A stretch of DNA of 64,000 nucleotides, from assembly GCA_035390125.1 (NCBI GenBank), contig DAOOTD010000001.1, positions 116,003-180,002 on the forward strand. Direction: 5' to 3'. This document shows, piece by piece, positions 1-64,000 of the stretch. The notes under the pieces were generated by a model that saw only the letters and a program-made list of their open reading frames with translations, had not been told where the DNA came from and made no database searches. The translations under genes were made by a program, and so were the position numbers. Each line of letters starts with the position of its first letter. Position 1 is the first letter of the stretch. Source of the stretch: Candidatus Moraniibacteriota bacterium. Lineage in GTDB: Bacteria; Patescibacteriota; Minisyncoccia; Moranbacterales; GWC2-37-73.

Positions 1-912
1 CCAAAAAAAGCTGCAGAAGACGGATGCAATGTCTTCCTGAGCTTATATCAATGCGCTACAATTATGCCTAAAAACATAAGGCATATTATGGTTGTGCATG
101 ACATATTGTTAGAATTTTTTCCCCAATATATTAATAATTTACGTAAAAAATATTTTTGGTATCTTAGCAAACAAGCAATCAAGAAAGCTGACAAAATAAT
201 TTCCGTTTCTCATCGTACAGAAAAAGATCTCATCCAACACCTTGAAATCAATCCGAAAAAAATATCTGTTTCCCATGTTGATGTTGATGAGATTTATAAA
301 AGAAACGTTTCGCAATTCGAAAGTCAGCACATTCTCAATAAATACAATCTAGAGGCAGGATATATATATAATGGTGGAGGAATGGAAATCCGTAAAAACA
401 CCGAGAATGTTTTAAAAGCCTATAAATTACTTTGGGATAAATACGGACAAAATGGTTGGCTGCCAAAACTTGTTATATCTGGAAAATTAATGCCTGAATT
501 GGCTCCGCTTGTGACAGACGCAAAGAAACTTGTCAAAGAATTGAATTTAGAAAATCGCGTGATACTTCTGGATTATGTTCCTCAGGAGGATTTGCCTGCT
601 ATTTATAATAATGCTGTCTTGTTTGTCTACCCGTCTCTCTATGAAGGTTTCGGACTTCCTATACTTGAAGCTATGAATCAGGGAATCCCTGTTATTACTT
701 CAAAAGTTTCCTCGTTGCCTGAAATTGGAAGCGATTCTGTTTTGTATTGTGATCCCAAGAAAGCCGAAGATATAGCGATGGTAATAAAAAACGTCTTGAA
801 TAATAATCATCTAAAAGCGGCACTTTCAATGAAAGGCAGGGAACGTGCAAATCACTTTTCTTTCGAAAATTTTTTAGAGAAATTTTTTAACATAATAAAA
901 AATTTGAAGTGA
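1..912 (+). CDS. Glycosyltransferase family 4 (GT1/GT4 fold), 5'-truncated at window edge
   Basis: Frame is open from nt 1 with no stop before 64. C-terminal EGFGLPILEAM motif typical of GT4 retaining glycosyltransferases. Confidence 0.8.
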   Translation, partial: PKKAAEDGCNVFLSLYQCATIMPKNIRHIMVVHDILLEFFPQYINNLRKKYFWYLSKQAIKKADKIISVSHRTEKDLIQHLEINPKKISVSHVDVDEIYKRNVSQFESQHILNKYNLEAGYIYNGGGMEIRKNTENVLKAYKLLWDKYGQNGWLPKLVISGKLMPELAPLVTDAKKLVKELNLENRVILLDYVPQEDLPAIYNNAVLFVYPSLYEGFGLPILEAMNQGIPVITSKVSSLPEIGSDSVLYCDPKKAEDIAMVIKNVLNNNHLKAALSMKGRERANHFSFENFLEKFFNIIKNLK

Positions 913-2492
913 TAAATTTTATAGAAAATTTTGCCAGTAAATTTCAAGACAAAATGACAAAAAAATATCTTTTTTTTGCTTGTTTAGTAATAATAATTTT
1001 TTTAATCTGGTTTTCTAATATTGGTCTTTTGCCTTTTTCAAATACAATTGACTTCCTGTTTTTTGCCTTTTTGGGTCTTCTTTTTGCCGTCTATCGCCCT
1101 GGTTGGGCATTTGTTTTCCTTATTGGATCAATAGGAATGGAAAATGTGAATGTTGCTTCGCAGAATTTCGGTTTATTTGTCAGGCCATATCAGATACTCG
1201 GAGGATTGATAGCTGTTGCTTTGGGTGTCAGATTTGTAATGAAAAAAATAAATTTTTATTTTCCGAAATTTGGATGGCATGATGCGTTGCCAATCATTTT
1301 TGTTTCTGGAGGTTTTTTGAGTATTCTTTTGGCGCAAAATAAATTAGTGGGGTTTAAACAGTCAGTTGTTGCATTATCTTTTGTAGTTCTTTACTTCTTG
1401 GCAAGAATTTACATTCAATCTCTTGATGATCTTAAACGCATAGCCCCTTTTTTTATTGGCGGAGGATTGCTTGTTGCTCTTTATGCGATTTTGCAGAATA
1501 TTATTTTCATTCAGGGAGGAGATTCTCATGAAATAATGCCTGGCAGGCCGAATGGTACTTTCGCAGAACCTGACTGGCTGGGAATATTTTTGGTATTTTT
1601 GACAGCAGCCATTTTTTCTTTAATTTATTATTTTGAAAAAAATAAAAATAAGTTGCTAATTGTAATTTGCTGGATAATTATCACTTTTACTTTCATAGCT
1701 TTAATGCTAACCGTTTCCCGCAGTTCCTGGCTGGGTACTTTACTGGTTACGATATTTTTCCTGAAAATAATGCTTACAGGAGGGTTATTGAAAGTGTCCG
1801 AATGGGATTGGAAAAAATTTACGCGTGCATTAATAAATGTTATAGCGGTATTAATTATAAGTATTGGTGTTATTTATATTTTCAATCTCTCACGTTTCCA
1901 AATTTGGAATCGTGCGGCGAGTACAGGAGGTTTGCAAAAAATAACTGTTGCTTGCATAGCACAAAATTCAAGTGTCCCTGAAAAAATTGCCAATATTAAT
2001 GAATTAGAAAAATATGGATGCAGGCACATAAATTTGGAAGATATTAGAAAAGAAAAGGATTTAGGAAAAGAAATAAGAGAAATTTACAGGCCGGATCCGA
2101 ATGTAAATATCCGTGCCGGAATTTACAGAAAATCAATTGAACAAATCAAACAGCATCCGATTTTGGGAATCGGGTGGGGGAATATCAGTGAAGTCTTAGG
2201 CACGGATGAACGCGGTGCAGGCCTCAACGCCAGCAATATATTCCTGGAAATTTGGCTGGGGGCAGGATTGATCGGAATAGTTTCATTTTTGTTTTTATTG
2301 GGGTATATTTTTATCAAAGGTGCGATAATATTCTTGGATAAAAAAAACGAAGACAAAACTATTGCAGTTTTCCTTCTTCTCGGTTGGGCGGCAGTTGTAG
2401 TTCCGAATATTTTCAACTCAGGAATATTCCTCGGATTTTTATGGGTATATCTAGCGATAGCTGTTTCCTTAACTGAAAATAAACAGGAATAA
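909..2492 (+). CDS. Polytopic membrane protein, O-antigen ligase/polymerase (Wzy/WaaL)-like
   Basis: About 12 predicted TM helices plus a large extracytoplasmic loop. Sits between glycosyltransferases. 4-nt overlap with the upstream GT suggests an operon. Confidence 0.55.
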   Translation: MINFIENFASKFQDKMTKKYLFFACLVIIIFLIWFSNIGLLPFSNTIDFLFFAFLGLLFAVYRPGWAFVFLIGSIGMENVNVASQNFGLFVRPYQILGGLIAVALGVRFVMKKINFYFPKFGWHDALPIIFVSGGFLSILLAQNKLVGFKQSVVALSFVVLYFLARIYIQSLDDLKRIAPFFIGGGLLVALYAILQNIIFIQGGDSHEIMPGRPNGTFAEPDWLGIFLVFLTAAIFSLIYYFEKNKNKLLIVICWIIITFTFIALMLTVSRSSWLGTLLVTIFFLKIMLTGGLLKVSEWDWKKFTRALINVIAVLIISIGVIYIFNLSRFQIWNRAASTGGLQKITVACIAQNSSVPEKIANINELEKYGCRHINLEDIRKEKDLGKEIREIYRPDPNVNIRAGIYRKSIEQIKQHPILGIGWGNISEVLGTDERGAGLNASNIFLEIWLGAGLIGIVSFLFLLGYIFIKGAIIFLDKKNEDKTIAVFLLLGWAAVVVPNIFNSGIFLGFLWVYLAIAVSLTENKQE

Positions 2493-2493
2493 T

Positions 2494-3633
2494 ATGCGAA
2501 TAGGCATCGATATAAGGCTGATAGGCAAAAAAAGGACCGGTGATGAAACGGTAATTTTTAATTTGGTGAAAAATCTGGCTTTGATTGATGAAAGTAATGA
2601 ATATTTTTTATTTACAGATACGAAAGAAGAAAAAAATATATCGGAAATAAAAAAAGATTTAGGAATTGCAAATAAAAATAATTTTAAAACTGTTTCATTA
2701 TCAGCAGGGAACAAATTTATTTGGAATGCCTGGGTTTTGCCAAGATATTTAAAAAATAATCCGGTGGACGTCTATCATACGCAATATATTACTCCTTGGT
2801 TCGTTCCCAGGGAAATAAAAATTATAACTACAATCCATGATATTTCTTTTAATTTTTTCCCGCAATTCATAAAATTTTCCGATCTGTTTTTTTTAAAAAC
2901 GCTTATTCCTATAAGTCTAAAAAGAGCCGACAAAATTATTGCCGTGTCGCAATTTACCAGAGAAGAAATAATAAAATTTTACAAAATAGCTCCAGGTAAA
3001 GTTGATTATGTCTATAATTCCATCAGTGATGAATTTTTAGATGGCGATATTCCTGAAGAAAAACTAAGAGAGGTCAAGAATAAATATGCTTTGCCTGAAA
3101 AATTCATTTTATACATCGGGACATTACAACCTAGAAAAAACATTCCGCAACTAATCGAAGCTTTTGCGCGTATTAAGGATAGGCTGGGAGAGTTTAAGTT
3201 AGTAATATGCGGCAATAAACAAGGCCATAATTATGACAGGAGAATAGAAAATTCAATAGAAACAAATGGCCTGAAAAATGAAGTTATTTTTCCTGGATTT
3301 ATTGAGGAAAAAGACAAAAAATCCGTTTATAAATTGGCTCATCTTTTTGTCTTTCCGTCACTTTATGAAGGATTTGGAATCCCAGTTCTCGAGTCTATGA
3401 GCCAAAAAGTACCAGTGGCTGCTTCAGATATACCTAGCTTAAGGGAAATTGCCGGAGATGGCGCTGAATATTTTAATGCAAGCTCCCTTGATAATTTTTC
3501 TCAGGTAATGTATAGTATTTGTGTTAATGAAAGACTCAGAAAAGAGGTGATGCAGTCGGGCGCTGAAAGGATCAACTTTTTTTCTTGGAAAAAGTCTGCT
3601 GAAAAATTACTTGCAATATATAAGAATTTATAG
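2494..3633 (+). CDS. Glycosyltransferase family 4
   Basis: EGFGIPVLESM motif and GT4 C-terminal domain architecture. Confidence 0.8.
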   Translation: MRIGIDIRLIGKKRTGDETVIFNLVKNLALIDESNEYFLFTDTKEEKNISEIKKDLGIANKNNFKTVSLSAGNKFIWNAWVLPRYLKNNPVDVYHTQYITPWFVPREIKIITTIHDISFNFFPQFIKFSDLFFLKTLIPISLKRADKIIAVSQFTREEIIKFYKIAPGKVDYVYNSISDEFLDGDIPEEKLREVKNKYALPEKFILYIGTLQPRKNIPQLIEAFARIKDRLGEFKLVICGNKQGHNYDRRIENSIETNGLKNEVIFPGFIEEKDKKSVYKLAHLFVFPSLYEGFGIPVLESMSQKVPVAASDIPSLREIAGDGAEYFNASSLDNFSQVMYSICVNERLRKEVMQSGAERINFFSWKKSAEKLLAIYKNL

Positions 3634-3674
3634 CATAATTGAGCAGAAATTAATAAGTTAAATAAATCATAATT

Positions 3675-4898
3675 ATGATAGACGAAAATGCAGATTATAA
3701 AGAGAATTCGGATAATTCTCTAAAGAAAAAAAAGAAGAGGTGGCTAGCGCCGCTTTTAATTGTTATTGCAGTGTTTGTTTTTGTAGGTGGCTTTTTTGCT
3801 TGGAAAACAGGATTTACTTTCAGCAAAATTTCGACTAAGGGCAGTGGAGGATTTTTTGACAGCCTAGCACATGCTATTCCTGGGGTTAAAGATACATTGA
3901 AGGGCGAAGAAGAAGATCGCATAAACATTGCTCTCTTGGGCATGCGTGGTGAAAACGATTCTTCTGGTGGTACTCTAGCTGATACGATCATAGTTGCCAG
4001 TATTGAGCCAAAGGCAAATAGAATTGCGCTAGTATCGGTCCCAAGAGATTTGTGGGTAAAAAATCCCGGAACACAGAGTTACAGCAAAATAAATGCTGTG
4101 CATGCTTATGGGGAAGAAGATGGAAAAGGGCAGGGACTTTCTCAAATGGAAAAGGTTTTGGAAGAGGTTTTGGGTTCGCAGATACACTATGCTGTAAAAA
4201 TTGATTTCAAAGGTTTTGTTGATTTGGTTGATGCTATCGGTGGGGTAGAAATTACATTAGATAAGCCTTTTGAGGAAGGCGTACAGTTTAACAAGCCACA
4301 TGTATGTGATTCTTATTTTACTGTTCCAACGGGAGAATATGAAAATAAAACAGTAACATATTTCAGTGAATCATCGCGTACTTACAAAAAGAGAATAGTT
4401 GCAAGCTATCCTTTATGTACGGCGCCATCCAGCACATTGGAATGCGGAGGAAATTTTAAATTACCTGCTGGCACTCAAACTTTGAATGCTAAACAAACCT
4501 TATGTTTTGTACGTTCACGTGAAACATCAAGTGATTTCGAAAGAGCCAAACGGCAGCAGATAATTATTAAAGAAATTCAGAAAAAAGTGACAAGCATTGG
4601 CACGCTAAGTGATTTTAGCAAAGTAAATGCCATTCTTGATGCGCTTGGAAATAATGTAAAAACAGACATGCAGGCCTGGGAAATGAAAAGGTTATATGAT
4701 TTGTATAAAACGATGCAGAGCCCTCAAATAGCTCAGCGGGTTCTTGAGAATTCCCAAGAAGGGTTGCTATATGTTCCAGCTGAAACACCTGAGAGAGGTT
4801 ATACTTTGCAACCGATAGGGGATAATTATGATCGTATTCATGAAATGTTTAAAAATATCTTCACTCTTCCTGAGCAGTCGGATATAAAACCAAAATAA
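3675..4898 (+). CDS. LytR-CpsA-Psr (LCP) family cell-envelope phosphotransferase
   Basis: N-terminal TM anchor. INIALLGMRGEND...GTLADTIIV...IALVSVPRDLWV matches LCP core motifs. Confidence 0.8.
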   Translation: MIDENADYKENSDNSLKKKKKRWLAPLLIVIAVFVFVGGFFAWKTGFTFSKISTKGSGGFFDSLAHAIPGVKDTLKGEEEDRINIALLGMRGENDSSGGTLADTIIVASIEPKANRIALVSVPRDLWVKNPGTQSYSKINAVHAYGEEDGKGQGLSQMEKVLEEVLGSQIHYAVKIDFKGFVDLVDAIGGVEITLDKPFEEGVQFNKPHVCDSYFTVPTGEYENKTVTYFSESSRTYKKRIVASYPLCTAPSSTLECGGNFKLPAGTQTLNAKQTLCFVRSRETSSDFERAKRQQIIIKEIQKKVTSIGTLSDFSKVNAILDALGNNVKTDMQAWEMKRLYDLYKTMQSPQIAQRVLENSQEGLLYVPAETPERGYTLQPIGDNYDRIHEMFKNIFTLPEQSDIKPK

Positions 4899-4937
4899 GT
4901 CTAAAAAACCTAAAATTTCCTGTTAATTCTTTCCTGC

Positions 4938-5747
4938 ATGGAGCTTTCTATTATAGTTACTAACTATGGCAATCCAGAGCTTTTGAGATTATGTCTGGAT
5001 TCAATTAAGAAATGCGTAACTGGCGTTACGTATGAATTGATTGTTGCTGAAAGTGAAACGAAAGAAAACACAGAAATGATGATGCGTGAGGACTTTCCAG
5101 ATGTTAAGTTTTTTCCCGACAAAAAAAATATAGGTTTTATGGCTTGCGTCAAAAAGGGAATTGAATACAGCAGTGGTGAATATATATTGATCCTGAATGG
5201 TGACATCGTGGTCGGATCAGATGCCGTCCAAAAAATGCTAGATTTTTTAAAAAGTGATTCCTTAATCGGAATGGTCGGACCAAAACTGCTGAACTTCAAT
5301 GGTACGCTTCAGATTTCTTGTTCACGTTTTTACAAGCCTATCACGATAATATACAGGAGAAGTTTTTTGGGGCGTTTTTCCTTTGCAAAAAAACATCTGG
5401 ACTGGTTTCAAATGAAAGATTATGACCATAAATCTCCTAAAGAAGTTGATTGGCTAATGGGCAGTGCCATTATGATTTCCCGCGAGGCAATTGAAAAAGT
5501 AGGCCTGATGGATCCGCGTTATTTCATGTATTTTGAAGATGTTGATTGGTGCCGCAGATTTTGGGAGAATGGTTATAAAGTTATTTATTATCCATTAGCA
5601 TTAATGCATCACTATCATGGCAGAAGCAGCGCAAAAGGCGGAATCATAAAGGCTCTTCTGATCAATAAATATGCCTGGATTCATATTTTCAGTGCCATAA
5701 AATATTTTAAAAAATTTTGGGGGAAGCCTCTGCCTAAACATAATTGA
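4938..5747 (+). CDS. Glycosyltransferase family 2
   Basis: GT-A fold N-terminus (IVTNYGNPELL) and the DVDWCRRF motif typical of GT2. Confidence 0.75.
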   Translation: MELSIIVTNYGNPELLRLCLDSIKKCVTGVTYELIVAESETKENTEMMMREDFPDVKFFPDKKNIGFMACVKKGIEYSSGEYILILNGDIVVGSDAVQKMLDFLKSDSLIGMVGPKLLNFNGTLQISCSRFYKPITIIYRRSFLGRFSFAKKHLDWFQMKDYDHKSPKEVDWLMGSAIMISREAIEKVGLMDPRYFMYFEDVDWCRRFWENGYKVIYYPLALMHHYHGRSSAKGGIIKALLINKYAWIHIFSAIKYFKKFWGKPLPKHN

Positions 5748-5754
5748 ATTTTTT

Positions 5755-7053
5755 ATGCAGGAAATTGATAACAATAAAATAAAGGAAAATTTTCCGGAAG
5801 AATATCAGCAGCACAGAAAAAAAATGATGCGAAGTTATTTACAACTGGGCATTTTGGTTTTGTTTTGCACTGTTTTTTTCTGGATAGGATTCAATAGGGG
5901 AAAAATAAGCCAAAACGAAGATATTCCACTGCAGCTTCAGAAAACGGTTTTTACCAATAAGGAAAAAAGTAACAACAATACCATTGATTTCTCTCTTTTT
6001 TGGAAAGTATGGGATTTGTTGAAAGATAAATATGTTGACGTGAAAAGCTTGGATGCAAATAATTTATATTACGGAGCCATTAAGGGAATGATGGAAGCTA
6101 CTAATGATCCGTATACGACATTTTTTACTGCTGAGGAAAACAAAAGGTTCAATGAAGATATTACCGGAAATTTTGAAGGCATAGGTGCGGAACTTGGAAT
6201 TAAAAATGGCATACTTACAATCATTGCACCACTCCAGGGAACTCCGTCAGAAAAGGCTGGGCTTCGCAGCGGAGACAAAATAATAAAAATTGACGACAAA
6301 AATTCTGCGGACATGATGATTGAGGAAGCAGTGAATAGCATACGTGGTCCGAAAGGCTCATCAGTAAAGCTTACAATTTTTCGTGAAGGAGAAAATGATA
6401 CCCGGGATGTAACAGTGGAGAGAGATGTTATAAACGTAAAAAGCGTATCGATTGACTGGAAGGAAAACAATATTGCTTACATAGAAATAACACGTTTCGG
6501 AGATGATACGCTAAGCGGCTTTGCTTCTGCTATTCTGCAAGTCAGGACCAGGAAAGCTAGCGGGCTTATCATAGACCTCAGAAACAATCCTGGCGGATAT
6601 TTGGATACTTCCATAGATCTGGCCAGTATGCTTTTGCCAAAAGGCAAGATTGTAGTTATAGAGGAAACCAGGGATAAAAATCAGAAAAATATGTATACAA
6701 GCGGGGGAGATATGGCCAGCGGAATTGAAACAGTGGTGCTGATAAATGAAGGTAGTGCCAGCGCTTCCGAAATTCTAGCTGGGGCACTAAGAGACAATCG
6801 TGACAATGTTACAATATTGGGCAAAAAATCATTCGGCAAGGGATCAGTGCAAGAATTTATTGAATTGCCTCAAAATAATGCGGTAAAAATAACTGTTGGA
6901 CGCTGGCTGACTCCAAAAGGAGTGCAGATCAACGAGCATGGGATAATGCCTGATAAAGAAGTTAATCTCACTAATGATGATTACAACAATAACAGAGACC
7001 CTCAACTAGAGGCAGCGATAACAACATTAAAAGAAAAATTAAACCTTAAATAA
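5755..7053 (+). CDS. ctpA: Carboxyl-terminal processing protease (S41 peptidase with PDZ)
   Basis: N-terminal TM. PDZ segment GLRSGDKIIKIDD. S41 catalytic region GASASASEILAGAL...KSFGKGSVQ. Confidence 0.85.
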   Translation: MQEIDNNKIKENFPEEYQQHRKKMMRSYLQLGILVLFCTVFFWIGFNRGKISQNEDIPLQLQKTVFTNKEKSNNNTIDFSLFWKVWDLLKDKYVDVKSLDANNLYYGAIKGMMEATNDPYTTFFTAEENKRFNEDITGNFEGIGAELGIKNGILTIIAPLQGTPSEKAGLRSGDKIIKIDDKNSADMMIEEAVNSIRGPKGSSVKLTIFREGENDTRDVTVERDVINVKSVSIDWKENNIAYIEITRFGDDTLSGFASAILQVRTRKASGLIIDLRNNPGGYLDTSIDLASMLLPKGKIVVIEETRDKNQKNMYTSGGDMASGIETVVLINEGSASASEILAGALRDNRDNVTILGKKSFGKGSVQEFIELPQNNAVKITVGRWLTPKGVQINEHGIMPDKEVNLTNDDYNNNRDPQLEAAITTLKEKLNLK

Positions 7054-7098
7054 AATAACCATCATTTAAATAGACAGTGATTTTTAAAAAAGTGCTGC

Positions 7099-7125
7099 TT
7101 CATAGGCAGCACTTTCTTTGTTCTA
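7099..7125. terminator. Bidirectional hairpin terminator between convergent ctpA and rhodanese-like genes
   Basis: Perfect inverted repeat GTGCTGC-TTCATAG-GCAGCAC flanked by A/T runs. Confidence 0.6.
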
Positions 7126-7138
7126 AATTTAAAAAGAT

Positions 7139-7960
7139 TTATTTAGTTATAGGGTATCCTTTTTCTTCCCATTTCGGCATTGCACCTTTCAGGACAAAAG
7201 GAGAAACCAAAAGCATGTCATACATCTTTACGGATGATTGAAATTCATGAAGTTCGCTTATTCCGACAACCACAACCCTTTTCTCTTTAATTTCCCGGCG
7301 TCTTTTTTCCAGATCATCAGAGGGGATGTTTATTGCTCCGGGAATATGCCCTTTAGAATATTCCTCAGCCGTCCTTACATCGATAATGAACATAGGAACA
7401 TTCTGCTTGAGAGCCTCATTTAATTTTTCTGGCTCAACATAATAAACCTTAGATTGATCTACGAATGAGGTCGGGTCGCCGTAGGTTACTGTTGTTCCTC
7501 CGGTCTGTTTCCATAAAAGCATACCTCCAAGTAAAACCAAATAATCTTTGAAATTTTCTTTTTTCAGTTCGTCAACCGTCTTTTTGATGTTTTCGTCATT
7601 TTCTTCGGCACCGATGACAATAACCTGCTTGTGCAAATCAATTTTTGAATTCAAAGGAAACTCATCGGGAGTGATGTTTATGGAATCTACGATATGCTCC
7701 CTGGCATAAGAATCAAAAGATCTTACGTCGAGCAATACAAGGGGAGTATCTTCTTTAGAGAGAAGCATTTTTTTGTTCAAGTCTTTGACATTAATTGTCG
7801 GATAGTCAGGTTTGGAATAGCTTTGTCCGCTTAAATTCAAATCATTTGAAGAGTCTTTGTTTTCAAATAAATTGCTGCGGAACAAAGTAATAAGTATGAC
7901 AATAAGAATCAGAAAGAAACCTAAAGTTATGACAATTTTTTCTTTTTTTTCGTTGATCAT
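7139..7960 (-). CDS. Membrane-anchored tandem rhodanese-like domain protein (both domains lack the catalytic Cys)
   Basis: Two rhodanese-like segments (LLDVRSFDSYAREHI and IIDVRTAEEYSKGHIPGAINIP). The active-site loop positions read VIVIGAEEND and VVVVGISELH with no Cys. Confidence 0.65.
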   Translation of the reverse strand: MINEKKEKIVITLGFFLILIVILITLFRSNLFENKDSSNDLNLSGQSYSKPDYPTINVKDLNKKMLLSKEDTPLVLLDVRSFDSYAREHIVDSINITPDEFPLNSKIDLHKQVIVIGAEENDENIKKTVDELKKENFKDYLVLLGGMLLWKQTGGTTVTYGDPTSFVDQSKVYYVEPEKLNEALKQNVPMFIIDVRTAEEYSKGHIPGAINIPSDDLEKRRREIKEKRVVVVGISELHEFQSSVKMYDMLLVSPFVLKGAMPKWEEKGYPITK

Positions 7961-8007
7961 AGAAAAACATTAAAAATCACTGTGTATATTATAGCACATA
8001 AATTTTA

Positions 8008-8133
8008 CCCCCACACCAATTCGGCACAGTGCCATAAGCACAAAAAATATCCCTATCAGTTATTTATTTAAAAAAATTAACGCAATACATTTTAATAAAA
8101 TTCATCTGCTAAAGTACCAGATTGGTGTGGGGG
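8008..8133. repeat. 13-bp perfect inverted repeat (CCCCCACACCAAT / ATTGGTGTGGGGG) enclosing ~100 nt
   Basis: Read directly from the sequence at 8008-8020 and 8121-8133. An internal GGCAC-A-GTGCC mini-hairpin is also present. Lies between the fmt stop and the rhodanese promoter. Confidence 0.6.
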
Positions 8134-8135
8134 TT

Positions 8136-9125
8136 TTATTGAAGTATGCTTCCTATAAAACCGGGTTTTCCATTTGCAAATTCCTGGGTCTTCATCTTTT
8201 TCTTTCCTTCCTGCTGGATTTCTTTGATAAGAATAATTCCGCTGGCAGCCTGTACAGCGATATCGTTGCCAATTCTGAAAACTTCTCCCTCCCTGTATTT
8301 TTCCAAAGCATTCTTTTCCTGAAGAGAAATGGAGATTAGTTTTATGCGGACAGTTTTTGAATCAGTTTTCCAATAAGAAAAAATTCCTGGCCAGGGAGTA
8401 AGCGCGCGATAACGGTTATAAATAGATTTGGCATTCCCATTCCAATTTACATGTCCATCTTCGCGTTCAATGAGTTGACAGGAAGTTGCATTTTTGTTGT
8501 CCTGAGGCTGCTGTTTGATTTTTCCTTTTGTCCACTGAGGAATTGTTTTCAGAAGCAAATCCGATCCTAAAAGCGAAAATTTTTCCATTAAAGTTTTTGT
8601 GTTGTCGTCAGGAGATATGGCTATTTTTTCCTGTGCCAGGATGTCTCCGGTATCAACTCCCTTATCCATCAGCATGATAGTAACGCCCGTTTCTGTTTCT
8701 CCGTTAATGAGGGAGTTCTGAACAGGCGAAGGTCCACGATATTTTGGAAGCAGAGAAGCATGCACATTTATAAAACCAAACTTGGGTATGTCCAAAGCTG
8801 ACTCAGGAATAATTTTTCCATAAGCGGCAACAACCGTCATTTCCGGATTCAATTCTCTAAGTTTCCTTATTGCTTCATCATTAAATTTATCTGGCTGAAA
8901 AACAGGAATCTTATGGATTTCTGCCAATTTTTTTACAAGAGGAGAAGCTTCTTCATGCTGGCGTCCGACTTTAGTGTCAGGTTTAGTGAAGACGCCAATA
9001 ACATGATATTTTTTTATCAGAGATTCAAGTATGGCAGCCGATAATTCAGAAGTTCCCATAAAAACCACTGAAAGATTTGCTTCTTTTGAATGTGGTTTTA
9101 CTTTGTCTCCTTTTTTATTGGGCAT
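8136..9125 (-). CDS. fmt: Methionyl-tRNA formyltransferase
   Basis: FMGTSELSAAILESL N-terminus and the HASLLPKYRGPSPVQNSLINGETETGVTIM formyltransferase core. Overlaps def as in def-fmt operons. Confidence 0.9.
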   Translation of the reverse strand: MPNKKGDKVKPHSKEANLSVVFMGTSELSAAILESLIKKYHVIGVFTKPDTKVGRQHEEASPLVKKLAEIHKIPVFQPDKFNDEAIRKLRELNPEMTVVAAYGKIIPESALDIPKFGFINVHASLLPKYRGPSPVQNSLINGETETGVTIMLMDKGVDTGDILAQEKIAISPDDNTKTLMEKFSLLGSDLLLKTIPQWTKGKIKQQPQDNKNATSCQLIEREDGHVNWNGNAKSIYNRYRALTPWPGIFSYWKTDSKTVRIKLISISLQEKNALEKYREGEVFRIGNDIAVQAASGIILIKEIQQEGKKKMKTQEFANGKPGFIGSILQ

Positions 9126-9580
9126 TTTTTTGAAGATTTTTTAATCCTGTTTATAAAAACTATTCCGTCAAGATGATCTATTTCGTGCTGGAAAGCTCTC
9201 GCCAGCAAGCCGCGGGCTTTTATTTTTTTAGACTTTCCGCTCTCATCATCATATCTGACCTGAACTTCATGAAATCGCGCAACGGGATAAAACTCTCCCG
9301 GAAAGCTCAAGCATCCTTCCTCGCAAGTTTCCTTATTTTTTGATTTAGCTGTGATTTTTGGATTGATAAGCACATAGCGCGTGCCTTCCAGTTCGATTAT
9401 GCACAAACGCAAACCTATTCCAACCTGCGGAGCTGCCAGTCCGATCCCGTTATTGTTGGAATGCAATGTTTCCGTCATGTCAAAAATGAGCCTTTGGATT
9501 TTTTCGTCCATAGGGTCCTTTATTTTTTCCGCTTTTTTCAGCAAAATAGGATCCGGATATTTTTTGATTTCTAAATTCAT
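9098..9580 (-). CDS. def: Peptide deformylase
   Basis: GLAAPQVG, EGCLSFPG and HEIDHLDG motifs (the three PDF signature motifs). Confidence 0.9.
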   Translation of the reverse strand: MNLEIKKYPDPILLKKAEKIKDPMDEKIQRLIFDMTETLHSNNNGIGLAAPQVGIGLRLCIIELEGTRYVLINPKITAKSKNKETCEEGCLSFPGEFYPVARFHEVQVRYDDESGKSKKIKARGLLARAFQHEIDHLDGIVFINRIKKSSKKCPIKKETK

Positions 9581-9644
9581 AATTGTTTTAATATTATCAT
9601 AAATAAACGATTTTTGTACATAGTTATGCCTATTTTGAGATAAA

Positions 9645-9685
9645 AAATCCTCATGCGATATGATTTACCGCATGAGGATTGAAAA
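9645..9685 (-). terminator. Rho-independent terminator for the 9695..10096 gene
   Basis: Inverted repeat AATCCTCATGCG...CGCATGAGGATT followed by a T-run on the minus strand. Confidence 0.6.
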
Positions 9686-9694
9686 ACAACAACA

Positions 9695-10096
9695 CTACTT
9701 TTTTTTGGGCAGAAAAAGTGACTCCGGCGCTTTGGTGATCATGCAATTTGAACTGCCATCGCCAGTTTTGATGCCTGAATACTTTCCGACCCATAAATTA
9801 CCTTTGCGCTTGAAAGAATAATCAATCAGATCATCCCGGTGTTCGTATTTCTTTGTAAAAGATAATTTATCTTTGGAGAGGACTACTTTATCAAGAGTAG
9901 ATTCTCCATAATGATCTGACATTCCTCCGATTAAATTTCCTTTAGGGCCAGGAAAAAACATACCAGCGAACATAAATGGGAATATGCCTTCCCGGACAAC
10001 GATACACATTTGATCTGAAAAATCATTTTTAAATGAAAAACTGCAATCAAATGAAAAAAATAAACCCTGAATAAGATATAACTTTATCTTTTCCAT
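9695..10096 (-). CDS. Hypothetical protein
   Basis: Clean 133-aa ORF of non-low-complexity sequence with its own downstream terminator. No recognisable family. Confidence 0.4.
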   Translation of the reverse strand: MEKIKLYLIQGLFFSFDCSFSFKNDFSDQMCIVVREGIFPFMFAGMFFPGPKGNLIGGMSDHYGESTLDKVVLSKDKLSFTKKYEHRDDLIDYSFKRKGNLWVGKYSGIKTGDGSSNCMITKAPESLFLPKKK

Positions 10097-10196
10097 ATTT
10101 ACCTCCCGTTTGTTGTATTATTTAAGAACATTTAATGCTCAAATTAGCATTGGATCAGCATAACAAAAACAATAAAATAGTCAATTTTTATCTAAG

Positions 10197-10469
10197 CTAT
10201 TTTTTTAATTTCTCATTTATAACCTTGAAGAAATAGCGCCATTTTTCACCTGTCTTGCAGAGTTCTTTGGTGTCACTCATGGCTTTTTCTACAATTGTTT
10301 TTTTGTATTTTTTGCATATCTGAAAAACAGAACTCCGCTTGTTGCCGGGGATGCCTAGTTCCTTGATAACTCTTAGAGCCAGGTCCTGCCACTCAAAAGC
10401 TGGCGGCTTTTTGGCTGCTCTCTTGTTCATTAATTCGGAAAAAGATTGAAAACTGTTTTTTGATGGCAT
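10197..10469 (-). CDS. Hypothetical small basic protein (possible HTH)
   Basis: 90-aa ORF. The LALRVIKELGIPGNKRSSVFQI segment resembles a helix-turn-helix; no family recognised. Confidence 0.4.
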   Translation of the reverse strand: MPSKNSFQSFSELMNKRAAKKPPAFEWQDLALRVIKELGIPGNKRSSVFQICKKYKKTIVEKAMSDTKELCKTGEKWRYFFKVINEKLKK

Positions 10470-10568
10470 GCTTTAATTGTACCAGCATTCGCTTCTTTTT
10501 CAAAAGAGGATTGGCATTGACATTTTCTCAAAAATATGCCATCTTAAGGTGTTGTTTAAAGATGCCGC

Positions 10569-10853
10569 TTGGGGAAAGGAGGCGATGGAACAGTGGCAAA
10601 AGGATTTGCAATAAAAAATTCTGAAGGAAAATTCCTGAAGAAAAACGGGGAGTGGGAGGAAGTCACTGTTTATGACGCCTACGTATTTCCCGGAAGCCTG
10701 GGAGACATCGGCGGCTTTATAGCAGTGAACGGGCTGGATATAGATTGCGAGATTTATTTCATAATGAAAGGAAAAGAAACTATTATCCAGCGGATGAAAA
10801 AAATAGGTCCCGAAACATACAAATTTCTTCCCTTGGAAGAAAAACAAACCTAA
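10569..10853 (+). CDS. Hypothetical protein (TTG start as given in the ORF track)
   Basis: 94-aa ORF followed by a strong intrinsic terminator, which supports that it is expressed. No obvious SD for the TTG start. Confidence 0.35.
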   Translation: MGKGGDGTVAKGFAIKNSEGKFLKKNGEWEEVTVYDAYVFPGSLGDIGGFIAVNGLDIDCEIYFIMKGKETIIQRMKKIGPETYKFLPLEEKQT

Positions 10854-10859
10854 AAACTG

Positions 10860-10896
10860 CCGGTCGGAAAAAATTTTTAACGGCAGTTTTTTTATT
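10860..10896 (+). terminator. Rho-independent terminator
   Basis: CTGCCGGTCGG-loop-CGGCAG hairpin followed by T7. Confidence 0.65.
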
Positions 10897-10925
10897 GACA
10901 AATCCGGGGCGACGTGCTATCATTG
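10897..10925 (+). promoter_or_regulatory. Sigma70-like promoter for the isochorismatase-family gene
   Basis: TTGACA-17 nt-TATCAT. Followed by SD AGGAGG 8 nt before ATG 11003. Confidence 0.55.
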
Positions 10926-11002
10926 ACCGTTGTTCTTTGATGAAAATCAGGGAGAAAATATTGGACAAAAACAAACAGGCATTGTTTTCTAGGAGGTAGA
11001 AA

Positions 11003-11551
11003 ATGGAAGTTGTTGGCAGTCCCAGACGGAAGGGCAGAGAAAAGGCGTTTAATCTTTTGGAAGAAAATATCGCTGTCATGTTGGTTGATATGCAGGAGGA
11101 TTTTGTTAAGCATTTGAGAAGAGGAGAAGCTGACCGTATAATTCCCAACCAGCTGGCAATCCTCAAGCGGTGCCGCGAACTCAGCATCCCGGTAGTTGTC
11201 CTGGAATTGAGAGTCAAGGAATTCGGGAAGACCATCAAAATCCTCATGGATGAAATTTCCAAAAATCCATCCAAATGGGTAATCGAAAAGGATTTCGACG
11301 ATGGCTTTTACCTGACAAACCTTGATTCATCCCTGAAATATTTAAATATTAAAAAAATATTTATAATGGGGATAAACGCGGATTTTTGCGTAAGGGATAC
11401 TGCCAGGACTGCGATCAAGCTGGGGTACAAAATAGTAACCAGTGGGCATGTCATTGCGGGCCAACCAGATCACAGCAAAAACAACAGCATCATCTGGTTC
11501 GCGAACAATGGCAGTTGCGTCAGCAACATCGCCAGGTTTGTGGGAAAATAA
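11003..11551 (+). CDS. Isochorismatase-family cysteine hydrolase
   Basis: GINADFCVRDTARTA catalytic-Cys motif and overall isochorismatase fold length. Confidence 0.75.
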   Translation: MEVVGSPRRKGREKAFNLLEENIAVMLVDMQEDFVKHLRRGEADRIIPNQLAILKRCRELSIPVVVLELRVKEFGKTIKILMDEISKNPSKWVIEKDFDDGFYLTNLDSSLKYLNIKKIFIMGINADFCVRDTARTAIKLGYKIVTSGHVIAGQPDHSKNNSIIWFANNGSCVSNIARFVGK

Positions 11552-11582
11552 CCTAATATTTTTTATCCGCCTCGTAACTCAT

Positions 11583-11627
11583 AGCCGGCCCGTAAAACAT
11601 AAGCCGGCTTTTTTTGTGGCTTGAATG
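11583..11627 (+). terminator. Hairpin terminator plus conserved TTTTTTTGTGGCTTGAAT motif (copy C of a 3-copy module)
   Basis: AGCCGGC-loop-GCCGGCT hairpin, T7, then GTGGCTTGAAT. The same tail motif occurs at 13991-14002 and 14954-14967. Confidence 0.55.
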
Positions 11628-11710
11628 ATTTAAAATTTTTAAAAATAAAATATTTATAATAAAAAAACACCCGGACGCGGTATAATGTTATACCGGCCGG
11701 GCGTTGTCCT

Positions 11711-12964
11711 TTACGGATAAGCAATGACCGTTAATCGCTTATCTGGTGCCAGAAATGAAAGAACTTCTTCGACATCATTCGTGCTGATTTTTTTCCTTTC
11801 CCTGATCGTTTCACTCATCGGAATAATCCGTGAAAAATGGCCGATGTCACTCATTGAGTTTTGGCAAATTTTCGAATATGAACTATCAATGAGCAGCGGA
11901 TCATTGATAGCTAATTCCTTCACCTGTTTGAACAATTTTTTGTTGCCGGGAGTCTTTTTGATGCATGAGTCAACCAATTTTTCTATATGGGGCAGAAAGT
12001 CTGTTTTCAAGGGAATCTCTATTTCAAACTTGTACAAATCCTGAAAACTATCATAACCAGTGCCTATTTCATACGACCACCCTCTTTTCTCACGAATTTC
12101 CTGAAAAAGCATTTTTCCAAGAAGATTTTTGAAAAAGTGCATCTTTTCCAAGCTTATTCCTCCGGGCAAAGCCACATAGGATTTGTAGGTTCCGTGCTGC
12201 ATAGCGTTTTCCTTGCCGAACAACATCGACATTTTGATATCAAACCTTGTCATGGCTGAGTAATCAGGAACGCACGGTTCCGGTGAAAAATTTCTTCGGC
12301 CCGGCTTTGACTGACCAAAGGGGCTCTTCATTAAAAAATCGGCAATAACTTGCGGAGGCATTTTTCCAATAGCCACAAGGCTCATATTGGCCGGAACATA
12401 GAAACGATCGAAAAATCTTTGCAGATTTTTTTTAGTTATGTTCCTGATTCCATCAAGATCTCCGAGCGGTCTCAGGAAATTGGCCAGGCGATGATTGGGG
12501 AAAACACATTTTTGCACAAAAAGATCAATGTCGCGCAGAGCCTCATAAGGATGGCAGAGATAATATTCTTGAATAATAATATCTCTTTCCAACTCAATGT
12601 TTTTCGAAAGCTTCGCGTTAAGCAGCATTTCTCCGAAAATTTGCAAAGTCTCGCGTATTCTTTTGGGAACAGCCTGGCATTTGCATGTATAATATGTTTT
12701 CAGATAATCAGTACTGCCTAGATCGGCAAAACCTCCTTGTTTTTGAAAATGTAATTCAATTTCTTCTTTTTTCCAACCGGAAACATTTTCACTGACGCAG
12801 TGCTCGACAAAATGAGCAATACCGCTTTTTTCGAAAATGTCCTCACGGGCGCCGGCATGGATTATGAAGCCAAAAATTTCGAAATCCCTGTCTACCTGTG
12901 AAGCAAACAGACTTAATCCATTCGGCAAAATTATTTTCTCGAAATTGCTATATGGATCCCACAT
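11711..12964 (-). CDS. M16 (pitrilysin/insulinase) family zinc peptidase
   Basis: Inverted zinc motif HxxEH (HFVEH) near the N-terminus. 417 aa. Confidence 0.75.
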   Translation of the reverse strand: MWDPYSNFEKIILPNGLSLFASQVDRDFEIFGFIIHAGAREDIFEKSGIAHFVEHCVSENVSGWKKEEIELHFQKQGGFADLGSTDYLKTYYTCKCQAVPKRIRETLQIFGEMLLNAKLSKNIELERDIIIQEYYLCHPYEALRDIDLFVQKCVFPNHRLANFLRPLGDLDGIRNITKKNLQRFFDRFYVPANMSLVAIGKMPPQVIADFLMKSPFGQSKPGRRNFSPEPCVPDYSAMTRFDIKMSMLFGKENAMQHGTYKSYVALPGGISLEKMHFFKNLLGKMLFQEIREKRGWSYEIGTGYDSFQDLYKFEIEIPLKTDFLPHIEKLVDSCIKKTPGNKKLFKQVKELAINDPLLIDSSYSKICQNSMSDIGHFSRIIPMSETIRERKKISTNDVEEVLSFLAPDKRLTVIAYP

Positions 12965-13069
12965 TGCTTTTTATCTCCCTCCTTTAATTTTATAAGAACT
13001 TCTTATTTTTGTTTTAACAAAGCACTATAGCACAAAATTGAGTTGTAGTCAATACTGCCCAATTGGTTA

Positions 13070-13098
13070 TTGACACGGGATTAATTCCATGCTATCCT
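13070..13098 (+). promoter_or_regulatory. Sigma70-like promoter for the amidase gene
   Basis: TTGACA-17-TATCCT. The SD AAAGGAGGTGA sits ~40 nt downstream, before TTG 13137. Confidence 0.5.
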
Positions 13099-13136
13099 GT
13101 AAGGCTGTATTTTATAAATTTAAAGGAGGTGAAAAA

Positions 13137-13931
13137 TTGAGAAAAATTACGTGTAGTTTGTTGCTTTCCCTTATGGTTCTTTTTGCGTATGCCAATCCAG
13201 TTTTAGCCAGCAATGAACTGGCCGGAATGGTAGTCGTGATTGATCCGGGACATGGGGGGCAAGATCCGGGTGCGCTTGGTTTTTTTAACAAAGATGGAAA
13301 AAAACATCGAATAACCGAAAGCGCTTATTGCTACGATGTAGCTTTACGTCTGGAAAAGATCCTGAAGAAGAAAGGGGCCTTAGTAATCAAAACAACCAGG
13401 AATGGTTCTTGGTCTAGTCCGATTGCTAATAAGCCGAACGAGGTTATACGCGAAAATGGGAGGGCAGTTTTTACTTGGGACAATACACTAGTCAAAGCTG
13501 GTCCTAATGGTCTTTACCACAGAGTCGCAGTTGCCAATAATGCGCTCAGAAAATTTGGTATGCGCCGGGTAGTATTTATTTCTGTGCATTTTGATGTTTT
13601 AGGGCAAAAAACGTTGGAATCGGCGCGGATAATAACTGGAAAGAGTGCCAATGATCTAAGTAGTTTGTTGGAGGATGAACTGGAAAATGAGCGCCGGGTT
13701 AGCAATATCGGAAAACCCGTCGTGAAAAATGGCGATAAGGCACATGGAATAAAGCGTATTTATGTTCTTGGAGATACTAATCGCATAAAACAGAAAGTTT
13801 TAATTGAATTAGGAAATTTCAAGAATGAAAAGGATCTTTGGCGGATCCGCGACTACAAAGTTCGTGAGAACTATGCCCAAATTGTGGTTCGGGCGTTGAT
13901 CCGGCTCAATGCTCAACCTATAAGGCGTTAG
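13137..13931 (+). CDS. N-acetylmuramoyl-L-alanine amidase (Amidase_3) with signal peptide
   Basis: SD GGAGGTG 7 nt before TTG 13137 (the track ORF starts upstream at 13089). Signal peptide present. VVIDPGHGGQDPGA Zn-binding motif of Amidase_3. Confidence 0.8.
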   Translation: MRKITCSLLLSLMVLFAYANPVLASNELAGMVVVIDPGHGGQDPGALGFFNKDGKKHRITESAYCYDVALRLEKILKKKGALVIKTTRNGSWSSPIANKPNEVIRENGRAVFTWDNTLVKAGPNGLYHRVAVANNALRKFGMRRVVFISVHFDVLGQKTLESARIITGKSANDLSSLLEDELENERRVSNIGKPVVKNGDKAHGIKRIYVLGDTNRIKQKVLIELGNFKNEKDLWRIRDYKVRENYAQIVVRALIRLNAQPIRR

Positions 13932-13952
13932 TCATAGCGCCTTTGCAATTAA

Positions 13953-14025
13953 GGCTTAGGGGGTTTCTTGAATAAGAGGCTCCCTTTTTTTGTGGCTTGA
14001 ATATAAATAAAGATAGGGATAAAAT
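13953..14025 (+). promoter_or_regulatory. Terminator-promoter module copy A (hairpin, T-run, GTGGCTTGAAT -35, 17 nt, TAAAAT -10)
   Basis: Read from the sequence. About 45 nt nearly identical to copy B at 14929-14967 (ttcttgaataag..ggctccctttttttgtggcttgaa). Confidence 0.5.
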
Positions 14026-14110
14026 AAAAGCAAGAAAGAGGAGCAAGGGAAGTTCTTTCAATAGTTGTTTCAAATCATAAGGGAGGAACTTTATTTTTCA
14101 GGAGGCATGA

Positions 14111-14419
14111 ATGAAAAAGAAAAAAGATTATTATGATTATGATAATAATGAAAATGCAAACGGAAGAAGAACAACCAAGCATCATATTATCCCACGTTCC
14201 AGAGGAGGAGGAGAAAGGAGGAATAATACAGTAAAACTTCCCGAAAGATACCACATAGCTTGGCATACGTTTTTTGGAAATCTTACTCCCAAGGAAGCTA
14301 TTCATTACATGCGAATCATTTTTTCAAAAAATGGTAAAAAGCATGGAAAATGGACGATGGAAGATCTTTATGAACTTCAGCTCAGTATCCAAAAGAAGAA
14401 TGACAAATTCAGGAGATGA
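14111..14419 (+). CDS. Small HNH-motif endonuclease-like protein
   Basis: HHIIPRSRGGGERRNNTVKLPERYHIAWH matches the HNH (His-Asn-His) core. SD GGAGG precedes the start. Confidence 0.55.
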   Translation: MKKKKDYYDYDNNENANGRRTTKHHIIPRSRGGGERRNNTVKLPERYHIAWHTFFGNLTPKEAIHYMRIIFSKNGKKHGKWTMEDLYELQLSIQKKNDKFRR

Positions 14420-14427
14420 TCTCCAAA

Positions 14428-14461
14428 AGAGGCTATCACAAAAGTGATAGCCTCGTCTTTT
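14428..14461 (+). terminator. Rho-independent terminator
   Basis: GAGGCTATCAC-AAAAG-TGATAGCCTC hairpin followed by a T-run. Confidence 0.65.
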
Positions 14462-14490
14462 TAATGCGCACAGAAGTCAGGTTTTTAGAA

Positions 14491-14519
14491 TTGACAATCT
14501 GTCTCTGATGCAATATATT
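14491..14519 (+). promoter_or_regulatory. Sigma70-like promoter for 14563 ORF
   Basis: TTGACA-17-TATATT, with SD AAGGAGGAAG before ATG 14563. Confidence 0.5.
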
Positions 14520-14562
14520 GTATTTTGAAACAAAAAGCATTTGATTATAAGGAGGAAGAAAA

Positions 14563-14901
14563 ATGAAGCGATATAGAATGCCAAGAGTTACAAGAAGGTT
14601 TGAGGTGACGTCAACGGAATTAATAACAATTCCGAACACAAGAAAAGAAGAGCTGATAGTTAATGTCATGATTGATGGGGGAGAAGTGCCGATATCAGCT
14701 GATAAGCAGTTCCGGAAAAAGTTTCAAAGACCAGGCAAAAAATATGCCACGCTCAATACGACGCGGTTGCAGACAATCGGGGAAACCAGGCCGAGGGAAA
14801 TTGAGGTGGAATATACCGGACACATGGATTGCCCTTTCCGCTTTTTGGGCAGAGAAATAGATGCCTGGTTTGAAAGAGTAAAACAGGCGATGAAAAAGTG
14901 A
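14563..14901 (+). CDS. Hypothetical protein (partner of the HNH gene in the cassette)
   Basis: 112-aa ORF with strong SD, own promoter and downstream hairpin. No recognisable family. Confidence 0.45.
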   Translation: MKRYRMPRVTRRFEVTSTELITIPNTRKEELIVNVMIDGGEVPISADKQFRKKFQRPGKKYATLNTTRLQTIGETRPREIEVEYTGHMDCPFRFLGREIDAWFERVKQAMKK

Positions 14902-14928
14902 ATGAAAAACGCAACTGCGTGTGGGGAC

Positions 14929-14990
14929 TTCTTGAATAAGGAGTCCCTGTTTTTTTGTGGCTTGAAGAAGAGGGGGAAGGGGAGTAAAAT
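14929..14990 (+). promoter_or_regulatory. Terminator-promoter module copy B (GGGGACT..AGTCCC hairpin, T7, GTGGCTTGAAG -35, 17 nt, TAAAAT -10)
   Basis: Read from the sequence. A direct repeat of copy A. Confidence 0.5.
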
Positions 14991-15017
14991 AAAAACATAA
15001 ATCTAAAAATCAAAAAT

Positions 15018-16223
15018 ATGAAAATGGAAGACCAAATCAACAGGTGGCTTGAATCTGGAATCATAACACAGGAGCAAGCCCAGCAGATGTTCTATGATGT
15101 AAGTCAGGACAATAAAGAGGAGCGCTCCAATAAATTTATCGTTGCTGTTTCCACAATCGGATCAGTGTTGCTTGGCATCGGGGCAATTCTTTTTGTTGCT
15201 TCAAATTGGAGTGTCATCAATGATTTTTTTAAAATTTTAATTTTAGTGGGCAGTACCTTGGGGACATATTACTTGGGATATTTGTTTAAATATGATAAAC
15301 AAAATTTGCCAAAAGTTGGAGCAGCCTTATTTTTTCTCGGGGCACTTCTTTTTGGAGCAAGCATATTTTTGATTGCACAGATGTATAATATTAATGCAAA
15401 CAACCATGTTTTACTTTTGATATGGCTAATAGGCGTGCTTCCGCTAGTGTATGCTTTTAACTCGGAATCAATTGCCGCACTATCAGCAATGCTCCTCCTG
15501 ACTTGGATCGGATTTTTTATTTTTAGAAATGGCGATCCAAGCACATTCATGTTTCATTCACTGCCTGTCATTTATTTAACATCAGGCGCATTGCTCCTCA
15601 GTCTTGGGGGATTGCACTATTTCAAGCCAGACTTGCAGAAAGTGGCAAGAGTCTTTAGGTTGGCAGGTCTCGAGGTGGCCATGATTTCGCTTTTTCTTCT
15701 AACTTTTGAATTTTTTTCCAAAGAATATAAAGAACATATTCATGCATATTCAGCGGGAGCCGGAGATATGTCCACTCAATTGGCTATAGGCGTTGTCCTA
15801 TTTTCAGTGTTGGCAATCATAGGCCTTGTGGTGAATTTATTTTTTAATCCTTCTGAATCAGAAACCAACGAGCTTGAAAGCTATGTGTCACTAGGGCTGG
15901 TCGGGTTTACATTGTTTTTCTTTTTCTTTCCATCCGAGTCAATCATATATACCTTGATATATAATTTAATTTTTGGCTTACTGGCATTGTTCTTCATTTT
16001 CATCGGTTACAATAAATCAGATATTAAAATTGTTAATGTCGGAATTTTTTGGATGTCTGTTTTTATCTTCGCGAAATATTTTGATTTTTTCTGGGATTTA
16101 TTGGACAGATCGATATTCTTTATAATCGGAGGACTAATTTTAGTGTTGGGCGGAATAGCGCTTGAAAAAAAGAGGAAACAGCTCAAAGAAAGTTTTGTCC
16201 AAATTAACCAGGAAAGCTTATGA
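15018..16223 (+). CDS. DUF2157-type polytopic membrane protein
   Basis: About 10 TM helices after a cytoplasmic N-terminus. Translationally coupled to a GDYXXLXY protein, the known partner of DUF2157. Confidence 0.6.
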   Translation: MKMEDQINRWLESGIITQEQAQQMFYDVSQDNKEERSNKFIVAVSTIGSVLLGIGAILFVASNWSVINDFFKILILVGSTLGTYYLGYLFKYDKQNLPKVGAALFFLGALLFGASIFLIAQMYNINANNHVLLLIWLIGVLPLVYAFNSESIAALSAMLLLTWIGFFIFRNGDPSTFMFHSLPVIYLTSGALLLSLGGLHYFKPDLQKVARVFRLAGLEVAMISLFLLTFEFFSKEYKEHIHAYSAGAGDMSTQLAIGVVLFSVLAIIGLVVNLFFNPSESETNELESYVSLGLVGFTLFFFFFPSESIIYTLIYNLIFGLLALFFIFIGYNKSDIKIVNVGIFWMSVFIFAKYFDFFWDLLDRSIFFIIGGLILVLGGIALEKKRKQLKESFVQINQESL

Positions 16224-16741
16224 ATAAAAAAAACATTTTTTTGATAATCGGTGTTTTCTGGATAGTGCTGATTGCCGGATTCATAGGCATTAAGGAGTTT
16301 ACCTTAAGAACAGGAACTGAAGTGTTGCTGAAAACGCTGCCTGTTGACCCAAGAGATTTATTCAGGGGTGATTATGTCGTTTTACGATATGAAGTCAGCA
16401 CAATAAATGAAAATACGTTTTTGCCTAATGCTTCAGCTTTTAAAGTTGGTGACAGTGTCTATGTGCTGCTGGATATTGGTAGCGATAAGATTGCAAAAGC
16501 TAAGAGCATAAGCAAACAAATCCCAGAAGACAGCTATTTTATGAAAGGTACGGTCAAGAACGTTTTTGGAAACAAACTGAACATAGAATATGGTATTGAA
16601 AGCTATTTCGTGCCAGAGGGTAAGGGCAGAGAAATAGAAAAGAATATAGGCAATATTTACGCTAAAATAGCAATTGATAAATTTGGAAACGCTGTAATAA
16701 AATCGTTGGTTTTAGACGGAAAAGAAATAGACTTAAATTAG
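16220..16741 (+). CDS. GDYXXLXY-domain protein
   Basis: N-terminal TM, then FRGDYVVLRY, which matches the GDYXXLXY signature. 4-nt overlap with the upstream gene. Confidence 0.7.
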   Translation: MNKKNIFLIIGVFWIVLIAGFIGIKEFTLRTGTEVLLKTLPVDPRDLFRGDYVVLRYEVSTINENTFLPNASAFKVGDSVYVLLDIGSDKIAKAKSISKQIPEDSYFMKGTVKNVFGNKLNIEYGIESYFVPEGKGREIEKNIGNIYAKIAIDKFGNAVIKSLVLDGKEIDLN

Positions 16742-16795
16742 TGCCTTGTTTAAAGTAGAATAAAAGTATTAAGTAACATCTTCAGTAACAAAATT

Positions 16796-17260
16796 ATGAA
16801 GATAAGAAAAGCTAATAAAAAGGATATCGAAAAGCTGGTGGAAATGAATGCACGCTTGTTTGATTATCATGCCAAACTTGATAAATATTACCGCTTGGGC
16901 AAAGAAACTAAAAAAGACTACAAAAAACATCTAAAAAATGTCATCTCAACAAGAAAATACCGGATACTTATTGCTGAAGAAAATGAAAAGCCAGTCGGTT
17001 TTCTGGCAGGCCGGATCGACAAGCCTCGCTCTTACGCTAAACCGAAAAAGATAGGAATGATAAGTTCGGCTTTTATTCTTCCGAAATATCGCCGGATGGG
17101 GATTGGCAAATTGATGTTTGAGGATTTTTTAAAGTGGTGTCAGGATAAAAAAATTAAAAACATCGAGCTTTCGGTAGACTATCGAAATCAAATTGGCGGA
17201 AGCGCGTGGAAAAAGTTTGGTTTTAAGGATTTTATGAAAAGAATGAGACTGGATTTATAG
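16796..17260 (+). CDS. GNAT family N-acetyltransferase
   Basis: Acetyl-CoA binding motif RRMGIGKLM (R/Q-x-x-G-x-G/A). Confidence 0.8.
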   Translation: MKIRKANKKDIEKLVEMNARLFDYHAKLDKYYRLGKETKKDYKKHLKNVISTRKYRILIAEENEKPVGFLAGRIDKPRSYAKPKKIGMISSAFILPKYRRMGIGKLMFEDFLKWCQDKKIKNIELSVDYRNQIGGSAWKKFGFKDFMKRMRLDL

Positions 17261-17392
17261 AAAAATAACACCTAGCCCCGGCATTTGTCGGGGTTTTTCT
17301 TTACAAAAAGTTCATAGTTTGTTATATAGAAGTAACGTTCAGTCGAACGTGTTTTTTAAAAAAAATAGCAATAGCAATGAGGAGGAATTCGT

Positions 17393-18016
17393 ATGCTTGT
17401 AATTTTTGATTGTGACGGAGTATTGCGGTCAGTGTCATGGGGAGCTCTTTATGAGGCTTATCTGGAAATTTGTAAATTTATCAACAAAAATCCGAGTGAT
17501 TTTTTTCAGGACTTTGAGGATTTCAGGAAATGGCTCAATTCTGACTGGCAGGAAAACCTGGAGCGCATGGGCATTTGTCGGGGAAGTGATACTTCGGAAA
17601 TAAACAAACTTTTTCACAGAGTCTATGATTCTCAAATACACCTGTTTCCCTGGGTGGGAAATGTGCTGGGAACTCTTTCTGCCAAACATCAGTTGGCCGT
17701 TCTTTCCGGCAGTTCTGCAAACAGTGTGTCTAAATCTCTAAACGGCAATGCCCATTTTTTTAAGATGATCATAGGTCATGAACACGTAAAGAATGTCAAA
17801 CCGCACCCCGAAGGAGTTCATCTGATCACAGAAGCTTTTCAGGCTGATCCTTCCAAAACGATTATTATAGGTGATTCAGATGCGGACATCTTGGCTGGCA
17901 AAAATGCCGGTATCAGGACTGCTGGAGTAACCTGGGGCATAACTCCTCCTGAAAAAATGAAATCTTGTGATCCGGATTTTCTATTCGAGCACCACAAGGA
18001 ATTGCTGTTAATTTAA
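17393..18016 (+). CDS. HAD-superfamily hydrolase (subfamily IA)
   Basis: Motif I VIFDCDGVL and a C-terminal GDSDADILAGKNAG motif IV. Confidence 0.8.
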   Translation: MLVIFDCDGVLRSVSWGALYEAYLEICKFINKNPSDFFQDFEDFRKWLNSDWQENLERMGICRGSDTSEINKLFHRVYDSQIHLFPWVGNVLGTLSAKHQLAVLSGSSANSVSKSLNGNAHFFKMIIGHEHVKNVKPHPEGVHLITEAFQADPSKTIIIGDSDADILAGKNAGIRTAGVTWGITPPEKMKSCDPDFLFEHHKELLLI

Positions 18017-18040
18017 GTTTTTAAAAAATGTTTTCCAAAC

Positions 18041-18075
18041 CCTTGGATCTCCGCAGATTTCCAAGGGTTTTTTCT
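18041..18075 (+). terminator. Rho-independent terminator
   Basis: AACCCTTGGA-loop-TCCAAGGGTT followed by T6. Confidence 0.65.
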
Positions 18076-18128
18076 TTTTGCCAAAGGTAATTTTTGGGAG
18101 TAAAATTAAATTGTTAAGTAACAAAATT

Positions 18129-18689
18129 ATGGATTTTGAAAAATTAAAAGAAAGTAAGCGACCAATAGAAAACCTACTTAATGTTGAAGTTGAAACCGAA
18201 CGGCTTAAATTAAAACCAGTGTCTTTGGAATATAAAGATATGATTTTTTCAGCATTTACTGATGAAGTAACAAAATTCATGTTTCCTTCAACGCCGAAGC
18301 AAATAGAAGATACTGAAAAATTTATCAAAGATTCAATAGATGAAATGGAAAAGGGTATAAATTTCTTAATAAGCATTTTCAATAAAGAGACAAATGAATT
18401 TTTAGGCGGGGGAGGAATTCATGATTTGAATACAAAAACTCCTGGATTGGGGATTTGGATAAAAAAATCAGCTCATGGAAACAAATATGGAAGAGAGGCG
18501 ATTACGGGACTTAAGGAGTGGGCTGATAAAAATTTAGACTACGAATATCTGTTGTATCCTGTTGTGAAAGAAAACATTGCCAGCAGAAAAATCCCAGAAT
18601 CACTGGGCGGAAAAGTAGTAAGAGAATTTATAAAGAAAAAACAAAATGGAGAAGATATGGAATTGGTAGAATATAGAATTTATAAGTAA
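18129..18689 (+). CDS. GNAT family N-acetyltransferase (RimL/RimJ-like)
   Basis: The ATG at 18129 follows the terminator; the track ORF starts inside the terminator. GNAT fold with GIWIKKSAHGNKYGREA. Confidence 0.7.
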   Translation: MDFEKLKESKRPIENLLNVEVETERLKLKPVSLEYKDMIFSAFTDEVTKFMFPSTPKQIEDTEKFIKDSIDEMEKGINFLISIFNKETNEFLGGGGIHDLNTKTPGLGIWIKKSAHGNKYGREAITGLKEWADKNLDYEYLLYPVVKENIASRKIPESLGGKVVREFIKKKQNGEDMELVEYRIYK

Positions 18690-18748
18690 CATTAAAAAAC
18701 GGGTGATTATAAAAGTAAAAAATAAATTATTTAATTTGATATAAATTT

Positions 18749-19453
18749 ATGGCCAAGAAGCAACTGTTACCATTTATAAAAAACGAAGACTTATATAAAC
18801 ATGTAAAAATGGTTTTAAATGTTGCAAAAAACGCAACAAATAATGCTGAAAAAAAAATTTATAGTAATGTCATAGATCCATTCTCTGCATTATTTGATGC
18901 ATCAAATCAAAACATATCATTATCTGAATGGATAAAACAAGAAAAATCGAGACAAACACAGAAAACACTCCAAAATGCTATAGGTGAATTTCATCAAAAT
19001 ATATTGGGGTCAATGTCTGGATGGGAAAATTTAAAAACTGGTTCAGTTTCAGATCTTTCTAATAAAAATAAAAAAATAATTGCCGAAGTAAAAAATAAAT
19101 ATAATACAACGAAAGGTAATCACAAGACGGCAATTTATGATGACTTCAAAAAATTACTTAAAAAAGATTACAAAGGATACGAAGCGTATTACGTAGAGAT
19201 TATACCTAAAGGACGAAATGTTTATAATAAGCCTTTTACACCTCCAGATAATCGAACGGGGAAAAGAAGACCAAAAAATATAAAAATCAAAATAATTGAT
19301 GGTAAAACTTTCTATGATTTAGCTAGCGGCTATCCTGAATCTCTAAAGCAATTATATTTAGCTCTTCCAACTGCAATTAGTAATGTATTGGGAAAAAAGG
19401 TAAATAAAGTAAAATCTAATGAATTCGTAGCTCTTTTCAAAAAAGCTTACTAA
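18749..19453 (+). CDS. Putative type II restriction endonuclease (partner of the adjacent m5C MTase)
   Basis: Sits immediately upstream of and co-directional with a C5 MTase. Candidate PD-(D/E)XK-like spacing SD...(12)...EVK. No family recognised by eye. Confidence 0.35.
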   Translation: MAKKQLLPFIKNEDLYKHVKMVLNVAKNATNNAEKKIYSNVIDPFSALFDASNQNISLSEWIKQEKSRQTQKTLQNAIGEFHQNILGSMSGWENLKTGSVSDLSNKNKKIIAEVKNKYNTTKGNHKTAIYDDFKKLLKKDYKGYEAYYVEIIPKGRNVYNKPFTPPDNRTGKRRPKNIKIKIIDGKTFYDLASGYPESLKQLYLALPTAISNVLGKKVNKVKSNEFVALFKKAY

Positions 19454-19469
19454 GAAACTATAAATTAAT

Positions 19470-19515
19470 AACCCTTGCATAATGCAAGGGTTATTTGTTA
19501 TAATAGAACTATAAC
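19470..19515 (+). promoter_or_regulatory. Hairpin (AACCCTTGCA-TAA-TGCAAGGGTT) plus palindrome GTTATAATAGAACTATAAC upstream of the MTase gene
   Basis: Read from the sequence. The palindrome is a candidate operator for the MTase N-terminal HTH domain. Confidence 0.45.
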
Positions 19516-19533
19516 AAATAATGAAAACAAAAA

Positions 19534-20775
19534 ATGGATCAAACAATGACAATTTCTGATGCAGCTATTCAATTGGGTGTTTCAGCAGACACAATAAGAC
19601 GATGGGACAAAAAAGGTCTCATTAAGGCTGATCGTTCAGACTTAAATTATCGCCTATTTAATATCGAAGAAATAAAGCGCATTTACAATAAGGTTTCAGG
19701 GACTTTTACTGCGAATAATTATAAAATACTTAAAGATAATAAAAAAACTAAATATACAACGATAGAACTTTTTGCAGGAACTGGTGGTACTGCTATTGGT
19801 TTTGAAAATGCAGGATTAAATCATGTATTGCTTAATGAATGGGATAAAGATGCAGTCGAAACTCTTAAAATCAATAAACCAAAATGGAATGTAATTGGTG
19901 GTGATATTGCGAACGTAGATTTTAAAGGAATTAAAGCGGACATAGTTCAGGGAGGGTTCCCTTGTCAAACATTTAGTTATGCTGGGAAAAAAATGGGTTT
20001 TGAAGACACAAGAGGAACGATGTTTTTTGAGTTTGCGCGATGCGTGAAAGAAGTTAAACCAAAAATTGCAGTTGGTGAAAATGTAAGAGGATTGCTCAGG
20101 CATGATAATGGTAAGACACTTAGTACGATGGTAAAAATAATGAAGGATCTTGGATATAAAGTGCAATACAGAGTTGTTCGATCACAATATTTAGATGTTC
20201 CTCAAAAAAGAGAGCGACTTATTATTATTGCCATTAGAAATGATTTGAAAATTCCGTTTATTTTTCCAAAAGAAAAAGATTACACAATTTCAATAAAAGA
20301 AGCCTTAAAAAATTGTCCGAAATCAGCAGGGCAAGAATATCCAGAAAAAAAGAAAAAAATACTGTCTCTTATTCCGCCCGGAGGATATTGGAGAGATTTA
20401 CCCGTAAAATTACAGAAGGAATATATGGGAGCAAGTTTTTATATGGGAGGTGGAAAAACTGGTATGGCGAGAAGATTATCATGGGATGAACCAAGTCTAA
20501 CACTTACTTGTAGCCCAGCACAAAAACAAACAGAAAGATGCCATCCTAAAGAAACACGTCCATTGACTGTTAGAGAATATGCGCGCATACAAACTTTTCC
20601 AGATAGCTGGAAATTTCAAGGATCAACTTCCTCACAATATAAACAAATAGGAAATGCGGTTCCATGCAATCTCGGTTATCATATAGGAAAATGTTTAATT
20701 GCGATGCTTGAAAATAAACCAGATTTAAAAACAATGGAAATTGTTTATCCAAGTAGTCAGAAGAGTTTATTTTAA
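19534..20775 (+). CDS. DNA (cytosine-5)-methyltransferase with N-terminal MerR-like HTH domain
   Basis: N-terminus ISDAAIQLGVSADTIRRWDKKGLI is a MerR-type HTH. Catalytic FPCQTFSYAGK (PCQ, motif IV), ENV (motif VI) and C-terminal QIGNAVP. Confidence 0.85.
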   Translation: MDQTMTISDAAIQLGVSADTIRRWDKKGLIKADRSDLNYRLFNIEEIKRIYNKVSGTFTANNYKILKDNKKTKYTTIELFAGTGGTAIGFENAGLNHVLLNEWDKDAVETLKINKPKWNVIGGDIANVDFKGIKADIVQGGFPCQTFSYAGKKMGFEDTRGTMFFEFARCVKEVKPKIAVGENVRGLLRHDNGKTLSTMVKIMKDLGYKVQYRVVRSQYLDVPQKRERLIIIAIRNDLKIPFIFPKEKDYTISIKEALKNCPKSAGQEYPEKKKKILSLIPPGGYWRDLPVKLQKEYMGASFYMGGGKTGMARRLSWDEPSLTLTCSPAQKQTERCHPKETRPLTVREYARIQTFPDSWKFQGSTSSQYKQIGNAVPCNLGYHIGKCLIAMLENKPDLKTMEIVYPSSQKSLF

Positions 20776-20839
20776 TACCCAATTGAAGCAAAAAGAGGCT
20801 GATTTGTGCTGTGGATAAATAGTGATGTATCAACACTTT

Positions 20840-20875
20840 ACAAATTTTACAGATGTGATATAATAGAAAAAAGGA
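20840..20875 (+). promoter_or_regulatory. Sigma70-like promoter with extended -10 (TTTACA-16-TGaTATAAT)
   Basis: Read from the sequence upstream of the ImmA-like gene. Confidence 0.45.
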
Positions 20876-20993
20876 AAGTGGAAAAATTGCCGCAATTCCA
20901 AACACAAAAACGAAAGAATTTTATTAATTAGTCCGGCATTCTGACAAATACCAAATCGAAACCAAAAAGAACTTAATATTTTTAAAGTCCAGT

Positions 20994-21596
20994 TTGATTT
21001 TAAAGAGGAAGTTGAAAAGTATGTTTGTGACAGCACATATTTTTCAATTTCCTTTTTTTTGTTTAAAAATATATTCCATGAACAATTATGAGATAATTAA
21101 TATCAAGGCAGAACATATCGCTTTAGATATTTATAAAATTACAAAAGAAATTCCATCATCTATAATCTCACTGGTTAAATGGGTAGAGGAAGCTTTTGAT
21201 GTAAAAATAGGTAGCATATCTTATACTGCAAATCTTAGTAATGGTCATTCCGGACTTGTTTATTTTGATCCAGCAACACAAACTTATAAGATTTGGTTAA
21301 ATGCAAAAGAACCAGAATTTAGGCAAAGATTTACTTTATGTCATGAAATTGCTCATATTATAAGAAATAAAGATTTAAAGTATGGATTATCTGATGGGGA
21401 TATATATTCCAAATGGGGAGAAGAAAGATTTTGTAATCGATTTGCAGCTGCATATTTAATGCCAGCGGAATTATTTATTCAGAAATGGAGGACAGTAAAG
21501 GAACCTATTTTTTTAAAGAAAGCAAGGCTGTCTAGTTTGTTTAAAGTATCTGGCGAGGCAGTATATATTAGGGCACAAGAATTAAAATTGGTTTAA
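20994..21596 (+). CDS. ImmA/IrrE-family (DUF955) zinc metallopeptidase-like protein
   Basis: HEIAHIIRN HExxH motif in the context typical of ImmA/IrrE. SD AGAGGAAG before the ATG. Confidence 0.55.
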   Translation: MILKRKLKSMFVTAHIFQFPFFCLKIYSMNNYEIINIKAEHIALDIYKITKEIPSSIISLVKWVEEAFDVKIGSISYTANLSNGHSGLVYFDPATQTYKIWLNAKEPEFRQRFTLCHEIAHIIRNKDLKYGLSDGDIYSKWGEERFCNRFAAAYLMPAELFIQKWRTVKEPIFLKKARLSSLFKVSGEAVYIRAQELKLV

Positions 21597-21628
21597 TTTT
21601 TTTATTCTAAAAAGGAGGTGAAAATAAA

Positions 21629-21784
21629 ATGACGAAGAAAAAAGCAAAAAAGAAAGTTGCAAAAAGTTCAGGCAGTTTTTTATTAAGGTCTTCAAGAAGA
21701 ATTAAAAGATATGTTTGCCCAAACTGTAATTCTGACAAGCCAACGGTACGAGGAAAATGTCCAATATGTGGATATAGGGGATAA
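21629..21784 (+). pseudogene. bL32-like zinc-ribbon small protein, apparently disrupted by a 1-nt frameshift
   Basis: Strong SD AAAGGAGGTGA. Frame 1 gives MTKKKAKKKVAKSSGSFLLRSSRRIKRYVC. A +1 shift at 21718-21722 (CCCAA) continues as PNCNSDKPTVRGKCPICGYRG and ends at TAA 21782. The combined sequence is a CxxC...CxxC protein resembling zinc-binding bL32. Confidence 0.35.
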
Positions 21785-21814
21785 TTTTTTAATTATAGAA
21801 AGGTAGGTGATAAA

Positions 21815-21931
21815 AATGGAAAAAAGATATAGAAGTGCTAAAACAGGGCTCTATGTTTCTGAGGAATATGCGAAAAAACATAAAGACACAACAGTTGCAG
21901 AAACGGATAAAAAGCCAAAAAAGAAAAAATA
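21815..21931 (+). CDS. Small Lys-rich ORF (38 aa) with strong SD
   Basis: SD AAAGGTAGGTGA before ATG, similar to the leader of the preceding small gene. MEKRYRSAKTGLYVSEEYAKKHKDTTVAETDKKPKKKK. Confidence 0.3.
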
Positions 21932-22091
21932 AAGGTCTCCTTGGAAAATGCGACTGAGTCGGACGCGTTTGATCGGCATAATTATTTGCTGAGATGACGG
22001 CCTAAAAGCGCAACCTTCTACAAAAACACCGCTATCGCGGTTGTTTTTGTTTGGTGATATAATCAAGGCAGGCAAAAATTAAAGTAATTTT

Positions 22092-22832
22092 ATGCAGAAT
22101 GATGAAGTAAAAAAAATTGTAAAAGAGAGTTATACAAAAATCGCCAAGGGCAGCGGGTATTCTTGCTGCGGGGCGAAAAAGGAACAGGAAAGAATTGCCG
22201 AAGAAATCGGCTATGCCAAAGAAGATATCGCCAAATTTTCCGAAGCGAATTTGGGACTGGGTTGCGGCAATCCGGTGGCTATGGCGGAAATGAAAGAAGG
22301 GGATGTTGTTTTGGATTTGGGATCAGGCGCGGGATTCGATTGTTTTCTGGCAGCCAGAAGAGTGAAAGAAACAGGCAAAGTGATTGGGGTGGATATGGTT
22401 CCGGAAATGGTGGACAAAGCCAAAGCGAACAGCGAAAAATATGGATACGAAAATGTTGAATTTAAACTAGGCGAGATTGAAAGCTTGCCGGTGGAAGATA
22501 ATTCGGTGGATATAATTATCAGCAACTGCGTGATTAATTTATCACCTGACAAAGATAAAGTTTTTGCCGAAGCTTATCGAGTTTTAAAAAGCGGAGGAAA
22601 AATGTTTGTTTCCGATATTGTTCTGCTTCAGGAATTGCCGGAAGAAATTAAAAATAATAAAGAACTTTTATCCGGCTGTGTAGCAGGAGCGCTTCTCAAA
22701 GATGACTATGTTTCAAAAATTAAAAATGCCGGTTTTGCAGTCGAAATACTTTCGGAAGATTTGGATATCAGCAAAAAACAATATTCCGGCATGCCGCTGG
22801 AAAGTTTGAAAATAAAAGCGATTAAAAATTAA
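22092..22832 (+). CDS. ArsM-like SAM-dependent methyltransferase
   Basis: Class I MTase motif [11 protein letters not shown]. Conserved Cys pairs YSCCGA and LGCGNP resemble the As(III)-binding cysteines of arsenite methyltransferases. Confidence 0.65.
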
Positions 22833-22835
22833 TAT

Positions 22836-23864
22836 ATGAGTAAAAAAATTTTTATTATTGTTTTGCCTTTACTGATACTGGCAATTTTTGCCGTTGGTTT
22901 TTTTTGGGGGCGCACTGAAATAATAAAAAAAGAAAATATTACGAAGCAGGAAAATGTTGTCCAAAAAGCAGCCGAAGAAGAGGTGCCGGTCAATGTGGTT
23001 CAGGAAACAGTCGTGCCGGAAATCCCTGTTATTATTCCGGAAGAAGAAAAAAGTGAAAATTCAGAAAATAAATTTACGTTTGCAAAACTCGGAGACACGC
23101 AAAGATTCAACGTGAACGATAAAAACGGAGCATTGCAGAAAGCTGTTGCAGAAATAAAAAAGCAAAACGTTGATTTTGTGGTTTCAACAGGAGACATCAT
23201 TTCCGGTTGCGGATCTGAATGCGCGGAAAAATTAAAAAACTGGAAAAATGTTATGGGTCCTTTGGCGGGGAAAATATATGTGGCTATGGGTAATCATGAC
23301 AGATCTGATGAAAATAAATCCGACAAAGTTTTTCAGGATTCTTTCAATTTTCCAACCAATGGTCCAAGCGGTTATTCTGAATTAGTCTATTCTTTCGACT
23401 ATAAAAATTCCCACTTCGTTTTTCTCAATAGTGAAAAACCGGAAGAAAATTTGATTGATTCCAAGCAGCGCAATTGGCTGGAAAGTGATTTGGCAGCGAC
23501 GCGGAAGGAGAATAAATTTATTTTTTTCCATGCCCCGGCCTATCCGCTCAGCAGCAAGATTGGTGAAAGTCTGGATGAGCATAAGAAAGACCGGGATGCG
23601 CTTTGGGCCATCTTCAAAAAATATAACGTGACGGCCGTTTTCAATGGCCATGAGCATATTCATAGTCGCAGAAATGTTGAGGGTATTTGGCAATTTGATT
23701 TTGGCAATACAGACTCTTTTGATCATGAATTGCCAAAATCAGGGGCGGATTTCTCTTATAGAGGACAAGCTTTCGGAATTGTGGAAGTTAATGGAAGAAA
23801 CATTAAGGTTAAAACCATTTCCGTGGATGGAAAAATCATCAATGAATTTTCTTTTTCCAAGTAA
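22836..23864 (+). CDS. Calcineurin-like metallophosphoesterase, membrane-anchored
   Basis: N-terminal TM. GDTQ...STGDII...MGNHD...GHEH metallophosphatase motifs. Confidence 0.75.
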   Translation: MSKKIFIIVLPLLILAIFAVGFFWGRTEIIKKENITKQENVVQKAAEEEVPVNVVQETVVPEIPVIIPEEEKSENSENKFTFAKLGDTQRFNVNDKNGALQKAVAEIKKQNVDFVVSTGDIISGCGSECAEKLKNWKNVMGPLAGKIYVAMGNHDRSDENKSDKVFQDSFNFPTNGPSGYSELVYSFDYKNSHFVFLNSEKPEENLIDSKQRNWLESDLAATRKENKFIFFHAPAYPLSSKIGESLDEHKKDRDALWAIFKKYNVTAVFNGHEHIHSRRNVEGIWQFDFGNTDSFDHELPKSGADFSYRGQAFGIVEVNGRNIKVKTISVDGKIINEFSFSK

Positions 23865-23984
23865 TTCCAAATTTTTTTGTTCATATATTTTGACAAGCAG
23901 GCAATACGGTGCTATTTTAATTGGTTCCTTTATAATTTATAAAAATAAAACAATTATCAATGGATAATGAAAGGGGGTTCCAGA

Positions 23985-24238
23985 TGCGATTAAAGGGGCT
24001 GTTTAAAAAAGAAACAAGCATGAATTCGAGGGCAATAGGCATGATGCACGAGGAATTCAATGGACTATTGGACAATGAGCGATTCATCCATTACGTGGGA
24101 ATGACAAAACCTTTTACACCTGGCGTCAGAGAATGCATGTTTACCGTGCAGTACAGGCATTTTAATCCGCAAAGCCAGCAGAGCGCGCTTTTTTTTATGC
24201 ACACGATCCGTTGGGCTGGTAAGTTAATTTTCCAATGA
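23985..24238 (+). CDS. Hypothetical protein
   Basis: SD AAGGGGG before ATG 23985 (the track ORF starts at 23960). Followed by a terminator. Confidence 0.4.
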
Positions 24239-24245
24239 AACGCCA

Positions 24246-24282
24246 AAAAGGCCGCATGACAAATTCAAAGCGGCCTTTTTCA
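24246..24282 (+). terminator. Rho-independent terminator
   Basis: GGCCGC-loop-GCGGCC hairpin followed by T5. Confidence 0.6.
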
Positions 24283-24340
24283 TTTGGTGCTATAATAAAA
24301 GCAGTGCAGAAATGATTAAATAATTAAATCGGGAAAAAAT

Positions 24341-24919
24341 ATGAAGCATAAAGATAAGTTTAACGAGATTTCTTTTATGACTGGCAAAAACAAAACTGCA
24401 CTTAGCCATTTAGGTGAGTGGTCCGTAGTTGATTTTGATAAGATGAAAGATAATAAAGGTAAGGTATATTATGCGAAAAAATTAAAAGACCTTCTATGTT
24501 ATCGGGAAAAAATTAAACGGCCGCTTTTTACTAGAATTGGAAACTTCGATGTCTGCTATTATTTACCGGTTATTTTATATAATCCAAAAACCATGCAGTC
24601 CATAATGACTTTAGCTGTGGCCGATACCGGTGCTGATTCCTCTTCTTTCAGCAGTGAAATAGCTGAAGCAATCGGAATTGATTGGAAAAAAGGGAAAAAG
24701 GTCAAAGGTTTCGAAAGCGAAAGGCTCATTCCATTTTACGCTTATCGAGTCAAGATTCTCATGAGTATTTTAAATGATAAAAATATTTATGAAGAAAAAA
24801 TTGATTTTACAGAAAAAAAGCATGCGGTTAATATAGTAGGTTATATTGGTTTTTTTAATCATTATGAGGTTGTTTTTCATCCCAAGTACAGAATGAAATA
24901 TAAGTTTATAAATAAATAA
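24341..24919 (+). CDS. Retropepsin-like (clan AA) aspartic peptidase-like protein
   Basis: LAVADTGADSSSF matches the hydrophobic-hydrophobic-D-T/S-G-A motif of retropepsin-like aspartyl proteases. Confidence 0.45.
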   Translation: MKHKDKFNEISFMTGKNKTALSHLGEWSVVDFDKMKDNKGKVYYAKKLKDLLCYREKIKRPLFTRIGNFDVCYYLPVILYNPKTMQSIMTLAVADTGADSSSFSSEIAEAIGIDWKKGKKVKGFESERLIPFYAYRVKILMSILNDKNIYEEKIDFTEKKHAVNIVGYIGFFNHYEVVFHPKYRMKYKFINK

Positions 24920-24946
24920 TTAATTATTTACTCATTTTTAAGGTAT

Positions 24947-25696
24947 ATGTCTGAATATTATAATCCAAACAGGGATGCTTCCTGGAACTACGGAGGAAAA
25001 AATTGGAAATTGAGCCGATCAAAAATCGATTTGTTTCTGGAATGTCCGAGATGTTTTTATCTGGACAACAAACTGGGTGTGAAACGAGTGCCAGGATTTC
25101 CGTTTTCCATAAACAGTGCAGTGGACTATCTTTTGAAGCAGGAATTCGATTCCTATCGGGTAAAAAATGAGCAGCATCCTCTGCAGAAAGAATATGGCAT
25201 TGATGCCCGGCCGATGTCGCATGCCGAACTTGATGAGTGGCGGAGAAATTTCGGCGGCGTGAAATATCTGCATGAACCGACCGAACTTCTGGTTACAGGC
25301 GCGATTGACGATTTGTGGATCAATGGTAAAGAAGAATACATTGTCGTTGACTACAAGGCGACAGCCAAGGATGAAGCAGTCAAAGCTCTGGACAAGGAAT
25401 GGCAAAATGGCTACAAGCGCCAAATGGAAATCTATCAGTGGCTCTTGCGTCAGAATGGCCTGAAAGTTTCCGATACCGGCTATTTTGTTTATTGCACAGG
25501 TAAAATGGACCGACAGGCTTTTGATAAAAAAATAGAGTTTGATATTAATTTGATTGAACATAAGGGCGATGATTCCTGGGTGGAAAAAACGCTTTTTGAA
25601 ATCAAAAAATGCCTGGACAGCGATCGGATTCCAAAATCAGGAGCGGATTGCGACCATTGTGCCTATTGGAACGCCAGAAATAAAATAGAAAAATAA
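24947..25696 (+). CDS. Cas4-like PD-(D/E)XK nuclease with Cys cluster
   Basis: N-terminal CPRCFY, D...EYIVVDYK (D/ExK), a QxxxY motif (RQMEIYQW) and C-terminal CDHCAYW. Same architecture as Cas4/RecB-family Fe-S nucleases. No CRISPR array nearby. Confidence 0.6.
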   Translation: MSEYYNPNRDASWNYGGKNWKLSRSKIDLFLECPRCFYLDNKLGVKRVPGFPFSINSAVDYLLKQEFDSYRVKNEQHPLQKEYGIDARPMSHAELDEWRRNFGGVKYLHEPTELLVTGAIDDLWINGKEEYIVVDYKATAKDEAVKALDKEWQNGYKRQMEIYQWLLRQNGLKVSDTGYFVYCTGKMDRQAFDKKIEFDINLIEHKGDDSWVEKTLFEIKKCLDSDRIPKSGADCDHCAYWNARNKIEK

Positions 25697-25711
25697 TTAA
25701 TAAATAAAAAT

Positions 25712-26140
25712 ATGAAATATAAAAATTTCAAAGTTTTCTTTCTAATTTTTTCAGTGGCAGGATTTTTATTTTCAGGATATATGAGTTGGATTAAAATGTT
25801 TTCTTCTGTCTGTGCTTTCGGAGAAACATGCCCGCTGTTTCTGGGATTCCCAGCTTGTTATTTCGGATTTATAATGTTCTGCTTATTGCTTATTTTTTCT
25901 TTGCTTCTGTTTTTCAATAAATGGAATGTCGAATCTTTGTCAAAATCACTATTCTTTTCTTCATTTGCCGGTGTAATTTTTTCTGGATATTTTTCGATAG
26001 GGGAATTGCCTTTATTTTTGCAGAATGGACCAAGCGCATACTTTTTCGGCCTTCCAACTTGTGTCATGGGTTTTTTATTTTTTATTGCTATTTTTATCGT
26101 TTCCATAATTTTTAGAAAAGCTCTTTTAGTTTCTGCTTAA
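25712..26140 (+). CDS. Small polytopic membrane protein with conserved Cys pairs
   Basis: 4 TM helices. CAFGETC within a TM loop region. No family assigned. Confidence 0.45.
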   Translation: MKYKNFKVFFLIFSVAGFLFSGYMSWIKMFSSVCAFGETCPLFLGFPACYFGFIMFCLLLIFSLLLFFNKWNVESLSKSLFFSSFAGVIFSGYFSIGELPLFLQNGPSAYFFGLPTCVMGFLFFIAIFIVSIIFRKALLVSA

Positions 26141-26159
26141 TAAATTAATAAATAAAAAT

Positions 26160-26564
26160 ATGAACAACGCATACAATTGGTATTCAACTTTAATAAAGCC
26201 ATCCTGGTCTCCGCCCAGCTGGATTTTCGGTCCCGTCTGGACAGTTTTATATATCATCATAGCGTTCACATTCGGGACGGTTTTTTTGAAAACTTTCACC
26301 GGCAAATTGCCTTGGATGGTGGCTTTGCCCTTTGCGCTCAATCTGGTTTTCAATTTTGCTTTCACTCCTTTACAGTTCGGACTCAAAAATAACTATCTGG
26401 CTGCGGGCGACATTCTGCTGGTTTTGGGAACTCTTATTTGGGCGCTGATCGCTATCTGGCCGCATTATCGCTGGATTGTCTATGCTAATGTTCCTTATTT
26501 TCTCTGGGTTTCTTTTGCTACAGTCTTGCAGCTGACAATAACTTATCTGAATTTAGGCAAATAA
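26160..26564 (+). CDS. tspO: TspO/MBR (tryptophan-rich sensory protein) family
   Basis: WYSTLIKPSWSPPSWIFGPVWTVLY is the N-terminal TspO signature. 5 TM helices. Confidence 0.8.
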   Translation: MNNAYNWYSTLIKPSWSPPSWIFGPVWTVLYIIIAFTFGTVFLKTFTGKLPWMVALPFALNLVFNFAFTPLQFGLKNNYLAAGDILLVLGTLIWALIAIWPHYRWIVYANVPYFLWVSFATVLQLTITYLNLGK

Positions 26565-26576
26565 TTCTATCTAATT

Positions 26577-26921
26577 ATGCGGGTTTGGGACATACATCCA
26601 AAACATCTTTGCCGGAAACACCTTTTGGCGGAACACAGGGAACTTCATGGTCTTTGGAATATTCTGACCAAGCACGGCGGAAAAGGCGGATATTCCCGCC
26701 ATCCGGAAACGCTCCGATGGGTCGGCAAACAGAAGGCGCTTTTTGAAAGGCACGAGACCCTGATCCGGGAATTTTTGCGGCGCGGCTATCATCATCATTC
26801 TCCCTTGGACAAAAAACTGGCTGTCGGACAAGGCGGACAAAAAGTTTTCATCAACACCATTGCGGAGCAGAAAATAATTCTCCGCAAGAAACCCTGTGAC
26901 TGCTTCCTGCATCTCAAATAA
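26577..26921 (+). CDS. Pyrimidine-dimer DNA glycosylase (T4 endonuclease V/DenV-like)
   Basis: MRVWDIHPKHLCRKHLLAEHRELHGLW parallels the T4 endoV N-terminal catalytic region (HLMAEYREL). Confidence 0.7.
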   Translation: MRVWDIHPKHLCRKHLLAEHRELHGLWNILTKHGGKGGYSRHPETLRWVGKQKALFERHETLIREFLRRGYHHHSPLDKKLAVGQGGQKVFINTIAEQKIILRKKPCDCFLHLK

Positions 26922-26993
26922 ATCATTGGATGACTCCTTTTCAAAAAAACTAAAAAATCATATAATTTAAACATAATTTTAAAAAACAAAAAT

Positions 26994-28052
26994 ATGCTTA
27001 ACAAAAAAATCGCCAGCGAAATTGCAATCGGAATTATTTTGCTCGTGGCTATTATTATCGGTGCAATTTTCTGGTGGCAGGGAAAAAGCATCAGCCAACA
27101 GCCGATAGTAAACAATAATAAATCAGTAAAACCAGTTGCAAATCAGATAGTGGTTGATGAAATTGCAGGTTGGCAGACATATGCAAATGCAGAATATGGA
27201 TTCGAGTTTAAATATCCAAAAGATTGGAAAGCAAACATTGCATCTGATGGCGTTGCAGAAAATTGTAACAATGGAAAAACTTCTTGCAGTAATTTGGAGC
27301 CTGAAAAACAGAAGGCTTGTGGCAATATTGAGGGAGGGGATTACAGCTGCACGGATAGCATAAATTTTGGAATTATAAAAAATGAGAAAAAATTGCAGGT
27401 GAGAGATTTTTTAAGCGAAGAATATGGCTGGGATAAGGAAAGCGGAATAATAAAGAATAATGATATTCAAGAGACAAAATTCGGAAATGGGTTTGCATAC
27501 AGATTTATAGAAATAAGCGGTTTTGACGGATCAGAGTACTCTAATTTTTGGGTAACGCTTGACGATGGAAATTTTTTCAATATGGTAGGCATCCATCTGG
27601 ATGCAGATGAAAATAAAATATTTAACCAGATTATTTCTACATTTAAATTTACGGATACAATAAATGCACAAGCTGATTGGCGTATATATAAAAATAAAGA
27701 ATACGGGTTTGAAATTACTTTTACTGATGCGTGGAAGGGTTATAAAACTGAAAAAGAAGACGTTATTGGTGGAATTGCAGAAACAATAGCTATTCAGTTG
27801 CCGACTAAGGATCCAAAATGGTCAAATTCTGGATATATGGCAATACCTCTAAGAATTCTTATATATACTCCGCAGAATTGGCCAATGGCGTCATCAGATA
27901 ATTTTTCTCCCAAATATATTACAAAAAATGATAAATATGTTTTTGCTTACTCTTCATGGCAGAATGTCCCCAGCGATTTAGGGAGCAGCAATGCAGAAGC
28001 CAGCAAAGCATTTCAATTTAACGAGGTCATTTCAAGCTTCAAACTGGACTAG
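26994..28052 (+). CDS. Hypothetical secreted/membrane-anchored protein
   Basis: N-terminal TM/signal followed by a 320-aa extracytoplasmic region. No family recognised. Confidence 0.5.
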   Translation: MLNKKIASEIAIGIILLVAIIIGAIFWWQGKSISQQPIVNNNKSVKPVANQIVVDEIAGWQTYANAEYGFEFKYPKDWKANIASDGVAENCNNGKTSCSNLEPEKQKACGNIEGGDYSCTDSINFGIIKNEKKLQVRDFLSEEYGWDKESGIIKNNDIQETKFGNGFAYRFIEISGFDGSEYSNFWVTLDDGNFFNMVGIHLDADENKIFNQIISTFKFTDTINAQADWRIYKNKEYGFEITFTDAWKGYKTEKEDVIGGIAETIAIQLPTKDPKWSNSGYMAIPLRILIYTPQNWPMASSDNFSPKYITKNDKYVFAYSSWQNVPSDLGSSNAEASKAFQFNEVISSFKLD

Positions 28053-28080
28053 CTAGCTAATAATTAAATAAGTAAAAAAT

Positions 28081-28659
28081 ATGAAAAAAAATCTTATTTT
28101 ACCAGTATTAATTTTAGTAGCAGTTTTTGTTCTTTCGGGTTGCGGGCAAAAAAGCGAAACTTCTTCCGGTTCAAAAACGAACAGCGGTGAAACTAGCGCC
28201 AAAGAAGATGCAAAAGCGGGTGGCATTGCGGATATTTGCAATTATTTTCCGAAAGAGATAGTGGAAAGCGCCTTGGGAAAATCAATCGCTAAAGTCGAAA
28301 AATCAGATCTTGTTGATCCAACTTGCTATTATTACACTAAGTATGAAGATGGCTATGAAAAGAGTTATTCCGGAGCCAAGAAACCGGGCGGACCAAAAAT
28401 CGTAGTTGTATATGACACTAAAGATTTTGCCAAAGACAGAATTTCAAATGAAAAGGGCGGCAGTAAATACACGAATGATTCTTCCATTGGCATGGATAAT
28501 TTCGTGGTCCGCAATAATGTGAACAAAATCTGGCTGGTTGCTCTGTCATTGGGCGATGACAAATATATCAGAATGAAAGCTATTGATGATGCGGTGACTG
28601 GAGAAGAACTAGTCAAAATTGCCAAAAAATTTGCAGAAAAAATCCAAAGTGCAAAATAA
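28081..28659 (+). CDS. Lipoprotein
   Basis: Signal peptide with lipobox LSGC. Confidence 0.55.
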   Translation: MKKNLILPVLILVAVFVLSGCGQKSETSSGSKTNSGETSAKEDAKAGGIADICNYFPKEIVESALGKSIAKVEKSDLVDPTCYYYTKYEDGYEKSYSGAKKPGGPKIVVVYDTKDFAKDRISNEKGGSKYTNDSSIGMDNFVVRNNVNKIWLVALSLGDDKYIRMKAIDDAVTGEELVKIAKKFAEKIQSAK

Positions 28660-28679
28660 TATTACAAACCTATATTCAT

Positions 28680-29195
28680 ATGAAAAAAACATCCCTGATA
28701 ATTATTGGTGCAGTTGCCTTATTGTTTTTGATCATTCTGGCCGTCAGATTTTTTAGCGGTCCAGAAGATGGATGGGTTTGCAATGAGAATAAATGGGTTA
28801 AACATGGCAATCCTTCTGCTCCAATGCCCAAAGAACCTTGTGGGAAAATCTCTTCCAGTCAGCCGGAACAAAAACAGCCAGAAACCTTGCGGGTTTATTT
28901 TCCCAAATCAAATGATAAAATTACAAGTCCAGTCATAGTTTCTGGCCAGGCCAGTGGCTGGTATTTTGAAGGAACTTTTCCTGTAAAAATCGTGGATGAA
29001 AAAGGAAAAGAATTAGGGAAGGGAAATGTGGTTTCCCTGGATGGAAACTGGATGACAACTGAATTCGTGCCTTTTAAAGGAAGCATTAACTTTAGTGCCG
29101 AAGGTGCGAAGAGCGGAAAAATTATCTTTGAAAAAGATAATCCATCCGGCCTTCCACAGAACGCCGAATCATATTCTTTGCCTGTAAATTTCTAA
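28680..29195 (+). CDS. Hypothetical membrane-anchored secreted protein
   Basis: N-terminal TM, then a hydrophilic domain. Confidence 0.5.
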   Translation: MKKTSLIIIGAVALLFLIILAVRFFSGPEDGWVCNENKWVKHGNPSAPMPKEPCGKISSSQPEQKQPETLRVYFPKSNDKITSPVIVSGQASGWYFEGTFPVKIVDEKGKELGKGNVVSLDGNWMTTEFVPFKGSINFSAEGAKSGKIIFEKDNPSGLPQNAESYSLPVNF

Positions 29196-29694
29196 AGATT
29201 TTTACTGTTTACAATAAATAATATTTAGCCTATAATATTGGGATGTTCTTTTAATAATAAATCCAAAAGGAGAATCTAATGGAAAAAATCAAACAGTGGA
29301 AAACAAGCATCATAATTCAGGTGCTGGAAAAGATAATAAGAGTTTTTGAAATAAAGTTAAAAATTTACGCAATATTCTTTTAAGTCAGAAACAGGAGGTG
29401 CCAATGTTGTATGTTGTAAAATTAAAACTCGGATACGAAGTAATAACTGATGTGCCATATCTCCGATTTTTTCCTTCGATGATATCGTACAGACCCTTGG
29501 AGGATTGAAACAGAAAAACAAACGGGAGGAGAGAAAATAGGGCTTTAAGCTGAATAGCTTTAGCCCTATTTTTATTTGCTAAAAAATTTGAAACAAGTAA
29601 ATTTTACGAGAAATGCCGGGTTTTTTGTTGTAATTATGACTAAAAGATGCTATTCTGACTCCATAAAAAGGCTTTTTAAGCAATAATAAAGGTT

Positions 29695-30234
29695 ATGCAT
29701 AAGAAAAAGATATTTGTAGAAATAGCTATTCCGCAACAAATGAGGAAAAGACTTATAGAAAAGACCACCCAGTGGCCTGCTTTGCCGGTCAAATGGGTTA
29801 AGGAAAATAATTTGCACATAACCGTTTCTTTTATCGGTTATGTCGATGAAAGCATTATTCCCGAAATTTGTCAGAAAATTAGGGAAGTCACTGATAATTT
29901 TGAATCTTTTGAAATAAATTTTAACAGTATTGAACTGGGCCCTAGTACAGAAGATCCTAAAATGATTTGGCTGAGTGGAGAACCAAATCCAGAACTCGGA
30001 AGACTGAACGAGGCAATCGAAGATGCTCTTGGGATGCATCCTCAAAAACACAAAAATTTCAGGCCGCACATAACTCTGGGTAGGATAAGAAAATTAAAAT
30101 GGGATGAACTTCCAAAAAAACCGGTTATTGATGAAAAAATAAATTTGGCTATGACGGCAGATTCAGTTTTTGTTATGGAAAGCAAAGGCGGAGAGTCGGA
30201 ATATAATAAACTAGAAGAGTGCATTCTTTTGTGA
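29695..30234 (+). CDS. thpR: RNA 2',3'-cyclic phosphodiesterase (2H family, ThpR/LigT)
   Basis: Two H-x-T/S-x motifs (HITVSF and HITLGR), appropriately spaced. Confidence 0.75.
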   Translation: MHKKKIFVEIAIPQQMRKRLIEKTTQWPALPVKWVKENNLHITVSFIGYVDESIIPEICQKIREVTDNFESFEINFNSIELGPSTEDPKMIWLSGEPNPELGRLNEAIEDALGMHPQKHKNFRPHITLGRIRKLKWDELPKKPVIDEKINLAMTADSVFVMESKGGESEYNKLEECILL

Positions 30235-30241
30235 TAAGGAT

Positions 30242-32437
30242 ATGGATATTTTAGGAATCAGGATTGATAATTTTTCCAAAAAAGAAATTCTTGAAAAAAT
30301 AGAATTATTTTTGAGTGACGGAAAATTCCATCAGATTGCAACTGTAAATCCAGAATTCATACTGGAAACACAAAAAGATGAAGAATTTAAAAATATTTTA
30401 AATTCTTGTGATCTTAATATTGGAGATGGGATAGGAATCAAGTTTGCTTTTTTAAGATTCGGAAAATGGCTGAAAGAAAGAATGCCAGGAGCTGACTTGA
30501 TGCATGAAATTTTGAAAATTGCGGATGAAAAAAATTTTTCGGTATTTTTGGCCGTAAACAAGAACGGACTAAGTTCCTATAAAGAAGTAAAAAGTGCTTT
30601 AAGTTTGAAATACCCTAATGTACAATTTTTCGGAGATGATATTGATCCACGAAGTGTTGGTTATAAACTTCTAAATTCGGATAGTAATTTATTTTTTTGC
30701 AATTTCGGGGCTCCAGAGCAGGAAAAGTTTATTAATTCTCTGAAAAATGATATAATCGGATTGGCCATAGGAATAGGTGGCAGTTTTGATTTTATCACCG
30801 GAAAAGTGAAGCGTGCCCCAAAAATAATGCAAAATCTTGGCTTAGAATGGCTTTGGAGGCTCATTTTACAGCCAAAAAGAATAAAAAGAATAATCAATGC
30901 CGTTGTAATTTTTCCGGTAAAAATATTATTTTCCAAACAAATGAAAAGTTCAGAAAAAAAAGTAAGAGTACGTTTCGCACCGTCGCCGACCGGCTATATG
31001 CATGTCGGCAATTTCCGTACTGCGCTTTATGCCTATCTTTTTGCTAAAAAAAATAAAGGCGATTTTATTCTGAGGATTGAAGATACGGACCAAAAAAGAT
31101 ATGTCCAGGATGCTTTAGAAAAACTTATTGATATTATAAATTGGGCAGGCTTTGAATATTCTGAAGGAGTTTTTATTGAAAATGGAAAAGTTTTGCAGAA
31201 AGGGGATTTCGGGCCATATGTGCAATCGGAACGTCTGGATATATATAAAAAATATGCCGACGAACTTGTTGAAAGTGGCAAGGCTTATCATTGTTTCTGC
31301 ACGCCGGAAAAACTTGAACAGATGAGGAATGAACAGATAGCCAGCAAACAAGCCCCGATGTATAACAAGTGTTGCCTGAAATTAAGCGTTGAAGAAACTG
31401 CCAAAAGAATCGAACAAGGAGAAAAATATGTCATCCGCCAAAAAATAAACACGGAGGGATTTACGGAATATGAAGATTTAATCCGCGGAAAAGTAAAAAT
31501 AAAAAATGATTTATTGGATGACCAAGTGCTTCTTAAATCGGACGGTTATCCGACTTATAATTTTGCCAATGTCATCGATGATCATCTGATGGGGATTACT
31601 CATGTTATCCGTGGCGAGGAATATGTCTCCAGTACTCCAAAATATGTTCAATTGTACCAAAATTTTGGCTGGGAAATTCCTGAATTTGCACATTTACCGT
31701 TGCTTTTGAATTCTGACAAATCCAAACTTTCCAAACGGCAGGGGGATGTGTCGGTGGAAGATTATATCAGCAAAGGATATCTTAAAGAAGCAATCATTAA
31801 TTTCGTAGCACTCTTGGGATGGAATCCAGGGGAGGGAAGTGTGCAGGAAATTTTTTCAATACAAGAATTGATTGATAAATTCGAGCTTGGAAAAGTCCAT
31901 AAAGCCGGAGCGATTTTTGACCTGAAAAAATTAGACTGGATCAATGCGCAATATATTAAAAAAATGAGTGATGAAGATCTATATAAAAATGCACTGCGAT
32001 TTTTTGAGAAGAAGGATTTTTATACTAATGCTCAGCAAGAAAAAAAATCAGCAGAGTATTTGAAAAAAGTTCTGACAGTAGAAAAAGACAGACTCATAAA
32101 ATTTTCAGATGTCGGAGAGGAGAATAAATTTTTCTTTCAGGATATTTCGTGCAATAAAGAGATGCTGCGCTGGAAATCAATTACCGATGAGGAGATTAAA
32201 AATTCACTGGAAACTTCGGAAAAAGTCCTGGCTGGAATTTCCGGCGAGAACTGGAATTTGAAAAATTTAGAAGAGAAGCTGCTGGAAGCTGCAGGAGAAA
32301 AACGAGGGGATTTATTGTGGCCCCTTAGAGTAGCTCTAACGGGAGAAAAAAAATCACCCTCACCATTTGAAGTTGCTTGGGTGATTGGCAAAAAAGAAAC
32401 ATTAAAACGCATCAATCAGGCCTTGGGATTAATATAA
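30242..32437 (+). CDS. gltX: In-frame fusion of WecB/TagA/CpsF-family glycosyltransferase (GT26) and glutamyl-tRNA synthetase
   Basis: Residues 1-235 are GT26 (ends ...GLEWLWRLILQPKRIKRI). From MKSSEKKVRVRFAPSPTGYMHVGN (HIGH-type motif) onward it is a full GluRS, with KLSKR (KMSKS). No stop separates the two in this sequence. Confidence 0.7.
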   Translation: MDILGIRIDNFSKKEILEKIELFLSDGKFHQIATVNPEFILETQKDEEFKNILNSCDLNIGDGIGIKFAFLRFGKWLKERMPGADLMHEILKIADEKNFSVFLAVNKNGLSSYKEVKSALSLKYPNVQFFGDDIDPRSVGYKLLNSDSNLFFCNFGAPEQEKFINSLKNDIIGLAIGIGGSFDFITGKVKRAPKIMQNLGLEWLWRLILQPKRIKRIINAVVIFPVKILFSKQMKSSEKKVRVRFAPSPTGYMHVGNFRTALYAYLFAKKNKGDFILRIEDTDQKRYVQDALEKLIDIINWAGFEYSEGVFIENGKVLQKGDFGPYVQSERLDIYKKYADELVESGKAYHCFCTPEKLEQMRNEQIASKQAPMYNKCCLKLSVEETAKRIEQGEKYVIRQKINTEGFTEYEDLIRGKVKIKNDLLDDQVLLKSDGYPTYNFANVIDDHLMGITHVIRGEEYVSSTPKYVQLYQNFGWEIPEFAHLPLLLNSDKSKLSKRQGDVSVEDYISKGYLKEAIINFVALLGWNPGEGSVQEIFSIQELIDKFELGKVHKAGAIFDLKKLDWINAQYIKKMSDEDLYKNALRFFEKKDFYTNAQQEKKSAEYLKKVLTVEKDRLIKFSDVGEENKFFFQDISCNKEMLRWKSITDEEIKNSLETSEKVLAGISGENWNLKNLEEKLLEAAGEKRGDLLWPLRVALTGEKKSPSPFEVAWVIGKKETLKRINQALGLI

Positions 32438-32454
32438 GTTTAAAAGTGCAGATG

Positions 32455-33771
32455 AATATAAAAATAAAAAACAGCTTTACGGATAAAATTAAATTTCTCA
32501 TGGGAGCAATGTTGTTTTTTGCTGCCTTTTTAATTTTTTGCGGGGTCAAAGCTGAGAGCATAAACAATATTTCAGGTACAGGCTCTCTTTCTGCAGATGA
32601 CAAAGAAGAACTAAAAGAACTAGATGAAAAAGCCGAGACCTACAGAAAGATTATTGAGATCAAGCAAAAACAAGGAGAGACATTAAGCAACCAGATATCT
32701 ATAACAGATGCCAGTATAGGGCAGATAGAAAATCAGATGAAAATGATTTCAAAACAAATCGAAGATTTAAACGACCAAATAATAAGAATACAGAAAGAGA
32801 TAAAAGAAAATGAAGCTATGATTGAAGGGAATAAAGAATTGCTCGGTCAGATCATGCAGGTTTATTATGAATCAAGCAACACAAGTCCTTTTTTCACGTA
32901 CCTTTCCGGCGGAAATCTGAAATCTTTTATGGTAAAAGAAGACAGGATTTCACAGACAGGAGATAAAATAAAGGAGCTGATTGATATAATCAAAAAAATC
33001 AAGGAGGATCTGAATGAAGAAAACAATCAGCTTGATCAGAAAAAAAGTGAATTTTTGAGCAAGAATCAAGAATTGCAGGAAAAAAATGATGATTTGAATT
33101 CGATAAAAGATCAAAAACAGAGTCTTCTGAGTGAAACTCAAGGCGAAGAACAGCGTTATCAGAAGCTTTTGGCTAAGATTGAAGCACAAAAGAATGAATT
33201 GTTAAACATAGATGATTATTTTTCCGCCAGCGGACTTAGTGCAGATTCATATCCCAAACCTGATTCAAAATACTTTGCTTCAACCAGCTGGTATTATTCA
33301 CAATGGGACAGTAGATGGGGCAATAAAAACATAGGAAATACAAGAACTAAGATGAAAAATTACGGATGTGCAGTGACTTCTGTAGCCATGGTTTTCACTG
33401 AACATGGAGGTTCCATAACACCTGGATATCTTGCCAGTAAGCCCATATTTTATGGCGATCTTATAAACTGGCCAAGTTCATGGTCAAGTCCTAAAGTATC
33501 CTTAATTTCCAGCAAGTCTCATGGAAATGTAAGTTGGTCAACTATTGATAGCCAGATCAAAAAGGGTAATCCTGTCATTGTATATATTAAAAAAAGCAAC
33601 GGCAGTCAGGGACATTATGTTGTGATTCACCATAAGGACGCAGCAGGGAAGTATGTGGTTCATGATCCATACTTTGGAGCCAATATATTCTTGGATACTT
33701 CAAGAGCTTTGGTGGGTGCCTTAGGTTCTTCCAGTAAAACTTCAATAGATCAGATGATAATATATAATTAA
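32455..33771 (+). CDS. Secreted coiled-coil protein with C-terminal C39-like (papain-fold) peptidase domain
   Basis: The ATG at 32455 gives a signal peptide (the track ORF at 32377 overlaps gltX). Long coiled coil. YGCAVTSVAMV and GHYVVIH resemble the Cys/His of Peptidase_C39-like domains. Confidence 0.55.
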   Translation, partial: NIKIKNSFTDKIKFLMGAMLFFAAFLIFCGVKAESINNISGTGSLSADDKEELKELDEKAETYRKIIEIKQKQGETLSNQISITDASIGQIENQMKMISKQIEDLNDQIIRIQKEIKENEAMIEGNKELLGQIMQVYYESSNTSPFFTYLSGGNLKSFMVKEDRISQTGDKIKELIDIIKKIKEDLNEENNQLDQKKSEFLSKNQELQEKNDDLNSIKDQKQSLLSETQGEEQRYQKLLAKIEAQKNELLNIDDYFSASGLSADSYPKPDSKYFASTSWYYSQWDSRWGNKNIGNTRTKMKNYGCAVTSVAMVFTEHGGSITPGYLASKPIFYGDLINWPSSWSSPKVSLISSKSHGNVSWSTIDSQIKKGNPVIVYIKKSNGSQGHYVVIHHKDAAGKYVVHDPYFGANIFLDTSRALVGALGSSSKTSIDQMIIYN

Positions 33772-34446
33772 TTTTACTTGAATCACCTATTAAAGGTTGT
33801 GCGACATAATATAATAGGTTATAAAAAAGGGAAGAATATATAGTTCTATAGCTATAAGGCAATATAAAATAAATATCTTATAAATTATTTTTAAAAGCAG
33901 CTCTTCCCTACTGATTCAGATTTTTTTAAGGTCTGATTTTTTTATTTTTTATTTCTGAAAATATTTTTTTATTTTTTTTATTTTTTTAAAAATATTTTTA
34001 AAATAATGGAAATCGGGAATACATAGACATATCTCCTGTTAGCCATTTTTGCTTCTGCCTGGTTTGAGTAGTTTTTTGGATAGGTAGATGTATGCCTCAG
34101 TGTATTCAAAATAGGTAAAGTTTTTAGAAAGAGGCAATTTCTGAAAGAAATGGGTACAAAGGAGTATACATATATGTATCTAAGAGTTGCTTGAAATTAA
34201 AAATTAAAAAATAAAAAGGTTTGGACATATGTAGATATATAGGAAACAGAGAGAAATAAGAAAAAATATTTTTATAATTTTAATTTCTGGAAAATGTAAA
34301 AAGGCTATTTAGTAAAGAGTAAAGCGGTTAAAAGGATTACTAGAGGGGTTTATATTTAGATATAATGTCGCAAAAGATATATTGTGCGACGTAGTATACA
34401 TACAAAGAAAGGCCATTTTTCTGCCAAATGACCATTGTTCCCTAAT
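33772..34446. other. 675-bp ORF-free AT-rich convergent intergenic region with homopolymer tracts and repeated TTGTGCGAC / ACATA motifs
   Basis: No ORF of 60 aa or more on either strand. T/A tracts at 33930-34010. TTGTGCGAC at 33799 and 34385. Palindromes ATACATATATGTAT and GTCGCA-n10-TGCGAC. Confidence 0.5.
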
Positions 34447-34860
34447 TTATAGATCCATTTTAAAAACTCCGGTATTATAAATTTCAAATCCCATATTTTT
34501 GTATAAATTTCTGGCTGTTATCCTTTTGGGATTGCTGGTTAAATTTATTTTTTTTACTTTTTTATTTTTTGCTATGGCTATAAGTTCTTTTGTAAGCCTT
34601 TTCCCATGCCCCTTCCCCCTCCAGGCAGAGTCTATGACAACATCTTCTATTCTTGCCACATAACCCTCACAAGGAACTTGATGGACTATCAATGATCCGA
34701 AACCTATTACCTGTTTATTTTCTTCAATAACAATACAATTACAGCCCTTGTCTTTTATAAGGGATTTTATGTTTATCTTCGTCTCTTTTCCTGTCAGCTG
34801 GCAGAGAAGTCTTTCAACTCTCTTCTTGTCTTGATGTTTAAGTTTTCTTAATTTTGCCAT
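34447..34860 (-). CDS. GNAT family N-acetyltransferase
   Basis: An internal Met start avoids a 140-nt overlap with iscU. Acetyl-CoA motif AWRGKGHGKRL. Confidence 0.65.
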   Translation of the reverse strand: MAKLRKLKHQDKKRVERLLCQLTGKETKINIKSLIKDKGCNCIVIEENKQVIGFGSLIVHQVPCEGYVARIEDVVIDSAWRGKGHGKRLTKELIAIAKNKKVKKINLTSNPKRITARNLYKNMGFEIYNTGVFKMDL

Positions 34861-35269
34861 AGTTTTTGTTTGATGTTTTTTTATTACGGTACTTATAATT
34901 TTCAATCGCTTTATGAAGTGCGTCAGCGGCCAGATTGCTGCAATGCAGTTTTGCTGCTGGTAAACCGCCAAGTTCATCAGCGACTTGCTTGTTTGTGATA
35001 GTCATAACTTCGTCCAGGCTTTTGCCTTTGGACATTTCGGTGGCAATGGAAGATGTGGAAATAGCTGCACCGCAACCTAAAGTTTCAAATTTAACATCTT
35101 TAATTATTTCCCCACCTTTCTTATTTTTGTAAACTTTTATATACATGCGCATAATGTCTCCGCATTTGGGATTTCCAACGATGCCAACTCCGTCAGGATT
35201 TTTTATTACTCCCTGATTATGCGGATGGGTAAAATGCTCTATGACTTTTTTAGAATATCTTAAATTCAT
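34838..35269 (-). CDS. iscU: Fe-S cluster assembly scaffold IscU/NifU-like
   Basis: NPKCGDIMRMYIKV and LGCGAAISTSS motifs (the three conserved Cys). Confidence 0.85.
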   Translation of the reverse strand: MNLRYSKKVIEHFTHPHNQGVIKNPDGVGIVGNPKCGDIMRMYIKVYKNKKGGEIIKDVKFETLGCGAAISTSSIATEMSKGKSLDEVMTITNKQVADELGGLPAAKLHCSNLAADALHKAIENYKYRNKKTSNKNYGKIKKT

Positions 35270-35282
35270 AAAATTATTTTAA

Positions 35283-36512
35283 TTATTTAAATTCTTTCAT
35301 AACGTTGCCGGAAATTTTTCGCAGTCTTTTCACAATTTCCTTAAGCTTAGTTATAAAAATATCAATCTCTTTTTTAGTTGTATGCTTGCCAAATGTGACT
35401 CTAAGGCTTCCATGTGCCTGCTCATGCTTAAGTCCCAATGAGAGAAGCACATGCGATGGCTCTAGGGCTCCAGAAGAACAGGCAGAACCTGTTGAACCGG
35501 CAATTCCTTCTATGTCGAGTGAAAGAATCAAGCCCTCTCCCTCTACATCATCAAATCTGAAGTTGGCATTGTTAGGAGAACGTTTTTCAGCTGAGCCATT
35601 CAGATATGATTTTGGAATTTCTTTCAGCACTCTTTTTATTGTATAATCACGCAGACTTTTTATTTCTTTTATTTTTTTCTGCATTTCCGGAGTCTTTATC
35701 ATGCTGATAGCCATGCTAAGCCCCACGATTCCCGGAACATTATGGGTTCCGGCACGCATCTTATATTCCTGATCGCCACCATCCTGGATGCGTTTTATAG
35801 GAGTTCCTTTGCGCACATAAAGCAGGCCAACGCCCTTTGGTCCGTATATTTTATGTCCGGATATGGAAAGTAGGTCTACATTGAGATCATTAACATTACA
35901 ATTGAAATAATTAACTGCCTGCGTAGCGTCGGTATGAAATGATATGTGAGGCAATTTATTGCCGATTCTTTGACTATTTATTTTCTCCAGCATTTTTCCA
36001 ATTTCTGCTATAGGTTGCACAGTTCCAACTTCGTTGTTTACATACATAACAGAAATAAGAATAGTGTTTGGCTGAATAGCTTTTTCAATTTCTTTTAAAG
36101 ACACAATGCCATCGCGACCTGGCGAAATATATGAAATTTGGGCTAAGCCATCTTTCTCAACTATTTTGCAAGCATCTAAAATACAATGATGCTCGAATTT
36201 AGTGGTAATAATATGCGGTTTTTCTCCTGCTTTTCTGGGAATTGAATAAAAAGAGTGTATGCTTCCCTTTATGGCTAAATTATTGCTTTCTGTTGCGCCA
36301 GAAGTAAAAATAATTTCACTAGGCGAACAATTAAAAAAATTGGCGATTTCTGCGCGTGAATTATCAACAGCCTCCAAAGCTTCCTGTCCGAAACCGTGCA
36401 CAGACATAGCATTGCCGAATTTTTCTGAAAAATAAGGCAACATAGCCTTTAAAACTTTTTGATCGGCTGGTGTTGTAGCTGCATAGTCTAAATAAATCCG
36501 TTTCTTATTCAT
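35283..36512 (-). CDS. iscS: Cysteine desulfurase (IscS/NifS class V aminotransferase)
   Basis: PLP-Lys motif SISGHKIYGPKGVGLLYV and C-terminal active-site Cys loop GSACSS. Confidence 0.9.
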   Translation of the reverse strand: MNKKRIYLDYAATTPADQKVLKAMLPYFSEKFGNAMSVHGFGQEALEAVDNSRAEIANFFNCSPSEIIFTSGATESNNLAIKGSIHSFYSIPRKAGEKPHIITTKFEHHCILDACKIVEKDGLAQISYISPGRDGIVSLKEIEKAIQPNTILISVMYVNNEVGTVQPIAEIGKMLEKINSQRIGNKLPHISFHTDATQAVNYFNCNVNDLNVDLLSISGHKIYGPKGVGLLYVRKGTPIKRIQDGGDQEYKMRAGTHNVPGIVGLSMAISMIKTPEMQKKIKEIKSLRDYTIKRVLKEIPKSYLNGSAEKRSPNNANFRFDDVEGEGLILSLDIEGIAGSTGSACSSGALEPSHVLLSLGLKHEQAHGSLRVTFGKHTTKKEIDIFITKLKEIVKRLRKISGNVMKEFK

Positions 36513-36536
36513 AGGTTTTTTAGCATTAACTAAGAA

Positions 36537-36926
36537 TTATTTTATTAATTCACTTAATTTTATATTGTATAAAGTCTTTCTTATTTGTTTTCCTAGTTTA
36601 TCCCAGACTATGCTGGATGGACACCTTTTTTTAGCTGAACAAAACTGACCCACACATCTCATAGGAGCTATTGTTCCTTCTAATATTTCAATAATTTCCC
36701 CAACATTTATTTTTTTTGGATTTTTGGCCAGAATATATCCACCGCTCTTTCCTTTATGGCTAATCACTAAATTATTTTTATTTAGAATACCCAAAATACG
36801 TTCCAAGTATTTTTGGGAAATATTTTCTTCTTTGGCGATTTCTTTTATAGTTTTTTGTTCAGGAAAACATTTAGCCAAATTGGTTATAGCTCTCAGTCCA
36901 TACCCTGCTTTAGTTGAAAATTGCAT
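36537..36926 (-). CDS. Rrf2-family transcriptional regulator (IscR-like)
   Basis: MQFSTKAGYGLRAITNLAK Rrf2 HTH N-terminus. Three Cys (CVGQFCSAKKRC) for a possible Fe-S ligand set. Confidence 0.85.
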   Translation of the reverse strand: MQFSTKAGYGLRAITNLAKCFPEQKTIKEIAKEENISQKYLERILGILNKNNLVISHKGKSGGYILAKNPKKINVGEIIEILEGTIAPMRCVGQFCSAKKRCPSSIVWDKLGKQIRKTLYNIKLSELIK

Positions 36927-36937
36927 ATTTAATCCCT

Positions 36938-36950
36938 ACTAATTTAGTAT
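36938..36950. promoter_or_regulatory. Palindrome TACTAA-T-TTAGTA at the Rrf2 gene start (candidate autoregulatory operator)
   Basis: Read from the sequence 12 nt upstream of the Rrf2 start codon. Confidence 0.35.
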
Positions 36951-37042
36951 GCTTTAATAATAAGACGATATTAAATTGCTGTCAATTCCCTAGCCTGTTA
37001 TAATTACTATGGTTAAAAAGTACGAACTAAAAAAATAAACAA

Positions 37043-38170
37043 ATGCGTATTTCCTATTCAGCGCTGGATACATACCAAAATTGCTCGCTGAAATATAAAT
37101 TTCAGAATGTAGACAAGATAAAAGAGCCTAAGAGCAAAGAGGCTGTTTTCGGCACGCTGATGCACGCTACTCTGAAATTTATCCATTCTCCTTCCCTGCT
37201 TCAGCCAAAACTTGAAGAAGCTCTGGATTATTTTTCCAAAAATTGGAACAGTGATGTTTTTGAAAATGAGCTGGAGGAAAGATCGGCTTTTTCCCAAGGT
37301 GTAGCCATGATCCAGGATTATTACAAGAAAAATAATCCGGCGGATGCAAACATAGTTGATTTGGAAAGCCGGTTTGCAGTTGAAATTGATTCTCCTGACG
37401 GATCAAAACATATTACTTCCGGGATAATTGATCGCATAGACAAAACTGAAGATGGATATGAAATTATTGATTATAAAACAACCAAAAAAATGCCATCCCA
37501 GGAAAAAGTAGACAATGATCTGCAGTTGTCTATTTATCTGAATGCATTTTTGGCGCGCTATCCAAAAGAAATAAAAAATTTAGATAAAATTACAGTCAGT
37601 CTTTATTATCTCAAGCATGGAGTAAAACTGAGTTCTACACGAACAAAAGAGCAGCTGGAAAATGCCAATAAAATTTTCCTGGATGTCATTGCAGCTATTG
37701 AAGAAGGAAAATTTGAACCAAATGTAACGCCGCTCTGTGATTGGTGCGGCTATCAGAAAATTTGTCCGATGTGGAAGCATAAATTCAAAGAAGAAAGGAA
37801 AATTGATACAGCGGAAATCAATGCGGCTATTAGCGACTATATAAATTTAAAATCAGCTATTACTTCCACTAAAGAAAGACTGGCAGAACTCCAGGAAAAA
37901 ATAACCCAGTATATGCAGCAGGAAGGCGTTGAAAGGGTTTTTGGCGAAGAAGGAGTTATTGCACAGTCAATCAGGAAAACTTACAAATACGATGAAAAAA
38001 AGCTCCGGGATATCCTGGAACCTTTGGATAAATGGGATGTAATACTGAAAGTTGATGGCATTGCTCTAAAAAATATAATGGGCGTTCTTTCCCCTTCCGT
38101 GCAAAAAAAAGTTGAAAATGCAAAAGCTGTAGATAAAGAAACTAAAAGTCTGACTGTTAAGAAAAAATAA
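37043..38170 (+). CDS. PD-(D/E)XK (RecB/Cas4-like) nuclease with C-terminal coiled-coil extension
   Basis: YSALDTYQNCSLKYKF N-terminal motif, IIDRIDK...YEIIDYKT (D...ExK) and CDWCGYQKICP Cys cluster. Confidence 0.6.
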   Translation: MRISYSALDTYQNCSLKYKFQNVDKIKEPKSKEAVFGTLMHATLKFIHSPSLLQPKLEEALDYFSKNWNSDVFENELEERSAFSQGVAMIQDYYKKNNPADANIVDLESRFAVEIDSPDGSKHITSGIIDRIDKTEDGYEIIDYKTTKKMPSQEKVDNDLQLSIYLNAFLARYPKEIKNLDKITVSLYYLKHGVKLSSTRTKEQLENANKIFLDVIAAIEEGKFEPNVTPLCDWCGYQKICPMWKHKFKEERKIDTAEINAAISDYINLKSAITSTKERLAELQEKITQYMQQEGVERVFGEEGVIAQSIRKTYKYDEKKLRDILEPLDKWDVILKVDGIALKNIMGVLSPSVQKKVENAKAVDKETKSLTVKKK

Positions 38171-38878
38171 TCAGAATTTTATAAATTTTTCCCAATTCTC
38201 ATATAATTCCTTGGTCGCTATGAGATCGCCGGCATTGTATTTGGCAATTTCGAAAAACTTTTTTTCTTTAAATAGTTTTCCCACATCATCACCAGTTATG
38301 CCACTGGCTTTTGGGCTTTTTATGCCAAAAGCGCGTGACCAAAGATGTAGATTACCCTTTTTTCTCACGGCGCCATAGAAAGTAAATTGATCCAAGAGAT
38401 CAATATGCATGGCGTTTTTAGGTTGACTTGACAGGTAGCGGTTAGCTAGGAGATTTTTTGACGGTCTTATTTCATTTATAGAGCTGCGTATCATTAGAAA
38501 AGGCACGTCAAACATGCGTCCATTAAAACTTACGAACTCATTGTATTTTTCAGCTAGATTCCAGAATTGTTCCAGAATTTCTTTTTCTCCCAATACTCTG
38601 TATTTGATATTACCCATTTCTGAATTATCTACTTTTCCATCTGGAGCTTGAAAATATACAGCACCTTTATCTTTTTCAGTATCATAAACACCAATAGCCA
38701 CGATTTCTCCAGTCAGCGGAGAAAATCCAAGTCCGTTTTTAAGATCCTCCAGAGCTTTTTCATATTCTTCCTTAGTATCTGATTCTCTTTTTATCCAACG
38801 TGTAAGAACCTCCTGGGTCGTTTGGTCAAGAGCGTCAAAATTCTCTCCTATCGTTTCAATATCAAATACTAATGCCAT
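38171..38878 (-). CDS. RNase H-like DEDD-type 3'-5' exonuclease domain protein
   Basis: The N-terminus LVFDIETIG is the Exo I motif of DnaQ/PolB-exo-like proteins. Abuts the nuclease gene tail-to-tail with no spacer. Confidence 0.5.
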   Translation of the reverse strand: MALVFDIETIGENFDALDQTTQEVLTRWIKRESDTKEEYEKALEDLKNGLGFSPLTGEIVAIGVYDTEKDKGAVYFQAPDGKVDNSEMGNIKYRVLGEKEILEQFWNLAEKYNEFVSFNGRMFDVPFLMIRSSINEIRPSKNLLANRYLSSQPKNAMHIDLLDQFTFYGAVRKKGNLHLWSRAFGIKSPKASGITGDDVGKLFKEKKFFEIAKYNAGDLIATKELYENWEKFIKF

Positions 38879-38910
38879 AAATTTGCAGTTAATTCTTTGT
38901 TTTTATTATA

Positions 38911-39408
38911 GTGTTTCAAATTGCTCCTGTCTATTGTACAATAACATATATGATAAAAGATACTTACCAAAAAATCAGGGCTTTCTTTCTTAAGTTTTTT
39001 ACACTTAAAGATACGCCGCACAAAATTGCAGCCGGTTTTGCATTGGGAATTTTTTTAGGAATAATACCCGGCGAAGGAATTACGGCAGCTATTGTTCTGG
39101 CAACAATTTTTCGTTTTAACAGAGCTTCGGCAACATCAGGCGCTTTAGCAACAAACATGTGGGGTACTATTGCCACGCTTCCTCTGGCTGCGGCTGTTGG
39201 AGGATTTTTATTCAACGTGAAACCCAGTCAGCTTGTCAGTCAATTTGATCAAACTTATCATTTGGGATATAGATATTTCTTAAGTAAGGTTATATTTTTG
39301 GATTTAGCCTTGCCGGTTATTATTGGTTTTATTATAGTTGCTGGGGCTATCTCAATTTTATTTTATGCTGCTTTATATTTTCTTTTGAAATACAATAAGA
39401 TAAAATAG
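38911..39408 (+). CDS. DUF2062-like small membrane protein
   Basis: KIAAGFALGIFLGIIP motif and 3-4 TM helices. Confidence 0.5.
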   Translation: MFQIAPVYCTITYMIKDTYQKIRAFFLKFFTLKDTPHKIAAGFALGIFLGIIPGEGITAAIVLATIFRFNRASATSGALATNMWGTIATLPLAAAVGGFLFNVKPSQLVSQFDQTYHLGYRYFLSKVIFLDLALPVIIGFIIVAGAISILFYAALYFLLKYNKIK

Positions 39409-39417
39409 CTTTACCAA

Positions 39418-39445
39418 AAACAACCCATGAGGGTTGTTTTTCTAA
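39418..39445. terminator. Bidirectional hairpin terminator
   Basis: AAAAACAACCC-ATGA-GGGTTGTTTTT. Confidence 0.6.
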
Positions 39446-39477
39446 AAAGCTAATTCGTTAGTTTAAAGATTAGAAAA

Positions 39478-40170
39478 TTATTTTATCACTGTTCCTATGA
39501 ATCTTTTCCCATCAAGATAATTTTGCAAGTTTTTCAGTTTCTTTCCGTTAAAAATAGCAACTTCAATATTTTCTTTGGCTGCCAATTTGGAAGCGACAGG
39601 ATCAAAAGGCACATTGGAACCCGGATCCCATTTATTGCCGACAATTTTCTGGAAATCAATCCAACAAATTTCCTTTATTTTTTTGGCATCCTTGTATTTT
39701 TTTGGATCCTTATCATAGACATAATCAATATTGGAAAGATTGGCTACTTTTTTGATTTCAAAATGTTTAGCTAAAAGTATGGAAATATAGTCAGTGGAAT
39801 TTCCCGGGCGATATCCGGCAGCCACCAAAATATATTCTTTGGCTTTTAAAAATCCTTCCAAGTCATAGGGATTTGTGCAGATTGTCGGATGGGCATATTT
39901 CTTGAAAATTGTCCTTATGAAATGCGCATTCAGCCTGGTTGAATGTATGCCGACCCAATCTTTATCCTCAGCGTCAATATCTCCGACTTTAGCACTAGCC
40001 TCAATATATTTTCTGGCAGTCTTCCCTCCTCCCGTGACGATGATAAAACGGAATCCTTTTTTAATCTTTCCTTCAATTATTTTCTTGAATTGCTTCAAAA
40101 ATTTCCAGTCAATTTCCTCCGGCACGATCAGCGATCCCCCGAGAGAAATCACAATCATTTTCTTGTTCAT
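39478..40170 (-). CDS. pyrH: UMP kinase, archaeal/short type
   Basis: MIVISLGGSLIV and IIVTGGGKTARKYI amino-acid-kinase motifs. 230 aa. Confidence 0.8.
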   Translation of the reverse strand: MNKKMIVISLGGSLIVPEEIDWKFLKQFKKIIEGKIKKGFRFIIVTGGGKTARKYIEASAKVGDIDAEDKDWVGIHSTRLNAHFIRTIFKKYAHPTICTNPYDLEGFLKAKEYILVAAGYRPGNSTDYISILLAKHFEIKKVANLSNIDYVYDKDPKKYKDAKKIKEICWIDFQKIVGNKWDPGSNVPFDPVASKLAAKENIEVAIFNGKKLKNLQNYLDGKRFIGTVIK

Positions 40171-40194
40171 ATTATTAAAAAATTTATTTATTAA

Positions 40195-40752
40195 TTATTT
40201 TGCAATTCTTATTAATTCTTCCAATGCGACTGGCAATTCTGCGTTTTCAATATGTCCGGCATTGTTCAAAACAATAATTTTAGCACCTAACTTTTCTGAA
40301 AATATTTTCTTATTTTCTTTAAAACCGCCGAAAGGATCATTGTCGGAAATGATTTCAGCATAATTCTGTGAAATTTTTCTGAGTTTTTCAAAATCAATAT
40401 TATTTTGAGTCCATGGCGCAGCAATTTCTATTTCTTCCGGTTCCAGATTTTCCAGCACAAACCAGCCGGCAATAAAAACAGCTCCGCCAATTTTATGATC
40501 CATAGTCTGCAGATATCTCATGATTGCCTGGCAGCCGATGCTGTGTCCGACAAAATAAGTCTCTTCATCAGGCGTGCCAACAATTTCAGAAATATGATTT
40601 ATCCATTCTTCAACAGCGGGTTCATCGGTATTCGGCATTTGAGGTGCAACAACTTCATATCCGATTTTTTCTAATTCATTTTTAAGCCATGGCAAACATG
40701 CGCCTTCCGGTCCCCCGCCCCAACCATGAATTATAAATACTCTTTTTTTCAT
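40195..40752 (-). CDS. Alpha/beta hydrolase (RBBP9/YdeN-like serine hydrolase)
   Basis: VFIIHGWGGGPEG and nucleophile elbow GHSIGC. Confidence 0.7.
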   Translation of the reverse strand: MKKRVFIIHGWGGGPEGACLPWLKNELEKIGYEVVAPQMPNTDEPAVEEWINHISEIVGTPDEETYFVGHSIGCQAIMRYLQTMDHKIGGAVFIAGWFVLENLEPEEIEIAAPWTQNNIDFEKLRKISQNYAEIISDNDPFGGFKENKKIFSEKLGAKIIVLNNAGHIENAELPVALEELIRIAK

Positions 40753-40759
40753 AATTTAT

Positions 40760-41191
40760 TTAATTGCATTTGCTTTCCGTCCTTCCCTGTCCGATAGCTT
40801 CTTCGGCACTCTTAAAACATACCACATTTTCCGGTTTTATGCGCTTGGCATATGAACAGGTCGGCGGGTAAAATTTGTTGGAATTCTTACTGCCAACATA
40901 GGCACATTTTGCCATATTTGAAGGAGAGCCAGTGTTGTCAACTGTTGTTTGTGAGGTGGCACCTAAAACTGTCCCAGAAGGCTCATAATTGGCTGAATTT
41001 AGGGTTTTTTGCTCTTCAGATATGTTGACAGGTTTCTCAATAATAAGGGGCTTTTGTTGCCATTTTTGACCTTGTAAAATTCCAAATTCGTAAGAAATAG
41101 CTGAAACAAGGCAAAAAGCCACAATTAGCACTATTTTTTGCTCGTTTTTTAGAAAAAATTCCCTTATTTTGGCAAATACACTCGTTGACAT
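40760..41191 (-). CDS. Hypothetical membrane-anchored protein with C-terminal Cys-rich domain
   Basis: N-terminal TM. C-terminus CAYVGSKNSNKFYPPTCSYAK...CFKS...KC. Confidence 0.45.
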   Translation of the reverse strand: MSTSVFAKIREFFLKNEQKIVLIVAFCLVSAISYEFGILQGQKWQQKPLIIEKPVNISEEQKTLNSANYEPSGTVLGATSQTTVDNTGSPSNMAKCAYVGSKNSNKFYPPTCSYAKRIKPENVVCFKSAEEAIGQGRTESKCN

Positions 41192-41339
41192 ATTTGGTAA
41201 ATTTGTTAGAATAAATTCCGTATAAGTTGATAAGAATATTTAATACCCCGATCAGATTTGCGCTGATCATGCCATTGGTTATTTTATGTTTTTATATACG
41301 GCTTAGACTTTATTAATATTAACATATTTTTATAAAAAT

Positions 41340-41798
41340 ATGGCACATCGTAAAGCAGGAGGTTCTACTCAACTCGGACGCGATTCGCGTTCAAAAAGGC
41401 TAGGTGTTAAAATTTTTGGTAACCAAAAAGTTAAAACTGGTAACATTATTGTACGACAACGTGGAACAAAATTCCATGCAGGAAACAATGTTAAACGCTG
41501 CAATGATGACACATTGATGGCGCTTATTGATGGAACAGTGAAATTTGTAAATAAAAAAGTTCGTAACTATACAGGCCAATTGGTTTATCGCCAGTTTGTC
41601 AGTGTTGTTGCTTCAAAGAAACCTGTTGAAATTAAACCTAAGAAAACCGGAGCCAAGAAAGCCGGGCTTAAACTCCGCGTAAACCTCAAGACCAGAAAAC
41701 CAGGTAAGAAAAAAGGTCCACGCAAACCAGGCGGAAAAGTTATCATCAGCCGAAAGAATAGAAAACATTTGATGGCAGAAAAAGGAAGAATCAGATAA
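41340..41798 (+). CDS. rpmA: Ribosomal protein bL27 with ~65-aa Lys/Arg-rich C-terminal extension
   Basis: [27 protein letters not shown]...[16 protein letters not shown] is the canonical bL27. The extra C-terminal tail is [11 protein letters not shown]...[12 protein letters not shown]. Confidence 0.85.
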
Positions 41799-41871
41799 AC
41801 TATTTTTTAAGTTTATAGCTAATAACTTATAGAAAAATTATAAAAAAGAAATCTTTTATAAGGTTTCTTTT

Positions 41872-42416
41872 TTATAATCTGTTTTTTAAATATTTCATAA
41901 CTTCCATAAAATCATACTTTTTTGTGGACCATTTTTCAGGATTTTTATCGATAGATTTTATAATTTCATCTTGGCTCATCCATTTTACTTCCTGAACTTC
42001 TCCATCATTAAAATTAAATACCTCATCATTTTCTAAAAAGTTATAATAAAAAACATAGCAAAATTCCTTATTATTACCGCCGTCGTATTTTTTTATTTCT
42101 CCTTTTAATAAATATTTTGGATTTATATTAACCCCTACTTCTTCTTGTATTTCACTAACTACCGCTTCTTGTATTTCTTTTCCTGTATTAACATGTCCTC
42201 CAAAACGAGTATCCCATTTGTCAGGATCCTGATCTTTAAGTTTTGACCTTAGGTGTACAAGAATACTAATTTTTTATTTTTTATTTTGTAAAAATACACA
42301 TGAACAGTTCTATGCCATAATCCTTCGACATGTACAACGCTGCGCATTTCTTTTTCTCCAGTTAAGTTTCCATCCTCATTAACTATATCAAGATATTCTC
42401 CTGGTGTAATTGGCAT
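41872..42416 (-). pseudogene. NUDIX hydrolase disrupted by a 1-nt frameshift in a T6 homopolymer (42270-42275)
   Basis: Manual translation gives MPITPGEYLDIVNEDGNLTGEKEMRSVVHVEGLWHRTVHVYFYKIKNKK, then a stop. The +1 frame continues ISILVHLRSKLKDQDPDKWDTRFGGHVNTGKEIQEAVVSEIQEEVGV, which is a Nudix box, and runs to ...MEVMKYLKNRL*. Confidence 0.55.
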
Positions 42417-42430
42417 AATTTGTAAATAAG

Positions 42431-44071
42431 TTATTTCTTATTCCTTTCTTTAGCTACTTTTATAAATTCAAAGAATAGAGGATGTGATTCAAGAGGTGAA
42501 GATTTGAATTCAGGATGGAATTGAACTCCTAAGAAGAATGGATGCTCAGATTTTGGAAGTTCGGCGATTTCCATAAGTTTGCTGTCAGGAGATTCTCCGG
42601 AAAATACCAGGCCGGCTTTTTCCAATTTATCTATGTATTCAGGATTAACTTCCCATCTGTGCCTATGCCGTTCAGAAATTTTTTCTTTGCCGTAAGCTTC
42701 ATAGGCAATAGTTCCCTTCTTAAGAATTGCTGGATAAGCGCCCAGGCGCATTGTGGCTCCATAATTACTGTCTTCCAGATTCTTTTTCTGTTCCGGCATA
42801 ATATCTATGACAGGATTTTTTGTTTCACGGTCTATTTCGGTAGTGTTAGCATCTTTGAGACCCAAAACATTCCTGGCGAATTCTACAACTAAAAGTTGCA
42901 TACCATAACACAAGCCGAAATATGGAATTTTATTTTCGCGACAAAATTGAATGGCTTTTAATTTTCCTTCTATTCCTCTGGCGCCAAATCCTCCTGGAAC
43001 AACTATGCCGTCATATTCTTTTAATGTTGAAATTTTTTCCGGATCCTTTTCGAAAAGTTCGCTGTTTATCCAATCAATATTGGCTTTAACTCCAGCCTTG
43101 AAACAGGCGTGTTTTACGGCTTCTATGACGCTTATGTATGCATCGCTCAAAACAAAATCACCAGTGCCGAAGTATTTGCCGACTATGCCTATGTTTAGTT
43201 TCTTTTTGGCTGATTTTATGTTTCTGACCAAAGTGCCCCATTCCTTCAAATCAGAATTATTTAACTTGAGTCTTAATTTTTTCAGGATAATTTTACTCAA
43301 ATTATCGCGTTCAAAATTGATAGGCACTTCATAGAGACTTTCAATATCAGGCGCGCTTATAACGCATTCTTCAGGCACATTGCAGAACATGGAGATTTTT
43401 TCCTTGCGCCGCTGGTCCATCGGCACTTCGCTGCGGGCTATGATTATATCAGGCTGGACGCCGGCTGCATTGACAGTCCTGACAGCATGCTGAGTCGGCT
43501 TTGTTTTCATCTCCCCTATCTTATTAGGCACTGGCACATAACTGACGATTACAGAAATAACATCATCAGAGTTTTTTATTTTCATCATGCGGATCGCTTC
43601 CAAAAACAAGATATTTTGATATTCGCCGACTGTTCCGCCGATTTCAATAATAGTAACGTCTGCATCAGCTTTGTTGGCAGCGTGCTTAATACGGTCAATA
43701 ACCTCAAGGGGAATATGAGGTACAACCTCAACGCATTTCCCGTTATATTCTAAATTTCTTTCCTTTTGAATGACAGATTCATAGACACGTCCGGTAGTCA
43801 TATAATTATCCCGGGAAAGACTTATATTCATAAATCTTTCATAATTCCCCATGTCCTGGTCTGTTTCATCTCCATCATCAAGCACGAAAACCTCGCCGTG
43901 TTCCGTGGGGTTCATCGTGCCAGCATCTACATTTATGTAAGGGTCTATTTTTATGGCGGTAACATTATATCCGCGTGCCTTCAATATCATCCCTATGGAT
44001 GAAGTTGTGATTCCTTTTCCTACTCCGCTCATTACGCCCCCCATAACAAAAATGTATTTTCTGTTTTTCAT
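42431..44071 (-). CDS. pyrG: CTP synthase
   Basis: N-terminal VMGGVMSGVGKGI synthetase domain and C-terminal glutamine amidotransferase with GLCYGMQ. Confidence 0.9.
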   Translation of the reverse strand: MKNRKYIFVMGGVMSGVGKGITTSSIGMILKARGYNVTAIKIDPYINVDAGTMNPTEHGEVFVLDDGDETDQDMGNYERFMNISLSRDNYMTTGRVYESVIQKERNLEYNGKCVEVVPHIPLEVIDRIKHAANKADADVTIIEIGGTVGEYQNILFLEAIRMMKIKNSDDVISVIVSYVPVPNKIGEMKTKPTQHAVRTVNAAGVQPDIIIARSEVPMDQRRKEKISMFCNVPEECVISAPDIESLYEVPINFERDNLSKIILKKLRLKLNNSDLKEWGTLVRNIKSAKKKLNIGIVGKYFGTGDFVLSDAYISVIEAVKHACFKAGVKANIDWINSELFEKDPEKISTLKEYDGIVVPGGFGARGIEGKLKAIQFCRENKIPYFGLCYGMQLLVVEFARNVLGLKDANTTEIDRETKNPVIDIMPEQKKNLEDSNYGATMRLGAYPAILKKGTIAYEAYGKEKISERHRHRWEVNPEYIDKLEKAGLVFSGESPDSKLMEIAELPKSEHPFFLGVQFHPEFKSSPLESHPLFFEFIKVAKERNKK

Positions 44072-44158
44072 AGAATTAAATTAAGCAAAAAGCCGCTCCC
44101 CTGCGACTTTCAAGATATGTGCTTTTTAAACTTTACCTTCTTGATTATATATCCTTTC

Positions 44159-44596
44159 TTATTCTTCTTCAACCCCTAAAATTATTTCAGTTTTAATGCC
44201 AAAATCCAAGTCAATATCAACATGTTTTTCACCCAATTCTTTTATGTGGCTAATTTGTATGGATTTTTCAGAAAGATTGTAACCAGCCTTTTTTATTTCA
44301 AAAGCAATCTCCTTGGAAGTGATAGAACCAAAAAGCTTTCCTTTTTTTGCCTTGGCTTTGATTATAAATTTTTTTCCCTTTAGATCTTCAGCCAACCTTT
44401 GGACAACTTGTTTCTCAAGTGCTAATTGAAGATTTCTTTTCCCAGCTTCTATTTTTGTTTGAATTATGGCTGATTGTGTTGCAATTTTAGCAAATTTTTT
44501 TGGCAAGAGAAAATTATGTGCATAACCATCAGAAACATTCTTTATTTCTCCTTTTTTCCCTACGTTTTTTACATCTTGCAGAAGTATTATTTCCAT
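44159..44596 (-). CDS. rplI: Ribosomal protein bL9
   Basis: [36 protein letters not shown]. Confidence 0.85.
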
Positions 44597-44659
44597 TTTA
44601 ATTAATAAATAATTATGAGACTGTTCTGTATTATAAAATTTATATAAAAAATAATCAAA

Positions 44660-45376
44660 TTATTTTTTTAAAAGTTTCTTTTTTTCTGTTTCTTTGCGAA
44701 CAAACATGAAAAAGAATAATGCTTGAGCGACTAAAGTGCGTATCATCTCCAGATCCTCAAGTCTTTGGTTTGGGGTTTTCTTTTTTAATATTATGCAGGA
44801 AGAAACATCATCTATGCTTTTAGGGGAATTTACAACAACGAACTCATCTGACTCAAAAAAGTTATTTTCCAGATCATTATTTTTGAGAGAAAAGCTCATA
44901 GAAACATTTGGAAAACTTTTTATTTCTTTCAAAACTTCTTTGCTTGAAGTACATATAAAACGCAATATAAATTCATCGGATTTCCCAAAAAGCCTGACAG
45001 CCTCCATTATAGAATTGTATACTTCCTTTTGTTTCTTAGCCGTAATAACCAAGCTTTCCGGGTAGCTTAGGGCTATGCTTTCTAAGATATCTACCTTGCG
45101 ATTTATTTCACCTATGTAGGAATAAGAATTTGTCAGATCTTTTCGCATAGTATTAACTTTACGTTGAAAATCATTTTTTTCAGAAACATTCTTTTTAAGT
45201 CTTTTTTCCTGGATAGTGAAAACAAGAAAAGCGAAAGAGCCAAGAATAAGAACCGTAAATTCCTGAGTTTGGGTCACATTAAAGCCAAAAAATCCACGCT
45301 GAATAATGGTTGGTACGAAAACTATGAACGTAAAAATAATAAGATAGAGCCAATACATACTAAATATGTTTAGCAA
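44660..45376 (-). CDS. Hypothetical membrane protein
   Basis: Two N-terminal TM helices and a cytoplasmic domain. Confidence 0.45.
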   Translation of the reverse strand: MLNIFSMYWLYLIIFTFIVFVPTIIQRGFFGFNVTQTQEFTVLILGSFAFLVFTIQEKRLKKNVSEKNDFQRKVNTMRKDLTNSYSYIGEINRKVDILESIALSYPESLVITAKKQKEVYNSIMEAVRLFGKSDEFILRFICTSSKEVLKEIKSFPNVSMSFSLKNNDLENNFFESDEFVVVNSPKSIDDVSSCIILKKKTPNQRLEDLEMIRTLVAQALFFFMFVRKETEKKKLLKK

Positions 45377-45429
45377 TTTGGGCTGTCATTGTTTCACAAA
45401 ATTTTAAATTTGTCAATACTTATTATGAA

Positions 45430-45455
45430 AAAACCGCCTCCTAGGCGGTTTTTTG
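45430..45455. terminator. Bidirectional hairpin terminator
   Basis: AAAAACCGCCTCCTAGGCGGTTTTTT. Confidence 0.6.
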
Positions 45456-45460
45456 CTTTA

Positions 45461-46933
45461 TTACTTTTTTATTTTTTTTACAAAATCTTTAAAGCCTGGC
45501 TGTTTGTCTTGCTCATACATAGCCTTTACAGCCAAAGGTGTGGTAGAGGCCGATTTCCAATTGTAAATTGGTTTAAGATTTTTACGCATTACGTAAGCTG
45601 TTTTTACCATGAAATTTATATTGCCCTGTACCGGGTTAGCGTATAAATAGTCACAAGGATCACCATTTTGATTGAAAGTATTTTTTACTTCGAAAGTGAT
45701 TGGCAGGCCCTTTTCTTTCATAATGCGGTAAGATTTTGCCGGGTTAGGATAATGATTGAAATTTTTGTTTAAATGTTTTATATCTTCATTTTTTATATTC
45801 TTAAGCTGATTTGTCTCAATCATAATCACGCGCTTTAGCTTCTTGTCGAAAAAACAAGCTCCTCCTTTTTGTGGCTTAAGAGGATTCTGTCCTACAATTT
45901 CCATTACCATAGCGTAACCTTTTTTGCCTAAATTCAAAGCCATTGAAAGGCTTGGCAGGTCAATCGCGCATGTAAGATAACCTAGATCGTCAATATTATA
46001 TGAGAGCAAATCTTCATGTTGTGATAATATTTTTTCAAATTCAGTATTGGAAATGAATATTTTTTTGCCAGTGTTTCTTGGATTAACCCTGAAAATAACA
46101 TTGTTATGGATTTTTTGCATAAATAGTTGCCCATGATTGTGAAGCCTTTTATTTTTTTCAGTTGTAGAATCATAGTATAAGCAACCTTCTTTTACATAAA
46201 TGCCATGGAAACTTCGCTGGATCATGAAATAAATTTTTTTCGGGTTCAATCCAAAAAAATTAAAACTTTTAAATTCTTCTAAAATTTCTTCCGCTGTTTG
46301 TTCGTTAAGTATGATGAGAGCAGTTTGTCTGCCTAAAACTTTTATAGGATCCTGATTGTTTCTTTTTGCAATTTCATTTATATCAAAAGCCATTTGCAGC
46401 ATATGTCGGTTTCCTAAAGAAATATCCGCCACTTTTAAAGGATCTACGCTGCAAATTTTCAAAATTTTATCTCTGTTTATTTTTTTATTGATTTTTATTT
46501 TTTCTTTGGCTATTTTGGCTTTTGAAAAGCCTTTTTTTTCTAATTCTTTTATATTTTCTTGGCGTATATGCGAAACAATATCGTTTAAGGAAAATCTGGA
46601 AAGATTAAGCAGATATTTTGTACCCAAACCTAGACGAGTTGCTTCACCAGCGGCAGCATGCTCCCATAATAATTTTCCATCAAGGATGGCCTTTTCGGCT
46701 GGAGCAGTATTTATTTTATCATCATCTAGAACTGTTATTTTACTTTCATTAATTGGTGACAGATAATTGAAATTTTCATAGGCATTTATTTCTTTTTCAT
46801 GCTTCTTTATGTTTTCTATGGAAATATTCCGAGTATTCTTAAAATAAGAATGAAGCATCCATTCTATATAGCGTAGAATAGAAGTGCAGTATTCCTCGAA
46901 AGTTTCAAGATGAATTTTTGGTTTTTTGTTCAT
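45461..46933 (-). CDS. Putative UDPGP-family nucleotidyltransferase (UDP-sugar pyrophosphorylase-like)
   Basis: HAAAGEATRLGLGTKY resembles the G-G-x-G-T-R-L-G nucleotide-binding loop of UDPGP/UAP1-type enzymes. Low certainty. Confidence 0.4.
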   Translation of the reverse strand: MNKKPKIHLETFEEYCTSILRYIEWMLHSYFKNTRNISIENIKKHEKEINAYENFNYLSPINESKITVLDDDKINTAPAEKAILDGKLLWEHAAAGEATRLGLGTKYLLNLSRFSLNDIVSHIRQENIKELEKKGFSKAKIAKEKIKINKKINRDKILKICSVDPLKVADISLGNRHMLQMAFDINEIAKRNNQDPIKVLGRQTALIILNEQTAEEILEEFKSFNFFGLNPKKIYFMIQRSFHGIYVKEGCLYYDSTTEKNKRLHNHGQLFMQKIHNNVIFRVNPRNTGKKIFISNTEFEKILSQHEDLLSYNIDDLGYLTCAIDLPSLSMALNLGKKGYAMVMEIVGQNPLKPQKGGACFFDKKLKRVIMIETNQLKNIKNEDIKHLNKNFNHYPNPAKSYRIMKEKGLPITFEVKNTFNQNGDPCDYLYANPVQGNINFMVKTAYVMRKNLKPIYNWKSASTTPLAVKAMYEQDKQPGFKDFVKKIKK

Positions 46934-46956
46934 TTATTCTTTTTTAAGTTATTAAA

Positions 46957-47754
46957 TTATAATAATTTTTTCTTGGCTATAGTTCTCAGTTCTTCATTAA
47001 ACTCTTCGATCGCCTGATTTATTATCGGGTCGAATTTTTTATAAAGTTCTTTTTTCTTAACAATGTTGCCAGCTTCCAGGAGAGAATCAAAGGTTCCAGC
47101 ATCCAGCCATTCTCCCTCAATTTTTTCTACTGCAAGTTCTCCCATTTCCAGGTATTTCTTGTTGATATCAGTTATTTCGATTTCTCCCCTCTCGGAAGGA
47201 GACAAGTTTTTGGAAATATCAGAAACTCTTTTGTCATAAACATAGATGCCGGTAATGGCCCAATCACTTAAAAAATCTTTTGGTTTTTCCTTGACTTCTA
47301 CAGCTTTTCCTTTTTCATCGAACTTGACTACTCCGAATCTTTCCGGATCAGGTACTTTTTTAGCGAAAACCATTCCGCCATCTTTGAAATTTTTTATTTT
47401 TTCTCCCAAATCATCCTCAAAGATATTGTCTCCCAAAATCATGGCGATATTGTTATTGCCGATGAAATTTTCTCCTAAAATAAAAGCCTCCGCCAAACCG
47501 CGGGGCACTTTTTGAACCTCAAAAGACAAACTAATGCCAAATTTCTTAAAAATTGAACCTAAGAGATTTATGTATTGCCCACTGTGCTCCGGAGCTACAA
47601 TTATCAAAATATCTTTTATACCCGCTTTTATCAGAGTATTTAATGGATAAAAAATCATCTGCCTGTCATAAACAGGAAGCAATTGCTTTGATGTCGTTGA
47701 GGTTAAAGGAAAAAGTCTTGTGGCTGTTCCTCCTGATAAAATTATCCCCTTCAT
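46957..47754 (-). CDS. rfbA: Sugar-1-phosphate nucleotidyltransferase (glucose-1-phosphate thymidylyltransferase-like)
   Basis: MKGIILSGGTATRLFPLT signature (G-x-G-T-R-L). Confidence 0.75.
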   Translation of the reverse strand: MKGIILSGGTATRLFPLTSTTSKQLLPVYDRQMIFYPLNTLIKAGIKDILIIVAPEHSGQYINLLGSIFKKFGISLSFEVQKVPRGLAEAFILGENFIGNNNIAMILGDNIFEDDLGEKIKNFKDGGMVFAKKVPDPERFGVVKFDEKGKAVEVKEKPKDFLSDWAITGIYVYDKRVSDISKNLSPSERGEIEITDINKKYLEMGELAVEKIEGEWLDAGTFDSLLEAGNIVKKKELYKKFDPIINQAIEEFNEELRTIAKKKLL

Positions 47755-47796
47755 AATTTTTTTATCTTAAATTTTTATAAAAAACTACTAAGCAAT

Positions 47797-49047
47797 TTAT
47801 TTAGTGTTAGGATAAATTGGAAATTTTTTGCATAAAGCAATCACTTCTTTATGCAGTTGTTTCAGTTTCTTTTCATTTTTATGGTTTTCAACTGCTTCCT
47901 TGATCCAGAAACATATTTTTTTAATTTCTTTTTCTTTCATGCCGCGCGTCGTCACAGCTGGAACGCCAATTCTAACCCCGCTTGGATCAAAAGGACTGCG
48001 GGGATCATCCGGAATCATATTTTTATTCAAGGTGATACCGATTTTATCCAAAGCTTCCTCAGCTTCTTTTCCAGTTACGCCCTTGGAACCAAAAACATCA
48101 ACAAGAACCATGTGATTATCTGTGCCTCCGAACATCAATTTAAATCCATGCTTTTTTAGTTCAGTTTCTAAAACCTTAGCATTTTTAATTATCTGCTTAG
48201 CGTATGTTTTAAATGACGGTTTTAAAGCTTCGCCAAAAGCCACTGCTTTAGCGGCTGTATTATTCATATGTGGACCGCCTTGAAATCCCGGAAAAGCTGC
48301 TTTATCAATAGCTTTAGCAAATTCTTTCTTGCACATTATCATTCCGCCACGCGGACCGCGGAGTGTTTTGTGGGTTGTAGTTGTAACTATGTCAAAATAT
48401 GGAACCGGATTTGGGATGGCTTTGCCAGCAATAAGTCCGGCAATATGCGCGATATCGAACATAGAAATAGCTCCAACTTTTTTGGCAATGGCTTGGAATT
48501 TTTTGTAATCAAGTTGTCTGGTGTAAGCCGAGAAACCGGCTAAAATAAGTTTCGGCTTATGCTTGATTGCCATTTTTTCCAGCTCTTCATAATCAATTTT
48601 TCCTGATTTGTCTGTTTTGTATCTGATAAAATTATAAATTTGGGCGGAAAGTGTAACTGGATGCCCATGAGTCAAATGGCCGCCATGTGAAAGATCCATG
48701 CCCAAAACTATGTCTCCCGGTTTAAGAACTGCGCTGTAAGCGATCATATTGGCTGGCGCGCCCGAATGAGGCTGGACATTCACGTGTTCAGCTCCAAAAA
48801 GTTTTTTAGCTCTTTCAATCGCTAAGTTTTCTGCAACATCAGTATATTTTTGTCCGCCATAATACCGATGGCCTGGATATCCTTCTGAATATTTATTGGT
48901 AAAAACAGAACCAAGTGCTTCCAAAACAGCTTCTGAAACATAATTTTCCGAAGCAATAAGTTCCATGCCTTCCTGCTGGCGCTTTAATTCGCCTAACATG
49001 CATTTATAAATTTGCGGATCAGATTTTTTTAGATTTTTGTGAATCAT
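47797..49047 (-). CDS. glyA: Serine hydroxymethyltransferase
   Basis: PLP motif [16 protein letters not shown] and overall SHMT length. Confidence 0.9.
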
Positions 49048-49054
49048 AATTTTA

Positions 49055-49465
49055 TTAATTTTTTATTTTGTTTTCTTTTATTGTTTCTGTAAATTGATTT
49101 AAAAAATATTGAAGCTTTTGAGAATCATGCTCTTTTTTTATGAGTTCCAAATCAGCGTTAAACTCATCAACTAATGTGTCGTATTTTTTCATTTGTTCCT
49201 TATCACTCAATTCTATAATTTTATCAATTACTTCGGGAAAAATCTCTACATTCTTATATTCTTCCCTGTAATATTTTTCATAATGAAGCATGGGCTTAAG
49301 TTCCGAAACACTTTCCGGATCTATCAAGGCAAGTTGTATCTGATCCCAAACATCTGCGGCATGATAAAGCAATTTTTGTTTAAAATAATTATCAAGGTAT
49401 TCCATTTTAGAACGGACCTTGAGTGATTTTTCTGATTCTGGGTTTATATTAGATATATTTTCCAT
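49055..49465 (-). CDS. Hypothetical protein
   Basis: 136-aa ORF tightly packed between glyA and rfbD. Confidence 0.4.
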
Positions 49466-50395
49466 TTATTTATTCTTTAAATAATCTTTTAATGCCAGTT
49501 TATAGTTTCTTAGTGGGTTGAGTTTAGTGTTTATAAGAATGGAAACATATGGCCTTTGAGCTGGACGCGGGAATTCATTTGAATTTACGGGGATAATTTT
49601 GGCTTTAATTTTGGCTTGCCTATACAATTCTACAACCGCCTCATACCATGTGCAAGCACCTGTATTAGAGACATGATATATGCCAAAAGGTTTTTTTGAT
49701 TCAATAATTTCCTTAGTTTTTCTGGCCAAGTCGGGAGCATATGTGAAACAGCTGGTTTCTTCGTCAACAACTCTGACTTCTTTCTGTTTTTTGCCTATTT
49801 TTAACATTGTGTCAAAAAAACTCTTCTTGGCATCCCTGGCTTTTCCTGGTTTGCCGAATAATTTTGAAAGGCGGATAATATAATAATTTTCACCTTTTTC
49901 CTGAACGGCATCTTCTCCCATTAATTTTGTCTTTCCGTATTTTTGGAGCGGAGCAGGAATTGCATTTTCATCAAAGCCTATTTGCGGAATAAAATTTTGG
50001 TGTAATCCGCATGACCCGCAAGAGCCGGTACATCCTGCTGGTTCAGTTAATTCAGGCATGCCGTTGAAAACATAGTCTGTTGAATAATGTACAAATGTAG
50101 CACCAATTTTTTTGGCAATTTTTGCCAGATATCCAGGCGCCTTACCATTTATTTTTTTAGCTTTTTCAAATTCAGCCTTATCTTTTTCGCATCCATCAAC
50201 ATTATTATATGCTGCCGCATTTAGAATAATTGCGGGCTTTAATTTTACAATTTTTTCTTGAACCTGTTTTTGATTGGTAATATCAATTTTCTCTTTATCC
50301 CAAGCTGCCACTTTATAATCTTTATCTTTTCTGAAAACAGAGACTAATTCCTGCCCAAGCATTCCCTTAGCTCCGATTATTAAAATTTTTTGCAT
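49466..50395 (-). CDS. rfbD: dTDP-4-dehydrorhamnose reductase
   Basis: MQKILIIGAKGMLGQEL Rossmann N-terminus. Sits in the rml gene context. Confidence 0.75.
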   Translation of the reverse strand: MQKILIIGAKGMLGQELVSVFRKDKDYKVAAWDKEKIDITNQKQVQEKIVKLKPAIILNAAAYNNVDGCEKDKAEFEKAKKINGKAPGYLAKIAKKIGATFVHYSTDYVFNGMPELTEPAGCTGSCGSCGLHQNFIPQIGFDENAIPAPLQKYGKTKLMGEDAVQEKGENYYIIRLSKLFGKPGKARDAKKSFFDTMLKIGKKQKEVRVVDEETSCFTYAPDLARKTKEIIESKKPFGIYHVSNTGACTWYEAVVELYRQAKIKAKIIPVNSNEFPRPAQRPYVSILINTKLNPLRNYKLALKDYLKNK

Positions 50396-50399
50396 AAAT

Positions 50400-51107
50400 T
50401 TATTTTTTACTATTTATTATTTCTTCCAAATAAGCCTTTGCATCTAACTGTTCTTCAAAAGTGTTTTCAAGTTCCAAGCTGATAATTGGCGGCAGAAAAT
50501 CCAAATAGTTTTTCATATAATCCAAGTCTTTGAGTTCATGCATCATGTGACTATCATAGTTTAAAAAACCAAGGAAAGATCTTATTGCAGAAACATGTCC
50601 CACTCCCACTCCAAACTTTCTGATTTTTTCTTCAAAATTGCGATAAGATTTCTTTCGGGTAATGCTTCCTTTAATAAAATCAGAGGCCCAGTGGGTAAAA
50701 TCTATGCAATATCCGGCAAACATTTTTATTTCATTGTCGGTAGGGATGTGTTCCTGATTCTCTAAATAAATCATGTCTTTGTATCTGGAAAGTTTTTCAT
50801 AGTCAAAATTATATTTTGACTTAAGCGGATGAACATTAAAAACTTGCGTTCCATATTTTTCAATAAAAAGATCTAACTCCCATGTTTCCATGTCACTGCG
50901 CAAGTGAACGTGAGGGATGCTTTTAATCGTGCTTTTTTCTAATAATTCATAAAGTTCCTGGCGTTCCTGAAGTTTAAGAAATGTTGGAAAAAGAGCAACT
51001 TCGGTTATATTGAATTTCCTACATTCTTCAATTTTATCTTTCCAATCAGAACCGGGAGTGGTTGTTAGCCCTAGTAAAATTTTGCTATTTCCCATATTGC
51101 TTTGCAT
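50400..51107 (-). CDS. Hypothetical protein embedded in the dTDP-rhamnose cluster
   Basis: 235-aa ORF overlapping rfbB by 23 nt. No family recognised. Confidence 0.4.
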   Translation of the reverse strand: MQSNMGNSKILLGLTTTPGSDWKDKIEECRKFNITEVALFPTFLKLQERQELYELLEKSTIKSIPHVHLRSDMETWELDLFIEKYGTQVFNVHPLKSKYNFDYEKLSRYKDMIYLENQEHIPTDNEIKMFAGYCIDFTHWASDFIKGSITRKKSYRNFEEKIRKFGVGVGHVSAIRSFLGFLNYDSHMMHELKDLDYMKNYLDFLPPIISLELENTFEEQLDAKAYLEEIINSKK

Positions 51108-52089
51108 AGTATTCTTTATAAGATCCTGATTTTATATTTTTCCACCAATCTTCATTGTTTTTATACCATTCAATAGTTTTAACTATTCCCTCTTCAAAAG
51201 AAACTTTTGGTTTCCAACCCAGCTCATTTTTAATTTTTGAAAAATTAATGGCATATCTCCTATCGTGTCCTGGCCGATCTTTTACATATTCGATGAAATC
51301 TTCACTTTTATCCATAAGTCCAATTATTTTTTTTGTAATTTCAATGTTTGGTTTTTCAGAATTTCCTCCGACGCAATATGTTTCTCCTATTTCCCCTTTT
51401 TTAATAACAAGATCAATCGCCTCACAATGGTCTTCAACATAAAGCCAGTCGCGGACATTCATGCCGTCACCATAAACAGGCACATTCTTGTTTTCCATTA
51501 AATTAGTAATAAAAAGCGGAATCATTTTTTCCGGAAATTGAAAGGGGCCGTAATTATTGGAACAATTGGAGATTGTTATTGGCAAGCCATAGGTATGGAA
51601 ATAAGCCCTGACCAACTGGTCTGAAGCTGCCTTGGAAGCGCTATAAGGGCTTCTAGGTTCATAAGGCGTGTTTTCACTAAAAGCAGGATCAAATGGACCT
51701 AAATGGCCGAAAACCTCATCTGTAGAAATATGATGGAATCTTTTGTTGCCGTTGTTTTTGGCTGCTTCCAATAAATTATATGTTCCAAAGACATTGGTCC
51801 GGACAAAATTTTCTGCGTCTAAAATGGAACGGTCAACATGAGATTCAGCGGCAAAATGAACAACCAAGTCAGCGTCTTTGATTAAATCATTAACTAAATT
51901 TTTATCACATATATCACCTTTGATAAATTTGTAATTTTTGTTTTTTTCTATCTCACGTAAATTTTCCAAATTGCCTGCATAAGTCAAAGCATCCAAATTA
52001 ATGATTTGATCATCGGGATATTTTTTCAGCCAATAATGAATAAAATTACTTCCTATAAATCCACATCCCCCTGTAACTAAAATTTTCAT
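51085..52089 (-). CDS. rfbB: dTDP-glucose 4,6-dehydratase
   Basis: MKILVTGGCGFIGSNF, catalytic YSASKAASD (YxxxK). Confidence 0.9.
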   Translation of the reverse strand: MKILVTGGCGFIGSNFIHYWLKKYPDDQIINLDALTYAGNLENLREIEKNKNYKFIKGDICDKNLVNDLIKDADLVVHFAAESHVDRSILDAENFVRTNVFGTYNLLEAAKNNGNKRFHHISTDEVFGHLGPFDPAFSENTPYEPRSPYSASKAASDQLVRAYFHTYGLPITISNCSNNYGPFQFPEKMIPLFITNLMENKNVPVYGDGMNVRDWLYVEDHCEAIDLVIKKGEIGETYCVGGNSEKPNIEITKKIIGLMDKSEDFIEYVKDRPGHDRRYAINFSKIKNELGWKPKVSFEEGIVKTIEWYKNNEDWWKNIKSGSYKEYYAKQYGK

Positions 52090-52097
52090 ATTTTTAT

Positions 52098-52553
52098 TTA
52101 TAAAATTTTATATAGTGAATCAGGATCTTTTTCCCATCTTATTTCATCCACTTCTTCGCTTTTATTTTTCCCCTTATAAAGCTTGTTGGGCAGATTGATT
52201 GACCAGGCATCCTTGTCTCCTATGCATTTATATCCATGAACGACTCCCGGCGGAACAATCACAAGAACAGGATTTTTTTCTCCCACTTCTATTTTCAAAT
52301 GTTCCCCGTTGGTTTCTGAATCTTCCCGCCTGTCCCAAAGATAAAGTTCAAAAGTTCCCGGACCTATGAAAACAAAGCAATCACTTTGGAATTTGTGTTC
52401 ATGCGGTCCACGGACGACTCCGGGTTTCGTCGAACTCACATAGCTCATCACTGGCTGATATCCATTAAGTTCATCCTGGCGGAATATTTCGCTAAGCCAG
52501 CCTCTTTCATCTTCATTTTTACTGATGTTTTTTATGACTATTCCCTTGATCAT
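52098..52553 (-). CDS. rfbC: dTDP-4-dehydrorhamnose 3,5-epimerase (cupin)
   Basis: RGPHEHKFQSDCFVFIGPG cupin core. Confidence 0.75.
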   Translation of the reverse strand: MIKGIVIKNISKNEDERGWLSEIFRQDELNGYQPVMSYVSSTKPGVVRGPHEHKFQSDCFVFIGPGTFELYLWDRREDSETNGEHLKIEVGEKNPVLVIVPPGVVHGYKCIGDKDAWSINLPNKLYKGKNKSEEVDEIRWEKDPDSLYKIL

Positions 52554-52653
52554 ATCTTCTTTATTTTTCTTTATTAAAGCTTTTTAATGATACTATGAAC
52601 GGATATTTTTGGCAAAATAAAAAGGCTGTCTTCGCGACAACCTTTTGTCTTTT

Positions 52654-53706
52654 TTATAATTCACCTTTCAGTAAGGCATTTAGTCTTTTCTTTAGCTTCT
52701 CCATGTCGGGTTCAGGATATGTCTTATTTATCTTTTTTTCTTCAGTTTTTTCCTGATTAGGTTCTTCCATGGTCTTATTTAATGAAAAATCGTCAGCGAC
52801 AGGAAGATTGTCAGGTGCATCTCCTTTACCCCCATTATATTTAGGGACTTCTGCAAAATTAGGATATTTGGTATTTTTTTCAAGAATCTTTGTCAGCTTT
52901 TTCATCTCCTGGAATTTACGGGTAAATATATTTCCCAGCTCTTCTTTAGGAGCGAGCTTTATCTCGGCAGGAATATCAGACATGTATAAATTTTCAAGAG
53001 ATTTCAATTCATCTTTTTCAGATTTTTTTTCTCCGGACTTATTTTGTAAATCAAATAAAAACTTTTCCTTAGATTCCTTGTAGTTTTCTATCAATAAGTC
53101 CTTTCTTTTTATTAGTGTATATTGGAAAATAAAAGCTAACAGAAATCCGAGAATTAAGCTTAGCGGAATCACACTTAAAATTCCGGCAATGCGGGGATGC
53201 GTGATCGGTCCTTCAACTGTGAGCAAATCAACATCCTTCTTGATGTCATAATAGAAAGCGGTGAAATAGAAAAGAGTTTCAGTAGTTTTTTCTGCCAGTT
53301 TTTCAGCATCATTTTTTTGTTTGGTGTTGATTGAAATTTTTATTAAAGAAGAATCTCTGCCTATTTTTTTGGTTGAAACCAGTCCATTCCAATAGTCTTT
53401 TCTTTCTGCCGATGATTTTCCGGCGGCAAAATCTTTCACATCGGAATTGTATTTCAGCAAGCGGTCGTAGAGAGCCAAAGTTTTTGGAAATTCGGAAACA
53501 TTGCGGATAATCTGGTTTTTTTGCTGAGCTGCAGTTTCCGATTTTGCATTTACTAAAATTATAACACTGGAAGTGTAGGTTTTGGACAGGCTGATGAACA
53601 GCAATAAAAATGAAAATGAAAGCACTATGCCTGCAACAAAAAATCTCAGAGAAAAATATTCCGAATCCACGCTGATCTTTTGCCAATATTGATTGATTTT
53701 TTCCAT
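52654..53706 (-). CDS. Hypothetical bitopic membrane protein (Wzz-like topology)
   Basis: TM near the N-terminus and a second TM at ~aa 175-195. Adjacent to the rhamnose cluster. Speculative chain-length-determinant-like. Confidence 0.4.
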   Translation of the reverse strand: MEKINQYWQKISVDSEYFSLRFFVAGIVLSFSFLLLFISLSKTYTSSVIILVNAKSETAAQQKNQIIRNVSEFPKTLALYDRLLKYNSDVKDFAAGKSSAERKDYWNGLVSTKKIGRDSSLIKISINTKQKNDAEKLAEKTTETLFYFTAFYYDIKKDVDLLTVEGPITHPRIAGILSVIPLSLILGFLLAFIFQYTLIKRKDLLIENYKESKEKFLFDLQNKSGEKKSEKDELKSLENLYMSDIPAEIKLAPKEELGNIFTRKFQEMKKLTKILEKNTKYPNFAEVPKYNGGKGDAPDNLPVADDFSLNKTMEEPNQEKTEEKKINKTYPEPDMEKLKKRLNALLKGEL

Positions 53707-53708
53707 TT

Positions 53709-53840
53709 ACCCTGTTAAATAAGATTTGAGTCTACTTTATCGTAGAAACAACTTATTTCTAATATATTTGCAATTTAACTTGTAAATTTTCCCCCTCTTT
53801 TTAATCTTAATTTTGCAGAACAAGATTATTTAACAGGGTG
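53709..53840. repeat. 14-bp perfect inverted repeat (ACCCTGTTAAATAA / TTATTTAACAGGGT) enclosing 104 nt, abutting the start codon of the 52654..53706 gene
   Basis: Read from the sequence. The left arm starts 3 nt from the ATG (complement) at 53704-53706. Confidence 0.6.
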
Positions 53841-53926
53841 AAAATGATTTTTTAGATGACTTGGGAGTATAGCAAATATACGCTATCTGTCAATAGCGTG
53901 AGCTTTTTTCAAAAATTGGCATAGAA

Positions 53927-53962
53927 AAAGGGCGGTCAGTTCATTTGAACTTCCCGCCCTTT
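53927..53962 (-). terminator. Rho-independent terminator for the 53980..54471 gene
   Basis: AAAGGGCGG-loop-CCGCCCTTT with a T-run on the minus strand. Confidence 0.6.
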
Positions 53963-53979
53963 GTTAAATTGTTTCGGGG

Positions 53980-54471
53980 TTATTTCCGTCTTCCTATGAA
54001 GAACGCAATTATAATAAAAGCGCCAATCATAGCAAGGACGAAGTAGAATAAATCTACTAATTTCCCCGCTATCTTATTTATCGACCGGCCCTGCTTTATT
54101 ACAGTTCCGGCAGTCGTGTTGTACGCGCCAGTCAGGTTGGATAACCAACCCTCATGTCTGTCTATTTTAACCGACAGATCCTTTAGCTGGCCGTCGACTT
54201 TCGCCTCGATATCGTTGGAAACTTCTTTTTGCGCTTCCAACTCCCCATTTATTCTGGCGAATTGACTATTTGTCGACTTTTTAAGATTAGTGACTTCAGT
54301 TTTCAGCTTTCTGAAGTCAGCAGGCGAAACCTCGGCCTCTGGAGGCGGAGGAGCTTCATATTGCGGACCTGCTATCACCTGGCGCTCTCCGTTAATCGTT
54401 ACGGCTTGTCCCATAGGAACAAACCCCACTACAACTGCAATGGCCACTAAGGCCAGAAAAGTCTTTTTCAT
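53980..54471 (-). CDS. Secreted coiled-coil protein with C-terminal TM anchor
   Basis: N-terminal signal/TM. PPPPEAE linker. C-terminal hydrophobic helix plus RRK. Confidence 0.5.
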   Translation of the reverse strand: MKKTFLALVAIAVVVGFVPMGQAVTINGERQVIAGPQYEAPPPPEAEVSPADFRKLKTEVTNLKKSTNSQFARINGELEAQKEVSNDIEAKVDGQLKDLSVKIDRHEGWLSNLTGAYNTTAGTVIKQGRSINKIAGKLVDLFYFVLAMIGAFIIIAFFIGRRK

Positions 54472-54533
54472 TTTTTCCTCCTCTTTATGTATTGAGTTCG
54501 GGCGAGCTTCCGAAGAAGCTCACCCGGTTAGTG

Positions 54534-55907
54534 TTACAGTTGCGGGACTTTCTCAACCCGCTTCTCCTTCGCAAACCGGTCGGCCGCATCCGGTCCATAA
54601 AGAACATCAATGCAACCTGCCCATAAGAAATAATCTTGGGCAATCAGCCGATCCGCTTCCGCTTGATTGGCACGAATATCATGCCCACGGAAGTAATTGC
54701 GTTCCGCGATCTTAAACTGTTCGATCGCCGAGTTGAGATATCGTTTATCTCCTGTACACTGGTACAGGTCAACATACGCTTCTGCCAACTTGGAGCGCAA
54801 CTGGAGGTTATTTAAGCACCATCTGGTGCACTCTTTGATACGCTGTTTCAACTCTTCAATCCGAGTAAAAATACTGCTCGGATCGCAAGCTTTCACTTGC
54901 GGTGCCGGAGCTGCCGGAGGAGGAACGACCTTAGGCTCAGGTTTCGGCGCCGGAGGCGGAGGGGGCGTACAAACATCAGGTTGGTACCCGACATTCGCAT
55001 ACGCTACCACCTTAACTTGGTATGCCACTTCTGTAAGGGAAAAGGCATTGCCGGTAACGGCTCCTAAAGAGCCTGACCCAGCACCTTTTCCGTCCACGCC
55101 GGAGCCAGTGAAACCGATTCCTAAACTGGAACCGGAATTATGCCTGTCAACCACAGAGTCCCAGTAAATTGCTACGTTAGTGGAACCGGTTTCTTCGACG
55201 GCCTGTAAAACCGTCTTAGCCAATACTTCATCTACTGGCCAGTTCCAGTCGCCAACGCCTTGGTAAACACCCAGTCTCCTAACTGAAGCGTTAGGGGCTA
55301 CATTTATAACTTTAATGATAGTGTTATCATCAATGCGATTATTGATTCGGCTACGTACCGAACCTTTAACTTTTTGAGAAGTCATCGCATTCCATATACT
55401 CCCGCGACCATCCATTAGCCGACCTGAATCGGCCATGGTTTTCAGCTCACCGTAGGTGAATTGGCTATAGTCTGGATCACAGACAACGCCTTTCCAACCC
55501 TTGGGCACTTCGGACGTCGGAGCGCCCACGAAGGCACTCAGTAACGGGGCAACTATGTGATTCGGCGCCTCGTTATTAATCAACATAGAGCTACTGTTAG
55601 CTCTGCTGTCGTTCCTGTTCATGTTCAGGTTGTCGTTCCTGTTCATGTTCAGGTTGTCGTTCCTGTTCATGTTCAGGTTGTCGTTCCTGTTGTTGATATT
55701 ATTTTGGTTATTGAGGTTATTAGCGTTGTTATTGCTAATATCCCCCACATTCGCACTGGCGTCGCCGCCAGTAGCACTGGCATCACCGCCGGTAGCGGTG
55801 GCGCGATTGTCATTCTCGAGTTCAATTTCGATGTCATCTGCGAACGCGAAGTTCGCAGACAGTACCATAATCACCGCGGCCAAAATGGCCAGAGCTTTTT
55901 TCTTCAT
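54534..55907 (-). CDS. Secreted repeat protein, paralog family A (N-terminal ATGGxASATGGxASA module, NRNDNLNM tandem repeats, Pro-rich linkers)
   Basis: Signal peptide. FADDIEIELENDNRATATGGDASATGGDASANVGDI shared with 56251 and 58643. SD AAGGAGGA. Confidence 0.55.
   Translation of the reverse strand: MKKKALAILAAVIMVLSANFAFADDIEIELENDNRATATGGDASATGGDASANVGDISNNNANNLNNQNNINNRNDNLNMNRNDNLNMNRNDNLNMNRNDSRANSSSMLINNEAPNHIVAPLLSAFVGAPTSEVPKGWKGVVCDPDYSQFTYGELKTMADSGRLMDGRGSIWNAMTSQKVKGSVRSRINNRIDDNTIIKVINVAPNASVRRLGVYQGVGDWNWPVDEVLAKTVLQAVEETGSTNVAIYWDSVVDRHNSGSSLGIGFTGSGVDGKGAGSGSLGAVTGNAFSLTEVAYQVKVVAYANVGYQPDVCTPPPPPAPKPEPKVVPPPAAPAPQVKACDPSSIFTRIEELKQRIKECTRWCLNNLQLRSKLAEAYVDLYQCTGDKRYLNSAIEQFKIAERNYFRGHDIRANQAEADRLIAQDYFLWAGCIDVLYGPDAADRFAKEKRVEKVPQL
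55608..55697. repeat. 24-bp tandem repeat x ~3.5 (gtcgttcctgttcatgttcaggtt) encoding (NRNDNLNM)n on the minus strand
   Basis: Read directly from the sequence. Confidence 0.8.
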
Positions 55908-56108
55908 GATTCCTCCTTGGCCTTTCGGGCCTTTAAATATGCTATTAAGTTGTGAAAGATCTTATGTAATTTATGCCGGAGCATATCTTACATATACCAT
56001 TATTTATATTTTTACAAGACTCCAAATCTTTATTATTACTTTTTTATGATTTGTGAAGTCCTGATTTAAATATAAACTTGTTTTCTAGGTACTAATTTAG
56101 AACATTAT

Positions 56109-56137
56109 AGTCTATCATATAATTAGGCTTTTGTCAA
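56109..56137 (-). promoter_or_regulatory. Promoter (minus strand) CTTGACAAAA-17-TAGACT for the 54534..55907 gene
   Basis: One of four near-identical promoter modules in this locus. Confidence 0.5.
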
Positions 56138-56250
56138 GGGGGTGGCTATAAATGGCTTATATTTGGCTATTATGGCTAAATCCCTATAAAGGAGGAGACT
56201 CAATGCTCTTTCAATGAGATTGAGCCTCCATTAACTTTCAAATATCTTAA

Positions 56251-57177
56251 TTAAATGAAATTAATTAAATATTTTTTTACACCAAATGAAGTGGCTGCTA
56301 GAGATATAACTGCAAGTCCGGCTAAAACATTGGTACCAGTTCCCGTGTTAGGTGCTTTTTTTTCACCAACGATAACCCTTGTTTTTCCGATTACATTGTG
56401 ATTCTCATCATATATATATTTGTATTTATATACATATGTTATTTTTCCATCATGACCATCGCGGCCATCTGTTCCATCATGTCCGTCATGACCGTCTGTT
56501 CCATCATGTCCGTCGTGACCATCTTCGCCGTCCTCCCCATCATGGCCATCATGACCCGGATCATCTATGTCTACATCAATCTCAGTATCAGTTCCAGTGG
56601 TTGAAGTTCCACCTGTTGTGGTTGAAGTTCCACCTGTGGCAGTGCTTGTAACTCCGGAAACACTGGTTGTGCTTGTGCTTGAAATCGTAGAAGCAGAATT
56701 TACAGTTGAAGTTGAAGAATTCATGCTGAAATTGTCGCTGTATGAAGTGCTGTCACTATAGCTAGAGTTTCCACTATTGTCATAGCTATGATCGGATCCA
56801 TGGTTGTCATAATTATCATGATCATGGCAACCCTCGCCTGAACGGTGGCAATAAGCTGAGGAATCACTATCATTGTTGTTCGTGTTTGAATTACTGTTCG
56901 TGTTTGAATTGTAATTCGTGTTTGAACTTATGTTAGTGTTTCTATTACTGATTGAATTGGAATTGTTTACAGTGTTGCTATTGCTGTTAGTGATATCACC
57001 AACAGATGCAGTGGCACTTCCGCCAGTGGCAGTGGCACTTCCGCCAGTTGATTCCGATTCATTTTCGTTATCTATGTTTATTTTAATGTCTGCAAACGCC
57101 ATATTGTTGGCAGCATAGAAAACGACTGCAGATATAACCGCTGATACTACGATAAAAATTATATTCTTCTTTGTCAT
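56251..57177 (-). CDS. Secreted surface protein, paralog family A, with (Gly-X-Asp)12 collagen-like His-rich repeat and C-terminal APNTG sorting-signal-like motif + TM + KKY
   Basis: Signal peptide. ADIKINIDNENESESTGGSATATGGSATASVGDI. Asn/Ser/Thr-rich. DPGHDGHDGEDGEDGHDGHDGTDGHDGHDGTDGRDGHDG. C-terminus KAPNTGTGTNVLAGLAVISLAATSFGVKKY. Confidence 0.6.
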   Translation of the reverse strand: MTKKNIIFIVVSAVISAVVFYAANNMAFADIKINIDNENESESTGGSATATGGSATASVGDITNSNSNTVNNSNSISNRNTNISSNTNYNSNTNSNSNTNNNDSDSSAYCHRSGEGCHDHDNYDNHGSDHSYDNSGNSSYSDSTSYSDNFSMNSSTSTVNSASTISSTSTTSVSGVTSTATGGTSTTTGGTSTTGTDTEIDVDIDDPGHDGHDGEDGEDGHDGHDGTDGHDGHDGTDGRDGHDGKITYVYKYKYIYDENHNVIGKTRVIVGEKKAPNTGTGTNVLAGLAVISLAATSFGVKKYLINFI

Positions 57178-57271
57178 ATATTTGGCCTTTTAGAGCCACG
57201 CAAGGCAAGGATTATTCCTATTTTGCGCCTTAAATTAAAAATAAATTAATTATTAAATTCTAAAACATTAG

Positions 57272-57300
57272 ATATTATCATAATATATTAATTTTGTCAA
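57272..57300 (-). promoter_or_regulatory. Promoter (minus strand) TTTGACAAAA-17-TAATAT for the 56251..57177 gene
   Basis: Conserved module. Confidence 0.5.
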
Positions 57301-57305
57301 ATCTA

Positions 57306-58157
57306 TTATTTCACCAATTCTGTCTTGATAATCAGCCTATTATAGGTTGTTCCAATCGGCCAGCAGGTCGACAAGGTTAGGACCGGACCATTTGCCGGAG
57401 CAAATATTCTTTCATCATCTGGAGAAGTGATAAATTTATCAGACACTCTGTATTGGTAGATAATAACTCTTCCATTTGCCTGGATGGTTTTAGCAACTAT
57501 AATATCCCCTATTTCCAAATCATTTAAATTTTTAAAGATATGATTGTAGTCGCCTTTTGCCCATAAATAATTACTTGAATGGCCGGAGACAACTGAATTT
57601 CCATTTTGTCCGAAAGAAGCAGTTTTCGGATAATGGTTTATTCCGTTTTCAAGGTCTTTCAACATGTCATCTTCCTTATCGCTTTTTGACCAGACTACTG
57701 GAGCAGCAATATTTATCTTAGAAATTTTTATTTCAACAAATGGTTTTGCTTCTCCCGGCGCATCCGGATCATATCCGTTTATTATTTCCTGCTTATCAGA
57801 ATATGCATCTCCATCAGTATCAGAGTTAAGAGGATTTGTACCGTGGACGTATTCCAAGTAGTTTGGAAGTTTGTCTTTGTCAGGATCATCATCCAGTCCG
57901 CTATTAGAATCGTTTAGTCCATTGCGGTTTTTCCATTCACTGTATGTTTCAATCGAAAAAGTTGTACTGCCCAAGCGGGTGCTTATGTCATTATTTTTGG
58001 CCACACTGGTAGCTTCTTTTTCACCATCAGTTACGATTGAATTTTTATTCGGGCTAAAATCAAGGTTTAGGATATAAAACAGAACAATAAAAATAACCAG
58101 AAAAAGAATCACTGACAATAGAAACTTTTTTAAATATTTTTTAATTTTTTCAGACAT
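57306..58157 (-). CDS. Sortase (transpeptidase) with N-terminal TM and Asp-rich putative Ca-binding repeats
   Basis: Catalytic TLSTCWP (TLxTC), His in VVSGHSSN, Arg in TTYNRLI. DTDGDAYSD / DDDPDKD Asp-rich segments. Confidence 0.8.
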   Translation of the reverse strand: MSEKIKKYLKKFLLSVILFLVIFIVLFYILNLDFSPNKNSIVTDGEKEATSVAKNNDISTRLGSTTFSIETYSEWKNRNGLNDSNSGLDDDPDKDKLPNYLEYVHGTNPLNSDTDGDAYSDKQEIINGYDPDAPGEAKPFVEIKISKINIAAPVVWSKSDKEDDMLKDLENGINHYPKTASFGQNGNSVVSGHSSNYLWAKGDYNHIFKNLNDLEIGDIIVAKTIQANGRVIIYQYRVSDKFITSPDDERIFAPANGPVLTLSTCWPIGTTYNRLIIKTELVK

Positions 58158-58194
58158 TGTTTTTAGATTATTGGATATTAAATGATAACTGCAT

Positions 58195-58223
58195 AGTCTA
58201 GCAGAAAATCAATATTTTGTCAA
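58195..58223 (-). promoter_or_regulatory. Promoter (minus strand) CTTGACAAAA-17-TAGACT for the sortase gene
   Basis: Conserved module. Confidence 0.5.
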
Positions 58224-58334
58224 GTATTTAGCCATTTTGGCTTTATTTAAAGCCAAAATAAAAGAATACGGTTTTTATTAGAAGCAAAAAGACCCAATAT
58301 CCTTATGGAAATTGGGTCTTCGCTGAATTTTATT

Positions 58335-58619
58335 TTAGTTTAGTATTTTCTTGCTTGCATTGGTTGCGGAATATAACTTTTCCATTGTTCGGTCTGCCAA
58401 ATACCTTTTAATTTTTTCTATTTTCCTTTCAGAAACCCCTGCATTTTTTTGAGCCTCCTCCATAACCTCCAAAAGATTATTTACTGCCAAAATTGCCCTT
58501 TCATGCTCATCTCTTATTCCCTTTTCTTTTCCACTCACATAAATAGAGTGGATTATAGGAAATACCGTCAAGATGAGTGCAATGAACAACATTATTATGA
58601 CATTATTTTGAGTTTCCAT
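58335..58619 (-). CDS. Small membrane-anchored hypothetical protein
   Basis: N-terminal TM. 94 aa. A hairpin AGACCCAAT...ATTGGGTCT lies downstream. Confidence 0.4.
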   Translation of the reverse strand: METQNNVIIMLFIALILTVFPIIHSIYVSGKEKGIRDEHERAILAVNNLLEVMEEAQKNAGVSERKIEKIKRYLADRTMEKLYSATNASKKILN

Positions 58620-58642
58620 ATCACCATGGGCTTAAAAAATAT

Positions 58643-59380
58643 TTAGCAACTAATGGGTAAATATTTTTTTATTCCGGTTATAATAGTCAACAGAGACATG
58701 ATTGAAATTACTGATAAAGCAAAAGCATTGCTTCCAGTTGCAGGCACTTTCCAATAGTGTCTGTGCCCGTCCCTATCAAATGTGAAATAGTGTCTGTGCC
58801 CGTCCCTGTCAATAGTATAATGATGCTCACGTCCATCACTATCTATGTCTATGTGGACATCTGAATCTTGATCAGTATAGGAAGTTCCGCCTGTTGTAGT
58901 TGAGGTTCCGCCTGTAGAAGTGCTTGAAACACCGGAAACCTGGCTTGTGCTTGAGCTCGAAGTTGAAGAACTAGAATTTACACTTGAACTTGAAGAATTT
59001 ATGCTAGTACTATTGCTATATGAGGTGCTTCTGCTGCAATTAGAACATGTGCTGTTGCTGTTATCTGAGTCATCATTGGAATTATTATTGGAGTTATAAT
59101 TTGTATTGGAATTATAATTAGTGTTGGAATTGATATTAACATTCCTGTTTGTGATTGAACTGGAGTTACTTACACTGTTACTATTGCTGTTGGTAATATT
59201 GCCAATAGAAGCACTGGCGCTTCCCCCTGTTGCACTGGCGCTTCCCCCTGTTGATTCTGATTCATTTTCATTGTCTATATGTATATGCGTATCTGCAAAT
59301 ACAATATCTGCAGTGCAAAACAAGGCAACGGCTAAAAAAGCTATACATGCGATATAAATTACATTTTTCTTATTTTTCAT
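58643..59380 (-). CDS. Secreted surface protein, paralog family A, with His-rich DRDGHRHY repeats and C-terminal VPATG sorting-signal-like motif + TM + KKY
   Basis: Signal peptide. ADTHIHIDNENESESTGGSASATGGSASASIGNI. HHYTIDRDGHRHYFTFDRDGHRHYWKVPATGSNAFALSVISIMSLLTIITGIKKY. Confidence 0.6.
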   Translation of the reverse strand: MKNKKNVIYIACIAFLAVALFCTADIVFADTHIHIDNENESESTGGSASATGGSASASIGNITNSNSNSVSNSSSITNRNVNINSNTNYNSNTNYNSNNNSNDDSDNSNSTCSNCSRSTSYSNSTSINSSSSSVNSSSSTSSSSTSQVSGVSSTSTGGTSTTTGGTSYTDQDSDVHIDIDSDGREHHYTIDRDGHRHYFTFDRDGHRHYWKVPATGSNAFALSVISIMSLLTIITGIKKYLPISC

Positions 59381-59421
59381 ATGTTTAATAAATGAATTTA
59401 GTTACCTTATTAGGATTGAAT

Positions 59422-59450
59422 AGGCTATCATAAAGGCCTGTTTTTGTCAA
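59422..59450 (-). promoter_or_regulatory. Promoter (minus strand) CTTGACAAAA-17-TAGCCT for the 58643..59380 gene
   Basis: Conserved module with a weaker -10. Confidence 0.45.
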
Positions 59451-59545
59451 GCATTCTTAGTTTAAAAGGTTCTTAATATAACAAAAACCTTTGCGTCATA
59501 CTATTAATACAACACAGAATTTTTTTTGTTTTTAGTATGCCTAAA

Positions 59546-60715
59546 TTATAATTGAGCAGTTATATTGATCTCTTGTCCGTTTCTATCAATAACAAATTCA
59601 ACCCGGCTGCCCTTTTTGTTTTTATTGATTAAATTTGAAAGAGGATTATCCAGATTAACTTCTTCTCCATTGACTGAAATAATGATGTCATTTATTTTAA
59701 TTCCCGCCAATTCAGCCGGTGATCCTGAAATTATTGCCAATCCTTGTTTGCCAGAGGGTGAATAAATCAAAGCCCCTCGATCACGATTTAATTTGTTTGT
59801 TATGGAAAATTCTTTGGTTATGGATATATAATATGCCCCAAAAAATGGACGATAATTCAATTCATTATTTACAGCCAGGCTTATTGAATTTCTGACAGCA
59901 TTGGAAGGGATTTGAAAATATTTATCCTGGCCATTTATATTAATCATGCCGATAATTCCTATCATATCTCTGCTGTATCCAACAACTGGCCCTCCTATAT
60001 ATTCTTTTTGATTTTTCAAATCATCTTCAAATACGCCTTCTAATTTTTCAGAAACTGCAACTGCCTTGCCTCCTAAATTAAAGTTTTTATTAATATGGCT
60101 TAAAAGTCCTGCCTCATATCGGTTTTGGTATTCACCGAATGAATTTCCTATAGCTATCAATTTTTTACCTGGACGTAAGCTGGATGAATCGGCCAATGAA
60201 ACTGTGGTTAAATTATTGGCATCAATTTTAAGGAAGGCTAAGTCTGTAAACTCATCGATGCCTATAAATTTTGCATCATAATGGCTGCCATTAAAAAGAA
60301 AAACTTTGTAATTTGCATCTTTTTCAATTATTGATGTGCGATAAGTGACGATTAATCCGTCGCTTGTTACTATTACACCTGTTCCGCTCCGATTCTCTAT
60401 CTTATTCTCTCTTGTGATAATATCCTTCTGATTTACTATTGAAACAATATTTACAACTGCGTTTGATGCTAAAGATGCCACCTCATTAATAGAATCATCC
60501 TCCTTTATGGTAACTTGTTGAGTATTGTTTATAATCGTCACATTTTCAGCTGCTCGATTCAAAAAATTTATACGGGAAAGATACTTATTTGTCCTGATAA
60601 AAGGAAGAATATGCTGGTCAAAATATACCCCGCCAATTCCGCCAATAAAAAAAACCAGGAATAGTATAGATATTCCCTTAGCAATTTTTCTTGGATTTTT
60701 CAAATAATTGATCAT
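59546..60715 (-). CDS. HtrA/DegP-like trypsin-fold protein with C-terminal PDZ, predicted catalytically inactive
   Basis: Trypsin-like region aligns to DegP, but TNNHVV reads TYRTSI (no His) and GNSGGPLV reads EYIGGPVV (Ser to Ile). The Asp (TDLAFLKI) is retained. PDZ: GSPAELAGIKINDIIISVNGEEV. Confidence 0.6.
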   Translation of the reverse strand: MINYLKNPRKIAKGISILFLVFFIGGIGGVYFDQHILPFIRTNKYLSRINFLNRAAENVTIINNTQQVTIKEDDSINEVASLASNAVVNIVSIVNQKDIITRENKIENRSGTGVIVTSDGLIVTYRTSIIEKDANYKVFLFNGSHYDAKFIGIDEFTDLAFLKIDANNLTTVSLADSSSLRPGKKLIAIGNSFGEYQNRYEAGLLSHINKNFNLGGKAVAVSEKLEGVFEDDLKNQKEYIGGPVVGYSRDMIGIIGMININGQDKYFQIPSNAVRNSISLAVNNELNYRPFFGAYYISITKEFSITNKLNRDRGALIYSPSGKQGLAIISGSPAELAGIKINDIIISVNGEEVNLDNPLSNLINKNKKGSRVEFVIDRNGQEINITAQL

Positions 60716-60742
60716 ATTATATTTATTTCAAATTATATTAGA

Positions 60743-61519
60743 TTATACTACGGGTAGCCATTTTGTGCTTAGGAGTATTAAGGTAACTAAAAATCCGAAA
60801 AAAATCATATTAGCAACAACGCGTCTTTTTGACAATTCATTAAGAAAATGAGATTTTATTAGGTCCCAAAAGACATAGTAGAAAATAAGACTAATAACGC
60901 TGGTTGTCAAGTATCCGAATGGCCAAAAGTTTAAGGTCCATGCAATCTCCGACATTATGAGCCCCAGAATAAGGCTATACTTCATGGCATCCTTCTTGTT
61001 TTCATTTATAAGCCAAAAGTATTGAAAACTTATAAATATGGTAGCTATTGTTAATAAAAGTATGAATATCCAGAGTGGAATATCAAAATTTAAATATATG
61101 CCATACGACATTGAGTAGAAAGTAAAAAAGGTTGCAATACTTCCTGCTGCAATAATGCCACGGGCAGTTTCATCTTTATAATAAACATGCAATCTATAGA
61201 GTGAAATATGAACAAGGTAGTACACGATTGATGAAAGAATAATAAGTGCATATTGCTGGTTTCTTGATTGGACAAAATACAAAAGGCCCCAAGTTGAAAG
61301 AGTGAATAATAAGGGCATTGGAGTCATACTGCGTCTTTGTGATACGCGTCTGACAATTTGATAGAAGTATGTGAGAAGGATGATAATTAATAAAATTAAA
61401 GCCCATATCCCAGTTTTTGAAAAAGACAAAATGGTACTACTAAAATAATCGGAAGATATAAATTGAGCTAAAAGAAAAAAGATAATACTGTATAGAAATA
61501 TTTTTATATGGAAAAACAT
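60743..61519 (-). CDS. Hypothetical polytopic membrane protein
   Basis: About 8 TM helices. No family recognised. Confidence 0.45.
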   Translation of the reverse strand: MFFHIKIFLYSIIFFLLAQFISSDYFSSTILSFSKTGIWALILLIIILLTYFYQIVRRVSQRRSMTPMPLLFTLSTWGLLYFVQSRNQQYALIILSSIVYYLVHISLYRLHVYYKDETARGIIAAGSIATFFTFYSMSYGIYLNFDIPLWIFILLLTIATIFISFQYFWLINENKKDAMKYSLILGLIMSEIAWTLNFWPFGYLTTSVISLIFYYVFWDLIKSHFLNELSKRRVVANMIFFGFLVTLILLSTKWLPVV

Positions 61520-61633
61520 GTGTTTTTAGACAAATTAAAAAAACCTTACTAAGTGTAATTTTCCCATGTTATAAGAGAGATGTCAAAAAATAAAAGAATA
61601 ATCTTGTTTGTTGAAAAAACAGATAGAATGAAA

Positions 61634-64000
61634 TTATTTAAAAGCAATTTTTCCATTTTCCAGCTTTACATTTACTGTATCTCCTTCTGCTATCTTCTTT
61701 TCAATTATTTGCAAAGCTAATTCGTCCAGGATCTCATTTTGAATTATTCTTTTAAGTGGACGTGCGCCATAAATAGGGTCATATCCTTTTTGTGTCAAGT
61801 ACATTTTAGCTTCGTTGGATATTTTTAATTTTATATTTTTTTCACCAAGACGCTTTTGGACTATATTTATCTGCAAATCAACAATCTGTTGCAATATTTT
61901 TTTATTAAGTGGGTGAAAAATAATTATTTCATCAATCCTGTTCAGAAATTCTGGTTTAAATTGTTCTTTTAGACTGGCTTGAATTTTGTTTCGCATCTCA
62001 TCTTCCCCATCAATACACTCCTTGCGTTCACTTTGAAAACCAAAGGATTGCATTTTATAAATAATATCGCTACCAACATTGGAAGTCATTACGATGACTG
62101 AATTTTTAAAGTTAACTACTCTGCCTTTAGCATCAGTAAGCCGTCCATCCTCAAGTATCTGCAATAGAATATTAAATACTTGCGGATGAGCCTTTTCAAT
62201 TTCATCAAATAAAATTACACTATATGGTCTGCGACGGATAATTTCAGTAAGTTGGCCACCCTCTTCATAGCCAACATATCCGGGAGGCGAACCTATCATT
62301 TTTGCTGTCGAATGTGCTTCCATATATTCACTCATATCCAATCTTACTAATGACTTTGGATCGTTGAATAAAAATTCAGTCAATGTTTTAGCGAGTTCTG
62401 TTTTTCCAACCCCCGTAGGTCCCAAGAAAATAAATGAGCCTATCGGACGATTTTCTTCAGAAATTCCTGCACGAGATCTGCGTATAGCATTTGAAATAGA
62501 TTTAATAGCTTCATCTTGTCCTATGACTTTTTTAGCCAATTCTTTTTCCATATAGGCAAGTTTTTCTATCTCACTTTGTAACATTTTTGAAATAGGTATG
62601 CCTGTCCAGCGAGAAACTACTCTTGCAATGTCTTCTTCAGTTATTTCTTCTTTTAATATAGAGCCTTCTTTTTGTATTTTGTTAAGCTTTTTTTCTTCTT
62701 CTTTTATCTTTTTTTCCAAAATAGGAATTTTTCCATAGCGGATTTCAGCTACCTTGTCTAGTTCTCCTTTACGCTCAGCAAACTCAGCCTCTGACTTCAA
62801 TTTGTCGATATCTTTTTTGTGTTGTCTGCTTGCAACAATAAGATCTTTTTCTGTTTTCCACTGTAATGTTAAGCTGTTGGATTTTTCTTTAAGTTCAGCA
62901 AGATTCTTGTTTATCTGTAATATTTTTTTGCGGGAATCTCTGGCCTTATCTTTCTGAATAGCTTTTTTTTCAATTTCAAGCTGCCGTATTTTTCTCTCCA
63001 TCTGATCTATTTCGATCGGCATCGAATCTATCTGGATGCGCAGTGCTGAAGCGGCTTCATCAATAAGATCAACTGCCTTGTCCGGAAGAAATCTATCGGT
63101 TATATATCGTGAAGATAAATTTACTGCAGATTGAAGAGCGTCATCAGTGATTTTTACGCCATGATGCAATTCATATTTTTCCTTTATGCCGCGCAGAATT
63201 GCTATCGAATCCTGAATAGAAGGTTCAGTTACTATTATTGGCTGAAATCTTCTTTCTAGTGCAGCATCTTTTTCTATATACTTCTGATATTCTTTTGTGG
63301 TTGTTGCTCCGATTGTTCTTAGATTTCCTCGTGCTAAAGCCGGCTTTAGCATATTTGATGCATCTAGAGATCCTTCTGTGGCCCCGGCTCCTACCAAGGT
63401 GTGCAATTCATCTATAAATAAAATATATTTTCCAGAAGATTTCTCTGTCTCTTTTAAAATGGCTTTTAATCTATCTTCAAATTCCCCCCTAAATTTAGCT
63501 CCTGCAAGCAGTGATCCAAGGTCAAGAGAAATTAATTCCTTATCCTTTAATGTTTCCGGAATATCTCCGGACGCAATCCTTTGCGCTAAGCCTTCAACGA
63601 TAGCCGTTTTTCCTGTTCCAGCCTCGCCTATCAAAACCGGATTATTTTTTGTGCGTCGGCTTAAAACCTGCATAACACGACGTATTTCCTCGTCGCGACC
63701 TATAACAGGATCAAGTTTGTCCTGGCGAGCTAGACCGGTTAGGTTAATTGTATATTTTTCAATGACCTGAAATTTACCTTCTGGTTCAGGTGAATCTACC
63801 TTCTGCGATCCTCTGATTTCAGAAAGTATTTGCAACACTAAGTCATAGGTTATGTTTTTAGATTCGAAATTTTTTTTCACTGGAGAATTAACAGAAAGCA
63901 AAGAAAGAAGCAGATGTTCCGTGGATACAAAGTCATCTCCTAAATGTTCCATTTCTCTCTCGGCTTGATCAAGAATCTGCAATAATGTCGGGGTTATAAA
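61634..64000 (-). CDS. clpB: AAA+ chaperone ClpB (5'-truncated; N-terminus lies beyond the window end)
   Basis: Two AAA+ modules (GEAGTGKT Walker A; [12 protein letters not shown]), a long middle coiled-coil (ClpB M-domain) and C-terminal GARPLKR. The frame is open to position 64000. Confidence 0.85.

What the first reader, a model, noticed from the sequence alone, without database searches (positions are those of the whole stretch)
59546..60715. HtrA/DegP homolog with PDZ domain but without catalytic His and Ser (pseudoprotease)
The trypsin-fold region aligns motif-by-motif with DegP, but TNNHVV reads TYRTSI and GNSGGPLV reads EYIGGPVV, while the Asp is kept. A dead HtrA next to the sortase and adhesin locus could act as a chaperone or adaptor rather than a protease.
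Basis: partly seen in the sequence, partly recalled or inferred. Interest (0 to 1): 0.5.

Follow-up and report, generated by a model that had tools for sequence, protein, structure and literature searches.

The report
Conserved dead HtrA with membrane partner
This gene encodes a membrane-anchored HtrA-type "protease" that has lost its catalytic histidine and serine; it is kept under strong selection across a whole lineage of tiny uncultured bacteria (Moranbacteria), always beside the same uncharacterised membrane protein, so it most likely binds proteins rather than cutting them.

Summary
The ORF at 59546-60715 (minus strand, 389 aa) has an N-terminal membrane anchor, an HtrA protease fold and one PDZ domain. 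Thr127 sits at the catalytic His position and Ile240 at the Ser position; Asp158 is kept. Three independent alignments agree, so no alternative alignment restores the triad.

This is not a one-off decay:
- All 120 closest homologues and 59 representative clusters (down to about 30% identity) lack the triad, and they fall on one side of a single tree split.
- The three catalytic positions vary freely, and Asp is Asn in most orthologues.
- The gene is under strong purifying selection (median dN/dS 0.07).

The conserved context is not the sortase/adhesin cluster, which lies downstream in only 18 of 59 loci and is never adjacent. The fixed neighbour is a polytopic membrane protein, DUF5656, directly upstream in 75 of 76 loci. 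ClpB and an intact HtrA paralogue usually lie further upstream (51 of 68 loci). In the window's own organism the slot for the intact copy is empty.

Best reading: a non-catalytic, PDZ-dependent binding protein working with DUF5656 in envelope protein quality control. It is a new variant of a known kind (HtrA pseudoproteases, such as MamO), and public records name it an active S1C serine protease.

The parts
59546..60715 (-). Dead HtrA gene (389 aa): membrane anchor, linker, inactive HtrA protease domain and one PDZ domain
   Evidence: ORF; Pfam Trypsin_2 plus PDZ; AF2 model; Foldseek hits to DegP/DegQ/MucD; identical to NCBI HOW60304.1/HRZ33810.1, named 'S1C family serine protease'
60620..60676 (-). 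N-terminal transmembrane anchor (residues about 14-32). The preceding 13 residues carry 4 Lys/Arg, which suggests an N-in orientation with the domains outside the cell
   Evidence: Hydropathy and charge tally; long helix 8-42 in the AF2 model
60485..60547 (-). Juxtamembrane linker motif ENVT[VI]INKTEQ...ED.SIN (residues 57-77), conserved in the dead family only
   Evidence: Joint alignment of 82 dead and 51 intact sequences: mean frequency of the commonest residue in the linker is 0.63 in the dead family against 0.49 in the intact family. Low pLDDT in the monomer model
59870..60457 (-). Inactive chymotrypsin-fold protease domain (residues 87-282)
   Evidence: Active-site loops that are near-invariant in the intact paralogues are variable here
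60335..60337 (-). Codon ACA = Thr127 at the catalytic His position
   Evidence: This position is S/G/T/N/E/K/Q/A across orthologues
60242..60244 (-). Codon GAC = Asp158 at the catalytic Asp position (Asn in most orthologues)
59996..59998 (-). Codon ATA = Ile240 at the catalytic Ser position (GNSGGP has become EYIGGP)
59549..59848 (-). PDZ domain (residues 290-389). The carboxylate-binding loop F-F-G-A-Y-Y is conserved (Gly293 and Tyr296 are shared with the intact HtrAs)
   Evidence: Pfam PDZ_2/PDZ_6; conservation
60743..61519 (-). DUF5656 polytopic membrane protein (258 aa), the invariant upstream partner; it ends 27 nt before the dead htrA start and no terminator was detected between them
   Evidence: Pfam PF18900 31.4 bits against a cut-off of 23.3; adjacent in 75 of 76 loci and in distant members; AF2 pLDDT 89.9; terminator scan
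61634..64000 (-). clpB (its 5' end lies beyond the window edge), usually part of the conserved cluster
   Evidence: Pfam AAA_2, AAA_lid_9 and ClpB_D2-small; full gene of 863-870 aa in L005/L006; ClpB lies upstream of the pair in 51 of 68 informative loci

Best explanation
The gene encodes a functional but non-catalytic HtrA paralogue, i.e. a pseudoprotease. It is tethered to the outer face of the cytoplasmic membrane by one N-terminal helix. It keeps the HtrA protease fold and a PDZ domain with an intact-looking peptide-binding loop, but it has no nucleophile, no general base and no GNSGG oxyanion loop.

The most likely mode of action is binding rather than cutting. The PDZ domain and the remnant substrate cleft would hold exported or misfolded envelope proteins, acting as a holdase or adaptor. 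It would do this together with the polytopic membrane protein DUF5656, which is encoded immediately upstream and probably co-transcribed. The pair belongs to a protein-quality-control neighbourhood (PPIase, intact HtrA, ClpB).

Shown here: HtrA fold, loss of the triad, clade-wide conservation, purifying selection and obligate synteny with DUF5656. Inferred: topology, co-transcription, a physical complex with DUF5656, and chaperone or adaptor activity.
For: (1) Triad loss is shown by three alignment methods.
(2) It is not a pseudogene. Of 80 species-level genomes retrieved, 77 supplied a dead-gene segment of at least 330 aa for the alignment. Median dN/dS is 0.069 over 24 pairs, against 0.059 for DUF5656, 0.037 for the intact HtrA and 0.024 for ClpB.
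(3) The clade is old. All 120 nearest homologues and 59 full-length representative clusters at 50% identity lack the triad, and one tree split separates them from all 90 His-Asp-Ser proteins.
(4) Constraint has moved. Active-site, L1 and L2 loops are near-invariant in the intact paralogues but variable here. The PDZ loop, a juxtamembrane linker motif and a segment at residues 195-229 are conserved.
(5) DUF5656 is directly upstream in 75 of 76 loci with a median gap of about 36 nt. This holds for members only 30-38% identical. DUF5656 is a small family of 308 hits, named only in Moranbacteria/Parcubacteria records.
(6) The intact HtrA dropped out of the cluster in at least six lineages while the DUF5656/dead-HtrA pair stayed together.
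(7) Precedents exist. Protease-dead DegP S210A is sufficient to rescue a lethal secretion phenotype (PMC5023192). MamO is an HtrA-family pseudoprotease whose function needs an attached polytopic membrane (TauE) domain (PMC4794232).
Against: There is no experimental or structural evidence of any interaction with DUF5656 or with client proteins.

A mirror-tree test found no specific co-evolution between the dead HtrA and DUF5656 once phylogeny (ClpB) was controlled for: partial r 0.14, p about 0.08.

One diverged lineage (L095) has an unrelated SBF-family transporter in place of DUF5656.

The DUF5656 fold has no informative solved relative, so it gives no functional clue.

Oligomeric state, which is central to HtrA chaperone cages, could not be examined.
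Confidence: 0.6

Rival explanations
1. Regulatory subunit of the active paralogue. The dead HtrA would co-assemble with, or allosterically activate or restrain, the intact HtrA encoded about 3.5 kb upstream. This would resemble MamO promoting MamE proteolysis without catalysis, or mixed Deg5/Deg8-type oligomers in plants (the latter from general knowledge).
For: An intact HtrA paralogue lies in the same cluster in 51 of 68 informative loci. A weak but nominally significant residual co-variation exists between dead and intact copies after controlling for ClpB (partial r 0.23, p about 0.009). MamO provides a precedent (PMC4794232).
Against: The intact copy is missing from the cluster in 17 of 68 loci, in at least six separate lineages, including the window's own organism. 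The dead gene stays under selection in those lineages. The two paralogues share only about 32% identity. The LA-loop region differs in length between them by about 20 or more residues, so a shared trimer interface is not evident.
Confidence: 0.22
2. Dedicated helper for the sortase and surface-protein (adhesin) locus downstream.
For: In the window, a sortase (57306-58157) and proteins with LPXTG-like signals lie 0.2-3 kb downstream on the same strand. A sortase is downstream in 18 of 59 loci, mostly among close relatives.
Against: The sortase is never adjacent and its distance varies from 0.7 to 3.6 kb. It is absent in 41 of 59 loci. In other lineages the downstream genes are ABC transporters, glycosyltransferases or ribosomal genes.
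Confidence: 0.08
3. Still an enzyme that uses non-canonical catalytic residues.
For: The fold and the GGP part of the L1 loop are retained. A few basal clade members keep the Ser and Asp and lack only the His (for example P0339, P0371 and P0294).
Against: No Ser, His, Cys or Lys in the protease domain is invariant across the clade. In the 39-sequence alignment reaching down to 30% identity, the only invariant protease-domain positions are Asp119, Gly120, Asp154 and Gly183. The positions of the nucleophile, the general base and the residues flanking the oxyanion hole vary freely.
Confidence: 0.04
4. Decaying pseudogene or annotation artefact.
For: Loss of the catalytic residues on its own could suggest decay.
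Against: The gene was recovered in all 80 species-level genomes retrieved, 77 of which supplied a segment of at least 330 aa for the alignment. Length is constant at about 389 aa, dN/dS is about 0.07 and the AF2 model is confident.
Confidence: 0.01

Closest known systems
Gram-positive-type membrane-anchored HtrA (TM anchor, protease domain, single PDZ; e.g. M. tuberculosis HtrA Rv1223, Bacillus HtrA) and, more broadly, the DegP/DegQ/DegS family (MEROPS S1C)
   Same: Same domain order and fold. Foldseek E about 1e-21 to 1e-24 against DegP, DegQ, MucD and M. tuberculosis HtrA. Full-length Pfam Trypsin_2 match plus PDZ. N-terminal membrane anchor. Genomic neighbourhood of protein-folding genes (PPIase, ClpB).
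   Different: No catalytic His or Ser, and GNSGG has become EYIGG. Scores 129 bits against the TIGR02037 cut-off of 416. The LA-loop region is shorter than in the intact paralogues. It carries its own conserved juxtamembrane motif. It is always paired with DUF5656.
MamO, the HtrA-family pseudoprotease of magnetotactic bacteria (PMC4794232)
   Same: An HtrA-family protease domain that has lost catalysis and is retained next to an active paralogue (MamE). Its function depends on an associated polytopic membrane module: the TauE domain is fused in MamO, whereas DUF5656 is a separate adjacent gene here. That paper also concludes that retained inactive copies imply non-catalytic roles.
   Different: MamO nominally keeps the His and Asp, has Thr in place of Ser, has no PDZ and binds metal through a di-His motif. 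The present protein lacks both His and Ser, keeps a PDZ, has no TauE domain and occurs in non-magnetotactic CPR bacteria. A metal-binding motif was not examined.
Protease-dead DegP (S210A) acting as a chaperone (PMC5023192; also H. pylori HtrA chaperone activity, PMC6892219, known here only from its title)
   Same: Shows that an HtrA scaffold without its nucleophile can carry out a biologically sufficient client-binding function at the membrane or periplasm.
   Different: Those are engineered point mutants of bifunctional enzymes. Here the inactive state is natural, ancient and accompanied by relaxation of the whole active-site region.

Membership tests
HtrA/DegP family (MEROPS S1C; TIGR02037 degP_htrA_DO) | Chymotrypsin-like two-barrel protease domain | tested here: met
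   Pfam Trypsin_2 profile positions 1-144 of 144, E 2.8e-13; Foldseek to DegP E 6.7e-24, probability 1.0
HtrA/DegP family (MEROPS S1C; TIGR02037 degP_htrA_DO) | At least one C-terminal PDZ domain | tested here: met
   PDZ_2 E 1.5e-11 and PDZ_6 E 6.3e-09; the carboxylate-binding loop glycine is conserved
HtrA/DegP family (MEROPS S1C; TIGR02037 degP_htrA_DO) | His-Asp-Ser catalytic triad | tested here: not met
   Thr127, Asp158 and Ile240 occupy the triad columns in three independent alignments. All 120 closest homologues also lack His and Ser
HtrA/DegP family (MEROPS S1C; TIGR02037 degP_htrA_DO) | L1 / oxyanion-hole motif GNSGG(P/A)L | tested here: not met
   The motif reads EYIGGPVV; only GGP is retained across the clade
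HtrA/DegP family (MEROPS S1C; TIGR02037 degP_htrA_DO) | Score above the curated NCBIfam cut-off | tested here: not met
   TIGR02037 129.5 bits against a cut-off of 416.2; all HtrA/DegP/DegQ/DegS equivalog models are far below their cut-offs
HtrA/DegP family (MEROPS S1C; TIGR02037 degP_htrA_DO) | Trimer-based oligomer | not testable with these tools
   Only monomer prediction is offered, and model coordinates cannot be retrieved
MamO-type pseudoprotease | HtrA-family protease domain that is catalytically dispensable or inactive | tested here: inconclusive
   Inactivity is inferred from sequence only; no assay is possible
MamO-type pseudoprotease | [quoted passage not shown] | tested here: not met
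   The C-terminus is a PDZ domain and Pfam finds no TauE domain. A separate membrane protein, DUF5656, is encoded adjacent instead
MamO-type pseudoprotease | Surface di-histidine metal-binding motif | not tested
   This motif was not examined here. In passing, no His is listed among the protease-domain positions conserved at 90% or more in the dead family
DUF5656 (PF18900), for the partner gene 60743-61519 | Score above the Pfam gathering threshold | tested here: met
   31.4 bits against 23.3. All but one of the 120 listed homologues carry PF18900

The most novel reading that the evidence does not exclude
The dead HtrA and DUF5656 form a previously unrecognised two-protein envelope module specific to Moranbacteria and related CPR bacteria. 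A PDZ-bearing pseudoprotease would dock on a novel-fold polytopic membrane protein through the dead-family-specific juxtamembrane motif. It would capture or hand over exported proteins, for example at or near the Sec translocon, with no proteolysis involved. In lineages such as the window's organism, which may have no active HtrA, this module would be the only HtrA-type function left.
Probability: 0.3. Interest if true: 0.62.

Novelty: new variant of a known kind. Interest (0 to 1): 0.45.

Why it matters
Pseudoenzymes are usually found one at a time. Here a whole, old and diversified clade of HtrA pseudoproteases is retained under strong selection in genome-reduced CPR bacteria, where little dispensable coding is expected to persist (general knowledge of CPR genome reduction).

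The clade has an obligate partner that has never been studied. DUF5656 appears in no paper in the searched library, and its confidently predicted fold has no informative solved relative.

The result has three practical consequences:
- It gives a concrete, testable hypothesis for the function of DUF5656.
- It provides a natural experiment separating the binding role of HtrA from its cutting role.
- It exposes a systematic annotation error: the source names seen for these proteins are 'S1C family serine protease', 'serine protease Do' or '2-alkenal reductase', which would inflate inferred proteolytic capacity in metabolic reconstructions of CPR genomes.

Tried and rejected
- Alternative alignment rescuing the triad: rejected. 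The profile-HMM alignment is gapless and at the highest posterior-probability symbol at all three motifs.
- Conserved alternative nucleophile: none found.
- Second HtrA in the window: tblastn with an intact paralogue hits only the dead gene itself.
- Intact HtrA elsewhere in the window's organism. A metagenome scan with the sister genome's intact HtrA returned only 5 loci because the single-protein patterns were too specific. Candidate intact proteins P0146, P0147 and P0191 proved to be cluster copies from other organisms. No listed intact homologue sits on a contig of 278,679, 279,536 or 378,234 bp. The question is unresolved.
- Locus retrieval with a very diverse alignment failed for lack of a conserved stretch. 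A closer alignment worked.
- The mirror-tree co-evolution test gave weak signals only.
- The promoter scan was not above the shuffled expectation (17 found against 14.0 +/- 3.3), so operon structure rests on the 27-nt gap and conserved adjacency.
- Rfam and tRNA scans of the window found nothing.

Full report
**1. The observation**

The window carries an ORF from ATG at 60715 to TAA at 59546 on the minus strand, 389 aa long. It matches Pfam Trypsin_2 over the whole profile (residues 111-254, E 2.8e-13) and PDZ_2/PDZ_6 at residues 319-388. It matches NCBIfam HtrA/DegP models only far below their curated cut-offs, for example TIGR02037 at 129.5 bits against 416.2.

phmmer against PDB finds HTRA1 (E 2e-28), DegP, DegQ, HhoA, MucD and AlgW. 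An AlphaFold2 model built on 39 family sequences is confident (pLDDT 86, pTM 0.76). It shows a long N-terminal helix (8-42), a low-confidence linker (54-70), a two-barrel protease domain and a PDZ domain. Foldseek places the model firmly with DegP, DegQ, MucD and M. tuberculosis HtrA (E about 1e-21 to 7e-24, probability 1.0).

**2. The catalytic residues**

The HTRA1 alignment, a MAFFT alignment with intact paralogues and an independent hmmsearch with a profile of 51 intact Moranbacteria HtrAs all agree. Thr127 stands at the His position, Asp158 at the Asp position and Ile240 at the Ser position. GNSGGP has become EYIGGP. The HMM alignment is gapless and at the highest posterior-probability symbol through all three motifs.

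In an alignment of 39 clade members reaching down to 30% identity, no Ser, His, Cys or Lys in the protease domain is invariant. There is thus no sign of a substitute catalytic apparatus.

**3. A clade-wide state, not a one-off**

The organism is a Candidatus Moranbacteria (Patescibacteria/CPR) MAG. The exact protein is deposited as HOW60304.1/HRZ33810.1, named 'S1C family serine protease', and is found on contigs of up to 378 kb.

- All 120 closest homologues (57-97% identity, almost all 389 aa) lack His and Ser, and more than half also have Asn at the Asp position.
- In an exhaustive search of 1.84 billion cluster representatives, the 30 best representatives (35-76% identity) are all triad-less. 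The first His-Asp-Ser protein appears at rank 32. About 60 of the top 150 representatives are triad-less, and the residues at the three positions vary freely.
- In a neighbour-joining tree, one split separates all 59 full-length triad-less representatives from all 90 His-Asp-Ser proteins, including the Moranbacteria intact paralogues. This fits a single ancient inactivation. The caveat is possible long-branch attraction.

**4. Selection**

Median dN/dS, estimated with the Nei-Gojobori method on closely related genome pairs:

| Gene | Median dN/dS | Pairs |
|---|---|---|
| dead HtrA | 0.069 | 24 |
| DUF5656 | 0.059 | 21 |
| intact HtrA | 0.037 | 6 |
| ClpB | 0.024 | 12 |

Mean pairwise identity in 39 genomes carrying all four genes is 0.50 (dead HtrA), 0.60 (intact HtrA), 0.48 (DUF5656) and 0.73 (ClpB). 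The dead gene is clearly maintained.

The pattern of constraint has shifted. In the intact paralogues, TNkHVV, DiAviK, IIQTDAAINPGNSGGPL and the L2 loop are nearly invariant. In the dead family these regions are variable. Instead, the dead family conserves:
- a juxtamembrane linker motif (eNVTvINKTEQ...Ed.Sin, residues 57-77);
- eYQNr (residues 195-199);
- tfNlsGktvsssEK.EGVf (residues 211-229);
- much of the PDZ domain, including the carboxylate-binding loop (Gly293, Tyr295, Tyr296).

**5. Genomic context**

Eighty species-level genomes were retrieved and analysed by tblastn and ORF calling.

- DUF5656, a polytopic membrane protein of about 258 aa, lies directly upstream of the dead htrA in 75 of 76 informative loci. 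The median gap is about 36 nt. In the window the gap is 27 nt, with no terminator detected.
- An intact HtrA (TNxH and GNSGG motifs, 415-450 aa) lies further upstream in 51 of 68 informative loci. ClpB sits between them in 39 loci, and the intact HtrA directly abuts DUF5656 in 12.
- The wider neighbourhood is MurJ-LepA-DivIC-PPIase-ferredoxin-[HtrA]-ClpB-DUF5656-dead HtrA.
- The pairing with DUF5656 persists in members only 30-38% identical to the query. The unannotated neighbour in L098 matches the DUF5656 profile at hhalign probability 99.9%.
- One diverged lineage (L095) carries an unrelated SBF-family transporter in that position.
- A sortase is found downstream in 18 of 59 loci, at 0.7-3.6 kb and never adjacent. 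The sortase/adhesin neighbourhood in the window is lineage-specific and not part of the conserved module.

**6. Is there an intact HtrA in this genome?**

In the window's own organism (279-kb contigs, L005/L006) the ferredoxin gene is followed directly by clpB. The slot that holds the intact htrA in sister genomes (L041, L008) is empty. No second HtrA-like sequence exists in the 64-kb window or in the roughly 6.7 kb of L005 that extends beyond its clpB end.

Mapping on a tree of the dead proteins shows that the intact copy has left the cluster in at least six separate lineages, while the DUF5656/dead-HtrA pair was never separated.

I could not establish whether the organism has an intact HtrA elsewhere. 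The metagenome scan was uninformative. Candidate proteins belonged to other organisms. No listed intact homologue sits on a contig whose length matches the organism's known contigs.

**7. The partner, DUF5656**

DUF5656 is a small family: 308 hits at E <= 1e-3 among 5.8 billion proteins, and every source name that gives a taxon is Moranbacteria, Parcubacteria or Patescibacteria. It has a strongly conserved WPFGYLTT...YYV.WD motif.

**8. Mechanism**

Shown:
- an HtrA fold without a nucleophile, general base or oxyanion-loop motif;
- a retained PDZ peptide-binding loop and an N-terminal membrane anchor;
- purifying selection;
- obligate synteny with DUF5656, and frequent synteny with ClpB, PPIase and an active HtrA.

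Inferred:
- The protein sits on the outer face of the membrane. The 13 residues before the helix carry 4 Lys/Arg.
- It is co-transcribed with DUF5656.
- It acts by binding exported or misfolded proteins rather than cleaving them, together with DUF5656.

Two precedents support this. Protease-deficient DegP S210A alone rescues a lethal secretion phenotype (PMC5023192). MamO is an HtrA-family pseudoprotease whose role needs its attached TauE membrane domain and which promotes MamE proteolysis non-catalytically (PMC4794232). The parallel between MamO (dead protease fused to a polytopic membrane domain) and this locus (dead protease next to a polytopic membrane protein) is an analogy, not shown homology.

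The main rival is a regulatory subunit of the intact paralogue. It is weakened, but not excluded, by the repeated loss of the intact copy from the cluster. A mirror-tree analysis gave only weak signals: dead-DUF5656 partial r 0.14 (p about 0.08) and dead-intact 0.23 (p about 0.009).

**9. Comparison and novelty**

By fold and domain order this protein is an HtrA-family homologue. By the defining catalytic features it fails membership of the S1C peptidases (no triad, no L1 motif, below curated cut-offs). It is better described as a non-peptidase homologue.

HtrA pseudoproteases are known (MamO and relatives). What appears undescribed is this large CPR clade with its invariant DUF5656 partner. 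I rate it a new variant of a known kind, of moderate interest. It corrects a widespread annotation and gives DUF5656 its first functional lead, but the function remains inferred and the organisms are uncultured.

Noticed in passing
window 54534-55907, 56251-57177, 58643-59380 (all minus strand); sortase 57306-58157: Three paralogous secreted proteins share an N-terminal motif (ADI.I..ENE/DN...TGG[SD]A[ST]ATGG[SD]A) followed by Asn/Ser-rich low-complexity sequence. Two end in a sortase-type signal ([VA]P[AN]TG, a hydrophobic helix, then KKYL) and carry His/Asp-rich repeats (DGHDGHDG; DRDGHRHY). The sortase between them has a bacterial TSP3 repeat. This looks like a lineage-specific surface-protein cassette, possibly metal-binding.
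   Followed up: partly
window 54001-56000: G+C rises to 0.48 against about 0.35 for the rest of the window. The rise coincides with the 457-aa surface protein gene, which has a Pro/Ala-rich stretch (PPPPPAPKPEPKVVPPPAAPAP). The gene has no Pfam hit.
   Followed up: no
L005/L006 6392-6490 (just beyond the window's clpB end): In the window's organism the ferredoxin-clpB intergenic region is only about 80-100 bp. Sister genomes carry a 1.3-kb intact htrA at this spot, so this is a clean absence with no visible remnant.
   Followed up: partly
L095 4928-7176: One diverged dead-HtrA lineage (P0259, 41% identity) has an SBF-family (PF01758) transporter gene ending 8 nt before the dead htrA, in place of DUF5656. 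This may be a partner swap to a different polytopic membrane protein.
   Followed up: partly
L096 149-3631: In a member only 32% identical, the DUF5656/dead-HtrA pair sits directly downstream of secY. This hints at a link with protein export.
   Followed up: no
L097 4157-5967: In this Moranbacteria-like contig, lepA is called as two ORFs (276 and 318 aa), suggesting a frameshift or assembly error. Here an intact htrA follows the PPIase gene, but no clpB, DUF5656 or dead htrA follows it.
   Followed up: no
L008, L009, L018, L031, L033 and other loci: Many GTDB records titled 'uncultured Bdellovibrionales bacterium' carry loci fully syntenic with Moranbacteria and 42-69% identical to them. The record titles are probably mislabelled taxonomically.
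   Followed up: no
window 1-64000: No tRNA gene (ARAGORN) and no Rfam family at gathering threshold were found anywhere in the 64 kb.
   Followed up: no
P0294, P0339, P0371: A few deep members of the triad-less clan keep the Ser within a recognisable xNSGGP or RGSGGP loop (plus Asp, or Glu in P0294) and lack only the His. They may be intermediates in the inactivation. P0294 is nonetheless paired with DUF5656.
   Followed up: partly
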